Shown: piece after piece, positions 1 to 50,622 of the stretch
How the letters are laid out: each line of letters starts with the position of its first letter
Numbering within the stretch: position 1 is the first letter of the stretch
Assembly: GCA_964579955.1 (NCBI GenBank)
Contig: CAZOJA010000002.1
Location: 1-50,622 of the forward strand
Direction: 5' to 3'
From: an uncultured Veillonellaceae bacterium
GTDB lineage: Bacteria > Bacillota > Negativicutes > UBA1444
DNA: 50,622 bases
Made by a program: the position numbers and the translations under genes
Notes under the pieces: generated by a model
Databases searched by the model: none
The model's input: only the letters and a program-made list of their open reading frames with translations
Told to the model about the DNA's origin: nothing

Positions 1-52
1 CATCGACTCCCTGATTAAAAGTCAGGTGCTCTACCGACTGAGCTAGTGGGTC
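1..52 (-). tRNA. tRNA-Lys (anticodon UUU), 5' part only; the 3' end lies beyond the window edge
   Basis: Reverse complement of 1-52 reads GACCCAC-TA-GCTC-AGTCGGTA-GAGC-A-CCTGA-CTTTTAA-TCAGG-GAGTC-GATG. This gives an acceptor arm, D arm, anticodon stem with loop CU-UUU-AA, variable loop and the start of the T arm. Confidence 0.85.
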
Positions 53-69
53 ATAGGTCACAGTTTTGA

Positions 70-98
70 ATTATAAACCCAGTTGCAGCGATTGTCAA
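70..98 (-). promoter_or_regulatory. Consensus sigma-A-type promoter driving tRNA-Lys
   Basis: The minus strand reads TTGACA (98..93), a 17-nt spacer, then TATAAT (75..70). The predicted start is about 11 nt upstream of the tRNA 5' end at 52. Confidence 0.7.
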
Positions 99-103
99 GG
101 CTG

Positions 104-1396
104 TTAAAACATCGGCTCCAATACAATCGTCTGCTCACGGTCCGGACCGACCGATACGATTCCCAATCTAGCGCCGACGCATTCACTTAGACGCTCGACA
201 TAACGCCGGGCATTGAGCGGCAAATCTTCGTACTGCCGTATGGCCGAAGTGTCGGTCTGCCAACCGGGCATCTCTTCGTACACCGGCTCCACTTGCCCCA
301 GGACTTTCAGGCTTGCCGGGTATTCATGCAACGGCTTGCCTTGATAAAGATAGCCTGTACAGATTTTGAGGCTGGCTAATGTATCCAGAATATCGAGTCG
401 GGTAATTGCCAAACAGTCAATTTGACTCAGCATGCAGGCATATTTCACGACAACGGTATCCAGCCACCCAGTCCGCCGTGGTCTACCGGTTGTCGTGCCA
501 AATTCACGACCGCGCTGTCGAATCATTTCACCGGTTTCTTCATGTAGCTCCGTCACGAACGGCCCTTCACCGACCCTAGTCGTATAAGCCTTGACAACGC
601 CGATAACCTTGTCGATGGCCTTGGGTCCTACTCCGGCCCCGACACAGACGCCACCGGCGATCGGGTGTGATGATGTCACATAGGGGTAGGTGCCAAAATC
701 CAGGTCAAGCATGGTGGCTTGCGCGCCTTCGTAAAGAATTCGGTCTCCATTTTTAATTGCGTCATGCAACGTAAAAATAGTGTCTGCAACATAGGGGCGC
801 AGTTCATCGGCGTAGCCGAGATACTCCGCCAGCACCGCATCGTAATCCATTGGCTGTTTGCCGTAAATTTTCGTAAGCAACTCATTTTTCGCTGCTAAAT
901 TGACTTTGAGCCGCTCGGCGAACTCCTCCCGATCCATCAAATCAACAACCCTGATGCCGACCCGGGCGTTTTTGTCGACGTAACAGGGGCCAATGCCGCG
1001 TTTCGTGGTACCGATCTTGTTATCGCCACGGGCATCTTCGTCAGCCTCGTCAAGCAATCGGTGATAAGGCAAGATTACCTGCGCCCGGTTTGAGATCTTA
1101 AGACCGGTCATGTCGACGCCCTTGGCCAACATTGCTTTGATTTCCTTCAACAGGTGCCCCGGATCGATAACGACGCCATTACCGATGATACAGGTCTTTC
1201 CAGGATAAAGAATCCCGGAAGGCAATAGATTCAGTTTGGATTCGACTCCTTTGACGACGACGGTATGACCTGCATTGTTACCCCCTTGATAACGGACGAC
1301 AACCTGCGCTTGTTCGGCCAAGTGGTCGACAATTTTCCCTTTTCCCTCATCGCCCCACTGGGTTCCCATGACTACAACTGATGACATAATTTTCAC
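104..1396 (-). CDS. purA: Adenylosuccinate synthetase
   Basis: 430-aa ORF with the N-terminal GTQWGDEGKGKIVD P-loop plus GIGPCYVDK and TTGRPRRTGW motifs typical of PurA. Confidence 0.97.
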   Translation of the reverse strand: MKIMSSVVVMGTQWGDEGKGKIVDHLAEQAQVVVRYQGGNNAGHTVVVKGVESKLNLLPSGILYPGKTCIIGNGVVIDPGHLLKEIKAMLAKGVDMTGLKISNRAQVILPYHRLLDEADEDARGDNKIGTTKRGIGPCYVDKNARVGIRVVDLMDREEFAERLKVNLAAKNELLTKIYGKQPMDYDAVLAEYLGYADELRPYVADTIFTLHDAIKNGDRILYEGAQATMLDLDFGTYPYVTSSHPIAGGVCVGAGVGPKAIDKVIGVVKAYTTRVGEGPFVTELHEETGEMIRQRGREFGTTTGRPRRTGWLDTVVVKYACMLSQIDCLAITRLDILDTLASLKICTGYLYQGKPLHEYPASLKVLGQVEPVYEEMPGWQTDTSAIRQYEDLPLNARRYVERLSECVGARLGIVSVGPDREQTIVLEPMF

Positions 1397-1405
1397 CTGC
1401 TTTCT

Positions 1406-2698
1406 TTACAATCCGAATCGGGCCATGATGGTATCGATATTGCGCAACGGATAGGCAGTATCAAAGCACTCTTCAATTTCTGAGGCGGTAAGGTATTTAG
1501 AAACATCGACATCCTTGGTGACATTGGTCTTGAAATCTTCGCCGGCCAGCCAGCGGGCCATCGCATTGCGCTGGACCCAACGGTAGGCATCTTCGCGTAC
1601 AACACCTTTGTCAACCAGCGCCAGCATAACGCGCTGACTGAAGATCAGGCCGCCGGTCTTTTCCAGATTAGCCTGCATCGCTTCCGGATATACCAGCAAC
1701 TTGTCGATGATATTGGTGAAAATTCGCAGCATGTAATCAAGCAAAATCGTGCTGTCCGGTAAAATCACCCGTTCAACGGAAGAGTGCGTGATATCGCGTT
1801 CATGCCACAGCGCCACATTTTCCATGGCGGCCAGCGCATTGCCGCGAACGACCCGGGCCAGTCCCGCCACCCGCTCGCAAGTGATCGGGTTCCTTTTGTG
1901 CGGCATTGCCGATGAGCCCTTCTGTCCCGGATGGAAGAATTCTTCGACTTCGCGGATATCAGTGCGCTGAAGGTTGCGCACTTCTGTGGCGAACTTGTCC
2001 AATGAACTGGCGATAATCGCCAAAGTTGTCATGAACTCGGCGTGCCTGTCGCGTTGAATGACCTGCGTCGCCAATCGGGCCGGTGTCAGGCCCATTTTTT
2101 CGCAGACATAGGTTTCGACTCGGGGGTCGATATTGGAATAGGTGCCCACGGCACCGGACAGTTTTCCGACCGCAACCGCCGCCTGAGCCCTTTTCAGGCG
2201 CTCCAGGTTTCTTTCGGTCTCATCCATCCACAGGGCGAATTTTAGTCCTAGTGTAATCGGTTCGGCATGAATGCCGTGCGTGCGTCCGATCATCACGGTA
2301 TGTTTGTGTTCGGCGGCCCTTCGTTTTAGCACGGCATGAAACTGTTCCAAATCTTTGATCAGGATATTGCACGCTTGCTTCATCATCGCGCCGAGCGCCG
2401 TATCTTTGACATCGCTTGAGGTCAGACCGAGATGAATGTATTTTGCCTCGTCGCCGACGTTTTCGGCAACGGCCTGCAAAAAAGCTAAAATATCATGCTT
2501 TGTTTCTTTTTCAATTTCGCGTATTCTCGCCACAGAAAACTTGGCCCGCTCTTTGATCACAGGCACTGCAGCGGCAGGAACCTCACCGAGTTCTGCCATG
2601 ATTTCACAGGCATGGATTTCAATATCGAGCATTGTCTGGAATTCATTCTCGTCTGTCCAAATTTTTCCCATCTCAGGATAAGTGTAGCGTTCGATCAT
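1406..2698 (-). CDS. purB: Adenylosuccinate lyase
   Basis: 430-aa ORF with a Bacillus PurB-like N-terminus (MIERYTYPEMGKIWTDENEF) and an intact lyase-superfamily SS-loop (GSSAMPHKRNP). Confidence 0.96.
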   Translation of the reverse strand: MIERYTYPEMGKIWTDENEFQTMLDIEIHACEIMAELGEVPAAAVPVIKERAKFSVARIREIEKETKHDILAFLQAVAENVGDEAKYIHLGLTSSDVKDTALGAMMKQACNILIKDLEQFHAVLKRRAAEHKHTVMIGRTHGIHAEPITLGLKFALWMDETERNLERLKRAQAAVAVGKLSGAVGTYSNIDPRVETYVCEKMGLTPARLATQVIQRDRHAEFMTTLAIIASSLDKFATEVRNLQRTDIREVEEFFHPGQKGSSAMPHKRNPITCERVAGLARVVRGNALAAMENVALWHERDITHSSVERVILPDSTILLDYMLRIFTNIIDKLLVYPEAMQANLEKTGGLIFSQRVMLALVDKGVVREDAYRWVQRNAMARWLAGEDFKTNVTKDVDVSKYLTASEIEECFDTAYPLRNIDTIMARFGL

Positions 2699-4098
2699 TG
2701 GGATTCCCCCTCACAGCATTTTTCGCGTCGCTTGATCTCTTGTGCCACCATGACCCCTGACACGGAAGCCTGCGCCAACCCCCGGGTAACTCCTGCGCCG
2801 TCGCCGATAGCAAAAAAATTGGCAATCTGCGTTTCAAGCACTTTGGAAAGTTGTAACCGGGATGAATAGAATTTGACTTCCACTCCGTAAAGCAACGTAT
2901 GGCGCGAACCGACTCCCGGCGCCACCTTGTCGAGTGCTTCCAGCATCTCCACAATCGCCGTGAGATGACGATACGGCAACACCAGACTCAAATCACCCGG
3001 TGTAGCATCCTTCATCGTCGGGGTGACCAGTCCGCGACCAATACGTTCTTCAGTCGACCGGCGGCCGGCCTTCAGGTCGCCGAGCCGTTGGACAATCACT
3101 CCGCCGCTAAGCAGATTGGCCAGCTTAGCTATCGACTTGCCATAGGTGATCGGCTCTTTGAACGGCTCCGTAAAGCTCTTTGATACAAGAATCGCAAAAT
3201 TGGTGTTTTCCGAACTCTTTTCCGCGTTGCTGTGGCCATTCACCGTAATCAGGCCGGCATTGTTCTCTGCCACCACTACGCCGTAAGGATTCATGCAGAA
3301 CGTTCGGACCCTGTCATCAAACGATTTTGTATAGTAAACCAGTTTTGACTCGTATACGACATCGGTGATTTGTTCCATGACAACGGCTGGCACTTCGACA
3401 CGCACCCCGATATCAACCGGGTTGGTGATCATGTCCAGTCCGAGCCGGGCGGCTTGCGTAGTAAACCATTCGGCGCCTTCGCGGCCCGGCGCGGCAATCA
3501 GGTACTTGCTGTAAAATTTTTCGCCGCGGGTGGTTTCCACGCCGACATAGCGACCATCTTCCACGAGGATTGCAGCCACGCCATCACTGGTGCGGATTGC
3601 ACATTTTTCTCTCAAGTGGTCCCGCATCAAGGTAAGGATCTCAAAACACTTATCCGTTCCAAGATGACGGATTCTTGCCGGTATCAAGGATAAATCGGCA
3701 GAAGCTGCATCTTTCTGGATTTTCCGCACCGCTTCTTTGTTATCATCGCCATATACCGTCTGCGTCGCACCAAATTTAAGATATATGCTGTCAATGTAAT
3801 CAATCAGGGTCATCAATTGCGGTTTTTCCATATACAAGTCCAGCATCCCGCCAAACTCTGTCGTCAGGGTCAATTTGCCGTCACTATAGGCGCCGGCGCC
3901 TCCCCAACCGCACAAAATGCCGCATGGTTTGCAATGAACGCATTTCTTGAGACCCTTGGCATGAATCGGGCAAGCTCGCGCATCAATGTCGCGCCCTTTT
4001 TCCAGCAGCAAAACCTCCAGCCCGGTGTCTGCCAACTCCAGAGCAGCAAAAATCCCGGCCGGGCCTGCACCAATGATGATTGCATCATACCGCTTCAT
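2695..4098 (-). CDS. NAD(P)/FAD-dependent oxidoreductase (COG2509-like uncharacterised dehydrogenase)
   Basis: 467-aa ORF with the N-terminal dinucleotide-binding motif IIIGAGPAGIFAALELA and a C-terminal GDGAG motif. It has a 4-nt overlap with the purB start, suggesting translational coupling. Confidence 0.8.
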   Translation of the reverse strand: MKRYDAIIIGAGPAGIFAALELADTGLEVLLLEKGRDIDARACPIHAKGLKKCVHCKPCGILCGWGGAGAYSDGKLTLTTEFGGMLDLYMEKPQLMTLIDYIDSIYLKFGATQTVYGDDNKEAVRKIQKDAASADLSLIPARIRHLGTDKCFEILTLMRDHLREKCAIRTSDGVAAILVEDGRYVGVETTRGEKFYSKYLIAAPGREGAEWFTTQAARLGLDMITNPVDIGVRVEVPAVVMEQITDVVYESKLVYYTKSFDDRVRTFCMNPYGVVVAENNAGLITVNGHSNAEKSSENTNFAILVSKSFTEPFKEPITYGKSIAKLANLLSGGVIVQRLGDLKAGRRSTEERIGRGLVTPTMKDATPGDLSLVLPYRHLTAIVEMLEALDKVAPGVGSRHTLLYGVEVKFYSSRLQLSKVLETQIANFFAIGDGAGVTRGLAQASVSGVMVAQEIKRREKCCEGESQ

Positions 4099-4141
4099 CC
4101 ATACACACTCCTGAACCGATTCATATTTCGGTGATTTTCGG

Positions 4142-4177
4142 CAAAAAGAAAGACAAACTCTCCGTTTTGTCCCTCTT
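4142..4177 (-). terminator. Rho-independent terminator downstream of dnaB
   Basis: The minus strand reads AAGAGGGACAAA-acggagag-TTTGTCTTTCTT followed by TTTTG. This is a 12-bp stem (two G-U pairs), an 8-nt loop and a U-tract. Confidence 0.65.
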
Positions 4178-4178
4178 T

Positions 4179-4207
4179 ATCTTACTATCTGCAGCAGACA
4201 CTGTCAA
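4179..4207 (-). promoter_or_regulatory. Promoter-like element overlapping the dnaB terminator (candidate promoter for the oxidoreductase-purB-purA unit)
   Basis: The minus strand reads TTGACA (4207..4202), a 17-nt spacer, then TAAGAT (4184..4179). The predicted start falls inside the 5' arm of the terminator stem, so transcripts starting here would lack a complete hairpin. Confidence 0.5.
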
Positions 4208-4250
4208 CAAATAGCCGAATATTTATTTCTCATTTTTATAAAACGTTCGG

Positions 4251-5582
4251 TCAATCGGTGCGGGGTGAATAATCTGTAAATCGAGTGAAGTTTTTATGGA
4301 AATAGAGTTCAACCGTTTCCGTCGGACCGTTACGGTTCTTGGCGATAATCAGTTCGGTCAGGTTCTTTTTCTCCGTTTCCGGATTATAGTAATCTTCGCG
4401 ATACAAAAATGCCACCATGTCGGCATCTTGTTCCAGTGAGCCAGATTCTCGAAGGTCACTCAGCATCGGCTTGCGCGAGGTCCGGCTTTCCGGGCCGCGA
4501 CTGAGCTGCGACAGGGCAATCACGGGAACTTGCAGTTCACGGGCCAGCGCCTTGAGCGAGCGCGAAATATCGGAAATCTGTTGCTGACGATTGTCGATCC
4601 GGCTGTGGGCTCCGCCGTCCATCAACTGAAGATAGTCGATGATGATGCAGTCCAGGCCGTGCTCTTTGCTGATCCGTCGCGCTTTGTTGCGCAGCTCCAC
4701 CGCATTGACTCCCGCCGTGTCGTCGATGAACATCGGCGAGGCCGACAAGCGATCCGCCGCATCAACTAAATTTTTCCACTCCTCGTTGCTCATCGCGCCG
4801 GTACGAAAATGTTGGCTGTCTATAAGCCCTTCCGCGCACATCATTCGCATTGCCAATTGCTCACGCGGCATTTCCAGGCTAAAGATAGCCACCGATTTTT
4901 TGTCCCGCGTCGCCATGTGTTGGGCAACATTTAGGACAAAAGCCGTTTTTCCCATACTGGGCCGGGCCGCAATCAGGATCAGATCCGAACGCTGGAATCC
5001 GCCGGTCAGTTTATCCAGATTGGTGAAACCTGTCGAAAGGCCGGTAATCCCGCCTTTCGCCTTGTGCATCTCGTCAATTTTGTCAAGCGTGCTGAAAATG
5101 ATTTCCTTGATCGGCGCAAAATCCTGGCCGATTTTTCTCGTCGCCACTTCAAGGATTTTTTGTTCGGCATGGTCGAGGACCCGTTCGACTTCTTCCGTTT
5201 CCGCGTAGCCCATGGCCGCGATGTCTGTCGCAGCGTGAATCAAGCGACGCAACAGGCTTTTTTCCTGGACGATCTTTGCATGGAAAACAATATTGGCAGC
5301 GGTAGGGACTCCGTTAGCCAGTGAGGTGATGTAGGAAATCCCGCCGGCACGTTCAAGACTTTCTTCCCGGCGCAGCATATCGATCACCGTAATAAAATCA
5401 ATGGCTTCGCCCCGCTCAAACAAACTGATCGCCGCACGATACACCAGTTTGTGCGCTTCCCGGTAAAAGTCCTCCGGTTGCAGAATATCAGAAATCTTGG
5501 CAATGGCGCTTTGTTCAATCAAGATAGCACCCAAAACCGACTGTTCGGCTTCGATATTCTGCGGCGGAACCCTATCCAGCAT
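4251..5582 (-). CDS. dnaB: Replicative DNA helicase (DnaB family; DnaC in Bacillus nomenclature)
   Basis: Motifs QNIEAEQSVLGAIL, Walker A AARPSMGKTAF and IIIDYLQLM. Start moved to ATG 5582, which has AAGGAGAG 8 nt upstream. The ORF-track start at 5615 would overlap the upstream gene by 44 nt. Confidence 0.95.
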   Translation of the reverse strand: MLDRVPPQNIEAEQSVLGAILIEQSAIAKISDILQPEDFYREAHKLVYRAAISLFERGEAIDFITVIDMLRREESLERAGGISYITSLANGVPTAANIVFHAKIVQEKSLLRRLIHAATDIAAMGYAETEEVERVLDHAEQKILEVATRKIGQDFAPIKEIIFSTLDKIDEMHKAKGGITGLSTGFTNLDKLTGGFQRSDLILIAARPSMGKTAFVLNVAQHMATRDKKSVAIFSLEMPREQLAMRMMCAEGLIDSQHFRTGAMSNEEWKNLVDAADRLSASPMFIDDTAGVNAVELRNKARRISKEHGLDCIIIDYLQLMDGGAHSRIDNRQQQISDISRSLKALARELQVPVIALSQLSRGPESRTSRKPMLSDLRESGSLEQDADMVAFLYREDYYNPETEKKNLTELIIAKNRNGPTETVELYFHKNFTRFTDYSPRTD

Positions 5583-7584
5583 GAACGCCCTCTCCTTCGC
5601 CAAACGGTTTGCCAAACAAAATCGTCAGGGCTTCTTCGACTCGCTCCAACGGTTTTACCGACAACCCCAAATGATCGGCCGGAATATCTTTTGCATTCTC
5701 CTTAGGGATGATGAGTGTTGTAACCCCTGCCTGCTTTGCGCCATAGGCCTTTTCGAAAACTCCGCCGATGGCTTTCAGTTTGCCACGGATCGATACTTCA
5801 CCAGTGACTGCCACATCCTGTCGCAAGGGCTGGTTGGTAATCGCCGATATCAGCACGCTGACGATCGCCAGCCCGGCCGATGGGCCATCAATCTGCCCAC
5901 CGCCGATCACATTGACGTGAACATCGTATTTGGCCAGGTCTTGCCCGGTAATCTGCCGCACCAACGCCGCCGCGTTAAAAACCGAGTCCTTGGCCATACT
6001 GCCAGCTGTATCATTGAAACGGATTGCCCCTTTGCCTTTTTGCGCAGCCGGAAAACAGACCGCTTCGATTTCAATGACCGAGCCTAAGTAACCCGATACT
6101 CCCAGTCCGAATATTTTCCCCACTTCCCATTCGGAAGACGCCTTGCGATTGACATACGGCGTCATCCTGCTGACCTGGAGAATGTGAAAAACATCATCGC
6201 GGCTGATTGTCGGCCTCGTCTTCTTAGTTCGGCCCTTGCGGTACATCGATAGACTGTAGGAGTCGGCAAGCAGATTTACTGCCTTGCGTCCCTCAACCGT
6301 ATATTCGCTGATCAAGGTCGGCACCGTAGCCTCCATACGGACCTTCAGGCGTGTTGCCGCATTAGTCACTATCCGTTCGATCTGCTTGGGAGTCAAGGGT
6401 TCAAAGAATACTTCGGCGCAACGCGAGCGCAGGGCAGGGTTCAGGTCCGACGCATCGCGGGTGGTGGCGCCGATAAGAACGAAGTCCGCCGGCGCTCCCT
6501 CCGCAAACAGTTTTTTAATGTACGCAGGTACGTTGGGATCAGCTTCATCAAAATAGGCTGAGTCAAAAAATACCCGCTTGTCTTCCAACACTTTCAACAA
6601 CTTATTCAGCAGCATAGGATCCATTTCACCAATTTCATCGATGAACAATATGCCGCCATGGGCATCGGTAACCAGTCCGGGTTTAGGCTCCGGCACAGCG
6701 GTCTCAGCCAAGTCTCGCCGAGCGCCTTGATAAATTGGATCGTGCACCGATCCTAGCAGCGGGTTGGTGATATCCCTTGGATCCCAACGCAACGTGCTCC
6801 CATCCACTTCAACGAACGGAGCATCTTCCGCAAACGGAGTGTATTCCAGTGACCGCGCCTCCTCTAGCACTAGCCGGGCAGCGGTGGTCTTGCCCACGCC
6901 AGGCGGCCCGTACATGATCAGGTGCTGCGGATAAGGCGAAGCCAGTTTGGAACGCAAAACTTCGACGGCTCGCTCCTGGCCGATGATTTCATCCAGTTTG
7001 GCTGGCCTGAGGATTTCGTTCATCGCCCTTGACAAGCCCCGTTGTTCGAGTGCCTGAAGTTTTTCCAGCTTCTTTTGGCTTTGCGGCGTTTCGACATCTG
7101 ATTCCTCTTTGAGGATTTGCATGCGGATTTCCTGTATGAACTCTTGATGCCGCTCTTCCATTTTTTTTGAGATTTTTTTGTCTATATTCTCTTCCATTTT
7201 ATGAACGGCAATATGTTCTGCCATTTCATTAAGCAGCTCTTCGATAATTTCTGGAATTTCCTCGATCGTGGGCACTTTGTCGATCGCCAGATCTTGTTTG
7301 ACCATTCGTTGCAAAGCCAATACCCGCTCAGGCACTTCCCCGGATTGAATCAAATCAAGCGCGCCAAACTTACTGGCACGTAAGACAAATTTGTCTGCGC
7401 CCCAAATCGAAGCGCACATGTTGAACACAGCGTCCGCCTCCAGGCGGGTCTGGAGATAGCGTTGCTGTTCCTGTTCGCTTATTTTTTTCACGGCCCGCCT
7501 TTTGCGGCTTTTTATCCCCGGTTGTTCATTTTCCTGTTCCGGGTTTTCCTTGTTGTTTCGAGCCACTTTCTTGTTATTCTCCAA
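5572..7584 (-). CDS. Lon-family AAA+ serine protease (LonB/LonC-like)
   Basis: 670 aa with Walker A MYGPPGVGKTT, Walker B GILFIDEIGEM, and a C-terminal Lon proteolytic domain carrying DGPSAGLA (Ser) and GKLKAIGG (Lys). The N-terminal ~200 aa are charged and coiled-coil-like. Confidence 0.85.
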   Translation of the reverse strand: MENNKKVARNNKENPEQENEQPGIKSRKRRAVKKISEQEQQRYLQTRLEADAVFNMCASIWGADKFVLRASKFGALDLIQSGEVPERVLALQRMVKQDLAIDKVPTIEEIPEIIEELLNEMAEHIAVHKMEENIDKKISKKMEERHQEFIQEIRMQILKEESDVETPQSQKKLEKLQALEQRGLSRAMNEILRPAKLDEIIGQERAVEVLRSKLASPYPQHLIMYGPPGVGKTTAARLVLEEARSLEYTPFAEDAPFVEVDGSTLRWDPRDITNPLLGSVHDPIYQGARRDLAETAVPEPKPGLVTDAHGGILFIDEIGEMDPMLLNKLLKVLEDKRVFFDSAYFDEADPNVPAYIKKLFAEGAPADFVLIGATTRDASDLNPALRSRCAEVFFEPLTPKQIERIVTNAATRLKVRMEATVPTLISEYTVEGRKAVNLLADSYSLSMYRKGRTKKTRPTISRDDVFHILQVSRMTPYVNRKASSEWEVGKIFGLGVSGYLGSVIEIEAVCFPAAQKGKGAIRFNDTAGSMAKDSVFNAAALVRQITGQDLAKYDVHVNVIGGGQIDGPSAGLAIVSVLISAITNQPLRQDVAVTGEVSIRGKLKAIGGVFEKAYGAKQAGVTTLIIPKENAKDIPADHLGLSVKPLERVEEALTILFGKPFGEGEGVHAG

Positions 7585-8020
7585 TCACCTGAATCTTAAT
7601 CTCTGCTGTCACTTCCGGGTGAATCTTGATCACCACGCTGGCACTGCCAAGGTTTTTAACCGGATCGGCAAACTCCATCTTGCGCCGGTCCAGTTCTACG
7701 CCGTGTTGCGCTTTGGCGGCATCGGCAACGTCTTTGGTCGTAATGGCCCCGAATAATCGGCCACCTTCGCCGGCCTTGGCCACGACCTTTACTTCGATGG
7801 TCGCCAATTGGGCAGCCATCAGTTTCGCTTCTTCCAGTTGACGCTTTTGTCGGTCAGCCGCCGCGCTTTTTTGTTGCTGCAGTTGATTCAAGGTATCTTT
7901 AGTCGCTTGCGCAGCCAGTTTCTGCGGCATCAGAAAATTCCGGGCATAGCCTTCGGCAACTTCCATGATATCGCCCTTTTTCCCTAATTTTTTTACATCT
8001 TGCAACAGAACAACTTTCAT
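7574..8020 (-). CDS. rplI: 50S ribosomal protein L9
   Basis: 148 aa beginning MKVVLLQDVKKLGKKGDIMEVAEGYARNFL. It keeps the conserved position between gdpP and dnaB. Confidence 0.96.
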   Translation of the reverse strand: MKVVLLQDVKKLGKKGDIMEVAEGYARNFLMPQKLAAQATKDTLNQLQQQKSAAADRQKRQLEEAKLMAAQLATIEVKVVAKAGEGGRLFGAITTKDVADAAKAQHGVELDRRKMEFADPVKNLGSASVVIKIHPEVTAEIKIQVIGE

Positions 8021-9735
8021 AATTCATTTCCCTCCCCAATATAATCAGCAATTACAGCCTCGAGCCTTCGTCGGGCCTCGCCCATCTCGACCCCGGCAAT
8101 GTGCGCGCCAGCTACAGTCTGGTGCCCGCCACCATTAAACGCCTCCATGATCACCTGAACATTGACTTCGCCATTGGAACGAGCGCTGATGCCAACCCCT
8201 TCAGCATCCGGCCAGAGAACAAAACTCACTCTGACCCCTTCAATGTTCAGCATCGTGTCCGCAGATTGCGCAGCGATGATTTGGCCATTTTTTACTTCAA
8301 ACGGGCAAATTGCCAGCACAACCCCTGCTTTGAGAAATTCAGCGCTGCTTAGAATCAACGCCCTCAGTTTCAGCGTTTCCATGTCAAACCGGAACAAGTG
8401 ACGAACCAGTGCAGGATCGGCGCCGGAACGACGCAGAAAAGCCGCTGCCTCAAAAGTTCTGACACCGGTCTGCACGGCGAAATTCTTGGTGTCCACTATA
8501 ATCCCTGCATACAGAGCAGAGGCTTCCAAACGAGTCAGTTCTATTTTCTCATCAAAATAGGTCAATAGTTCGGCTACGAGTTCACTAGTTGAAGAAGCCG
8601 ACGGTTCAAGGTAAACGATCATCGGGCTGGGGATAAAGTCCTCCGCTCGGCGATGATGATCGATCACGATGCGACGATCGACCCGCTCTAGCAATTGTGG
8701 CGCCGCCGTCAAAAATACCCGATGAGTATCGACAACAAACAACAGGGTTTTGGCTGCGATTTTCGCCTCCGCCTGTGCTGCCGTCAAAAACAGGCCCGCA
8801 TACTCACTGTACCCAGGTAATAATTCCTGCAGTTTTTCATAGGATAAGGCCACTTGGCCAACAACGATATTGACCGGTTTTCCCAGATGAGCCGCCATGC
8901 GGGCTACGCCCATCGCAGAACCCAGGCTGTCGAAATCTTCTCCTTCATGGCCCATGATCATGATATCCGTGGCTTCCTGCATCAGTTCCTTGATTGCATG
9001 CGCCACCACACGCGCCTTAACCCGCGTGTTCTTTTCCACGACCTTTGCTTTTCCGCCATAAAACTGGACTTCTTCGTTCACGTAAAGAGCTGCCTGGTCC
9101 CCGCCGCGCCCCAGTGCCAGATCAAGACCGGTCTGGGCTTTTTGCCCACGTTCGCTCATTGTCGCACCACTTGCGGCAATACCCATGCTCAGGGTGACCG
9201 GAATCCGGTTTCCGACCCGCAGTGCCCGAATTTCGTCAAGAATGTCGAATTTATCGCAAATCATCCGACCCAGTTCTTGTCGGGTAAAGACGCCAATATA
9301 CATGCCTTCGGAGTACTTTCGCAAAAAGCCGTTGTGCCTGCTGCACCAGGCCATCAAGTGCTGATGCGTCTCGCTCTGAATTGCGTTGCGCTGTGTATCG
9401 TCAAGCCCTTGCAAAACATCTTCAAGATTATCGATTTGTATTAGGGCCAGCACGGCGTCCTGCCCATCTGCCAAAGTCTCTCCACCAGATTCTGACTTGC
9501 AATTCTGCTGCACTTCCGGTGTCGTCTCCGCCACCATCACAGCGGAACCAGCCTGGGTTGTCAAACCGCTCGCTGAACATGCCGAGCGTCGCCAAAACAA
9601 GCACCCCAGAATAACAGCCAAAAACAGCAGCAAGGCTGTGAGAAACGACGGTTGAACAAGCATCGACCCCACCAGACCAATGCTGATCAAAACCAGAACA
9701 AGCAGCTCCTTTTTCCCGGCCCCGTTCTCTTGCAT
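8017..9735 (-). CDS. gdpP: GdpP/YybT-type DHH-DHHA1 phosphodiesterase (c-di-AMP phosphodiesterase family), apparently lacking the PAS domain
   Basis: 572 aa with two N-terminal TM helices, a degenerate GGDEF-like region, a DHH motif (VIDHHRR) and a DHHA1 GGGH motif. Synteny yybS-gdpP-rplI-dnaB matches Bacillus. Confidence 0.85.
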   Translation of the reverse strand: MQENGAGKKELLVLVLISIGLVGSMLVQPSFLTALLLFLAVILGCLFWRRSACSASGLTTQAGSAVMVAETTPEVQQNCKSESGGETLADGQDAVLALIQIDNLEDVLQGLDDTQRNAIQSETHQHLMAWCSRHNGFLRKYSEGMYIGVFTRQELGRMICDKFDILDEIRALRVGNRIPVTLSMGIAASGATMSERGQKAQTGLDLALGRGGDQAALYVNEEVQFYGGKAKVVEKNTRVKARVVAHAIKELMQEATDIMIMGHEGEDFDSLGSAMGVARMAAHLGKPVNIVVGQVALSYEKLQELLPGYSEYAGLFLTAAQAEAKIAAKTLLFVVDTHRVFLTAAPQLLERVDRRIVIDHHRRAEDFIPSPMIVYLEPSASSTSELVAELLTYFDEKIELTRLEASALYAGIIVDTKNFAVQTGVRTFEAAAFLRRSGADPALVRHLFRFDMETLKLRALILSSAEFLKAGVVLAICPFEVKNGQIIAAQSADTMLNIEGVRVSFVLWPDAEGVGISARSNGEVNVQVIMEAFNGGGHQTVAGAHIAGVEMGEARRRLEAVIADYIGEGNEL

Positions 9736-9738
9736 ATA

Positions 9739-10722
9739 CTACTCTCCCGACTCCGTGTTCTCAGGAGGCGGCAACGGCCTCCGCAACTTTCGGAAATCAA
9801 ATACAATATCGAATGCACCGATAAAAACGACAATCTGCATAATAAAATTATTGGTAAACACCATTAATATGAAAATACTGGTTATAATCCGCGGCACATC
9901 GCGCTTTTTTGCATAGAACATTGCGACTGCCAGCCCTTGCACCGCCAGCAACAGGCTGCTTACAACCTGAAGGTTGATGCCGGCCGTGGCCAGCATCTCG
10001 ATTTCACGGCTTTTTCCCCAATACAACATCAGCATCGAACTGACAAATGCATAGAGCAACGACGAAGAAAACCTCCAGGTCCGGAATTCTGGAAAAGAAG
10101 CGTACTGCTGGCCTAATTTTCTCAATACTGCGCGAGCGACCAGGAAGTTGAGATAGGTATCAACAACCGATGCCAAGGCAAACCCAGCCGGCAAAATGAG
10201 TTTCATCAACTCCAACATGCCCTTCATGTTCTCGGCCAGTTGGTTTAGGTCCGCTTCCTTCATGCCAAAGCCGCGATATACGTTGATTGCTTGGTCGACA
10301 GCCTTGGCCATCGCAGCAGTGTGATCAGCAAGCGGATTGATGCCAAGCACAGCCGCGCTGATCGATAGCACAATGATTTTTGCCGCCAAGGAAGCGATTG
10401 AGCCGAACAACACCGTATAAACCGGCGATAGATGTTTACGGAAGCAATGTCCTAGAACAATGCCGGTCATACCGAAACCGATTGCCACCGCCACAGCATG
10501 AAGGGGGTGAACCAGGATGGCGATTAAAATTCCTGCCACCGCTGTCGCCATCATGCTCCATTTATACCCGTGTCGCACTCCAAGCAATATGATAGGCACG
10601 GGCCAGATCAAATTGATGAATGCGCCGATAAACGGGATGTAAACGCTAATCAATGCAAAAAGGATCGCGACTGCGGAAAGAATGCCGCCTTCCACCATCG
10701 GTCTAACACGGGTCGTGCTCAT
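9739..10722 (-). CDS. yybS: YybS-like polytopic membrane protein (DUF2232)
   Basis: 327 aa, highly hydrophobic with multiple TM segments. It sits immediately upstream of gdpP, as in Bacillus yybS-yybT. Confidence 0.75.
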   Translation of the reverse strand: MSTTRVRPMVEGGILSAVAILFALISVYIPFIGAFINLIWPVPIILLGVRHGYKWSMMATAVAGILIAILVHPLHAVAVAIGFGMTGIVLGHCFRKHLSPVYTVLFGSIASLAAKIIVLSISAAVLGINPLADHTAAMAKAVDQAINVYRGFGMKEADLNQLAENMKGMLELMKLILPAGFALASVVDTYLNFLVARAVLRKLGQQYASFPEFRTWRFSSSLLYAFVSSMLMLYWGKSREIEMLATAGINLQVVSSLLLAVQGLAVAMFYAKKRDVPRIITSIFILMVFTNNFIMQIVVFIGAFDIVFDFRKLRRPLPPPENTESGE

Positions 10723-10825
10723 CGGTTCACCTCATTATTTTCAATAACGGAAGAATTCGTACAACAACGCCAACATTCCTGCTAAGGTCTTTCTTGCGTT
10801 AATCTGCCTTTTGACGCGATATATC

Positions 10826-10859
10826 AAAAAAAAATGAGCGACCGAAAACGGCCTCTCAT
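10826..10859 (-). terminator. Rho-independent terminator after rpsR
   Basis: The minus strand reads ATGAGAGGCCG-tttt-CGGTCGCTCAT followed by a run of nine T. Confidence 0.8.
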
Positions 10860-10888
10860 TTTATTGTCGCGTGTGTCTGCGTTTCGTC

Positions 10889-11119
10889 TTATTCCGTCGT
10901 GAAAGGCAGAAGCGCAATACTGCGAGCCCGTTTGACGGCGAGTGTCACTTGGCGCTGATGTTTAGCGCAATTGCCGGAAATCCGGCGGGGGAGAATTTTG
11001 CCCCGTTCGCTGACATAGCGTTGCAAGCGGCCGATTTCTTTATAGTTAATGGACTCAATCTTGTCCACACAGAAGCTGCAAACTTTTTTGCGGGGTCTTC
11101 TTCCTTTTTCCCGTCTCAC
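10889..11119 (-). CDS. rpsR: 30S ribosomal protein S18
   Basis: 76 aa with a GTG start preceded by AAGGAGGG. Contains [10 protein letters not shown]...[24 protein letters not shown], typical of S18. Confidence 0.96.
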
Positions 11120-11139
11120 TCTGTTGAACCCTCCTTACT

Positions 11140-11553
11140 TCAGAATGGAATCTCATCATCTGGCGCCACATCGTGCCCGAACTGCGTCGCCGCATCGTGA
11201 GAAACTTGATTTTCTGCGCCTGCTCCGCCACCAGTTGTTCCGGCAGAGCGACGGTCCAAGAATTCAACGGCTTGGGCAACGATTTCCGTAACCCAGCGTT
11301 TTTGACCGTCTTTTCCGTCATAACTGCGAATTTGCAAGCGCCCTTCGACCATGGCGCGCTGTCCTTTGCTCAAGTTGTTGCCGCAAGCTTCCGCTAATTT
11401 TTCCCACGTTATGATGGAAATAAAGTCGGTATTGTCTTTGCCGCCACCAAACCGATCCACAGCCAGGGTGAACGACGTGACCATCTTGCCGCTCTGCGTT
11501 GTCCGGATTTCCGGATCACGCACCAATCTTCCCAACAGAAACACCTTGTTCAT
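11140..11553 (-). CDS. ssb: Single-stranded DNA-binding protein
   Basis: 137 aa with an OB-fold N-terminus (MNKVFLLGRLVRDPEIR), a Gly-rich linker and an acidic C-terminal tip (DDEIPF). Confidence 0.96.
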   Translation of the reverse strand: MNKVFLLGRLVRDPEIRTTQSGKMVTSFTLAVDRFGGGKDNTDFISIITWEKLAEACGNNLSKGQRAMVEGRLQIRSYDGKDGQKRWVTEIVAQAVEFLDRRSAGTTGGGAGAENQVSHDAATQFGHDVAPDDEIPF

Positions 11554-11569
11554 GGCTTAGGCCTCCCGA

Positions 11570-11854
11570 CTATTCATCTTCTTTTACGATCATGTGCCGC
11601 AAGATGTCGTCGGTAATCTTCATCACGCGATTCAGTTCAGCGACCGTCGCGGGTGTGCCGGTGAAGTGGAAGATGCAGTAGTAACCTTCGGTAAAATCTT
11701 TTACCAGGTAGGCCAGACGACGTTTGCCCCAGCGGTCGATCTTTTCCATCACACCGCCATTGTTTGTCACCATCGCTTCAAACTTGGCAATGACCGCTTG
11801 CAGTGCTTCTTCTTCCATCGGTTTGATGATGAATACGAGTTCATACTTTTTCAA
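11570..11854 (-). CDS. rpsF: 30S ribosomal protein S6
   Basis: The S6-like sequence begins at (L->M)KKYELVFIIKP. The TTG at 11854 has GGAGGAGG 8 nt upstream. The ORF-track start at 11929 adds 25 non-homologous residues. Confidence 0.9.
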   Translation of the reverse strand: MKKYELVFIIKPMEEEALQAVIAKFEAMVTNNGGVMEKIDRWGKRRLAYLVKDFTEGYYCIFHFTGTPATVAELNRVMKITDDILRHMIVKEDE

Positions 11855-11966
11855 CAGGTTCACCTCCTCCTTTGGACTATCGGCCCCTCTTAGGGGCAGG
11901 GGAGTAAATGCCCGAGTGTTCAGGCTCATTTATTTTATAACAACACCGGCCGGAAAGCAACATTTA

Positions 11967-13073
11967 TTATACATTGAACCGGAAATGTGTCACGTCGCCG
12001 TCTTTCATGATGTATTCCTTTCCTTCCAGACGCACCAATCCCTTCTCCTTGGCTCCGTTAAAGCTGCCGCACGCCATGAGGTCGTTATAAGCGACGATTT
12101 CTGCTCGGATGAATCCCCGTTCGATATCGGAATGAATCTTCCCTGCCGCCTGCTGCGCCTTAGTGCCTCGTCGTATCGTCCAAGCCCGCACTTCCGGCGT
12201 ACCGGCTGTCAGGAATGATATCAGGTCGAGCAGCCGGTAGCCGGCTTTGATCAGTTTATTCAGGCCGGGCTCGGAAATACCGAGCTCCTGTAGGAATGCC
12301 GCGGATTCTTCACTAGGAAGCTCAGAAATTTCTGCCTCCAACTTGGCGCAGACAGCAATCGCCTCAGCGCCTTCGGCCGACGCCCATTCTTGTACGGCCC
12401 TGAACATCGGCCCGCCTGAGGGGTCGGCAGCATCCTTCTCGTCTATGTTGGCAACGTACAGAACGGGTTTTAACGTCAGCAGATTCATATCACGCACCAA
12501 ATCGATTTCCTCGTTGCTCAGGCTGGCTTTACGGGCAGGCTGCGCGTTTCCAAGAAGCTCTATCAGTCGATTGAGCACCTCGATTTCGGCCAGAGGTTTC
12601 TTATCGCCGCCCTTCAGTAGTTTCCGGGTCCGTTCCACCCGCTTCTCCAGCGATTCCAGATCGGCCAGACAAAGCTCCATATTTAGGATTTCCATGTCAT
12701 TGGCTGGATTGATGCTTCCTTCCACATGCATGACATTTTCATCGGAAAAACAACGCACGACTTGAACAACAGCATCCACCTGGCGGATATGCGACAAAAA
12801 CTTGTTACCCAGCCCGGCTCCGGTCGATGCCCCTTTCCCCAATCCTGCAATATCGACGAACCGGATGGATGTGGGGGTAATTTTTTTCGGATGGTACATG
12901 TCAGCCAGACGATCAAGCCGTTCATCCGGCACATCGACCATCCCTACATTGGGTTCGACGGTGCTGTACAGACAATTGTTCGTTTCCACCCCTGCTTTCG
13001 TCAACGCGTTGAACAGGGTCGTTTTCCCTACATTGGGCAGGCCCAATATGCCGATTTCCAAACTTGTGCTCAT
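11967..13073 (-). CDS. ychF: Ribosome-binding ATPase YchF
   Basis: 368 aa with G1 motif GLPNVGKTTLFNALT and a C-terminal TGS-like region ending HFRFNV. Confidence 0.95.
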   Translation of the reverse strand: MSTSLEIGILGLPNVGKTTLFNALTKAGVETNNCLYSTVEPNVGMVDVPDERLDRLADMYHPKKITPTSIRFVDIAGLGKGASTGAGLGNKFLSHIRQVDAVVQVVRCFSDENVMHVEGSINPANDMEILNMELCLADLESLEKRVERTRKLLKGGDKKPLAEIEVLNRLIELLGNAQPARKASLSNEEIDLVRDMNLLTLKPVLYVANIDEKDAADPSGGPMFRAVQEWASAEGAEAIAVCAKLEAEISELPSEESAAFLQELGISEPGLNKLIKAGYRLLDLISFLTAGTPEVRAWTIRRGTKAQQAAGKIHSDIERGFIRAEIVAYNDLMACGSFNGAKEKGLVRLEGKEYIMKDGDVTHFRFNV

Positions 13074-13303
13074 TCGGCACCCTCCTTTTTCACTTCCAGC
13101 GATTTGACCGCTTTCTCAAATTTGGGTCGCGGCACCATGACGCGGCGACCACAACCCAAGCATTTTATCCCGATATCCATGCCGGTGCGAACAATTTCCC
13201 AGCGGTCCGATCCGCAGGGGTGCGCTTTTTTCATTTTGGCAATATCACCCAGTTCCAGTTTAAGCGGCACCAACAATCCCCTTCCTTCAGCGGTTTCAGT
13301 CAA
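13070..13303 (-). CDS. DUF951 family small protein (YyzM-like)
   Basis: 77 aa with the signature LELGDIAKMKKAHPCGSDRWEIVRTGMDIGIKCLGCGRRVM (four Cys). It has 4-nt overlaps with both neighbours. Confidence 0.8.
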   Translation of the reverse strand: MTETAEGRGLLVPLKLELGDIAKMKKAHPCGSDRWEIVRTGMDIGIKCLGCGRRVMVPRPKFEKAVKSLEVKKEGAE

Positions 13304-13551
13304 TCCAGTTTTTCAAATATCCGTTGGGAAAAATCGCTAGTATATACAGCGCGATAGCTTATTATTTCCCGGGAAATAATAGCGATCGCAACAGCTAACT
13401 CTGCTGTAGTCAAAGTGATGCTTTGTCCGCAACTGGCAGATATTTCACGTGGCGTGGGGATGAGTTCAAATCGCACCCCTGCATTGCGCAATGTTTTTTC
13501 GGCGCGCAACGCCTGATGAATCGAATCAAACACAATCAACCTTTCGCTCAT
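13300..13551 (-). CDS. DUF3343 protein (putative Se/S carrier-like)
   Basis: The likely start, MSERLIVFDSIHQALRAEKTL at 13551, forms an ATGA overlap with the yedF stop. It has the conserved Cys context ISASCG. The ORF-track start at 13665 lies inside yedF. Confidence 0.75.
   Translation of the reverse strand: MSERLIVFDSIHQALRAEKTLRNAGVRFELIPTPREISASCGQSITLTTAELAVAIAIISREIISYRAVYTSDFSQRIFEKLD
13364..13377. promoter_or_regulatory. Noc-binding-site (NBS)-type palindrome ATTTCCCGGGAAAT
   Basis: Exact match to the 14-bp Bacillus subtilis NBS consensus. It is embedded in a perfect 20-bp palindrome, ATTATTTCCCGGGAAATAAT (13361-13380), inside the DUF3343 CDS. Confidence 0.6.
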
Positions 13552-14162
13552 AGTGCGATTATACGGCCGGGTCCTGTAAGTTCGCTCAAAATTGAATACA
13601 TATTTGTCACGTTGCCAACAGCTAGGCTTTGTTTGAGTGAATAATAATCGAGACAAGTCCCACAAACCATCACAGCGGCGCCTTGACGCGACAGTTCCTG
13701 CAGTGCCGGCAGAACCGGGGAGTCGGCGACAGCCAAAAAGACACCGCTGTTAATCAACATAACCGCACGAGGACGTCGAGGGAGTTCAAGCAGTGAAACA
13801 AAAAACGACTTCATCAGAATCGCACCGAGTTCCTCACTGCCTGATCCCAGTGTGTTTCGGGCAAGCAGTATCACCGGCGCCACCACATCAACCGCATCCT
13901 CCACGCGGTCGTCTGTTGCCCCGATGCCTTGCCTCGCCTTTAGTTCCAGCCTATATAGCCCTTCTATATTCTCGATGTGAACCCCATATCCGCTATTAGC
14001 CGCAAATTTAGCGACGTTTTCCTTTGCAGCCTGATTGTCGACAACTACGGTTAATTCAGGTGGCTTTTTGTCCAACGCCCTTTTGGTCAAGATGACCGGT
14101 TGAGGACAGGCCAATCCCTGGCAGTTTAACACGTTATCACTAGTCTGCAGTTCATTTGACAT
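13548..14162 (-). CDS. yedF: YedF-type selenium-metabolism protein (TusA/SirA-like N-domain plus DsrE-like C-domain)
   Basis: 204 aa with an N-terminal CPxP motif (GLACPQPV) and a C-terminal redox-like domain containing VCGTCLDYY. It overlaps the selD stop by 11 nt. Confidence 0.8.
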   Translation of the reverse strand: MSNELQTSDNVLNCQGLACPQPVILTKRALDKKPPELTVVVDNQAAKENVAKFAANSGYGVHIENIEGLYRLELKARQGIGATDDRVEDAVDVVAPVILLARNTLGSGSEELGAILMKSFFVSLLELPRRPRAVMLINSGVFLAVADSPVLPALQELSRQGAAVMVCGTCLDYYSLKQSLAVGNVTNMYSILSELTGPGRIIAL

Positions 14163-15174
14163 ATATTTCCCCTTCCCCTTGCCCAGTCACCCTGCCGATG
14201 CACGCGGCAACAAGTCCGGTCGACTGAGCCTCCAACAAAAACTTGTTCGCATGTTCTTCCGGTAGACTGATTAATAAGCCACCGGAGGTCTGAGGATCAA
14301 ACAGCAGATCCTGCAAATAAACAGGGACTTGTGGATGGAATTCGACGGTTTTTAAGTACTCACGATTAGCATAGGCGCCGGCCGGAATCAAACCCATGCT
14401 GGCGGCCTCTGCAGCGTCCGGCAGTAGCGGGATCGCCCCACTCTCAAGTTCAAAATTGACCCCGCTGGCACAGGCCATTTCGTAGGCATGGCCAAGCAGG
14501 CCAAATCCAGTGATGTCTGTACAGGCATGCACCGGGTAGCGCTCCATCACTTCGGCAGCATAACGATTCAACTGAGCCATGCTCTGGGCCGCAGCCGCAA
14601 CGCCTCGTGGAAACAGCTCCGCTCGTTGAGCGGTATACAAGACCCCTGTCCCGATGGCCTTGGTCAAAATCAAGGCATCCTCCGGGTTGGCCCCGGCATT
14701 GGTGAGAACTTTCTTTGGATGTACGATGCCGGTCACGCTAAGCCCATATTTGGGTTCATCATCATCGATCGTATGTCCGCCGACCATCACTGCGCCGGCT
14801 TCGGCTATTTTTTGCTGTCCGCCGCTGAGAACTGCCAGCAGGACTTCGGCGGACAACTTACAAATAGGAAAAGTGACGATATTCATCGCTGTAAGCGGTT
14901 TACCGCCCATGGCGTACACATCGCTCAAACTGTTAGCGGCAGCGATCTGCCCGAATAAAAAGGGATCGTCCACAATCGGCGTGAAAAAATCCAGCGTCTG
15001 AATCAGCGCCGTTTCTTCATTAAGCAGATATACCCCTGCATCATCGGAAGTATTGATGCCGACCAGTACCCGGGGATCGTGAATCTCCGGCAGCTTGGAT
15101 AATACGTTTGATAAGGCGCCCGGCCCTATTTTGGCCGCTCAGCCGCCTCGTTTTGTGAAATCGGTAAGTTTCAT
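14152..15174 (-). CDS. selD: Selenophosphate synthetase, selenocysteine-containing (in-frame UGA at 15141..15139)
   Basis: Hand translation upstream of the track ORF (14152-14973) is stop-free and reads MKLTDFTKRGG-U-AAKIGPGALSNVLSKLPEIHDPRVLVGINTSDDAGVYLL...TPIVDDPFLFG. This is the canonical SelD N-terminus, with UGA where Cys/Sec lies. AAAGGAGGTG sits 6 nt before ATG 15174. Total length is 340 codons. Confidence 0.92.
15115..15147 (-). promoter_or_regulatory. UGA-Sec recoding site with candidate SECIS-like hairpin
   Basis: The RNA GGCG-GCUGAG-CGGCC-AAAAUAG-GGCCG-GG-CGCC can form 4-bp and 5-bp helices around the UGA. The structure was inferred by eye only. Confidence 0.4.
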
Positions 15175-15251
15175 GCCGGACACCTCCTTTGTATCATAAA
15201 TTCTTGGGTTGCGGTCTGTTTCCTATTGTACAACACTTCCCCTCGCTACGC

Positions 15252-15281
15252 AAAAAACTGCAGGTTCTGTCGAACCTGCAG
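15252..15281 (-). terminator. Rho-independent terminator after the CBS/ACT gene
   Basis: The minus strand reads CTGCAGGTTC-gaca-GAACCTGCAG followed by TTTTTTG. The stem is a perfect 10 bp. Confidence 0.85.
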
Positions 15282-15307
15282 CAGGGTGTTTTGCCGGCGA
15301 AATGGAA

Positions 15308-15952
15308 TTAACCGATTTGCACCGTGTGCTGGGGAGGATATCCGATAGCAGTTAGCCGTTCAATCAGTTCTCCCGTGTCCTGAGAGTTAAACCTGATAAC
15401 GAGTTCTCCCGGCCCTTCATCGGTCGTATAACTGGCTAAACTGCTAATGTTGATGTTCAAATCTTTGAACACTCCGGTAATCTCGTGCAGTACCCCGACT
15501 TGATCCGAAACGCTGAATGTGAATCTGGTTTTTCCTTCCTTGAGTCCCATGATTTCGACAAAGCTGTTGAATATGTCCGTTTCAGTGATGATGCCGACTA
15601 CTGCACCGACAGCATCGACCACCACCAACCCGGCGATATGGTGATTGGACATCGTCAACGCAGCTTCTTCTATCGTCGCACCGACATTTATTGTCACAAC
15701 ATCCTTGTGCAGAATGTCTTTGACCTGCATTTTTCCCAGCAGATAATTCAGTTCGAAAATTGACAAAGTTGTGGCCGGGGACGGTGAAACGGAGCGTAGA
15801 TCGCGGTCGGTTACGATACCAACCAAACGACCGGCATCAACAACCGGCAAGCGACGAATTTTGTATTTCCGCATCATTTCCGACGCATCAGCGATGGTCG
15901 CACTGGATTCAATGACCTTGGGGTTGGGAGTCATTCGCTTTGCAACAAACAT
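15308..15952 (-). CDS. CBS-pair plus ACT domain protein (AcuB-like)
   Basis: 214 aa with two CBS repeats (RRLPVVDAGRLVGIVTDRDL and HHIAGLVVVDAVGAVVGIITETDI) and a C-terminal ACT-like segment. Confidence 0.8.
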   Translation of the reverse strand: MFVAKRMTPNPKVIESSATIADASEMMRKYKIRRLPVVDAGRLVGIVTDRDLRSVSPSPATTLSIFELNYLLGKMQVKDILHKDVVTINVGATIEEAALTMSNHHIAGLVVVDAVGAVVGIITETDIFNSFVEIMGLKEGKTRFTFSVSDQVGVLHEITGVFKDLNINISSLASYTTDEGPGELVIRFNSQDTGELIERLTAIGYPPQHTVQIG

Positions 15953-15986
15953 TTTTCTTCGCCCCTCTCACTTGCTTATATTGTAT

Positions 15987-16697
15987 CTATCCACCAAGAT
16001 ACGCTTTGCGTACTTCTTCGCTTTCCATAAGTTCTTTGGCCGAGCCTGACAAAGTAATCCGGCCCGTCTCCAGTACATAGGCTTGATGTGCTATCGACAG
16101 GGCCATGTTGGCATTTTGTTCCACAAGCAGGATCGTTGTCCCGCTGGCATTAATCTCCTTGATAATCGAGAAAATCTCTTTTACCAACAGAGGTGCCAAC
16201 CCCATTGATGGTTCGTCAAGCAGCAACAGTCTCGGTTGGCTCATCAAGCCTCGACCAATCGCCAACATCTGTTGTTCGCCACCGGACAAGGTTCCTGCAA
16301 TTTGTTTGCGCCGCTCACCCAAGCGGGGGAATCGCTCGAAAACTTTGTCGATATCTTTGCGAATCCCCGGTTTGTCGCTTCGAATATATGCGCCAAGTTC
16401 CAGGTTTTCCTCCACTGTCATGTTAGCAAAAATTCTTCGTCCTTCTGGCACCTGACTGATGCCCTTTTTGACGATTTCTTCCGGCGCCATTGATGCGACC
16501 GAATTTCCTTCAAAGAAGATATTTCCCGTCTTTGTTCGCAACAAGCCGGAAATGGTGCGCAAAATCGTACTTTTGCCAGCGCCGTTGGCACCGATCAGTG
16601 TGACAATTTCTCCTTCTTTGACGTCGACGCTGATTCCCTTGAGTGCATGAATCGCACCGTAATATACATTGATATTTTCGACCTTAAGCATCAACAA
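15987..16697 (-). CDS. livF: Branched-chain amino acid ABC transporter ATP-binding protein LivF-type
   Basis: 236 aa with Walker A GANGAGKST, ABC signature LSGGEQQML and Walker B LLLLDEPS. Confidence 0.9.
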   Translation of the reverse strand: MLMLKVENINVYYGAIHALKGISVDVKEGEIVTLIGANGAGKSTILRTISGLLRTKTGNIFFEGNSVASMAPEEIVKKGISQVPEGRRIFANMTVEENLELGAYIRSDKPGIRKDIDKVFERFPRLGERRKQIAGTLSGGEQQMLAIGRGLMSQPRLLLLDEPSMGLAPLLVKEIFSIIKEINASGTTILLVEQNANMALSIAHQAYVLETGRITLSGSAKELMESEEVRKAYLGG

Positions 16698-17467
16698 ACC
16701 TCCTCACCGAGATACGCCTCGATTACACAGGGATTATTTCTGATTTCCGCAGGTGTCCCCTCAGCAATAATACTGCCGTAATCCAAAACGTAAATCCGCT
16801 CGCATACGCCCATGACCAAGCTCATGTCGTGTTCAATCAATAATATGGTCAGTTTCAGTTCATCACGTATCCAACGAATCATTTCCATCAATTCATGGGT
16901 TTCCTGGGGATTCATGCCGGCTGCCGGTTCATCAAGCAAGAGCAATTGGGGTTGAGCCGCCAATGCCCGGGCGATCTCCAGTCTGCGTTGTTCTCCATAG
17001 GGCAGATTCTTGGCGATTTCGTCGCGCCGGTCATCCAGTTTGAACATCTTGAGGCATTCCATCGCCTTTTGCTCGATCATATCTTCCTCGGAGTAATAAC
17101 GGCCAACTCTGAGAACCGATTCCCAAAGTCCATATTTGACATGAAAATGGTAGGCGATTTTGACATTATCCAGAACCGACAAATCGGAAAAAAGCCGGAT
17201 GTTTTGAAAGGTCCTTGCGATACCCCGTTGCGTGACTTCATAAGGCTTAAGTCCGACCAGACTTTTGCCGTCAAACAACATCTCTCCCGAGGTCGGTTCA
17301 TAAACACCGGTCATCAGGTTGAACGCAGTAGTCTTGCCTGCTCCGTTCGGTCCAATCAGGCCGATCAGTTCTCCTGTGTTGATTTCGATGTTGAAATTGG
17401 CAACAGCCTTTAGCCCGCCGAACTCTTTGGTCAGTTTATTTATTTTGAGCAGCGCCACGCTGTCCAC
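16691..17467 (-). CDS. livG: Branched-chain amino acid ABC transporter ATP-binding protein LivG-type
   Basis: 258 aa with Walker A GPNGAGKTT, signature LPYGEQRRLEIARAL and Walker B LLLLDEPAAG. The start may instead be the GTG at 17458, which has better GGAGG spacing. Confidence 0.9.
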   Translation of the reverse strand: MDSVALLKINKLTKEFGGLKAVANFNIEINTGELIGLIGPNGAGKTTAFNLMTGVYEPTSGEMLFDGKSLVGLKPYEVTQRGIARTFQNIRLFSDLSVLDNVKIAYHFHVKYGLWESVLRVGRYYSEEDMIEQKAMECLKMFKLDDRRDEIAKNLPYGEQRRLEIARALAAQPQLLLLDEPAAGMNPQETHELMEMIRWIRDELKLTILLIEHDMSLVMGVCERIYVLDYGSIIAEGTPAEIRNNPCVIEAYLGEEVC

Positions 17468-18407
17468 CTCCCAGGCTTCGGTTAAAGATTTTCAGACTAA
17501 GCTCTTTGTTGCCAAACAGGCCTTGCGGACGATAAATCATCAACACGATCAGCAATACGGCATAGATGACCATCCGCCATTCAGGATAGCTAGCCAACTC
17601 CGCCGATATATAGGTCAACAGGATTGCGGTCGTGATTGACCCGGTGATGCTACCCATGCCACCCAGTACAACCATGGTGAGAATGTCAAATGACTTCATG
17701 AAGGTAAACGAAGCCGGATGGGCGATGTAAAAATAGTGGGAAAACAAGCCGCCCGCTACACCGGCAAACGTTGCTCCGATCGTAAAGGCGACGACTTTGT
17801 ACTTCGTCGTATCAACACCCATGGCTTCGGCGGCGATCTCGTTCTCACGTATCGATATGCAGGCCCGACCGTGGCTAGAATTTATGAAGTTCTTGATGAA
17901 CAGAACCGTAACCACCATCAACAGAAACGCCCAGGTAAATGTCGTATAGCGCGGAATCCCCATCAAACCTGAGGCTCCACCGACGTATGGGATATTAAGT
18001 ATCGTGATACGGATAATCTCGCCCAAACCCAACGTAGCAATCGCCAGATAATCTCCTTTTAAACGCAGGGTGGGCAATCCGATGGCAAAACCGAGTATCG
18101 CCGCCCCTGCGGCTCCGGCCAAAATACCCACAATATAAGGCAAACCCAGCTTTACCGTCATCACGGCCGACAGATAGGCGCCAACCGCCATGAATCCTGC
18201 GTGTCCGATCGAAAACTGACCAGTAAATCCAGTGATCAGATTCAAGCTCACCGCCAAAATGACATTGATGCAAATCAGAACAATGTTTAGTTGCCAAAAG
18301 GCGCCGATAACCTCGCTCTCAATCAGCCCCATCAATAAAGCGTACAACGCGACGGCGCCGACAATCCCCATCAAATCCCTTTTTACCTTGCTCCTCATCG
18401 CATACAC
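17436..18407 (-). CDS. livM: Branched-chain amino acid ABC transporter permease LivM-type
   Basis: 323-aa polytopic membrane protein in the standard livH-livM-livG-livF order. Confidence 0.88.
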   Translation of the reverse strand: MYAMRSKVKRDLMGIVGAVALYALLMGLIESEVIGAFWQLNIVLICINVILAVSLNLITGFTGQFSIGHAGFMAVGAYLSAVMTVKLGLPYIVGILAGAAGAAILGFAIGLPTLRLKGDYLAIATLGLGEIIRITILNIPYVGGASGLMGIPRYTTFTWAFLLMVVTVLFIKNFINSSHGRACISIRENEIAAEAMGVDTTKYKVVAFTIGATFAGVAGGLFSHYFYIAHPASFTFMKSFDILTMVVLGGMGSITGSITTAILLTYISAELASYPEWRMVIYAVLLIVLMIYRPQGLFGNKELSLKIFNRSLGGGQRGAAQNK

Positions 18408-18409
18408 AC

Positions 18410-19306
18410 CTACACTTTCTCCCGGATGTTCTTACCGAACAACCCAGCCGGTCTAAACAACAGAATCGCTATCAGGATAATAAAGGCCGCGGCATCACGG
18501 AAAGTCGAGGATAGAAATCCGCTTACCAGCGCTTCGATGACGCCAAGCAGAACGCCGCCGACCATTGCGCCCGGAATCACGCCAATTCCGCCCAAAACAG
18601 CCGCAACAAAAGCTTTGAGTCCGGGCATGATTCCCATAAGCGGGTCAATCGAGTTGTAGTAAATTCCCACCAGAATTCCTGCTGCTGCTGCCAGGCTGGA
18701 ACCGATTGCAAAGGTAAACGAAATAATTCGATCCACATTGATCCCCATCAACCGGGCTGCGTCAGTATCGAATGAAACGGCGCGCATGGCTTTGCCAACC
18801 TTTGTGTGGTTTACCACGTAAGTAAGTATAAACATCAAAGCTAGCGAAATCACCAAGATTACGATTTGTTGACTATTCACGACCAGACCGAAGAATTTAT
18901 AGGTCGCTGTCGAGAACAGTTCTGGAAACGTACGCGGTTGCGGTGTAACCAGAATCATCCCACCATACTCCAACAGCAAGGATACTCCGATCGCCGTGAT
19001 CAGAATCGCAATTTTCGGCGCACCACGCAACGGCCGGTAAGCTAGTCGTTCAATCAGCATACCGACGGTTGATGCAACCACCATGGAAAAAATTAGCGCC
19101 GGAAAAAAAGACATCTTAAAGTAGGTTGTGGCGAAATAGCCAGCATAAGCTCCCAGCATATAAATATCGCCATGGGCAAAATTGATCAGTCTGATAATTC
19201 CATAGACCATTGTATAGCCCAAAGCAATCAGTGCATAAATACTACCTAGCGAAATCCCATTGATCAACTGTTGGAACAATTGCTGCGTTAACGACGAAGC
19301 CTCCAT
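18410..19306 (-). CDS. livH: Branched-chain amino acid ABC transporter permease LivH-type
   Basis: 298-aa polytopic membrane protein. The RBS GGGGGA lies 7 nt upstream of the ATG. Confidence 0.88.
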   Translation of the reverse strand: MEASSLTQQLFQQLINGISLGSIYALIALGYTMVYGIIRLINFAHGDIYMLGAYAGYFATTYFKMSFFPALIFSMVVASTVGMLIERLAYRPLRGAPKIAILITAIGVSLLLEYGGMILVTPQPRTFPELFSTATYKFFGLVVNSQQIVILVISLALMFILTYVVNHTKVGKAMRAVSFDTDAARLMGINVDRIISFTFAIGSSLAAAAGILVGIYYNSIDPLMGIMPGLKAFVAAVLGGIGVIPGAMVGGVLLGVIEALVSGFLSSTFRDAAAFIILIAILLFRPAGLFGKNIREKV

Positions 19307-19323
19307 GTAGTTTCCCCCTTTTT

Positions 19324-19349
19324 GATGATTACTGCTGATGATTACTGCT
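19324..19349 (-). repeat. Perfect 13-nt tandem direct repeat (2 copies) in the livH 5' leader
   Basis: The plus strand reads GATGATTACTGCT GATGATTACTGCT. As RNA on the minus strand this is AGCAGUAAUCAUC twice, ending about 17 nt before the start codon, just upstream of the RBS. Confidence 0.9.
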
Positions 19350-19387
19350 GGTTACCGTGTTCCGTCAGTTTTACCTTCTGCGAATAG

Positions 19388-19423
19388 AAAAAGACTGCCC
19401 CGGATTCTATCCAGCTTCAGTCT
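19388..19423 (-). promoter_or_regulatory. Terminator-like hairpin inside the liv leader (candidate attenuator or riboswitch expression platform)
   Basis: The minus-strand RNA is AGACUG-AAG-CUGGA-UAGAA-UCCGG-GG-CAGUCU followed by UUUUU. It lies about 65 nt after the predicted start and about 80 nt before the livH ATG. Confidence 0.55.
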
Positions 19424-19494
19424 CGCGCCGATTCCCCGATGCGAATCTTCTCCGACGGAATTGACTTGAATAACCGCTTGCGTTTGATGTTGCT

Positions 19495-19523
19495 ATTATA
19501 TGAACACGCAGGACAAGTGTCAA
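19495..19523 (-). promoter_or_regulatory. Consensus sigma-A-type promoter of the liv operon
   Basis: The minus strand reads TTGACA (19523..19518), a 17-nt spacer, then TATAAT (19500..19495). Confidence 0.75.
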
Positions 19524-19595
19524 TATTGACCGGACATTTCTTGTTCGCGAATACTTTTTTCCTAACCAACGGTTGGTTTTTTACTAGAATAGTAT

Positions 19596-19627
19596 AAAAA
19601 CGGGGCAAGACCTTCGTCTTACCCCGT
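19596..19627 (-). terminator. Rho-independent terminator of the glutamate synthase operon
   Basis: The minus strand reads ACGGGGTAAGAC-gaag-GTCTTGCCCCGT followed by TTTTTAT. The 12-bp stem has one mismatch. Confidence 0.8.
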
Positions 19628-19813
19628 CATTGGGATTATTCCGGCCTCAATTGTGCTTGTCGGTTATAAGGCTGCCGGAGATACTTCTGCAATTTGATTT
19701 ACGATACTCAGCTCCATCTTACTTGCATAATTATAGAGCCAGTCTAAATTGTTGTCAACCGTTTATGTGATTTCGTAATATTTTGTTTTTCATCACGATA
19801 CGAATGTCGTAAA

Positions 19814-22135
19814 TTATATCACCTTATACATGTTTATTGCTTCTGCGTTATTGTACATCGCCCATATTCCCGATGGACAAATCCCGGCGCAAATGCCGCA
19901 ACCGATGCATTTGTTGGCATCAACGACGTACTCAAAGCCACCAGGTTCTTTGCTGGCAATGCGGGAAATGGCGTTTTCCGGACACGATTTCAAGCACATA
20001 TGGCAGTCGCGACAGGTACCGCAGCTAATGCAGCGACTATACTCCTCTCTAGCGCTGGGCAAATCGCAACTGTGACATTTTTTGAAATATGCAGTTTTCA
20101 AACGAGTCGCCGGAATTTTGCTTTTTTGTTCACCCTTGTATTTCGTTCCCGACAAGTATGCGTTGACCGCCAGTGCCGCCTGCCTGCCCATCCCGATTGC
20201 ATCAACCAATCGTCCAGGTTTGGTCGTATCGCCTGCGGTAAAGACCCCTTCTGCTATACTCCAGTCGCCGGCTGGTTTGAGACAACCGCGATCCATCTCG
20301 ATACCGTCGGGCAAGAAGCTCAAATCCGGACTTTCACCAATTGTAATAATTACCATGTCCCCTTTGATCAGTTCACCCGATTGGGTAACGATGCCAGACT
20401 CAGTTATTTCTTTTGTGAAAACCGGCCAAATCAGCTCGCCGCCGAGTTCCTGAACATGATCGATTTCCTTCTGATAAGCCGCCGGTCTTTGTACATCGAT
20501 GCATACAACCTGCTCGGCTCCCATCTGATAGGCGCCAACTGCCGCATCCATACCTGAGTTGCCGCAGCCGATAACGATGACTCGTTTGCCGACTTTCACT
20601 TTTTCCCCACGATTAACAGCCTTTAAAAAGTCCAGTCCTTTGACAATTCTTTCATGCCCGGGCCAAGGGATTACTTTGGTTATGTGCCCCCCTGTCGCTA
20701 CAACGACTGCATCGTTTTCATCGCGAAGCGTCTGGAATTTTTCCTTATCCACCATGCAATTGGTTACGAAGCGGACACCCATGCTTTGGATTCGCGTCAA
20801 CTCTTTTTCCAGCGTTTCATGCGGCAATCGTGAGCGGGGGATCACTTGCTCCATTTTTCCGCCCATCGCTTCATGGGCTTCATATACAACTACCGTATGT
20901 CCGTCGCGGGCCATTTGCCAGGCCGCTGATAAGCCCGCCGCACCGCCACCGATTACCGCGACCCGTTTTCCTGTTTTCACCGATACGGAGGGCAACTGGA
21001 CATCAGCCGAAAATGTGCCCAATCGGCCAATCTGGGCCGAAATGTCTACCTGACTTCGCGTACATTCGTCCATGCACAAATTCATGCATACTGCGCCGCA
21101 AACCGAACCTGGAAAAGGCGTATACTCCAGCACCAGGCGATATGCTTCCTCAACTTTGCCTTCTCGCAACAAGTTAAATCTTTGTTGCGACGGTATTGAC
21201 GCGGTACAGTTAAATTCGCAAGGAGCCATATATTTCATGTTTTCCCAGAACGGAACGCGCTGGCGATACTTACCGCTTGCAACCAAGCCGATCACTTGCC
21301 AGTCGTCATCACACACATCGCCAAAGATTCCGCCAGGTACCCATTCGGTTTTCCTGTATCCCAAAATATCAGCCGATGCCTTTTTCGGCCGCTCATCATA
21401 GGTCCATGGAACAACCTTGTTCCAATCTTGCCAACGGGTCAGCTCCGCCTGCAGTTCAGGCCGGCCGATATCCGCAAGAAACTCTGTCATGCCGCGTGAC
21501 AGATATTCGATGTCTTCCTGCTCCAACGGACTGACTTTTACATCTTTGGTTGACAGGCCTTGTCCAACACCCCGGAAATATAATTTTCCGCCTACCATGC
21601 CGACGCACGAGCGGTCTCCTACTACGGAAGCAATCCCCTCACTGTCATAACCGCAGATAACGGCGATTCCACCTGACATAAACTCAAACGAAAAGCTACC
21701 GCAGTTTTTAAGTACCCAGAATTCCGGTGCTGAATACAAAGGATCGTACTTCATTAATGATCCGGAACGAGTTCCTACCCTGCCGCCAACATATATCTTG
21801 CCTGAAGCGGCGCAATGTGCCGAAGTGTCTCCACCATCCCCTTTGACAATGATTTTTCCCCCAGCATTCAACCAGCCGACGTCGGCCGAGGCCGGTCCTT
21901 CAACGATGATTTCTGTATTTTCCAAGCACATGCAGCCTACACGCTGCCCAGGATTAGTTACCGTAAACCGAAGTTTTTTTCCTTCCGGATGCCATAGAGG
22001 CCCGCCTATATCATGTTGGCCCGAAGCCTCGATGTAAAAATCGGTTTCGCCGGTTTCCACTGCTGCATTGATTGCTTGCAGCAGTTCCTGCGTTGACATG
22101 CGTTCGTTATTCTGCAGCGTATTAATTTTGTACAT
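19814..22135 (-). CDS. Fusion protein: glutamate synthase GXGXG (GltB C-terminal-like) domain, GltD-like NAD(P)H/FAD oxidoreductase and 2x[4Fe-4S] ferredoxin domain
   Basis: 773 aa. The N-terminal beta-helix-like region has repeats (GPASADVGWLNAGGKIIVKGDGGD, GKIYVGGRVG). The centre has Cys clusters and Rossmann motifs VAVIGGGAAGLSAA and VIVIGCGNSGMD. The C-terminus has CISCGTCRDCHMC and CIGCGICAGICP. Confidence 0.85.
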   Translation of the reverse strand: MYKINTLQNNERMSTQELLQAINAAVETGETDFYIEASGQHDIGGPLWHPEGKKLRFTVTNPGQRVGCMCLENTEIIVEGPASADVGWLNAGGKIIVKGDGGDTSAHCAASGKIYVGGRVGTRSGSLMKYDPLYSAPEFWVLKNCGSFSFEFMSGGIAVICGYDSEGIASVVGDRSCVGMVGGKLYFRGVGQGLSTKDVKVSPLEQEDIEYLSRGMTEFLADIGRPELQAELTRWQDWNKVVPWTYDERPKKASADILGYRKTEWVPGGIFGDVCDDDWQVIGLVASGKYRQRVPFWENMKYMAPCEFNCTASIPSQQRFNLLREGKVEEAYRLVLEYTPFPGSVCGAVCMNLCMDECTRSQVDISAQIGRLGTFSADVQLPSVSVKTGKRVAVIGGGAAGLSAAWQMARDGHTVVVYEAHEAMGGKMEQVIPRSRLPHETLEKELTRIQSMGVRFVTNCMVDKEKFQTLRDENDAVVVATGGHITKVIPWPGHERIVKGLDFLKAVNRGEKVKVGKRVIVIGCGNSGMDAAVGAYQMGAEQVVCIDVQRPAAYQKEIDHVQELGGELIWPVFTKEITESGIVTQSGELIKGDMVIITIGESPDLSFLPDGIEMDRGCLKPAGDWSIAEGVFTAGDTTKPGRLVDAIGMGRQAALAVNAYLSGTKYKGEQKSKIPATRLKTAYFKKCHSCDLPSAREEYSRCISCGTCRDCHMCLKSCPENAISRIASKEPGGFEYVVDANKCIGCGICAGICPSGIWAMYNNAEAINMYKVI

Positions 22136-22147
22136 ACCCGCCTCCTC

Positions 22148-23782
22148 CTAACATGCGTAGGTGATTGACAATTTGTCAGCCACCGCACGGTCATTTGTTA
22201 CCAATGCATCTGAGCGCCCCACCGGTAGCGAGCTGTTTCCAACCGGCGCCATAAGCTTTTTGAACTCTGCATCAAAGGCAAGCATGTATTCAACGATGTT
22301 TTGCGCCGCTCGGTCTATATCGAGCCTTTTTACAAGACGAGGATCCTGCGTGCAGATTCCCGTCGGGCAAAGTCCGGTGTTGCACGCATTGCATCGACCC
22401 TTTTCATTGCCGACACAGCCCATTAGCTGAATCAGCAATTTCCCCATAAACACCCCGTTCGCACCAAGACATATCATTTTGAACGCATCGGCAGCTGCAT
22501 TGCCAGTCATGCCAATCCCGCTGCCGGCCCAGAGAGGGATACGTCCGGGACTGCCTTGTTTTACTGCCGACTGGTAGCAATCGCGCAGTTTCGATACCAC
22601 AGGATGACCGGTATGATCGAGCGACACTTCGTTTGCAGCGCCTGTTCCTCCTTGGATACCGTCAATGAAGAATCCGCCACAAATTTTGTACGGATCTCGA
22701 AGCAAGTTGTTATAAACGGAAACAGATGTCGCAGACGCAGCACATTTGATGGCAACCGGCACACGAAACTTAAAGGCAGCATTCATCGACATGAACATCT
22801 TTTGCACGGACTCTTCAATCGAGTACAGCCCTTGATGATTTGGCGGTGATAACAAATCTGCCTTAGGTACCCCACGAATTGCCTGAATATGTTCAGCGAC
22901 CTTCGCTGCTGGCAACAAACCTCCATCGCCCGGCTTGGCCCCTTGGCCAATTTTAATCAATATTCCGGCCGGATCGACTTTCATTTTGGGAAGTGCGCGA
23001 ACAATCCGATTCCAACCGAAATGCCCCGAAGCAATTTGAATAATACTATATTTCAGGTATTCTGACTCCATCAATTTAACTGGCATTCCGCCTTCACCAG
23101 AGCTCATCCTAACCGGCATATTATGCTTTTCATTCAAATACGCGGTTGCCAGTGAAAGCGCTTCCCATGCTCGGGTCGAAAGCGCGCCGATCGACATGTC
23201 GCTGAAAATCAGCGGATAAATCCAATGAACCGGCGGTACCCATCCCTGCATCCGAATTTCACCGTTTTCAACAGAAAATGGTAGTTCATGCGGTAACAAT
23301 ACTCGCCCGAAAGGCGCTAACACATCAAAGGTGTGGCGTTCTGAATCCAGCGAGGGGTCAGTCATTTGTGATATCCGACCGACAACAATCTTGTCTAATA
23401 CCCTGTCCGCATTGAGATTCGTGCGTCCTCCTCTTTTAAGCGGATTGCCCCCTGCTCTTCCCACTACATTGAGTCTGGAGTCTTCGTTTCTTACCGGTTG
23501 TATCGCGTTATTAGGGCAGACTTTTTCACACATGCCACACCCGACGCAAGCGTTTACGATTGAATTCTTCTGCCGAATTACCGGCACCGCTATGTGTCGT
23601 TGATTGGGTTCTGGTTGGTGTCCTGTCGAGACGGTAACCGAACGGCGTTCGATGCGTGCTTCAATGGCACTGAACGTACAGGCGGCAACACAACTGCCGC
23701 ACATCGTACAACGGTCTGGTATGTATTTGATTTTCCACGCCAGATCATTAAAAGTGACGTCTTGCGTTCTCACTGTTTCCAT
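22148..23782 (-). CDS. Glutamate synthase FMN/synthase-domain subunit (archaeal-type GltB domain 2) with N-terminal ferredoxin domain
   Basis: 544 aa with N-terminal CTMCGSCVAACT and CVGCGMCEKVCP clusters, then a TIM-barrel glutamate synthase-like region (IKIGQGAKPGDGGLLP, SPPNHQGLYSIE, DGIQGGTGAA). Confidence 0.88.
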   Translation of the reverse strand: METVRTQDVTFNDLAWKIKYIPDRCTMCGSCVAACTFSAIEARIERRSVTVSTGHQPEPNQRHIAVPVIRQKNSIVNACVGCGMCEKVCPNNAIQPVRNEDSRLNVVGRAGGNPLKRGGRTNLNADRVLDKIVVGRISQMTDPSLDSERHTFDVLAPFGRVLLPHELPFSVENGEIRMQGWVPPVHWIYPLIFSDMSIGALSTRAWEALSLATAYLNEKHNMPVRMSSGEGGMPVKLMESEYLKYSIIQIASGHFGWNRIVRALPKMKVDPAGILIKIGQGAKPGDGGLLPAAKVAEHIQAIRGVPKADLLSPPNHQGLYSIEESVQKMFMSMNAAFKFRVPVAIKCAASATSVSVYNNLLRDPYKICGGFFIDGIQGGTGAANEVSLDHTGHPVVSKLRDCYQSAVKQGSPGRIPLWAGSGIGMTGNAAADAFKMICLGANGVFMGKLLIQLMGCVGNEKGRCNACNTGLCPTGICTQDPRLVKRLDIDRAAQNIVEYMLAFDAEFKKLMAPVGNSSLPVGRSDALVTNDRAVADKLSITYAC

Positions 23783-24876
23783 CGTTGCACCTCCATGCCC
23801 GGCGTAATCAAGACGATTTCGCGTTCATTGGGATAAATATCCTTGCTTTCGTCACGGTCAGGCAATATCACATTCAAACCACAGACTTCCGACGAAATTG
23901 CCATCAGCTGCTTTGTTCCACCTACGACTACCGGTCTCAGTTTTTTTGAGTCACAGCAGGTCATGATGCTTCCGTCAGGTAACATGGCAATTACAGTATT
24001 CGGTCCGTTGATCTCAAGGTGGCCGAGTGTTTGACGGATTGCCGTCAACTCACGTTTGTCAGGCCGCTTTTCCATCTCTTCGAACGGTAGTGGAGTAATC
24101 ACATGTTTGTAATACTTGAGTGGCCATTTTAGTTCATGCAACACATAGTGCAACGTATATAGGAAATTTTGCGAATCAGATTCAAAGCCGATATATCCCC
24201 TGTGCAGTGATTTTTGATATTCTTTGTTTTTTGTGTAAAAGGTGTTCTCGCCGTTGGCACACAAGGTATATCCTTGCAAAAAGAAAGGGTGCGCGGCATA
24301 TCGGACAATTTCATAGTTGGTGTTCTGTCGGCATTGCACGACCACATTACGAGCCATCAAATCCCCTCTGTCCTCCCAGAGGCCAAAGTAGGTCGCGATA
24401 TCGCGCGGGTCGCCAATTTCTTTCAGCGTCAGTACATCCGGCCAAAACGAAAAAATATAGCCATGATCTTCTTTTTCCAGCATGGCGCGTAATGTCAGTC
24501 TTGTATTAAGCAGAATATCTTCTTTATGTTCCTTGCTTGAATTATTAAGATAGTCGGGATAGTCGTACGCAGTAAAAATATAATAAGGCATTGCTTTGAT
24601 GTCGAGTCCCGGTTGGTTATTCACTTTGGGAATCCACTCATGCAGTGGACGGAATCCGCTTTTGTCCATATAGTCCTGCACGATTTTGGCTCCTCTTTGT
24701 GTACAGGCCAGTGACATCAGAGGCTTATCCTTATAGGAACCGAATTCCCCTTCCAAGTCCTGCATGACCATGGCAAAACCGGAATTATCATGACCTTCCT
24801 GTTGTGGTAACATCAACGACAACGCTTTGGAGGCATGAACGGGATCAGCACTTTTGATTGCACCGATTCTACACAT
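23770..24876 (-). CDS. Class-II (Ntn) glutamine amidotransferase subunit of split glutamate synthase
   Basis: 368 aa. The N-terminal MCRIGAIKS has Cys2 as the Ntn nucleophile, and DNSGFA follows. It overlaps the downstream synthase-domain gene by 13 nt. Confidence 0.8.
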   Translation of the reverse strand: MCRIGAIKSADPVHASKALSLMLPQQEGHDNSGFAMVMQDLEGEFGSYKDKPLMSLACTQRGAKIVQDYMDKSGFRPLHEWIPKVNNQPGLDIKAMPYYIFTAYDYPDYLNNSSKEHKEDILLNTRLTLRAMLEKEDHGYIFSFWPDVLTLKEIGDPRDIATYFGLWEDRGDLMARNVVVQCRQNTNYEIVRYAAHPFFLQGYTLCANGENTFYTKNKEYQKSLHRGYIGFESDSQNFLYTLHYVLHELKWPLKYYKHVITPLPFEEMEKRPDKRELTAIRQTLGHLEINGPNTVIAMLPDGSIMTCCDSKKLRPVVVGGTKQLMAISSEVCGLNVILPDRDESKDIYPNEREIVLITPGMEVQRWKQ

Positions 24877-24922
24877 TCAAATATCACACCTTTCCCTTTT
24901 CTTTTCCTAATTTCGGAATAAC

Positions 24923-25048
24923 AAAAGACTCTGCAAAAAGCCCCTCGTTATGGGACCTTCCGCAGAGTCTTTTATACTCACGGTGTACGCTTGCGCGCTG
25001 TGCCGCTCGGTCCTGGCCGCCTCATCGCGCGGAACCCTAGGCACACTC
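24923..25048 (-). promoter_or_regulatory. ykkC-family riboswitch-like aptamer plus intrinsic terminator (candidate ppGpp-type subtype 2a)
   Basis: The minus-strand RNA is UGUGCC-UAGGGUUCCGC-gcgaugag-GCGGCCAGGACCGAGC-GGCACA ... ACACCGU-GAGU-AUAAAAG-ACUC-UGCGGAAGG. It then forms the terminator AAAGACUCUGC...GCAGAGUCUUU plus a U-run (24923-24973), which shares ACUCUGC with P3. Confidence 0.65.
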
Positions 25049-25095
25049 CCTTGATACGTTTGTGTTTTTAGAAAACACTAATCGTGTCAAGCTAA

Positions 25096-25124
25096 ATTAT
25101 AGGGATGGTTTCTTATACTGTCAA
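25096..25124 (-). promoter_or_regulatory. Consensus sigma-A-type promoter of the glutamate synthase operon
   Basis: The minus strand reads TTGACA (25124..25119), a 17-nt spacer, then TATAAT (25101..25096). It lies only about 20 nt downstream of the selB stop. Confidence 0.75.
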
Positions 25125-25144
25125 CACGTATATTTAAATGCAGT

Positions 25145-27037
25145 TTATTCTGACAAGTTCTTTAATGCCGGGCCGGGGCGGCGTTGGTCGCCATCGCGAA
25201 CCGTATAATTATTAGCATCTAGGTATTCCATTAACGGGACCGCCATTCTACGCGATGTGTTCAACAAGTCACGTAATTCGCCCACACTCAGCGTTTGGTG
25301 CTCAGAAAAGTGACGTTGAATGATTGAGCCAATGTATTGCATTGTATTTCTGTATACGTGTACTCCGGCTATCCTGATAATCATTTTTTCTCGTATCATC
25401 CGTTCAAAAAACGGCTTGATTTCCTCCATGGACCGGTTCATTTTTTCAGCCAGCCACTGCGGCGAAAGATCGATCAGTTCATTTTGAGGCACAATTTTCT
25501 CCAGTTGCTTTTTCAAATCATCTGTATTTCCCCCATGCTTTCGGGCATGTGAAGGGCTGGCAACATATTCTCCCTGGATAACGCATACGCTCTGCGCTAC
25601 GCAGTCACTAACAAACCAGTCGAAAATCCGGGCTGCGATTTTTATTTTTTGTCGTAAAGTTTCTTTTGAAATTCCAGGCTCCGACGGTTTGTATCGATGG
25701 TAATCTTCCAGGCATCTTTTCAGGCTTTGCTTGAATTCAATCATCTGTTCCGCTGCAACATAATAGTTTCCGGCCATTTTCACTTTTCCCTGGTTCAGCA
25801 GCTCTTGAACTGCTTTTTTAACTTTTGCCGCCTCCACATATCCGGCGGTTTGTAGCCACTCCTGCAAGCTGGGCGGCTTTTTCATCAATAATAGTAGCAG
25901 TAACAGCGTTGTTTCTATGTCTTGCTGTTTGCACGCTTGCTCTAATTGCAGCAGTAATTCGGTCCGACGACTTCCACTGTCTGCAGGACACAAGAGCGTG
26001 ACTCCGCCAATCAAGTCTTGCGGTGAAAATCTCCGCAACAGCCCTTGGTCGCCAAAAGCAGCCGAAATTGGTTTTTCCATATGTAGACGAACCAAAACTG
26101 GCAACGGGGCATTTTCGTTTGATTTCCTGAAAGATAGTCTGCCGATGAATTCACCTGTTCCTTGATGTAGTCTGATCCGCGTCCCAGAGGCATATTCTTT
26201 TTTCCACTGAATTGTTGCATCCCACACTTCAGCAGTATGGCAATAGCCTTCTTCACTAAGAAACATTCCACGCCCGACTTCCGGGAGCGTTACTCCGGAC
26301 AGTTTCAGCGAGGCGCGCTGACCTGCGCCAACCAGCTCGCGTTCTTGATTGTGTGATTCAATCTCCCGCACTTTAACCGCCAGATTGGCCGGATAAAGGT
26401 GCAGACTGGCCCCTGTTACGACACTTCCAGTCATAACGGATCCTGTTACGATAAGCCCATGCCCCCTTAAGTTAAAAGACCGATCAATCCACATCCGAAA
26501 GGGAGCGTCCTTATTGCGTGGTGAGACATCCTTGGCGACCTGCAACAAGGTTTGTCTGAGCTTTTCTATTCCCTCCCCGGATAAAGCCGACACGGGGCAT
26601 ATCGGTGCTGTCGACAGGAACGAATCAGCCAGATAGTGCCGTATTTCTTCTTCCACTAAAGCCAACCAATCTGCTTCCACTTTGTCAATTTTACTGACAA
26701 CAACCAGACCAGCTCTAACACCCAGACAACGCAACATATCAAAATGTTCACGCGTCTGCGGCATAATGCCTTCATCTGCAGCGATAACCAGCATTACCAT
26801 GTCGATTGCGCCGGTTCCCGCCAGCATATTTTTCAAGAATCTCTCATGCCCCGGCACATCAACAATTCCCAGCGTCAATGTTTCAGGATAGTTCAAAGCG
26901 GCGAATCCGATATCAATTGAAATGCCACGTTCCTTTTCTTCCAGTAGCCGATCCGTGTCAGTTCCGGTTAACGCTTTGATTAGCGCGGTCTTTCCATGGT
27001 CAACATGTCCGGCAGTTCCGACAATCAAATGCTTCAT
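25145..27037 (-). CDS. selB: Selenocysteine-specific translation elongation factor SelB
   Basis: 630 aa with a GTPase N-terminus ([31 protein letters not shown]) and a long winged-helix C-terminal extension typical of SelB. Confidence 0.93.
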
Positions 27038-27039
27038 GC

Positions 27040-28446
27040 CTATTCACCTGATGCAATCCGTAATAGTCTGTCCGCGAGGATTGCAATATCTTCGGACATT
27101 AAGCAGCGAACATCAAAAATCAGAGCATTGTCCCTGACCAAGCATACGATAGGGGGGCGCCCCGCTCTTAGTTGTTTGGATACACGACTTGCTGTTTGCC
27201 CTGCAGTCTCCACTTCAACGCCAAAACCTGCAAACGAAACAGCAGGCAGGGAACCGCCTCCAGCAAGAGAACTTGTTTCTACGACCCTAACCCGTAAGCC
27301 TAAGCTTTCAGCCGGTCGAAGCAGGTCCGCCACCTGTATTGCCTTTTCCATTAGTCGCTGCTGCGAAACGTGCAACATCTGCCATACAGGAACGGTCGCG
27401 TTCGCTGCCCCCGTCGAATACTCTGTCAAAGTACCTTCCAGTGCTGCCAGTGATAATTTATCGATTCGTACCGCGCGCAGCAGCGGTTCTTTTTTCAAAG
27501 CAGAGATAAGCCCTTTTTTCCCGACGATTAATCCTGCCTGCCCGGCGCCTAACAGCTTATCGCCGCTGAAAGTAACAATGTCGAATCCCGCTGCTACACA
27601 CTCCTGCACTGTCGGTTCGTAGGCGCCTCCCACATTTACAGGTTGGAGAGTGCCACTTCCTAAATCATTTATCGCTACAAGACGATGCGCTGTCGCTAAA
27701 CGGCACAATTCTTCCATCGTGGGGGTCCCCGTAAATCCCTCTATCGAAAAATTGCTGGTGTGAACTTTCAATATCGCGGCTGTTGCCGGTGTAATCGCGG
27801 CTTCGTAGTCCTGTATGTGAGTCTTGTTGGTTGCACCGACTTCGACGAGTGTTGCTCCACTTTGTCTAATTACATCTGGTATTCTAAAAGAGCCTCCAAT
27901 TTCCACTAATTCACCACGACTAACGATCACTTCCCTGCCGCGGGCTATTCCTCCCAACACAAGCATTACCGCTGCCGCATTGTTGTTCACCACCAATGCG
28001 GCTTCTCCCCCCGTCAGCATCGTAAGGCGCTTTTCTACGTGACTGTAGCGTTCACCCCGCCCTCCGGATTCGAGGTCATACTCCAAAGTGCTGTATCCTT
28101 CCATTACTGCCTGAACACGAGCTCGCGCTCGCTCACATAGCGGTGCCCGTCCAAGGTTGGTATGCAATACAACGCCGGTGGCATTTATAACTTTTATTAG
28201 ACTTTGTTCTGAAAGCACCGCAGCTTTTTCATGGAACCGTTGAATAATCCAGCCTACCACAAGGTCTTCCGTGACCTCAGCAGCCGGTCCGCAATGCAGT
28301 ATATGCTGCCGAAAGTCAGCCACGGCGCTTCGTAACAGGGCAACTATATTCTCGTGATTCATCGGAACTTTGTCATATTCTTTCGTTACTTTCAGCGCAA
28401 GTTGTTCCACTGATGGAATTCGTCGAAATACTTCGTTTGTATTCAT
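27040..28446 (-). CDS. selA: L-seryl-tRNA(Sec) selenium transferase SelA
   Basis: SelA N-terminal motif RRIPSVEQL and the PLP-lysine region [19 protein letters not shown]. The preferred start is ATG 28446, with AGAGGGA 4 nt upstream. The ORF-track start at 28494 has no RBS. Confidence 0.92.
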
Positions 28447-28552
28447 TACGTCCCTCTTTCTTGTCTTTTTGTTCTTCATCACAGTGTTATTCATAGCTAT
28501 TTATTACTTTTAATAATTAGTCAGCTTGGCATCTTTTCCTCTAATTATTTTC

Positions 28553-28589
28553 AAAAAAAACGCGCGGCCCCTTTCTAGCGAGCCGCACG
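28553..28589 (-). terminator. Rho-independent terminator after the bactofilin gene
   Basis: The minus strand reads CGTGCGGCT-cgctagaaagg-GGCCGCGCG followed by TTTTTTTT. Confidence 0.75.
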
Positions 28590-28616
28590 TCTGTATTAAA
28601 CGGTATTATCAATTTG

Positions 28617-28976
28617 CTAGTCAGGAGTTTGACGCATTTCACAGTTTCCTTTGAATACAGCACCCTCACCAATGATCAGCGTCCCAACCTTTAGGTCGCC
28701 GACGACTTTTGCCGAAGGCATTAGTTCCAGTTTGTCACGCACATCCATGTTTCCCGTTACTGCTCCAGCGATCATGGCATTTTTTGCACTAATGGTCGCT
28801 TTTACTTTGCCGGCTTCACCGATAATCAAATCGGCCGTTGTAGAAATCTCCCCTTCAAATTCGCCATCAATACGTAACGCTCCGTTTGAAGTCAAACTCC
28901 CTTTTAAGGATGTTGTATGGCCGATGAGCGTTTCAACCTGCTCAGAAAACTCTTCGTTTTTTTTTCGCCCGAACAT
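28617..28976 (-). CDS. Bactofilin (DUF583 polymer-forming cytoskeletal protein)
   Basis: 119 aa with a short basic N-terminus (MFGRKKNEE), then beta-helix repeats (GSLTSNGALRIDGEFEGEI, IGEAGKVKATISAKNAMIAGAVTGNM, VVGDLKVGTLIIGEGAVFKGN). Confidence 0.88.
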   Translation of the reverse strand: MFGRKKNEEFSEQVETLIGHTTSLKGSLTSNGALRIDGEFEGEISTTADLIIGEAGKVKATISAKNAMIAGAVTGNMDVRDKLELMPSAKVVGDLKVGTLIIGEGAVFKGNCEMRQTPD

Positions 28977-29021
28977 AATTCATCTCCAATCCTCACTTGA
29001 ATTTAGCTAATATATTATAGT

Positions 29022-29933
29022 TCACATAAAACCGGCAGGATTGACTGCCGTACCATTGACTTTGACCTCATAATGAACGTGTGGTCCTGTACTGAAGCCC
29101 GAACTCCCCATATACGCAACCAATTGTCCTTTTTTCACTTTCTGACCGACGGAGACTACGTTTTCAGAATTATGAGCGTAGGAAGTTGTAATTCCATATC
29201 CATGGTCAATGACAACCTGGCGCCCATAGCCCCCGTTCCAGCCGCTTGCAACAATGACGCCATCTGCTGTTGCAACGATCGGGGTTCCCGTATCGGCAGC
29301 AACGTCAATCCCCGGATGCCAGTCCGAACCGCCCCACCGCCAGCCGAATCTTGAAGTGATAACGCCTTCACTTGGCCAGATTGATGGCGTTGCGGCAATT
29401 CTTGCATTCCTATCCACCAGACTCTGACGCAATTTGGCCAGGCTTTCTCCCCGAACTTTAGCACTGACTTGCAAATCTTTGACCAGATTCTGCAACTCTT
29501 CTGCGCTTGGCCGCACACTGGGTCCACCCTCGCCTGAGTGTGTCGCTCCAGGACGAACCACGCCCGACCTTGAAGTTCCTGCAGTTTCTTCTTTATTTAG
29601 CAGACGGCGAACTTCCGCATCAAGTTGGTTTAGTTTGGACATCTCTTCTTGAAGAATTGCTGTGTTTTTCGCAAGTTGATTCAACTGTCCTGCCTGGGCC
29701 AGATTAACCGTGCGCAATTTCTGAAGTTCATCCAGTTCTGCTTTTGCTTGATTAATTGTATATTGATAATGAAATAACCCGACCATGCTCACGATTACCA
29801 GCGCACCAGCCGTCGCGGCGCAGAACTTCACAAATCGAATCGGCATTTGGAATCGGTAGACTTTTTTCCCGCGATGAGGCACTATCATCAATGTGTAGTT
29901 TCTCTTATCTTCATTGGCAACTTTCTTTCTCAA
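29022..29933 (-). CDS. M23/LytM-family peptidoglycan metalloendopeptidase with N-terminal TM helix and coiled coil
   Basis: HPGIDVAADTGTPI and GPHVHYEV metal-binding motifs are intact. The preferred start is TTG 29933, with AAAGGAGG 6 nt upstream, giving MRKKVANEDKRNYTLMIVPH. The ORF-track start at 30161 overlaps the DUF4446 gene. Confidence 0.88.
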   Translation of the reverse strand: MRKKVANEDKRNYTLMIVPHRGKKVYRFQMPIRFVKFCAATAGALVIVSMVGLFHYQYTINQAKAELDELQKLRTVNLAQAGQLNQLAKNTAILQEEMSKLNQLDAEVRRLLNKEETAGTSRSGVVRPGATHSGEGGPSVRPSAEELQNLVKDLQVSAKVRGESLAKLRQSLVDRNARIAATPSIWPSEGVITSRFGWRWGGSDWHPGIDVAADTGTPIVATADGVIVASGWNGGYGRQVVIDHGYGITTSYAHNSENVVSVGQKVKKGQLVAYMGSSGFSTGPHVHYEVKVNGTAVNPAGFM

Positions 29934-30033
29934 ACCCAAGCCTCCTTTGGCACATTCGGTTATCAACCCATACCAAGCACTCACAGATATTCGCCGCGTT
30001 AGGCAAATTTCCTGCCAACGAGCGTGCCTGAAA

Positions 30034-30540
30034 TCATTTTTTTGTTGCAGCATCCAATGCCTGTCGTTCTTCCTTGGTAAGCATATACTTTGATTCGCCT
30101 GAAGTAATTGGTTTTGCATAAACCCGCGACTCTTCCCTACCATAAATGCCGGACAACACAACGCCGTTACGCTCTGCGTCTGTCATCGCCAAAGAAAAGC
30201 TTAGGTCTCCGCCGGTGTTTTCAAAAGCATTGAATCGGATCAATCCAAATCGCTGTAGATGTCGCAAGCTATCTTTGCTCATCTCTTGCTGGCGTTCTTG
30301 CAATGCACTGACACTCATTTTCAACGCTTCAATATCTTGAATCCGTCCTATCATCATTTGCTCGATGGACTGCCCATTGGCACCCTGCATCATTTTTTGA
30401 TAGGAGTTATTTAGGCGATGAAGTTTGATTGTCAAATACAGTGAAGACAACCCGAAAAACGTGGCTACAACCACCAGTGCAAAAGTCAGATGGGTTAGTT
30501 CGATTCCCGATAATGGTTTGATAATCGCGGACGCTTCCAT
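30034..30540 (-). CDS. DUF4446 family protein (TM helix, coiled coil and C-terminal domain)
   Basis: The preferred start is ATG 30540 (MEASAIIKP), with GAGAGGGGA 4 nt upstream. The motif FGLIRFNAFENTGGDLSFSLAMTD...GVVLSGIYGRE is typical of the family. Confidence 0.75.
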   Translation of the reverse strand: MEASAIIKPLSGIELTHLTFALVVVATFFGLSSLYLTIKLHRLNNSYQKMMQGANGQSIEQMMIGRIQDIEALKMSVSALQERQQEMSKDSLRHLQRFGLIRFNAFENTGGDLSFSLAMTDAERNGVVLSGIYGREESRVYAKPITSGESKYMLTKEERQALDAATKK

Positions 30541-30659
30541 TGTATCCCCTCTCGTCAATGTGAATGGCACGATACAGCCTGTTAATTTTACACCATATTC
30601 AGTTTACAGTTATCTCCAAAAGCTCCTTTTATCTTGTTAAATCGGTAGTATTCGCAAAT

Positions 30660-32009
30660 TTATTGTGTGCGCTGATCATCAAATTGACCTTCAGAGCACC
30701 CGGCAAAGAACAAGGTTTCGGCTTGCGCTTCATTTAGCAATTTCATCCGGACAACAACCGTCTTAACCGGCTTTGCAGTTAACGCCGAAATTCTAGCAAC
30801 CTGCACTGCGCGGTCATAACCGATTATTGGAATCAACTTTTCTGCTTGTAGCGGAGAGTTTTCCTGCAGTGCAGCTCCCATTTCCGGATTTCCTCGCAAC
30901 TCCATCAGGCATTGTTTTGTCAACATCTTTACAGCAACGGAACTATATCGCAGCGAGTCGATCAAGGCATTGGAAATCAGGTTGAAACTAAGCACGCCGC
31001 CAGAATCATGAATATTTAACGCAGCGGCGATCATTGCGTCATTTCCCACAACGACCACCGACATTTGACTGACCGTATCCAGTGCGATCATTTCCCTGCC
31101 GACAGGATTAAACACCTGACTGGGCAACTGGTTCGGCAAGTCAAGTTCCTTCCGCAATACAACAAGCCGCTTTAGCTCATTGCAAAACTGCAGCAGGAAT
31201 GTTGCCAGGTTTTTTAGCAATCCTGATAGTCCACTGTACAAAACGTCGTTGACAGGAAAATCTTTTTTTGAAGCATCATATTCAATTTCGATATCCAACA
31301 ACTCCTTTAAGCACGCCAGCACTTCCGGAGTTTCATTCCACAAGCGGCAGAGCTCCTTGCGATACCCAAACAGTTGTTGTTTGATAAAACTCAAACCGTC
31401 TGCACGACAGGAAAACACCTCTCCCAAACTATGTATTTTTATATCTTGATAATTAATTTGAGCAATCGAATTTTGTTCTTGCATAGCCAAGGCGTGGTTT
31501 CGCAGCCAATGAATCGCCTCGCCAAATTGTCCCGAAATTTCATCTAACATCTGTACGATCGTCACATGCAGCGCCATCAAACAAACGTTGTGATTGGAAA
31601 ACCCGGTATCCAATTGAAATAAACCTGCCAACCGGTGATATTCACCCCGCGGACGACCTTGCATTTCAAGCGCAACATTAGCCAGCACTTCGTCTACATT
31701 GACAACAAGGCTTCTTGCGCCTCCACCATGTGACACTCGCACTTTTATCTGTTCAGCAAAAAACTGTTCATTCGTCAACAATTGATTCGCCGCTGCCTGA
31801 ATCGATTCTGCAACCGTTGCATTCCACGCGCCATTTCGGCCAAATACCAGCGCCTGCGCCTGCCGAACCATTACGATATTGCGCAACAACAAGCTTGACA
31901 CTTCTGGACCAAACGAGCCCGCAACCGCCAATAGCCTCGCCGTCGAAATTCCATAATACTCTTCGGTCGATAATTGGAGAGTTCCAAGCGAATCCTGCTC
32001 TAGTCGCAT
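30660..32009 (-). CDS. Aspartase/fumarase (lyase class I) superfamily homologue with degenerate catalytic motifs (probable pseudoenzyme)
   Basis: 449 aa with a fumarase/aspartase-like N-terminus (MRLEQDSLGTLQLSTEEYYGISTAR) and GGGARSLVVNVDEVLANVALE. The three catalytic signatures are altered or shortened (see findings). Confidence 0.7.
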   Translation of the reverse strand: MRLEQDSLGTLQLSTEEYYGISTARLLAVAGSFGPEVSSLLLRNIVMVRQAQALVFGRNGAWNATVAESIQAAANQLLTNEQFFAEQIKVRVSHGGGARSLVVNVDEVLANVALEMQGRPRGEYHRLAGLFQLDTGFSNHNVCLMALHVTIVQMLDEISGQFGEAIHWLRNHALAMQEQNSIAQINYQDIKIHSLGEVFSCRADGLSFIKQQLFGYRKELCRLWNETPEVLACLKELLDIEIEYDASKKDFPVNDVLYSGLSGLLKNLATFLLQFCNELKRLVVLRKELDLPNQLPSQVFNPVGREMIALDTVSQMSVVVVGNDAMIAAALNIHDSGGVLSFNLISNALIDSLRYSSVAVKMLTKQCLMELRGNPEMGAALQENSPLQAEKLIPIIGYDRAVQVARISALTAKPVKTVVVRMKLLNEAQAETLFFAGCSEGQFDDQRTQ

Positions 32010-32025
32010 TTTCCCCTCACACTCA

Positions 32026-32937
32026 TCAGACAGTCAACTTGCCGGACCGACGTTTTTGCTGTCGTTTTGACACCTCTTCCACGCCCGATAAGCATTCATA
32101 AACACGTTGCAATTCTTCAGCAGAATAACATTCAATCACAATGGTACCACCGCCATTTTCTCTTGCCACAATCTGAACTTTCGTACCAAGCAGAAGACCC
32201 AGTTTAGATTCGGCCTCATCGCAGGCTGCATCGACAGTCCTGCCCTTTCTTTTTTGTTCTGCGTCAATTTGTTTTTTATTTTGCATTTTTTTCGCAAGTT
32301 CTTCTGCGCCACGGGCTGTCAGAGCACGCGACACAATCTCCTTCGCGGCTTCAACTTGCAGCGTCGCAGTCGGCAGCACCAGCAACGGTCGCGCCTGTCC
32401 CGGACTCATTGTTCCACGTGAAACATATTCTTGCACCGTCGGTGGCAAGTTTAGCAGTCGAACGGTATTTGCAATAAAAGGTCGACTCTTACCGACCTTT
32501 TCTGACAACTCCTCCTGCGTAAACCCAAACTCATCAATTAATCTTCGATAAGCTATTGCTTCTTCAATCGGATTTAAATTCTCTCGTTGCAAGTTTTCTA
32601 CTAAAGCAACTGCATTCATTTCAACATCGGAATAATCACGAAGAACAGCGGGTATTTCTCTCAATCCGACAAGCTGTGACGCTCGCAAACGCCGCTCTCC
32701 GGTAACCAGTTGGTATCCGGTACCACTCGTTCGAACTACAACTGGCTGTAATACGCCATACAAACGGATAGAGGAGGCCAAATCCTCAAGACGCTCTGGG
32801 TCAAACTCACGCCGTGGTTGAAATGGATTGGGAGAAATGTCTTTAACCGGAAGCAGCATTAGACTTTCTCCGCGTTCAAAATCGCGATCCCCTGACAGAA
32901 GCGCGTCGAGCCCTCGTCCCAATCCGCGCTTATTCAT
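32026..32937 (-). CDS. parB: Chromosome partitioning protein ParB/Spo0J
   Basis: 303 aa with GLGRGLDALL, NPFQPRREF, LQPVVVR and GERRLRAS motifs. It contains a perfect parS. Confidence 0.95.
   Translation of the reverse strand: MNKRGLGRGLDALLSGDRDFERGESLMLLPVKDISPNPFQPRREFDPERLEDLASSIRLYGVLQPVVVRTSGTGYQLVTGERRLRASQLVGLREIPAVLRDYSDVEMNAVALVENLQRENLNPIEEAIAYRRLIDEFGFTQEELSEKVGKSRPFIANTVRLLNLPPTVQEYVSRGTMSPGQARPLLVLPTATLQVEAAKEIVSRALTARGAEELAKKMQNKKQIDAEQKRKGRTVDAACDEAESKLGLLLGTKVQIVARENGGGTIVIECYSAEELQRVYECLSGVEEVSKRQQKRRSGKLTV
32410..32425. promoter_or_regulatory. parS: parS centromere site (perfect match to TGTTNCACGTGAAACA)
   Basis: TGTTCCACGTGAAACA lies inside the parB coding region. Bacillus subtilis also has a parS inside spo0J. 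Confidence 0.85.
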
Positions 32938-33691
32938 CGCCCATCACCTCTTTTGCCAAATCCAAGTATACTTCGGCGCCCCTTGATTTAGGATCATATT
33001 GCATGATCGGTTTGCCATGACTCGGCGCTTCACTCAAACGAATGTTACGCGGAATAATAGTTCGATATACTTTATTGCGAAAATGATTTTTCACTTCATC
33101 AACAACTTGAATCGACAAATTGGTGCGCGCATCAAACATGGTTAATACAACACCTTCGAGCTGCAATGCCGGATTTAGGTTCTTTTGTACCAATCCTACG
33201 GTACGCATCAATTGCGATAATCCCTCTAGTGCGTAAAACTCACATTGAATCGGCACCAGCACAGAGGTTGCAGCGGTTAAAGCATTGATTGTCAACAACC
33301 CCAAAGAAGGAGGACAATCCATAATTACATAATCATAACGATACTTAATCTTTTCAAGTGATCGCTTTAACATATTCTCTCTGGCCAATACCGAAACCAA
33401 TTCGACTTCGGCGCCAGCCAATTGAATGGTTGCCGGCAGAAGGTGTAATCTTTCAACTTTACTAGGACGAATCACTTCCTCCATCGCAATATCATTAACC
33501 AAACAATCATATATGCATCGCTTGACCGCAGACTTGTCAACACCCAATCCACTCGTTGAATTCCCCTGAGGATCCACATCGATCAACAACACATTCGCAC
33601 CTAATTGTGCAAGTCCCGAGCTCAAATTGACGGCTGTCGTCGTTTTTCCGACACCGCCTTTCTGATTTGCGATTGCGATTACCTTAACCAA
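32930..33691 (-). CDS. parA: Chromosome partitioning ATPase ParA/Soj
   Basis: Deviant Walker A IANQKGGVGKTTTAVN. The preferred start is TTG 33691 (MVKVIAIANQKGG, 253 aa like Bacillus Soj), with a GGGTGGGGTGG purine tract upstream. The ORF-track start at 33727 coincides with a TATAAT box. Confidence 0.93.
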   Translation of the reverse strand: MVKVIAIANQKGGVGKTTTAVNLSSGLAQLGANVLLIDVDPQGNSTSGLGVDKSAVKRCIYDCLVNDIAMEEVIRPSKVERLHLLPATIQLAGAEVELVSVLARENMLKRSLEKIKYRYDYVIMDCPPSLGLLTINALTAATSVLVPIQCEFYALEGLSQLMRTVGLVQKNLNPALQLEGVVLTMFDARTNLSIQVVDEVKNHFRNKVYRTIIPRNIRLSEAPSHGKPIMQYDPKSRGAEVYLDLAKEVMGDE

Positions 33692-33726
33692 AACGCCACC
33701 CCACCCATAAATCATTTTGCTAGACA

Positions 33727-33732
33727 ATTATA
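33727..33732 (-). promoter_or_regulatory. Possible -10 box (TATAAT) of a parA promoter
   Basis: The minus strand has TATAAT about 36 nt upstream of the TTG start. The -35 region is weak (TGGATT) and lies immediately downstream of the parS-like site. Confidence 0.4.
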
Positions 33733-33761
33733 ATATTAAGTTAATGAAAAATCCATCTAAA

Positions 33762-33777
33762 TGTTTCACATGAAACA
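33762..33777. promoter_or_regulatory. parS: parS-like site, one mismatch from consensus
   Basis: TGTTTCACATGAAACA versus TGTTNCACGTGAAACA. It sits in the noc-parA intergenic region. Confidence 0.7.
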
Positions 33778-33778
33778 C

Positions 33779-33809
33779 TTAGCCGCCCTTCCTGAGGAAC
33801 GGCGGCTAA
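33779..33809 (-). terminator. Stem-loop downstream of noc (possible weak terminator)
   Basis: TTAGCCGCC-13 nt-GGCGGCTAA forms a perfect 9-bp stem. There is no clean U-tract, and it abuts the parS-like site. Confidence 0.4.
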
Positions 33810-33824
33810 ACCTAACGTTCAAGA

Positions 33825-34709
33825 CTACCTGCGTTTCGGAACTCTCATTGTTATAGTAATAGTATCTTCGTTCTGCTCTTGATTCATTTCTACAGCCAGC
33901 CCAGTTTTTTTCATCTGCTTGACAAGTTCACCCATTGTATTGATGAAAATTCTTACATCTTTTACGATTCGAACCATCGGGCGTCGTTTCGTTGCCTGAT
34001 CTGCCGCTTTATCACAATCTATCGTCTTTATGAGGTTCTCTGTATCCTTGACCGTAAGTCGCTTTTCAACAACGAGTTGGCAAATCTTCAGCTGGTCGGC
34101 CTCGTTTTCGATGCTTAGCAACGCCCTCGCATGGCGCTCGGACAATCCTGATTGATAGGTAACTTCTCGAACTTTCGGTGATAATTTTAACAATCGCAAC
34201 TTATTAGCAATGGTAGATTGCGTTTTTCCTACCCGGGCGGACAAAGCTTCCTGAGTGAAAGAAAAATATGAAAGCAATCTTTCATATCCGGCCGCCTCCT
34301 CAAAAAAATGCAGATCTTCGCGCTGCAAATTCTCGATCATAGCAATCTCAGCAGTTTCCTTGTCCTCTGAGTTGCGCAACAGGCAAGGAACAAATTTCAA
34401 TCCTGCCAATACAGCGGCGCGCAAACGTCGTTCACCGGCAATGAGTTCATACCCCTCTTCGACGCGTCTGACTATCAATGGTTGTATAATGCCGAATTCT
34501 CTAATGGATGAAGCCAGTTCAGTCAATCTTTCTTCAGAAAAAGTCTTACGGGGCTGAAAAGGATTGCAAATGATAGCTGAGACATCAACATCAACCACTT
34601 CAGTCCGATCTTCAGAAAAAACTGGCTGTGGCGAAAAGTCAGGCGAAGGCTCATTCTCAGCCTGAGCCTTTTTGCCAAATAAAAATTTGCTTAACACAAA
34701 CAACACCAC
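33825..34709 (-). CDS. noc: Nucleoid occlusion protein Noc (ParB paralogue)
   Basis: 294 aa with ParB-like motifs NPFQPRKTF, IQPLIVR and GERRLRAA. The N-terminal amphipathic segment LSKFLFGKK resembles the Bacillus Noc membrane-targeting helix. Its position between rsmG and parA is conserved. Confidence 0.88.
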   Translation of the reverse strand: MVLFVLSKFLFGKKAQAENEPSPDFSPQPVFSEDRTEVVDVDVSAIICNPFQPRKTFSEERLTELASSIREFGIIQPLIVRRVEEGYELIAGERRLRAAVLAGLKFVPCLLRNSEDKETAEIAMIENLQREDLHFFEEAAGYERLLSYFSFTQEALSARVGKTQSTIANKLRLLKLSPKVREVTYQSGLSERHARALLSIENEADQLKICQLVVEKRLTVKDTENLIKTIDCDKAADQATKRRPMVRIVKDVRIFINTMGELVKQMKKTGLAVEMNQEQNEDTITITMRVPKRR

Positions 34710-34715
34710 CTAATC

Positions 34716-35447
34716 CTATAAAGGTTGCCGCTCAGGAATTCCTGCCTTACGCGGATATGTCCGAGACGTAAAGGTCTTCTTCAAAACATGAACCAAGCAT
34801 CGATGGTCATCGAGGATCGGTAAGATTACAGGTATGACCGAAATAAGTTGACCGCCAACCAACTGGATCGCTGTTTCGGCATTACTGACCTCTGCTTCTG
34901 CCTTGGGGCCCTTCAAAGCGATAAAGGTTCCTCCGACTTTTATCAGAGGTAAACAAAGCTCGGCAAGCACATTTAATGGTGCAACTGCTCTAGCAACGGC
35001 CACTTCATGCCTCTCTCGATAGTCAACGACATGACCGAGGTCTTCAGCACGACCCCACACGACTTTAACATTCTTCAAATTAAGGTGTTCGACAAGTTCA
35101 TTCAGATAAACGGTTCGCTTTCGTAATGAATCAAGCAAAGTCATGTTTAAATCAGGCCGTACAATAGCAAGCGGAATGCCTGGAAAGCCAGCACCAGCCC
35201 CAATATCGATTACCTTAGAATTTCGCCCCAATTGAAAATACGAAAGGACTGTCAATGAATCAGCAAAATGCTTTACTGCCACTTCTAAAGGGTCGACAAT
35301 GCGGGTCAGGTTCATTTTCTCATTATAGTTTAAAAGAAACTCATCAAACAAGATTAATTGTTCGACCTGCCGCTCGTCCACTTCAAGATTTAACAAGCTG
35401 ATAACTTGTCCAATATAAGACATCATCAACTCACGTCGACTGTTCAT
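34716..35447 (-). CDS. rsmG: 16S rRNA (guanine527-N7)-methyltransferase RsmG/GidB
   Basis: SAM-binding motif VIDIGAGAGFPGIPLAI. The preferred start is ATG 35447, with GGAGGA upstream. The ORF-track start is 35474. Confidence 0.92.
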   Translation of the reverse strand: MNSRRELMMSYIGQVISLLNLEVDERQVEQLILFDEFLLNYNEKMNLTRIVDPLEVAVKHFADSLTVLSYFQLGRNSKVIDIGAGAGFPGIPLAIVRPDLNMTLLDSLRKRTVYLNELVEHLNLKNVKVVWGRAEDLGHVVDYRERHEVAVARAVAPLNVLAELCLPLIKVGGTFIALKGPKAEAEVSNAETAIQLVGGQLISVIPVILPILDDHRCLVHVLKKTFTSRTYPRKAGIPERQPL

Positions 35448-37323
35448 GATTCCTCCGTCGCAACTGTTCAACATAGATCAAAAGCAAAGAAATATCTGCC
35501 GGTGATACACCAGAAATCCGGCTTGCCTGCCCAATAGAAGTTGGTCGTGTTAATGCGAGTTTTTGCCGCGCCTCGTTAGATAAACCAGAGATTTGAGAGT
35601 AATCTAAATCAATAGGAATCCCCTTGGACTCAAAATTAAGGGATCGCTGCACTTGTTCTGATTGCTTTTTTATATATCCATCATATTTTATCGTAATATC
35701 TATCTGCGCCTGTACCTCATCCGATAAAAGAGGTAACCCGAAACGGCTAGAGATAACTTGATAAGTAATATTGGGCCGCTTCATAAGATCGAACAAACTT
35801 ATTCCTGTACGCAAAGGAGCTACTCCGATGGTTGCCAAAAATAGCTGAACATCCGGTGTCGGTCCGATGGTAGTGCGCTTGAGGGCTTCAAGCGCACTAT
35901 AAATAGCTTGAACTTTTTGCTCTAGCCTGCGAAAGCGCGCAGTGCTTGCCAACCCGATCTCATACCCCTTCTTTGTCAAACGAATATCAGCATTATCATG
36001 CCGTAGCAACAATCGATATTCTGCACGAGATGTCATAATGCGATATGGCTCATTCGTCCCTTTCGTCACCAAATCATCTATCAACACCCCGATATATGCT
36101 TCAGACCGGCTTAACACAAAAGGCGGCTTGCTTTGAACAAAACGCGCAGCATTAATCCCGGCGATCAATCCTTGGGCTGCAGCCTCTTCATATCCGGATG
36201 AACCATTAATTTGGCCGGCGGAATAGAGACCAACAAAATTTTTAAAAGCCATTGTAAGGTCAAGCTGAGTCGGATCGATACAATCGTATTCAATTGCATA
36301 TCCATAACGCATAACACGTGCATTCTCGAGACCTGGAATCGTACGCAACATCATTACCTGGACATCTATCGGCAAACTGGTAGACATACCCTGCACATAC
36401 ATCTCATTGGTACTGAAACCTTCAGGCTCAATAAAAACCTGATGCGATTGCTTATCTGGAAAATTGACAACCTTGACTTCGATCGAGGGACAATATCGAG
36501 GCCCGGTTCCTTCAATATTTCCGGTATACAATGGAGCACGATATAAATTATCTGAAATTACCTGATGTGTAGTGTCATTTGTGTAAGTTAACCAGCAAGG
36601 TAGTTGTTCACGATGTGGAATCTCGCTCAAAAAAGAAAAGTTTAAAGTGATATCGTCACCAGGTTGAATTTTCATTTGCTCAAAATCAACGGAACGCCGG
36701 TCAATACGCGCTGGGGTTCCTGTTTTAAACCTACGCAGTTTAATACCAACTCTTTGCAATGAACTAGATAATTCAACAGCAGAACGTTGACCGTTTGGAC
36801 CGCCCGGATAACTGGAATCACCAATAATAATCCTTCCCCGTAAATAAGTGCCCGTTGCTAAAATCAAAGCAGAGCAAGAGATCCTTTCACCGTTTTCAGT
36901 GACTATTCCCTTAACTACATTTGCTTCCCACACAACTTCGTCTACCAATAACTGCCTGACTTCAAGGTTAGGCTCACTAATTAAAGCACGACGCATCACT
37001 TTTTGATATTCCAGCTTATCAGCCTGTGCACGCAGAGAATGGACCGCAGGCCCCTTTGCAGTATTTAGCATTCTCATCTGCAAACTTGAACGATCGATAG
37101 CTAAAGCCATTTCACCGCCCAATGCATCGATTTCTCGTACAAGATGGCCTTTTGCCGGACCACCAATGGAAGGATTGCAAGGCATCATCGCGATGTTATC
37201 CAAACATAATGTGACAAGGAGCGTTTTACAACCCAAGCGGGCAGACGCGAGCGCTGCTTCACACCCGGCATGTCCGGCTCCCAGCACGATAACCTCATAG
37301 TCTGAAGAAAAAATCATCATCAT
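35431..37323 (-). CDS. mnmG: tRNA uridine 5-carboxymethylaminomethyl modification enzyme MnmG/GidA
   Basis: 630 aa with the FAD motif VIVLGAGHAGCEAA, followed by NPSIGGPAKGHLVREIDALGG. Confidence 0.96.
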   Translation of the reverse strand: MMMIFSSDYEVIVLGAGHAGCEAALASARLGCKTLLVTLCLDNIAMMPCNPSIGGPAKGHLVREIDALGGEMALAIDRSSLQMRMLNTAKGPAVHSLRAQADKLEYQKVMRRALISEPNLEVRQLLVDEVVWEANVVKGIVTENGERISCSALILATGTYLRGRIIIGDSSYPGGPNGQRSAVELSSSLQRVGIKLRRFKTGTPARIDRRSVDFEQMKIQPGDDITLNFSFLSEIPHREQLPCWLTYTNDTTHQVISDNLYRAPLYTGNIEGTGPRYCPSIEVKVVNFPDKQSHQVFIEPEGFSTNEMYVQGMSTSLPIDVQVMMLRTIPGLENARVMRYGYAIEYDCIDPTQLDLTMAFKNFVGLYSAGQINGSSGYEEAAAQGLIAGINAARFVQSKPPFVLSRSEAYIGVLIDDLVTKGTNEPYRIMTSRAEYRLLLRHDNADIRLTKKGYEIGLASTARFRRLEQKVQAIYSALEALKRTTIGPTPDVQLFLATIGVAPLRTGISLFDLMKRPNITYQVISSRFGLPLLSDEVQAQIDITIKYDGYIKKQSEQVQRSLNFESKGIPIDLDYSQISGLSNEARQKLALTRPTSIGQASRISGVSPADISLLLIYVEQLRRRNHEQST

Positions 37324-37327
37324 CAGC

Positions 37328-38716
37328 CTACTTTCCTAAACAAAACTTGGAGAAAATTTCTTTGACAATCTCATCTGACAACGTTTCTCCAGTTATTTGG
37401 CCTAATGACGAAATGGCTGCGCGCAAATCAATCGCAACACAATCTAATGGCAACCCCTCATCAATAGCAGAAAGAGCTGATAAAACACTGTCTTTTGCAG
37501 ATATTACACAATCAATTTGTCGCAGATTATCAAGACAGCCATCAATCGAAATATGAGCCGAATCTGTGAGAATAATTTTCTCAATCGTATTCTCCAATTC
37601 TTCTATTCCTGTCCGCTCTTTTGCAGATAATGCAACCACAGGATGATTACTAACGACTTCTTTCCAAGCGGGAAATTCTGCCAAATTCGGCAAGTCCATT
37701 TTATTGATTACGATAATCGTCGGCACATTAGGCAAACATTTAATAATCGCCAAATCATCAGAAACAAAAGGGTCCGTTGCATCAATCATGACAAGAATTA
37801 AACCGGCAGCTTCAATAAATTCGCGTGTTCTTTGCATACCTAGCTGTTCGATTGTGTCATTACTCTCTCTTAAACCAGCCGTATCTACAATCTGCAAGGG
37901 GATTCCGCGAATATTGAGAAACTCCTCAATAGAGTCTCGAGTAGTCCCAGGCACATCCGTGACGATTGCACGTTCTTCACCGAGCAAAGCATTAAGTAGG
38001 GTAGACTTTCCCACATTGGGCCGGCCAACGATTACCGTACGTAATCCATCTCGATATATTTTCCCAGTATGCGCAGATAACAACAACTTATCAAATTCTT
38101 GCACCAGTTCAGCTAAAAAAACCGCAAATTCATCCGATAAGGGAATACTTATATCTTCTTCAGGATAATCAAGACTTGCCTCCAAATAGACCAGTTTATC
38201 CATCAATGCACTGCGAAAACTCTTTATACGCCGGGATAAATCTCCACTCATCTGCATGGCAGCATTCTTCAATGCCGCATCAGTCTTTGCCTGGATAACT
38301 GCCATGGTGGCTTCAGCTTGCATAAGATCAATCCGCCCGTTTAAAAAAGCCCTTTGGGTGAATTCACCCGGTAATGCCAATCTAGCGCCCTGCTTAAGCA
38401 CAACTTTCAAGATATTTCGAATGACCAGCGGTCCACCATGCCCTTGAAACTCGATGACATCTTCTGCCGTATAAGAATTCGGCCCTGGCATAAATACGCA
38501 CAGAGCCTCGTCAACCTTATGACCAGTCTCAGGATCAACTACTATCCCGAATGACAACTTTCTAGGCTCAAAAAAAGAAATGTGCTGGCCATCCTTCTTG
38601 CGAAAAACGGCCCGGGCTATCTCTCTCGATGCCGGACCGCTGACTCTGACAATCCCGATGCCGGCATGACCCACAGAAGTCGCAATCGCCGCTATGGTCT
38701 CCGCTTCCATCATCAA
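37328..38716 (-). CDS. mnmE: tRNA modification GTPase MnmE/TrmE
   Basis: 462 aa with G-domain GRPNVGKSTLLNAL, DTAGLR and NKMD motifs, plus the C-terminal CLGK tetrapeptide. Confidence 0.96.
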   Translation of the reverse strand: MMMEAETIAAIATSVGHAGIGIVRVSGPASREIARAVFRKKDGQHISFFEPRKLSFGIVVDPETGHKVDEALCVFMPGPNSYTAEDVIEFQGHGGPLVIRNILKVVLKQGARLALPGEFTQRAFLNGRIDLMQAEATMAVIQAKTDAALKNAAMQMSGDLSRRIKSFRSALMDKLVYLEASLDYPEEDISIPLSDEFAVFLAELVQEFDKLLLSAHTGKIYRDGLRTVIVGRPNVGKSTLLNALLGEERAIVTDVPGTTRDSIEEFLNIRGIPLQIVDTAGLRESNDTIEQLGMQRTREFIEAAGLILVMIDATDPFVSDDLAIIKCLPNVPTIIVINKMDLPNLAEFPAWKEVVSNHPVVALSAKERTGIEELENTIEKIILTDSAHISIDGCLDNLRQIDCVISAKDSVLSALSAIDEGLPLDCVAIDLRAAISSLGQITGETLSDEIVKEIFSKFCLGK

Positions 38717-38730
38717 TTCCCCCTGAACTA

Positions 38731-38765
38731 AATCAAAGCCCAGTACGGAATTACCCTACTGGGCT
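38731..38765 (-). terminator. Stem-loop/terminator downstream of jag
   Basis: The minus strand reads AGCCCAGTA-11 nt-TACTGGGCT followed by TTGATTT. The stem is a perfect 9 bp. Confidence 0.6.
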
Positions 38766-38771
38766 GGACGA

Positions 38772-39392
38772 TTAGGCTCTTTTACTGACAATCACGACTC
38801 TCCTATAAGGCTCTTCACCTTCACTATAAGTTTCGATTCGTGTGTCATTCTGTAAACTCATGTGTATGATTTTTCGCTCATGCGGTGTCATTGGCTCCAA
38901 AGCAACCCGTTCACCGGTTCTCTTCGCACGATCTGCCAATCGCAAAGCCAATTGCTCTAACGTATCTGCCCTGCGCTTACGATAATCCTCAACATCTATG
39001 ATAAATCGAATTCTATCTCGCCCTTCACGATTAGCAGCCAAATTGGTCAAGTATTGCAAAGCATCAAGCGTCTGCCCATGCTTTCCAATAAGAATTCCCA
39101 AATCATCTCCATGTAAGTTCAATGTAACCGTATCATCTGTGGTCACAGTAGAAATTACCACCTGTAATCCCATGGCAGTTGCGATTTTTTCGAGAAACTT
39201 GCGGCCTCTTTCTATCGGCTCAATCTTTTTTACAGTAACCTCAACTTTTGCTTCGCGGCCACCAAGCAAACCAAACAAAGGTTTTGACGGTGCCTCAAGG
39301 ACCCGGTAATCCACTTGATCTCGACCAACGCCGAGTTCTGCTAACGCCGCCTCAATTGCCTCTTCTACCGTCTTTCCTGTTTTTTCAATCAT
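38772..39392 (-). CDS. jag: Jag/KhpB RNA-binding protein (Jag-N, KH and R3H domains)
   Basis: The preferred start is ATG 39392 (MIEKTGKTVEEAIEAALAELG), with GAGGAGGA upstream. A C-terminal R3H-like region carries LEPMTPHERKIIH. The ORF-track start at 39473 lies inside yidC. Confidence 0.9.
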   Translation of the reverse strand: MIEKTGKTVEEAIEAALAELGVGRDQVDYRVLEAPSKPLFGLLGGREAKVEVTVKKIEPIERGRKFLEKIATAMGLQVVISTVTTDDTVTLNLHGDDLGILIGKHGQTLDALQYLTNLAANREGRDRIRFIIDVEDYRKRRADTLEQLALRLADRAKRTGERVALEPMTPHERKIIHMSLQNDTRIETYSEGEEPYRRVVIVSKRA

Positions 39393-39408
39393 ATCGTTTC
39401 GTTCCTCC

Positions 39409-40065
39409 TCATGCCGTGGCCGTGTTGCGATACATAAACCACTGCTGAGCGATCTGCACCAGATTGCTGACAACCCAGTAAACCCCTAATCCGGCTGGAA
39501 AAGTAATCGTAATGTAACCAATAAACAATGGCATGAAAATCAACATCATCTTATTTTGCTGCGTCATTTCAGTCGTCGTTTGCTTTTGTTGGACATAAGT
39601 CGTTAGTGCACAAAGTAATGGAATAATGAAATACGGATCACTTGGATCAGTTAGCGAAGTTCCCTGCTGCAAATTAGCAATCCATAAAAAACTTGTTGGT
39701 CCTTGATAAGTATATTCCTTAATCGCAAAAAAGATTCCCATTAATATTGGCATCTGGACGATTAACGGCAAACACCCAGCTAGAGGGTTTACTTTATTTT
39801 CCCGGTACAAATTTGCAATCTCAGTTTGTAAACGTTCCTTATTATCTTTGTACTTCTCCTGCAGAGCCTTAACTTTGGGTTGCATTTCCTGCACAGCCTT
39901 CATTGACTTAACCTGTTTAACGGTCAACGGATACATCAGCAATTTAATCGCTACCGTCAATAAAATAATTGCTATACCATAACTTGGATAACCTGCTTTT
40001 TGAGTCAACACGTAGAAAAATGTAAGCGCCTCTTGCATAGGATGGGTTACAAAAGTATCAAACAA
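39409..40065 (-). CDS. yidC: Membrane protein insertase YidC/SpoIIIJ family
   Basis: 218 aa with YidC core motifs (LTVKQVKSMKAVQEMQPKVKALQEKYK, NPLAGCLPLIVQMPI). Confidence 0.93.
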   Translation of the reverse strand: MFDTFVTHPMQEALTFFYVLTQKAGYPSYGIAIILLTVAIKLLMYPLTVKQVKSMKAVQEMQPKVKALQEKYKDNKERLQTEIANLYRENKVNPLAGCLPLIVQMPILMGIFFAIKEYTYQGPTSFLWIANLQQGTSLTDPSDPYFIIPLLCALTTYVQQKQTTTEMTQQNKMMLIFMPLFIGYITITFPAGLGVYWVVSNLVQIAQQWFMYRNTATA

Positions 40066-40103
40066 GAATTTTCACTCCTTATTCATGTTCCATAAATTTT
40101 AGT

Positions 40104-40310
40104 CTATACAGGGTCATACCCGCCGGAATGATAAGGATGACATTTCAAAATTCGTTTTACGCCAAGCCATACACCCTTGTTTACTCCATATTTTTCAATA
40201 GCAAGAATCATATATTCTGAACAGGATGGCACAAACCGACAACAAGGTGATTTATATGGTGATATTGCGCCTCGATAGAATTTTATGATCCAGATGAACA
40301 AACTTTTCAT
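40104..40310 (-). CDS. yidD: Membrane protein insertion efficiency factor YidD
   Basis: 68 aa containing [22 protein letters not shown]. Confidence 0.93.
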
Positions 40311-40678
40311 TGATTACTCCGGTTGCGTTTAGAGATATTATAATTTGCTTTTCGCATTATATCGCGAAAAGCTGCAACTATGTTGATCCATTCTGCGGCT
40401 ACCATCCCTTTGCGCGCCAATACAACGATGTCTACCCCAACAGGTATTTCATCTCGATACAAACGATAGCACTCTTTCAAACGCCTTCTACAACGATTTC
40501 GCATTACAGCATTCCCTAGCCTCTTGCCGGCAGCAAAACCGATTCGGTGCTCTTGATGTTCGCGAAGAAAGAAATGCAAAGAAATCAATGAGTTGGACAA
40601 ATATCGTCCCTGCTCATATACCTGCTTGAAAAGCGTTCGCTTACGCAAACGCAAAGCCTTTGGAAATTTATAGTTCAT
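40307..40678 (-). CDS. rnpA: Ribonuclease P protein component
   Basis: The preferred start is ATG 40678 ([21 protein letters not shown]), with GAGGA 8 nt upstream. Contains the RNR-like motif [13 protein letters not shown]. Confidence 0.92.
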
Positions 40679-40694
40679 TTGCACATCCTCACAA

Positions 40695-40724
40695 AAGGAA
40701 AAAAGGCCACTATCTATAGCGGCC
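40695..40724 (-). terminator. Hairpin plus U-tract between rpmH and rnpA (partial terminator/attenuator)
   Basis: The minus strand reads GGCCGC-tatagata-GTGGCC followed by TTTTTCCTTTT, starting 3 nt after the rpmH stop. Confidence 0.5.
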
Positions 40725-40726
40725 AA

Positions 40727-40861
40727 TTATGCGGACAATACTTTTCTTCCTTTTGCACGTCGTCTCTTAAGAACAAGTCGTCCACCAATAGTTTTCATCC
40801 GCTCGCGAAAACCGTGAGTCTTCTTTTTCCACAAAACATTGGGTTGATATGTACGTTTCAC
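40727..40861 (-). CDS. rpmH: 50S ribosomal protein L34
   Basis: GTG 40861 gives (M)[43 protein letters not shown] (44 aa). GGAGGTG lies 8 nt upstream. The ORF-track extension to 40951 runs into the promoter/oriC region. Confidence 0.95.
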
Positions 40862-40919
40862 TCTTTCCACACCTCCTCGATGCCAGAACATGCCCCTGTG
40901 GATATACTGACTATTAAAG

Positions 40920-40948
40920 ATTATAGTGCACGTCCGTTCGAGTGTCAA
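40920..40948 (-). promoter_or_regulatory. Consensus sigma-A-type promoter of the rpmH operon
   Basis: The minus strand reads TTGACA (40948..40943), a 17-nt spacer, then TATAAT (40925..40920). Confidence 0.75.
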
Positions 40949-40971
40949 CAAAAACTATCAAGGTCATTCTG

Positions 40972-41000
40972 TTGATAACTTTGCCATGTTTTGCTATGAT
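40972..41000 (+). promoter_or_regulatory. Candidate dnaA promoter overlapping a DnaA box
   Basis: TTGATA (40972-40977), a 17-nt spacer, then TATGAT (40995-41000), immediately followed by TATAAT (41001-41006). The -35 box overlaps the DnaA box at 40970-40978, the usual autoregulatory layout. Confidence 0.5.
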
Positions 41001-41137
41001 TATAATCGGTGTTATACGCTAAATCAGAGAGGCTCTTTTGGCACTACCCTTGAGAAACCAACACAGATAACAGTTTATCAAGCTTAATGCCCTCTACATG
41101 ATCGGAGAAAATATTATACACAGCTGTTGATAACCCT

Positions 41138-42568
41138 GTGGATATTTTAAAGAAAGGGTTGACCATCTTGTCTTCGCAAAACATACTACAGATCTGGCAA
41201 AATACCCTTTCACTTATTCAACAAGATATGATTCGTCCCAGTTATGAAACCTGGATCAAAGTGTTACAGCCAATTTCGTTTGAAAATGGCTGTTTTGTTC
41301 TGGGCACTAATCGACATATCGTGAAAGAGTGGGTGGAAACACGGTATCTATCCTTAATCAGAAAGTCATTAGAAGCAGTAATTGATCAGCCGGTATTAGT
41401 CTCTCTAGACCTGCTTGCGGAACAACCTGCCGATTCCTCAATGACCCAGGAAGCAATTCTTGCGAAAACAATGAATGAGCCTGCCATTGTCTCGCAAAAA
41501 GCCGGGAACACTCCAATAATGCAGAGAAACATTGAAGAAAACGTATCACCGCTAAATCCCAAATACACATTTGATTCCTTTGTCATTGGCAATTCTAATC
41601 GCTTTGCCCATGCAGCCGCCTTAGCCGTTGCTGAAGTTCCAGCTAAAGTATACAACCCTTTCTTCATTTATGGCGGGGTAGGATTAGGTAAAACACACTT
41701 AATGCACGCTATCGGTCATCGAATATCTTCAGTTCACCCAACAAACAAAGTATTATATATCTCCAGTGAAAAATTTACGAATGACTTTATTAACGCAATC
41801 ATGAGCGGTCATCCCGATAGTTTTCGCAACAGATACCGAAATATTGACGTGCTATTGATTGACGACATTCAATTCTTAGCAAAAAAAGAACAAACTCAAG
41901 AAGAATTTTTTCACACATTCAACGCACTGCACGAAGCAAATAAACAAATAATAATTTCCAGCGATCGACCGCCGAAAGAAATTCCTACCCTCGAAGACCG
42001 ACTCCGGTCACGCTTCGAATGGGGGCTAACAACCGACATACAACCGCCGGACCTTGAAACACGCATTGCCATCTTACGTAAAAAAGCATTATTGGAAAAC
42101 ATAAGCATGCCTAATGATGTCATTGTCTATATCTCTTCACGCATCGACAATAACATTCGAGAACTAGAAGGCGCGTTTAACCGAGTCAATGCCTACGCGT
42201 TTCTCAATAGAAGCCCAATAAGCATAGATCTTGCAATGGATGCACTAAAAGACCTGTTTCCAAAAGACAAAACCAACCAAGTTACGCCAGTGAGAATTCA
42301 AGAAGTCGTTGCCAATCATTTTAAAATCAAAATTGAAGACTTAAACTCAAAACGACGTACCAGAAACGTAACTATCCCTAGACAATTAGCAATGTATCTT
42401 TGCCGAGAACTCACAGACTTATCTTTACCAAAAATCGGCGAACTATTTGGTGGCAGAGATCATACAACGGTAATTCATGCGTACGAAAAAGTTAATAGGG
42501 AGAGACAGGAAGATAATCGACTGTCAAGTCTCATAACGGAACTCAGCAGCAAAATCAATCATAAATAA
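41138..42568 (+). CDS. dnaA: Chromosomal replication initiator protein DnaA
   Basis: AAA+ Walker A GGVGLGKTHLMHAIG, Walker B LLIDDIQF, and the C-terminal DNA-binding helix region DHTTVIHAYEKV. The track start GTG 41138 lies within a DnaA box. TTG 41168 (MSSQNILQIWQ), 9 nt after AAAGGG, is an equally plausible start. Confidence 0.95.
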   Translation: MDILKKGLTILSSQNILQIWQNTLSLIQQDMIRPSYETWIKVLQPISFENGCFVLGTNRHIVKEWVETRYLSLIRKSLEAVIDQPVLVSLDLLAEQPADSSMTQEAILAKTMNEPAIVSQKAGNTPIMQRNIEENVSPLNPKYTFDSFVIGNSNRFAHAAALAVAEVPAKVYNPFFIYGGVGLGKTHLMHAIGHRISSVHPTNKVLYISSEKFTNDFINAIMSGHPDSFRNRYRNIDVLLIDDIQFLAKKEQTQEEFFHTFNALHEANKQIIISSDRPPKEIPTLEDRLRSRFEWGLTTDIQPPDLETRIAILRKKALLENISMPNDVIVYISSRIDNNIRELEGAFNRVNAYAFLNRSPISIDLAMDALKDLFPKDKTNQVTPVRIQEVVANHFKIKIEDLNSKRRTRNVTIPRQLAMYLCRELTDLSLPKIGELFGGRDHTTVIHAYEKVNRERQEDNRLSSLITELSSKINHK

Positions 42569-42764
42569 CTGACCTGTTAATATAATCAAGATAATCAAGC
42601 CAAATCTAGAAATTCTACCGCCGCTCTATTTGTTAACAAACATCTAAACAAACTTATCAACAAAGAGTTAACAGGCATAAATACATTAGAAAAACCGCCT
42701 CTATAGAGTTATCCACACAATCAACAAGCCTTACTATGACTATGAGCTTTAAAAGGAGGACAAG
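42569..42764. other. oriC: oriC part II: dnaA-dnaN spacer with a perfect DnaA box and short direct repeats
   Basis: Perfect TTATCCACA at 42709-42717. The tandem 9-mer ATAATCAAG occurs twice (42582-42599) and the tandem ACTATG occurs twice (42733-42744). The region is AT-rich. Confidence 0.7.
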
Positions 42765-43877
42765 ATGAGGATACGTTGCGAAAAGGATCAGCTTTTATCC
42801 GCTCTACAGATTGTTCAAAAGGCAACAGCAACAAAAACAACTTTGCCAATTTTAACTGGAATATACTTATCAGTTACTGAAGGCCGTCTTGAACTACAAG
42901 CAACTGACTATGAGATGGGAATAAGTATTGTACTTCCAGTAGATGTAATTGAAACTGGAAAAGCAGTTCTATCAGGAAAAATCTTTCCAGACATCATACG
43001 AAAAATACCGGGAAAGATAATCGAGATTTCATCAGCTTCGCACCATAGCATGATTACGATTTCTGCAGAAAAAGCGGAGTTTAAGGTTCTTTCATTTCCA
43101 GCTGAGGAATTTCCTACCTTGAAGAAATTTGAGAGTACAAACCAGATGGTGATTAAAGATGATCTCCTAAAAGAAATGATTCGAAAAACGGTTTTTGCAT
43201 GTTCTACGGACGAAAGTCGCCCCTTATTCACTGGCGCATTAGTCGAATTTGCAGATCAACAGTTAGCGATGGTAGCTACAAATACCCATCGGTTGGCAAT
43301 AAAAAAAGCAATGGTTGAAAAGGCTAATGTATCAGGAAAAATGATTATACCTGGAAAACTATTATCAGAAGTTGCGAAAGTGCTTAGTAATGATCACCCG
43401 GTTGATGTGTCAATTCACTGGTTGAGAAATCAAGTAGCCTTTTCTTTTGATAATATTTATATCATGTCGAGAATTATTGAGGGTCAATTTCCTGACTATA
43501 AAAAGGTTATTCCAAATGATTTTCTTTCCGAATGCAGTATTTCGGCAGATGTTTTATTTGAAGCTGTAGAAAGGGTTTCTCTACTTGCAAAGGATGGAGA
43601 ATACAGCATTATAAAAATCAAGTATCTAGAAAATACAATGGAATTGTCTGGCAATAACCCCGATGCCGGAAGTGCAACAGAAATATTGGACGCGACTTTC
43701 GATGGAGAACCCTTGGAAATTGCATTTAATGCAAAATACTTAATGGATTTTCTCCGAGTCTCTGGATCAAATAATATTAAATTCCATTTGAAATCATCGT
43801 TAAGTCCTGTAATGGTAAGTATTAGTGATGATACCAATTATACTTATATTTTGACTCCGATTAGAACAACAAATTAA
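42765..43877 (+). CDS. dnaN: DNA polymerase III beta sliding clamp
   Basis: 370 aa with a three-domain clamp-like sequence (LPILTGIYL, STDESRPLFTGAL, NTHRLA). AAAGGAGGA lies 5 nt upstream of the ATG. Confidence 0.95.
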   Translation: MRIRCEKDQLLSALQIVQKATATKTTLPILTGIYLSVTEGRLELQATDYEMGISIVLPVDVIETGKAVLSGKIFPDIIRKIPGKIIEISSASHHSMITISAEKAEFKVLSFPAEEFPTLKKFESTNQMVIKDDLLKEMIRKTVFACSTDESRPLFTGALVEFADQQLAMVATNTHRLAIKKAMVEKANVSGKMIIPGKLLSEVAKVLSNDHPVDVSIHWLRNQVAFSFDNIYIMSRIIEGQFPDYKKVIPNDFLSECSISADVLFEAVERVSLLAKDGEYSIIKIKYLENTMELSGNNPDAGSATEILDATFDGEPLEIAFNAKYLMDFLRVSGSNNIKFHLKSSLSPVMVSISDDTNYTYILTPIRTTN

Positions 43878-43882
43878 TCATC

Positions 43883-44119
43883 ATGAAAGAATCAGTAAAA
43901 ATATCTACGCAAATAATTCAGTTAAACCAATTATTAAAATGGATGGGGCTTTTGGAAACGGGAGGGCAAATAACTTATATATTGAATGACGGAAAAATTT
44001 TATTGAATGGCGAAAAAGTCTATGAAAAAAGGAAAAAGATTAGACCAGGAGATACATTATCTATAAATGGAAGAGAGTATTATATTGTTCTTGATGATGT
44101 ATTGAGCAATGAATATTGA
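43883..44119 (+). CDS. yaaA: S4-domain RNA-binding protein YaaA/RlbA-like
   Basis: 78 aa containing IQLNQLLKWMGLLETGGQ...LNGEKVYEKRKKIRPGD. It keeps the conserved dnaN-yaaA-recF position. Confidence 0.85.
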   Translation: MKESVKISTQIIQLNQLLKWMGLLETGGQITYILNDGKILLNGEKVYEKRKKIRPGDTLSINGREYYIVLDDVLSNEY

Positions 44120-45215
44120 AAGAGTAAAGCTTTATAATTTTCGGAACTACAGGCAGTTTGATTTTACCTTCACAAATGGAGTTCACATTTTTACCGGAAA
44201 TAATGCTCAAGGAAAAACAAACTTACTTGAAGCAATCTTTTTAGCCGTATTAGGTAAATCATTTCGTGCAGGAAATGATGATGAAATGATATTTTGGGAC
44301 CAGGAATCAGCTATAGTTGAAATAGATTTTTATAACATTATTGCAGGACATTCACTTAAAATTGAATTAATTCGAAACGAAAAACGCAAGAATACTTTGA
44401 ATGGTAAAAATATTAATAAACGGGATATTGTCGGGCAATTAAATGCTGTATTGTTCTGCCCAGAAGATTTGTGGCTAATAAAAGGTGGACCGGTTCTACG
44501 AAGAAGATTTATTGATTTTTTAATTTCTCAAGTGGACAAAAAATATTATCAAGATTATATTAGGTTTAATCGCGTTATTTTACAACGAAATAATTTACTA
44601 AAAAAAATAAATTTAAACTTGGCTAAAATAAAACAATTAGATATCTGGGATGATGAGTTGATTGCACTATCAGAAAAAATATTCATCAGGAGAAAGGAAT
44701 TTCTAATTGTATTATCGGATATAGCAGGAAAGATTTATACAAAAATATCATGCGGGGCGGAGAGATTTTCGTCCCATTATTCGGTTTTTGGAATCGATGA
44801 AGGCTTCAAGGACGATGATACTTATCGCGTATGGTATCAAAATAGACTAAGCGTAGCGCGACAACGTGAAATTATGCGCGGATCTACAGAAGTCGGGCCT
44901 CATAAAGACGATATATCTTTCCGGTTTGATGAACACGAAGCAAAATTATTTGGGTCCCAGGGCCAACAAAGAACTGCGATCTTGGCGCTAAAATTGGCAG
45001 AAATTGAACTAATGACACAAATTACTGGTGAAAAACCGATTTTACTATTGGATGATGTGATGAGTGAATTGGATGAGTTTCGAAGAAGGAGGTTAATTCA
45101 GGAAATTAACGGAAACATTCAGACATTTATAACAGGTACAGTAAAAGAAACAACACTTGAGCAAGTAAAAGCGACTTTTTATTCGGTATCTGAAGGGAAA
45201 GTGTCCTTAAATTAG
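44109..45215 (+). CDS. recF: DNA replication and repair protein RecF
   Basis: 368 aa with Walker A GNNAQGKTNLLEAI, signature FGSQGQQRT and Walker B ILLLDDVMSELD. Confidence 0.95.
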   Translation: MNIERVKLYNFRNYRQFDFTFTNGVHIFTGNNAQGKTNLLEAIFLAVLGKSFRAGNDDEMIFWDQESAIVEIDFYNIIAGHSLKIELIRNEKRKNTLNGKNINKRDIVGQLNAVLFCPEDLWLIKGGPVLRRRFIDFLISQVDKKYYQDYIRFNRVILQRNNLLKKINLNLAKIKQLDIWDDELIALSEKIFIRRKEFLIVLSDIAGKIYTKISCGAERFSSHYSVFGIDEGFKDDDTYRVWYQNRLSVARQREIMRGSTEVGPHKDDISFRFDEHEAKLFGSQGQQRTAILALKLAEIELMTQITGEKPILLLDDVMSELDEFRRRRLIQEINGNIQTFITGTVKETTLEQVKATFYSVSEGKVSLN

Positions 45216-45229
45216 GAGAAGATGAAGAA

Positions 45230-45658
45230 GTGCAATCAATATCTTTGATTATAAATAGGATACATACAAAACTGATACGTATTGAAGGGTATCAACGAGC
45301 ATGGGTAGAAAAACACTGGGAAGAAATCGTTGGTAGTAATGCAAGAAAACACTCAATTACACGAAAAATAAAAAATAAAATTCTATATATTAGTGTAGAT
45401 AGTTCTGTTTGGAATCATAAATTATTTATTGATAAAAAAGGAATTATTGATAAAATTAACCGTACAGTTGACAATGTTATAATCGATGATATCAAGTTCC
45501 AAATGGGAAATGATAATGACTTTTACTCCAAGGAAGAGCATATCTCAGCAATACAAATAGAGGAAAAACTTCTCAATAATGACCAAGTAATTCAGAAAAA
45601 ATTAAATAAAAAAATATTATTATCACTGTTAAATAAGGCAAAAAAGAAGGGCAAATAA
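45230..45658 (+). CDS. DUF721 (DciA-like) domain protein
   Basis: 142 aa with a GTG start. The segment W..IVG...A.HS....IKNKILYISVDSSVWNHKL resembles DUF721 proteins found between recF and gyrB. Confidence 0.7.
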   Translation: MQSISLIINRIHTKLIRIEGYQRAWVEKHWEEIVGSNARKHSITRKIKNKILYISVDSSVWNHKLFIDKKGIIDKINRTVDNVIIDDIKFQMGNDNDFYSKEEHISAIQIEEKLLNNDQVIQKKLNKKILLSLLNKAKKKGK

Positions 45659-45660
45659 TT

Positions 45661-45921
45661 ATGTATCTTCATATTGGAACTGACGTATTGTTGAGAGAAA
45701 AAGATGTAATAGCAATCATCGGAAGAAAAGGAGAAAAAGATAAGAGCAGAATAAATCGAAGGTTTTTAAAACAAAAAGAGAATGAAGGGAAAATTAATAA
45801 TATTTCAAATAATAATGAGAAGAGTTTTGTTATAACCTCAGATGATTTTGTCTATATATCACCGATATCACCACAGACTTTATCCAAACGGAGCAGGAAA
45901 AAGGAATTTCAGGAGGGCTAG
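45661..45921 (+). CDS. remB: DUF370 protein, RemB (YaaB)-like
   Basis: 86 aa. MYLHIGTDVLLREKDVIAIIG ... SFVITSDDFVYISPISPQTLSKR resembles Bacillus RemB, in the same recF-remB-gyrB position. Confidence 0.75.
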   Translation: MYLHIGTDVLLREKDVIAIIGRKGEKDKSRINRRFLKQKENEGKINNISNNNEKSFVITSDDFVYISPISPQTLSKRSRKKEFQEG

Positions 45922-47853
<1,932 letters not shown>

Positions 47854-47883
47854 TGAATGATAGTGTCATCAGGGAGATGAATT

Positions 47884-50370
<2,487 letters not shown>

Positions 50371-50395
50371 TTGAACAAACAATTTCGACGATTCA

Positions 50396-50424
50396 TTGAC
50401 AACCCTCTAACTGCATGATAAGAT
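50396..50424 (+). promoter_or_regulatory. Promoter P1 downstream of gyrA (probable rRNA operon promoter)
   Basis: TTGACA (50396-50401), a 17-nt spacer, then TAAGAT (50419-50424). Confidence 0.55.
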
Positions 50425-50446
50425 TAAAATCCCAGAAGTGATTTAT

Positions 50447-50479
50447 CGATGGGGAAAACGAAAGTCGTTTTCCCCATCG
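50447..50479 (+). terminator. Perfect 14-bp stem-loop after gyrA
   Basis: CGATGGGGAAAACG-aaagt-CGTTTTCCCCATCG. No strong U-tract follows directly, so it is either a terminator or a processing/regulatory hairpin between the two promoters. Confidence 0.5.
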
Positions 50480-50520
50480 GCATCCAAATCAATATTTTTG
50501 ATAAAAGTTTTGATAGGGTG

Positions 50521-50549
50521 TTGACAGTCACTAGGGCCTGTGCTAATAT
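50521..50549 (+). promoter_or_regulatory. Promoter P2 (probable rRNA operon promoter) followed by an rRNA-leader-like sequence
   Basis: TTGACA (50521-50526), a 17-nt spacer, then TAATAT (50544-50549). The downstream TTCCTTGAAAACTGAACAAAGAGAC resembles pre-16S leader sequences of Firmicutes. Bacillus has rrnO right after gyrA. Confidence 0.6.
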
Positions 50550-50622
50550 ATAAAAGCGTCGTGAGACGGGGTTCCTTGAAAACTGAACAAAGAGACAGCA
50601 CAAAACGCGTGAGAGCGCCAGA

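Follow-up and report, generated by a model that had tools for sequence, protein, structure and literature searches.

An ORF of 449 residues lies between parB and a DUF4446 gene of an uncultured Negativicutes bacterium, and its product resembles aspartases and fumarases. The locus raises the question of whether this protein, here called LYL, is still an enzyme, and what it does beside the chromosome partition genes if it is not. The window (the whole stretch of 50,622 nucleotides that was analysed) contains the features listed in Table 1. The LYL ORF is intact, starts with ATG and lies on the minus strand, which the sequence-only reading of the locus had left unstated. The gap of 16 nt from the parB stop codon, which had been read from the sequence, agrees with the measured one. 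An Rfam scan of the whole window yielded a single match, a tRNA cut off by the edge of the window.

Table 1. Positions of LYL, its sequence segments and the neighbouring features in the window.
Feature	Position	Strand	Remarks
Bactofilin gene	28617..28976	-	
M23 peptidase gene	29022..29933	-	303 aa as called in locus L042
DUF4446 gene	30034..30540	-	likely start ATG at 30540, 168 aa like homologues
LYL-DUF4446 spacer, 119 nt	30541..30659	-	promoter-like element (..TGGAGATAACTGTAAA..ATGGTGTAAAATTA..) and RBS AGGGG
LYL CDS, aspartase-like putative pseudoenzyme, 449 aa	30660..32009	-	ORF, AspA/FumC homology, AF2, Foldseek
LYL residues 386-424, D3 motif	30738..30854	-	PLQAEKLIPxxGY[DE]RAVQVARI[SA]ALTxKPVxxVVxxMKL; hyper-conserved
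LYL residues 296-311	31077..31124	-	PSQVFNPVGREMIALD; ex-SS loop (GSSIMPGKVNP), without catalytic Ser/Lys
LYL residues 136-145	31575..31604	-	GFSNHNVCLM; ex-C1 signature (SxSTND), hypervariable in family
LYL residues 94-111	31677..31730	-	HGGGARSLVVNVDEVLAN; counterpart of QGGAGTSxNMNxNEVIAN loop and helix
parB-LYL spacer, 16 nt	32010..32025	-	RBS GAGGGG
parB	32026..32937	-	spo0J-type; ParB_N, HTH_ParB, ParB_C
parS inside parB	32410..32425	.	TGTTCCACGTGAAACA; 1 mismatch to consensus, 0 chance matches expected
parA/soj	32930..33727	-	homologues carry ParA/CbiA Pfam families
parS upstream of parA	33762..33777	.	TGTTTCACATGAAACA

LYL belongs to the aspartase/fumarase superfamily, as the sequence-only reading of this locus had proposed. 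In the phmmer search against the PDB, 1jsw (AspA) is matched with an E value of 2.4e-26. The AF2 model of LYL (pLDDT 89, pTM 0.85) was compared with AspA and FumC using Foldseek, resulting in a TM score of 0.85 over the full length at 20-23% identity; the scores range from 0.81 to 0.87 for AspA, FumC and human FH, with ~455 aligned columns. The superposition, which had been suggested as a check together with an HMM search, indicates that the fold is kept; the loss of the active-site positions is seen in the alignments described below. The modelled structure consists of three mostly helical domains, and the central bundle of long helices is predicted to be intact. The weakest region outside the tail is residues 291-310 (pLDDT 62-73). 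LYL shares the full-length three-domain fold with E. coli AspA (1JSW) and Bacillus sp. YM55-1 AspB (1J3U/3R6V), and aspartase is also its best relative in sequence. The N-terminal MRxExDxLG, GxxTxR, GG..S..N..EVLAN and GEY are common to both. The scores against family models are low. LYL reaches 152 bits against the NCBIfam model PRK12273 (aspartate ammonia-lyase), where the cutoff is 510, and 115 bits against TIGR00839, where it is 681. The Pfam search gave no match to Lyase_1, and FumaraseC_C scores 29.8 bits, below the gathering score of 32.5. The aspA models of NCBIfam score about twice as high as the fumC models on LYL, and the next-best library matches inspected beyond the LYL family (P0209-P0211) keep the canonical motifs. 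Thus, LYL appears to originate from an aspartase.

In AspB, Ser318 is the catalytic base, and T101, S140, T141, N142, T187, H188, K324 and N326 bind the carboxylate and amine groups of the substrate (PMC11744663; the roles of the AspB residues were taken from this paper and general knowledge). None of the 11 catalytic or substrate-binding positions of AspB is kept in the LYL family (47 sequences). Hypervariability is seen at eight of them, whereas the other three carry fixed residues that differ from the canonical ones. In the LYL of the window, Ser318/Ser319 are replaced by Q298/V299, T141, N142, T187 and H188 by N139, H140, I185 and N186, K324 by G304, and N326 by E306. S140 corresponds to S138 in this protein, and the position is variable within the family. 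The Ser318 position is occupied by Pro in 27, Gln in six, Thr in five, Tyr in four and Ser in three of the 47 sequences, and also by His and Asp, and the Ser319 position is A, V, P, S, D or F. Eight to ten different residues are found at each of the S140, T141 and N142 positions. The Lys324 position is Lys in 0/47 members, and the Asn326 position is Glu or Asp in 47/47.

The sequence-only reading had described three eroded signatures. All the LYL motifs quoted in it, including GGGARSLVVNVDEVLAN, are found in the sequence. Region 1 reads GFSNHNVCLMA where the enzymes have xQSTNDxxPTA, and region 2 reads IAQINYQDIKI where they have xGRT[HQ]LQDAxP, both in agreement with the description. In the case of the SS loop, the claimed loss of Ser and Lys is correct (PSQVFNPVGRE versus GSSIMPGKVNP), whereas the claimed shortening by about five residues is not. 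The loop has the canonical length, because F300-N301-P302 are aligned with I-M-P and not with V-N-P by both HMMER and MAFFT. A deletion of four residues is located directly upstream of the loop (GPRxGLxE to xxKE). The family consensus of the former SS loop is xxxxF[NS]Pxxx[ED], and the conserved residues are F300, N/S301, P302, E/D306 and D311. Two further changes had been missed: a deletion of 10-14 residues removes the conserved GGTA[IV]GTGLN loop throughout the family, and Thr101 of AspB corresponds to Arg99 of LYL, which is R/K in 46/47 members. PurB, encoded in the same window (~1918, minus strand), keeps GSSAMPHKRNP as had been reported, and the degeneracy is common to the whole LYL family; the view that this is not a genome-wide drift is upheld.

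Catalytic residues conserved at shifted positions were considered and ruled out by the agreement between HMMER and MAFFT and by the hypervariability of most of the positions in the LYL family. As the former active-site positions are mostly hypervariable, a conserved new chemistry at these positions is also argued against. The loss of canonical residues is, by itself, no proof against every kind of catalysis.

The LYL family is small and comes from a narrow clade of uncultured Negativicutes. Among 1.84 billion representatives, its members make up ~9 clusters when a 50% identity level is used, and all of them come from metagenomes or MAGs. No description of the family was found in the literature searched for pseudo-aspartases and for parB with aspartase, in line with the earlier supposition that the case is undescribed. 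The full-length members have 429-455 residues with intact ORFs, and the ORF is intact in every LYL locus examined, down to 27% identity. Pseudogenisation was considered for loci L009 and L012 and ruled out, as the frame breaks are scaffold runs of N. LYL is the fastest-evolving gene of its block, with a median amino-acid identity of 42% (parB, 63%; parA, 88%). Between the LYL loci, dN is well below the saturated dS, which gives only a rough dN/dS of 0.05-0.3. The LYL gene of a 99%-identical wastewater strain has four nucleotide differences, three of them non-synonymous, which are too few to be informative. According to these sequence comparisons, LYL is kept by purifying selection.

The conservation is unevenly distributed. 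The mean values in the 47 sequences are 0.80 for the C-terminal domain (D3), 0.64 for D1 and 0.55 for D2, the reverse of the canonical pattern. Nine of the 15 invariant residues fall in the D3 motif of residues 386-424. In residues 94-111, E107 is invariant, and G95-G97, N104, D106 and N111 are nearly invariant. In AspB, the residues of the C-terminal domain in contact with the SS loop are I406, Y418, A421, A422, A425 and Y429 (PMC11744663). Their equivalents in LYL are P386, Y398, A401, V402, A405 and A409, and each of these is conserved in at least 42/47 members. The conservation of D3 and the loop remnant could reflect packing within the tetramer only. LYL is acidic (pI ~5.3), and no DNA-binding signature was found in it. 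The net charge of D3 is +1 to +3 in LYL versus about -5 to 0 in the enzymes; DNA binding deduced from this charge is unconvincing, since the protein is acidic overall.

The gene order parA-parB-LYL-DUF4446-M23-bactofilin is found in all ~30 loci with readable flanks, the most divergent members included. The linkage of the orthologues to parB, which the sequence-only reading had left to be examined, is therefore 100% in these loci, which, however, all come from a single clade in which the block is syntenic. The distance from the parB stop codon to the LYL start was measured in 15 loci and is 12-19 nt in 14 of them; the exception is L008, where parB has an apparent frameshift. A purine-rich, RBS-like stretch precedes LYL in most of the 15. 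In a consensus scan of 28.4-35.6 kb, no terminator-like site was detected in the parB-LYL spacer, and the counts of terminator and promoter sites are not above those of shuffled sequences. Judging from the spacing and the RBS, LYL is most likely the third cistron of the parA-parB transcript. The two parS sites are located 0.4 and 1.75 kb upstream of LYL, and the nearer one, TGTTCCACGTGAAACA, is ~400 bp upstream of its start. On the 3' side of LYL, the promoter-like element is conserved in most of 14 aligned loci and is a putative promoter. The element splits LYL from DUF4446-M23-bactofilin, so that LYL would form a group with parAB rather than with the genes for the envelope. Of the earlier claim that LYL lies inside a segregation and envelope string, the operon-like spacing behind parB holds, whereas the promoter-like element speaks against the envelope part.

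The block of ~12 kb from mnmG to selB is syntenic throughout the narrow LYL clade, so that the constant position of LYL may be due to inheritance rather than function and is hardly informative by itself. In the nearest genomes without LYL, the slot between parB and DUF4446 is occupied by the unrelated genes HydF and DUF554, or by 2.3 kb in which a single small ORF is present. By tblastn, no remnant of LYL was found in loci L018-L020, the 2.3-kb gap of L019 included. The DUF4446-M23-bactofilin string is present without LYL in other genomes, and no mention of DUF4446 was found in the literature searched. The proposal that a dead lyase was recruited to a structural or regulatory role is thus supported as to the degenerate fold. 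The recruitment itself may have taken place; the constant location between parB and DUF4446 speaks for it, and the syntenic block, the variable slot and the promoter-like element speak against it.

LYL appears to be a real pseudoenzyme that keeps the fold and has lost the catalytic motifs. It is probably non-enzymatic, because all the catalytic residues are lost from a retained fold at a location that is fixed across a small family. We favour, with a probability of roughly 0.55, the reading that LYL is a lineage-specific, aspartase-derived pseudoenzyme kept as a non-catalytic protein with a fixed docking surface, whose partner is plausibly the partition machinery. It would probably be a tetrameric scaffold expressed with ParAB. 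In the ancestor of the clade, an AspA-type copy may have been inserted behind parB, in front of DUF4446. The composite active site would then have been lost, and the protein retained without catalysis. LYL retains the three domains and the bundle of long helices from which the tetramer of the superfamily is built, and presumably the tetramer as well. Selection would act on the small C-terminal domain, on what is left of the SS loop (F-N-P...E/D) and on the basic residue at the Thr101 position, and not on the substrate pocket. In AspB, the same face of the C-terminal helix packs on the SS loop contributed by an adjacent subunit (PMC11744663). Considering this packing, the likeliest arrangement is that the once-mobile loop of LYL is frozen onto D3. 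A fixed, conserved surface would be formed in this way at each corner of the tetramer, and the corner surfaces could offer multivalent docking to a partner. As LYL would be co-expressed with ParA and ParB, close to oriC and beside two parS sites, this partner plausibly belongs to the machinery for partition or for organising the origin. The role in segregation is a plausible guess, made from the gene position only.

The gene position might also be accidental. A dead aspartase paralogue with a role unrelated to ParABS could have come to lie behind parB by a single insertion and frozen synteny, and it could act as a prozyme-like partner that co-assembles with or titrates a true aspartase or fumarase, or as a metabolite sensor. 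The variable slot of the outgroups (HydF-DUF554 or a nearly empty 2.3 kb), the synteny of the whole 12-kb block and the narrowness of the family are consistent with this explanation. As three subunits contribute to each active site in the superfamily (PMC11744663), mixed tetramers of LYL and an active paralogue are structurally conceivable. However, the coupling to parB at 12-19 nt, with the RBS-like stretch in most loci, persists between members that are only 27-36% identical. The helical-bundle domain shows the lowest conservation, although it would have to fit a canonical partner, and the loss of all the substrate-binding residues argues against a dicarboxylate sensor. We consider an accidental position unlikely, with an appreciable chance of being right.

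It is very unlikely that LYL catalyses another reaction at a rebuilt site composed of R/K99, Q188, F300, N/S301, P302, E/D306 and D311. A few residues around the former active site are indeed conserved, and there is precedent within the superfamily: nitrosuccinate lyase, trans-aconitate decarboxylase and other atypical members have diverged in this manner, and the evolution of unusual chemistries is known (PMC13411527, PMC11880804, PMC9457059). However, no conserved candidate for a general base or acid is present, the Ser318 position is Pro in 27/47 members, hypervariability extends to the C1 and C2 positions, and two loops have been lost close to the site. In addition, the constraint peaks in D3, remote from the chemistry, and a metabolic gene context is absent. 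Gradual decay of a functionless relic into a pseudogene, to which the fastest evolution in the block and the three non-synonymous changes among four (numbers too small to carry meaning) might point, is hardly tenable and is effectively refuted by the ORFs of constant length without frameshift or stop down to 27% identity, the nearly invariant segment of 40 residues, the conserved RBS and spacing, and the confident AF2 model.

Returning to the reading of LYL as a non-catalytic protein with a docking surface, a more specific form can be drawn. LYL might be a tetravalent adaptor, produced from the parAB transcript beside parS, whose four invariant D3/loop surfaces bind ParB or ParA. Partition complexes would be cross-linked by it or anchored, possibly to the membrane protein DUF4446 and to bactofilin/M23, whose genes follow directly downstream. 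We regard this form as decidedly unlikely. If it is true, LYL would be the first metabolic-enzyme fold recruited as a structural part of bacterial chromosome segregation.

The family can be compared with several known systems. LYL departs from aspartase in the 11 lost positions, the deletion of the GGTAxGTG loop and of four residues before the SS loop, the score of 152 against the 510-bit cutoff, the highest conservation in D3, and the context of parAB instead of metabolic genes. Delta-1 crystallin, a member of the ASL superfamily, also keeps the fold and the oligomer in a non-catalytic role. It arose by recent duplication in birds and reptiles, and both its high similarity to active ASL and most residues of the active site are preserved. 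In contrast, LYL is bacterial and derived from aspartase, it is ~25% identical to any enzyme, and its site is obliterated. Class II fumarase acts in the DNA damage response of B. subtilis, yeast and human (PMC13655608). It is like LYL in having the same fold and an association with chromosomal DNA processes. The role of fumarase in DNA damage depends on its enzymatic activity and on metabolites (fumarate, L-malate), whereas LYL has no catalytic residues left and is linked to parAB and not to repair. Bactofilins are known to position ParABS (PMC5703909), PadC with BacNOP in Myxococcus xanthus being an example of such accessory proteins, and M23-bactofilin is a conserved module, such as BacA-LmdC (PMC10945521). 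LYL resembles these accessory systems in the location of its gene between parAB and the M23-bactofilin pair. It is unlike PadC or any known ParB partner in sequence and fold. Neither aspartase nor fumarase is among the partners in a survey of P. aeruginosa ParB.

In eukaryotes, many pseudoenzymes have become familiar, and delta-crystallin is the textbook case from the same superfamily. Few bacterial pseudoenzymes are known to have a defined cellular role. The LYL family offers a clean case, in which the active site appears to be erased, the predicted fold is intact, the constraint is moved to the C-terminal domain, and the gene is the third one of parAB near oriC. Public pipelines (IMG) annotate the LYL proteins as 'aspartate ammonia-lyase'. 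Considering the lost residues, this label is almost certainly wrong, and it would distort metabolic reconstructions of the MAGs that carry LYL. If LYL works with ParABS, it would be a new kind of accessory factor in a heavily studied system, and it would open a first way to study the function of the DUF4446-M23-bactofilin string, which lies behind parB in the related genomes examined.

A phmmer search of the lyase-like protein against PDB sequences gave E. coli AspA (1jsw) as the best match (E = 2.4e-26), with further aspartases and class II fumarases ranked below it. The NCBIfam aspartate ammonia-lyase models scored 152 and 115 bits, far short of their cutoffs (510 and 681), and the fumC models scored about 80 bits. 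According to these scores, the protein is nearer to aspartase than to fumarase, yet far outside both families. In the Pfam scan, the Lyase_1 domain was absent and FumaraseC_C was only sub-threshold. Built from 43 family sequences, the AlphaFold2 model has high confidence (pLDDT 89, pTM 0.85), and its weakest internal stretch is residues 291–310, the former SS loop (the mobile loop GSSIMPGKVNP of aspartase). The model was aligned by Foldseek over its full length to AspA, the Bacillus aspartase AspB, FumC and human FH, with TM scores of 0.81–0.87 and identities of 18–23%. The lyase-like protein has the aspartase/fumarase fold, and it is very probably a pseudoenzyme of the superfamily from which delta-crystallin also arose.

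The roles of the active-site residues were drawn partly from general knowledge of the superfamily. Residues of AspB, with roles as described (PMC11744663), were mapped using HMMER and MAFFT alignments, and each position was tallied in 47 family members.

Former active-site positions in the lyase-like protein and its family
AspB residue	Residue in window protein	47 family members
Thr101	R99	R/K in 46
Ser140	S138	10 different residues
Thr141	N139	10 different residues
Asn142	H140	mostly L or Q
Thr187	I185	variable
His188	N186	Q/N/H/D/S
Ser318 (catalytic base)	Q298	P27, Q6, T5, Y4, S3 among the members
Ser319	V299	A, V or P in 40
Met321	N301	N or S
Lys324	G304	never Lys
Asn326	E306	E or D in all 47

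In the alignment, the conserved loop GGTA[IV]GTGLN is deleted (10–14 residues), and four residues are missing directly upstream of the SS loop. Most former catalytic positions vary freely within the family, and a simple register shift of the catalytic residues is thus ruled out. The aspartase active site is gone. The sequence-only reading had found a degenerate lyase-fold gene here, and the observation stands with small corrections: its motif readings are all correct, and PurB in the same window indeed retains GSSAMPHKRNP, but the SS loop is not shortened as supposed, as F-N-P aligns with I-M-P and not with V-N-P.

The gene lies in a co-directional string of mnmG, rsmG, a noc-like ParB gene, parA, parB, the lyase-like gene, DUF4446, M23 peptidase, bactofilin, selA and selB. 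A few kilobases away on the opposite strand, there are ORFs with the order and lengths expected for dnaA, dnaN, recF, gyrB and gyrA, as judged by order and size. They mark this part of the window as oriC-proximal, in a chromosome of Firmicutes type. It contains two near-consensus parS sites, and no such match is expected by chance. The overlap of the DUF4446 and M23 peptidase ORFs is an artefact, because the mechanical starts are located too far upstream; the downstream starts listed are the most likely ones. Every related locus keeps selA and selB linked to the block, as do two of the three outgroup loci.

Features in the window
Feature	Coordinates	Strand	Description
tRNA gene	1–52	minus	cut by the window edge; sole Rfam match in the window
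selA and selB	25145–28494		selenocysteine synthase and elongation factor; directly after the bactofilin gene
M23 peptidase gene	29022–30161 (mechanical ORF)		likely start 29933, 303 aa; starts called in homologous contigs
DUF4446 gene	30034–30570 (mechanical ORF)		likely start ATG at 30540, 168 aa, RBS AGGGG; starts called in homologous contigs
Promoter-like element ..TGGACATAAtTGTAAA..aTGGTGTAAAATtA..	within 30541–30659		between the lyase-like gene and DUF4446; conserved in the equivalent spacers of related loci L001–L017
Lyase-like gene	30660–32009	minus	ORF with ATG start, 449 aa
parS site TGTTCCACGTGAAACA	32410–32425		inside parB; one mismatch
parS site TGTTTCACATGAAACA	33762–33777		upstream of parA; one mismatch; also flagged as a 'terminator-like' hairpin in the consensus scan

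Gene context was collected from 13 loci in GTDB genomes, another 11 in metagenomes and seven contigs from the exact protein look-up. Wherever the flanks are readable, the family gene immediately follows parB and/or immediately precedes DUF4446-M23-bactofilin, and this holds even for P0043, P0206 and P0208, which are the most divergent. The distance from the parB stop to the lyase-like start codon is 12–19 nt in 14 of the 15 loci measured, and most of these have a purine-rich, RBS-like stretch ahead of the start; the exception in spacing is L008, with an apparent frameshift in its parB. The spacer before DUF4446 is longer (68–145 nt) and contains the promoter-like element, which fits the standard −35/−10 spacing poorly and so might be recognised by an alternative sigma factor or a regulator. 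From these spacings, the simplest operon model would be parA-parB-lyase-like gene, followed by a separate DUF4446-M23-bactofilin unit.

The mnmG-to-selB block is syntenic throughout the genomes with the gene, so the constant position of the gene may simply be inherited. The nearest genomes without the family were reached using the DUF4446 protein as a query. In outgroup locus L018, the slot between parB and DUF4446 is filled by HydF and DUF554, a hydrogenase maturation GTPase and a membrane protein (4014–5964). In L020, the same two genes precede DUF4446 (590–2542), and ahead of them is a ParB-like ORF that is incomplete because the contig ends there. The slot of L019 is a 2.3-kb stretch (3719–6000) with a single called 104-aa ORF and no runs of N. 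No remnant of the lyase-like gene was found in any of the three. Thus, the slot accepts unrelated genes, and the DUF4446-M23-bactofilin string, of which M23-bactofilin is a known conserved module (PMC10945521), occurs independently of the lyase-like protein. The proposed recruitment to segregation or the cell envelope has the operon-like coupling to parAB as its one basis, and this is confounded by the clade-wide synteny and the variable slot. A ParABS-linked role is plausible but less likely than not. The main rival is a passenger pseudoenzyme, whose role would be unrelated to ParABS, or metabolic-regulatory.

Conservation is concentrated in the third domain. The mean majority-residue frequencies of D1 (1–135), D2 (136–384) and D3 (385–435) are 0.64, 0.55 and 0.80 in the family, and 0.64, 0.61 and 0.60 in five canonical enzymes. 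Nine of the 15 residues invariant in the 47 sequences are in D3 (A389, L392, G397, Q403, V404, A405, T411, V418 and K423), and nearly every residue of helix 398–411 is fixed. In AspB, the SS loop of each subunit lies beside the C-terminal domain of a neighbouring one, and the open loop is held there by I406, Y418, A421, A422, A425 and Y429 (PMC11744663). For each of the equivalents P386, Y398, A401, V402, A405 and A409, conservation extends to 42 or more of the 47 members, and the loop remnant retains F300, N/S301, P302, E/D306 and D311. The once-mobile catalytic loop may now be immobilised on D3, and R/K99 might pair with E/D306 at the former substrate-carboxylate site. Each corner of the putative tetramer would then carry a conserved composite surface. 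Because all faces of the D3 helix are conserved, an external partner may be involved, beyond internal packing. A neo-enzyme is a further, less likely rival; the variability of most former catalytic positions argues against a conserved new reaction in the old active site.

Between loci, synonymous substitutions have reached saturation, and omega is only roughly bounded at 0.05–0.3; the closest strain has only four nucleotide differences and is uninformative for selection. No gene of the block has a higher dN than the lyase-like gene (0.56; parB, 0.32; parA, 0.09), as a degenerating ORF might, but the family ORFs are all intact, and decay is effectively excluded. In L009 and L012, where the ORF looks split, the breaks are runs of N. 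A dead lyase fold maintained by selection, the well-supported part of the earlier interpretation, is given a probability of roughly 85–90%.

The word-indexed search of 5.8 billion proteins gave 44 clusters at E-values of 1e-66 or better, then a sharp gap before canonical enzymes at 1e-20. The exhaustive profile search, over 1.84 billion representatives clustered at 50% identity, gave only about nine family representatives, including the more divergent P0205, P0206 and P0208; P0208 shares 27% identity with the window protein, which is no more than a real aspartase does. The next matches inspected (P0209–P0211) retain canonical catalytic motifs. P0207 (1420 aa, from the representative library), outside the family, has two apparent tandem aspartase modules and, by eye, regions resembling cyclic-nucleotide-binding domains between them; module 1 retains GSSIMPGKVNP, and module 2 has a partly degenerate SS loop, QTSLIPGKNDP. 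The source of every family member is a metagenome or a MAG, with the label Negativicutes, Sporomusaceae or 'uncultured Veillonellaceae', and a wastewater metagenome contains a 99%-identical copy. A literature search found no description of the family. Its significance is limited by this narrow uncultured host range, and any function proposed for it comes from sequence and context. The members are named 'hypothetical protein' (NCBI) or 'aspartate ammonia-lyase' (IMG; P0003, P0008, P0016, P0024, P0349 and P0363). Because all catalytic residues are lost, the IMG label is very likely a misannotation, and it would put a false aspartase into metabolic models of these MAGs.
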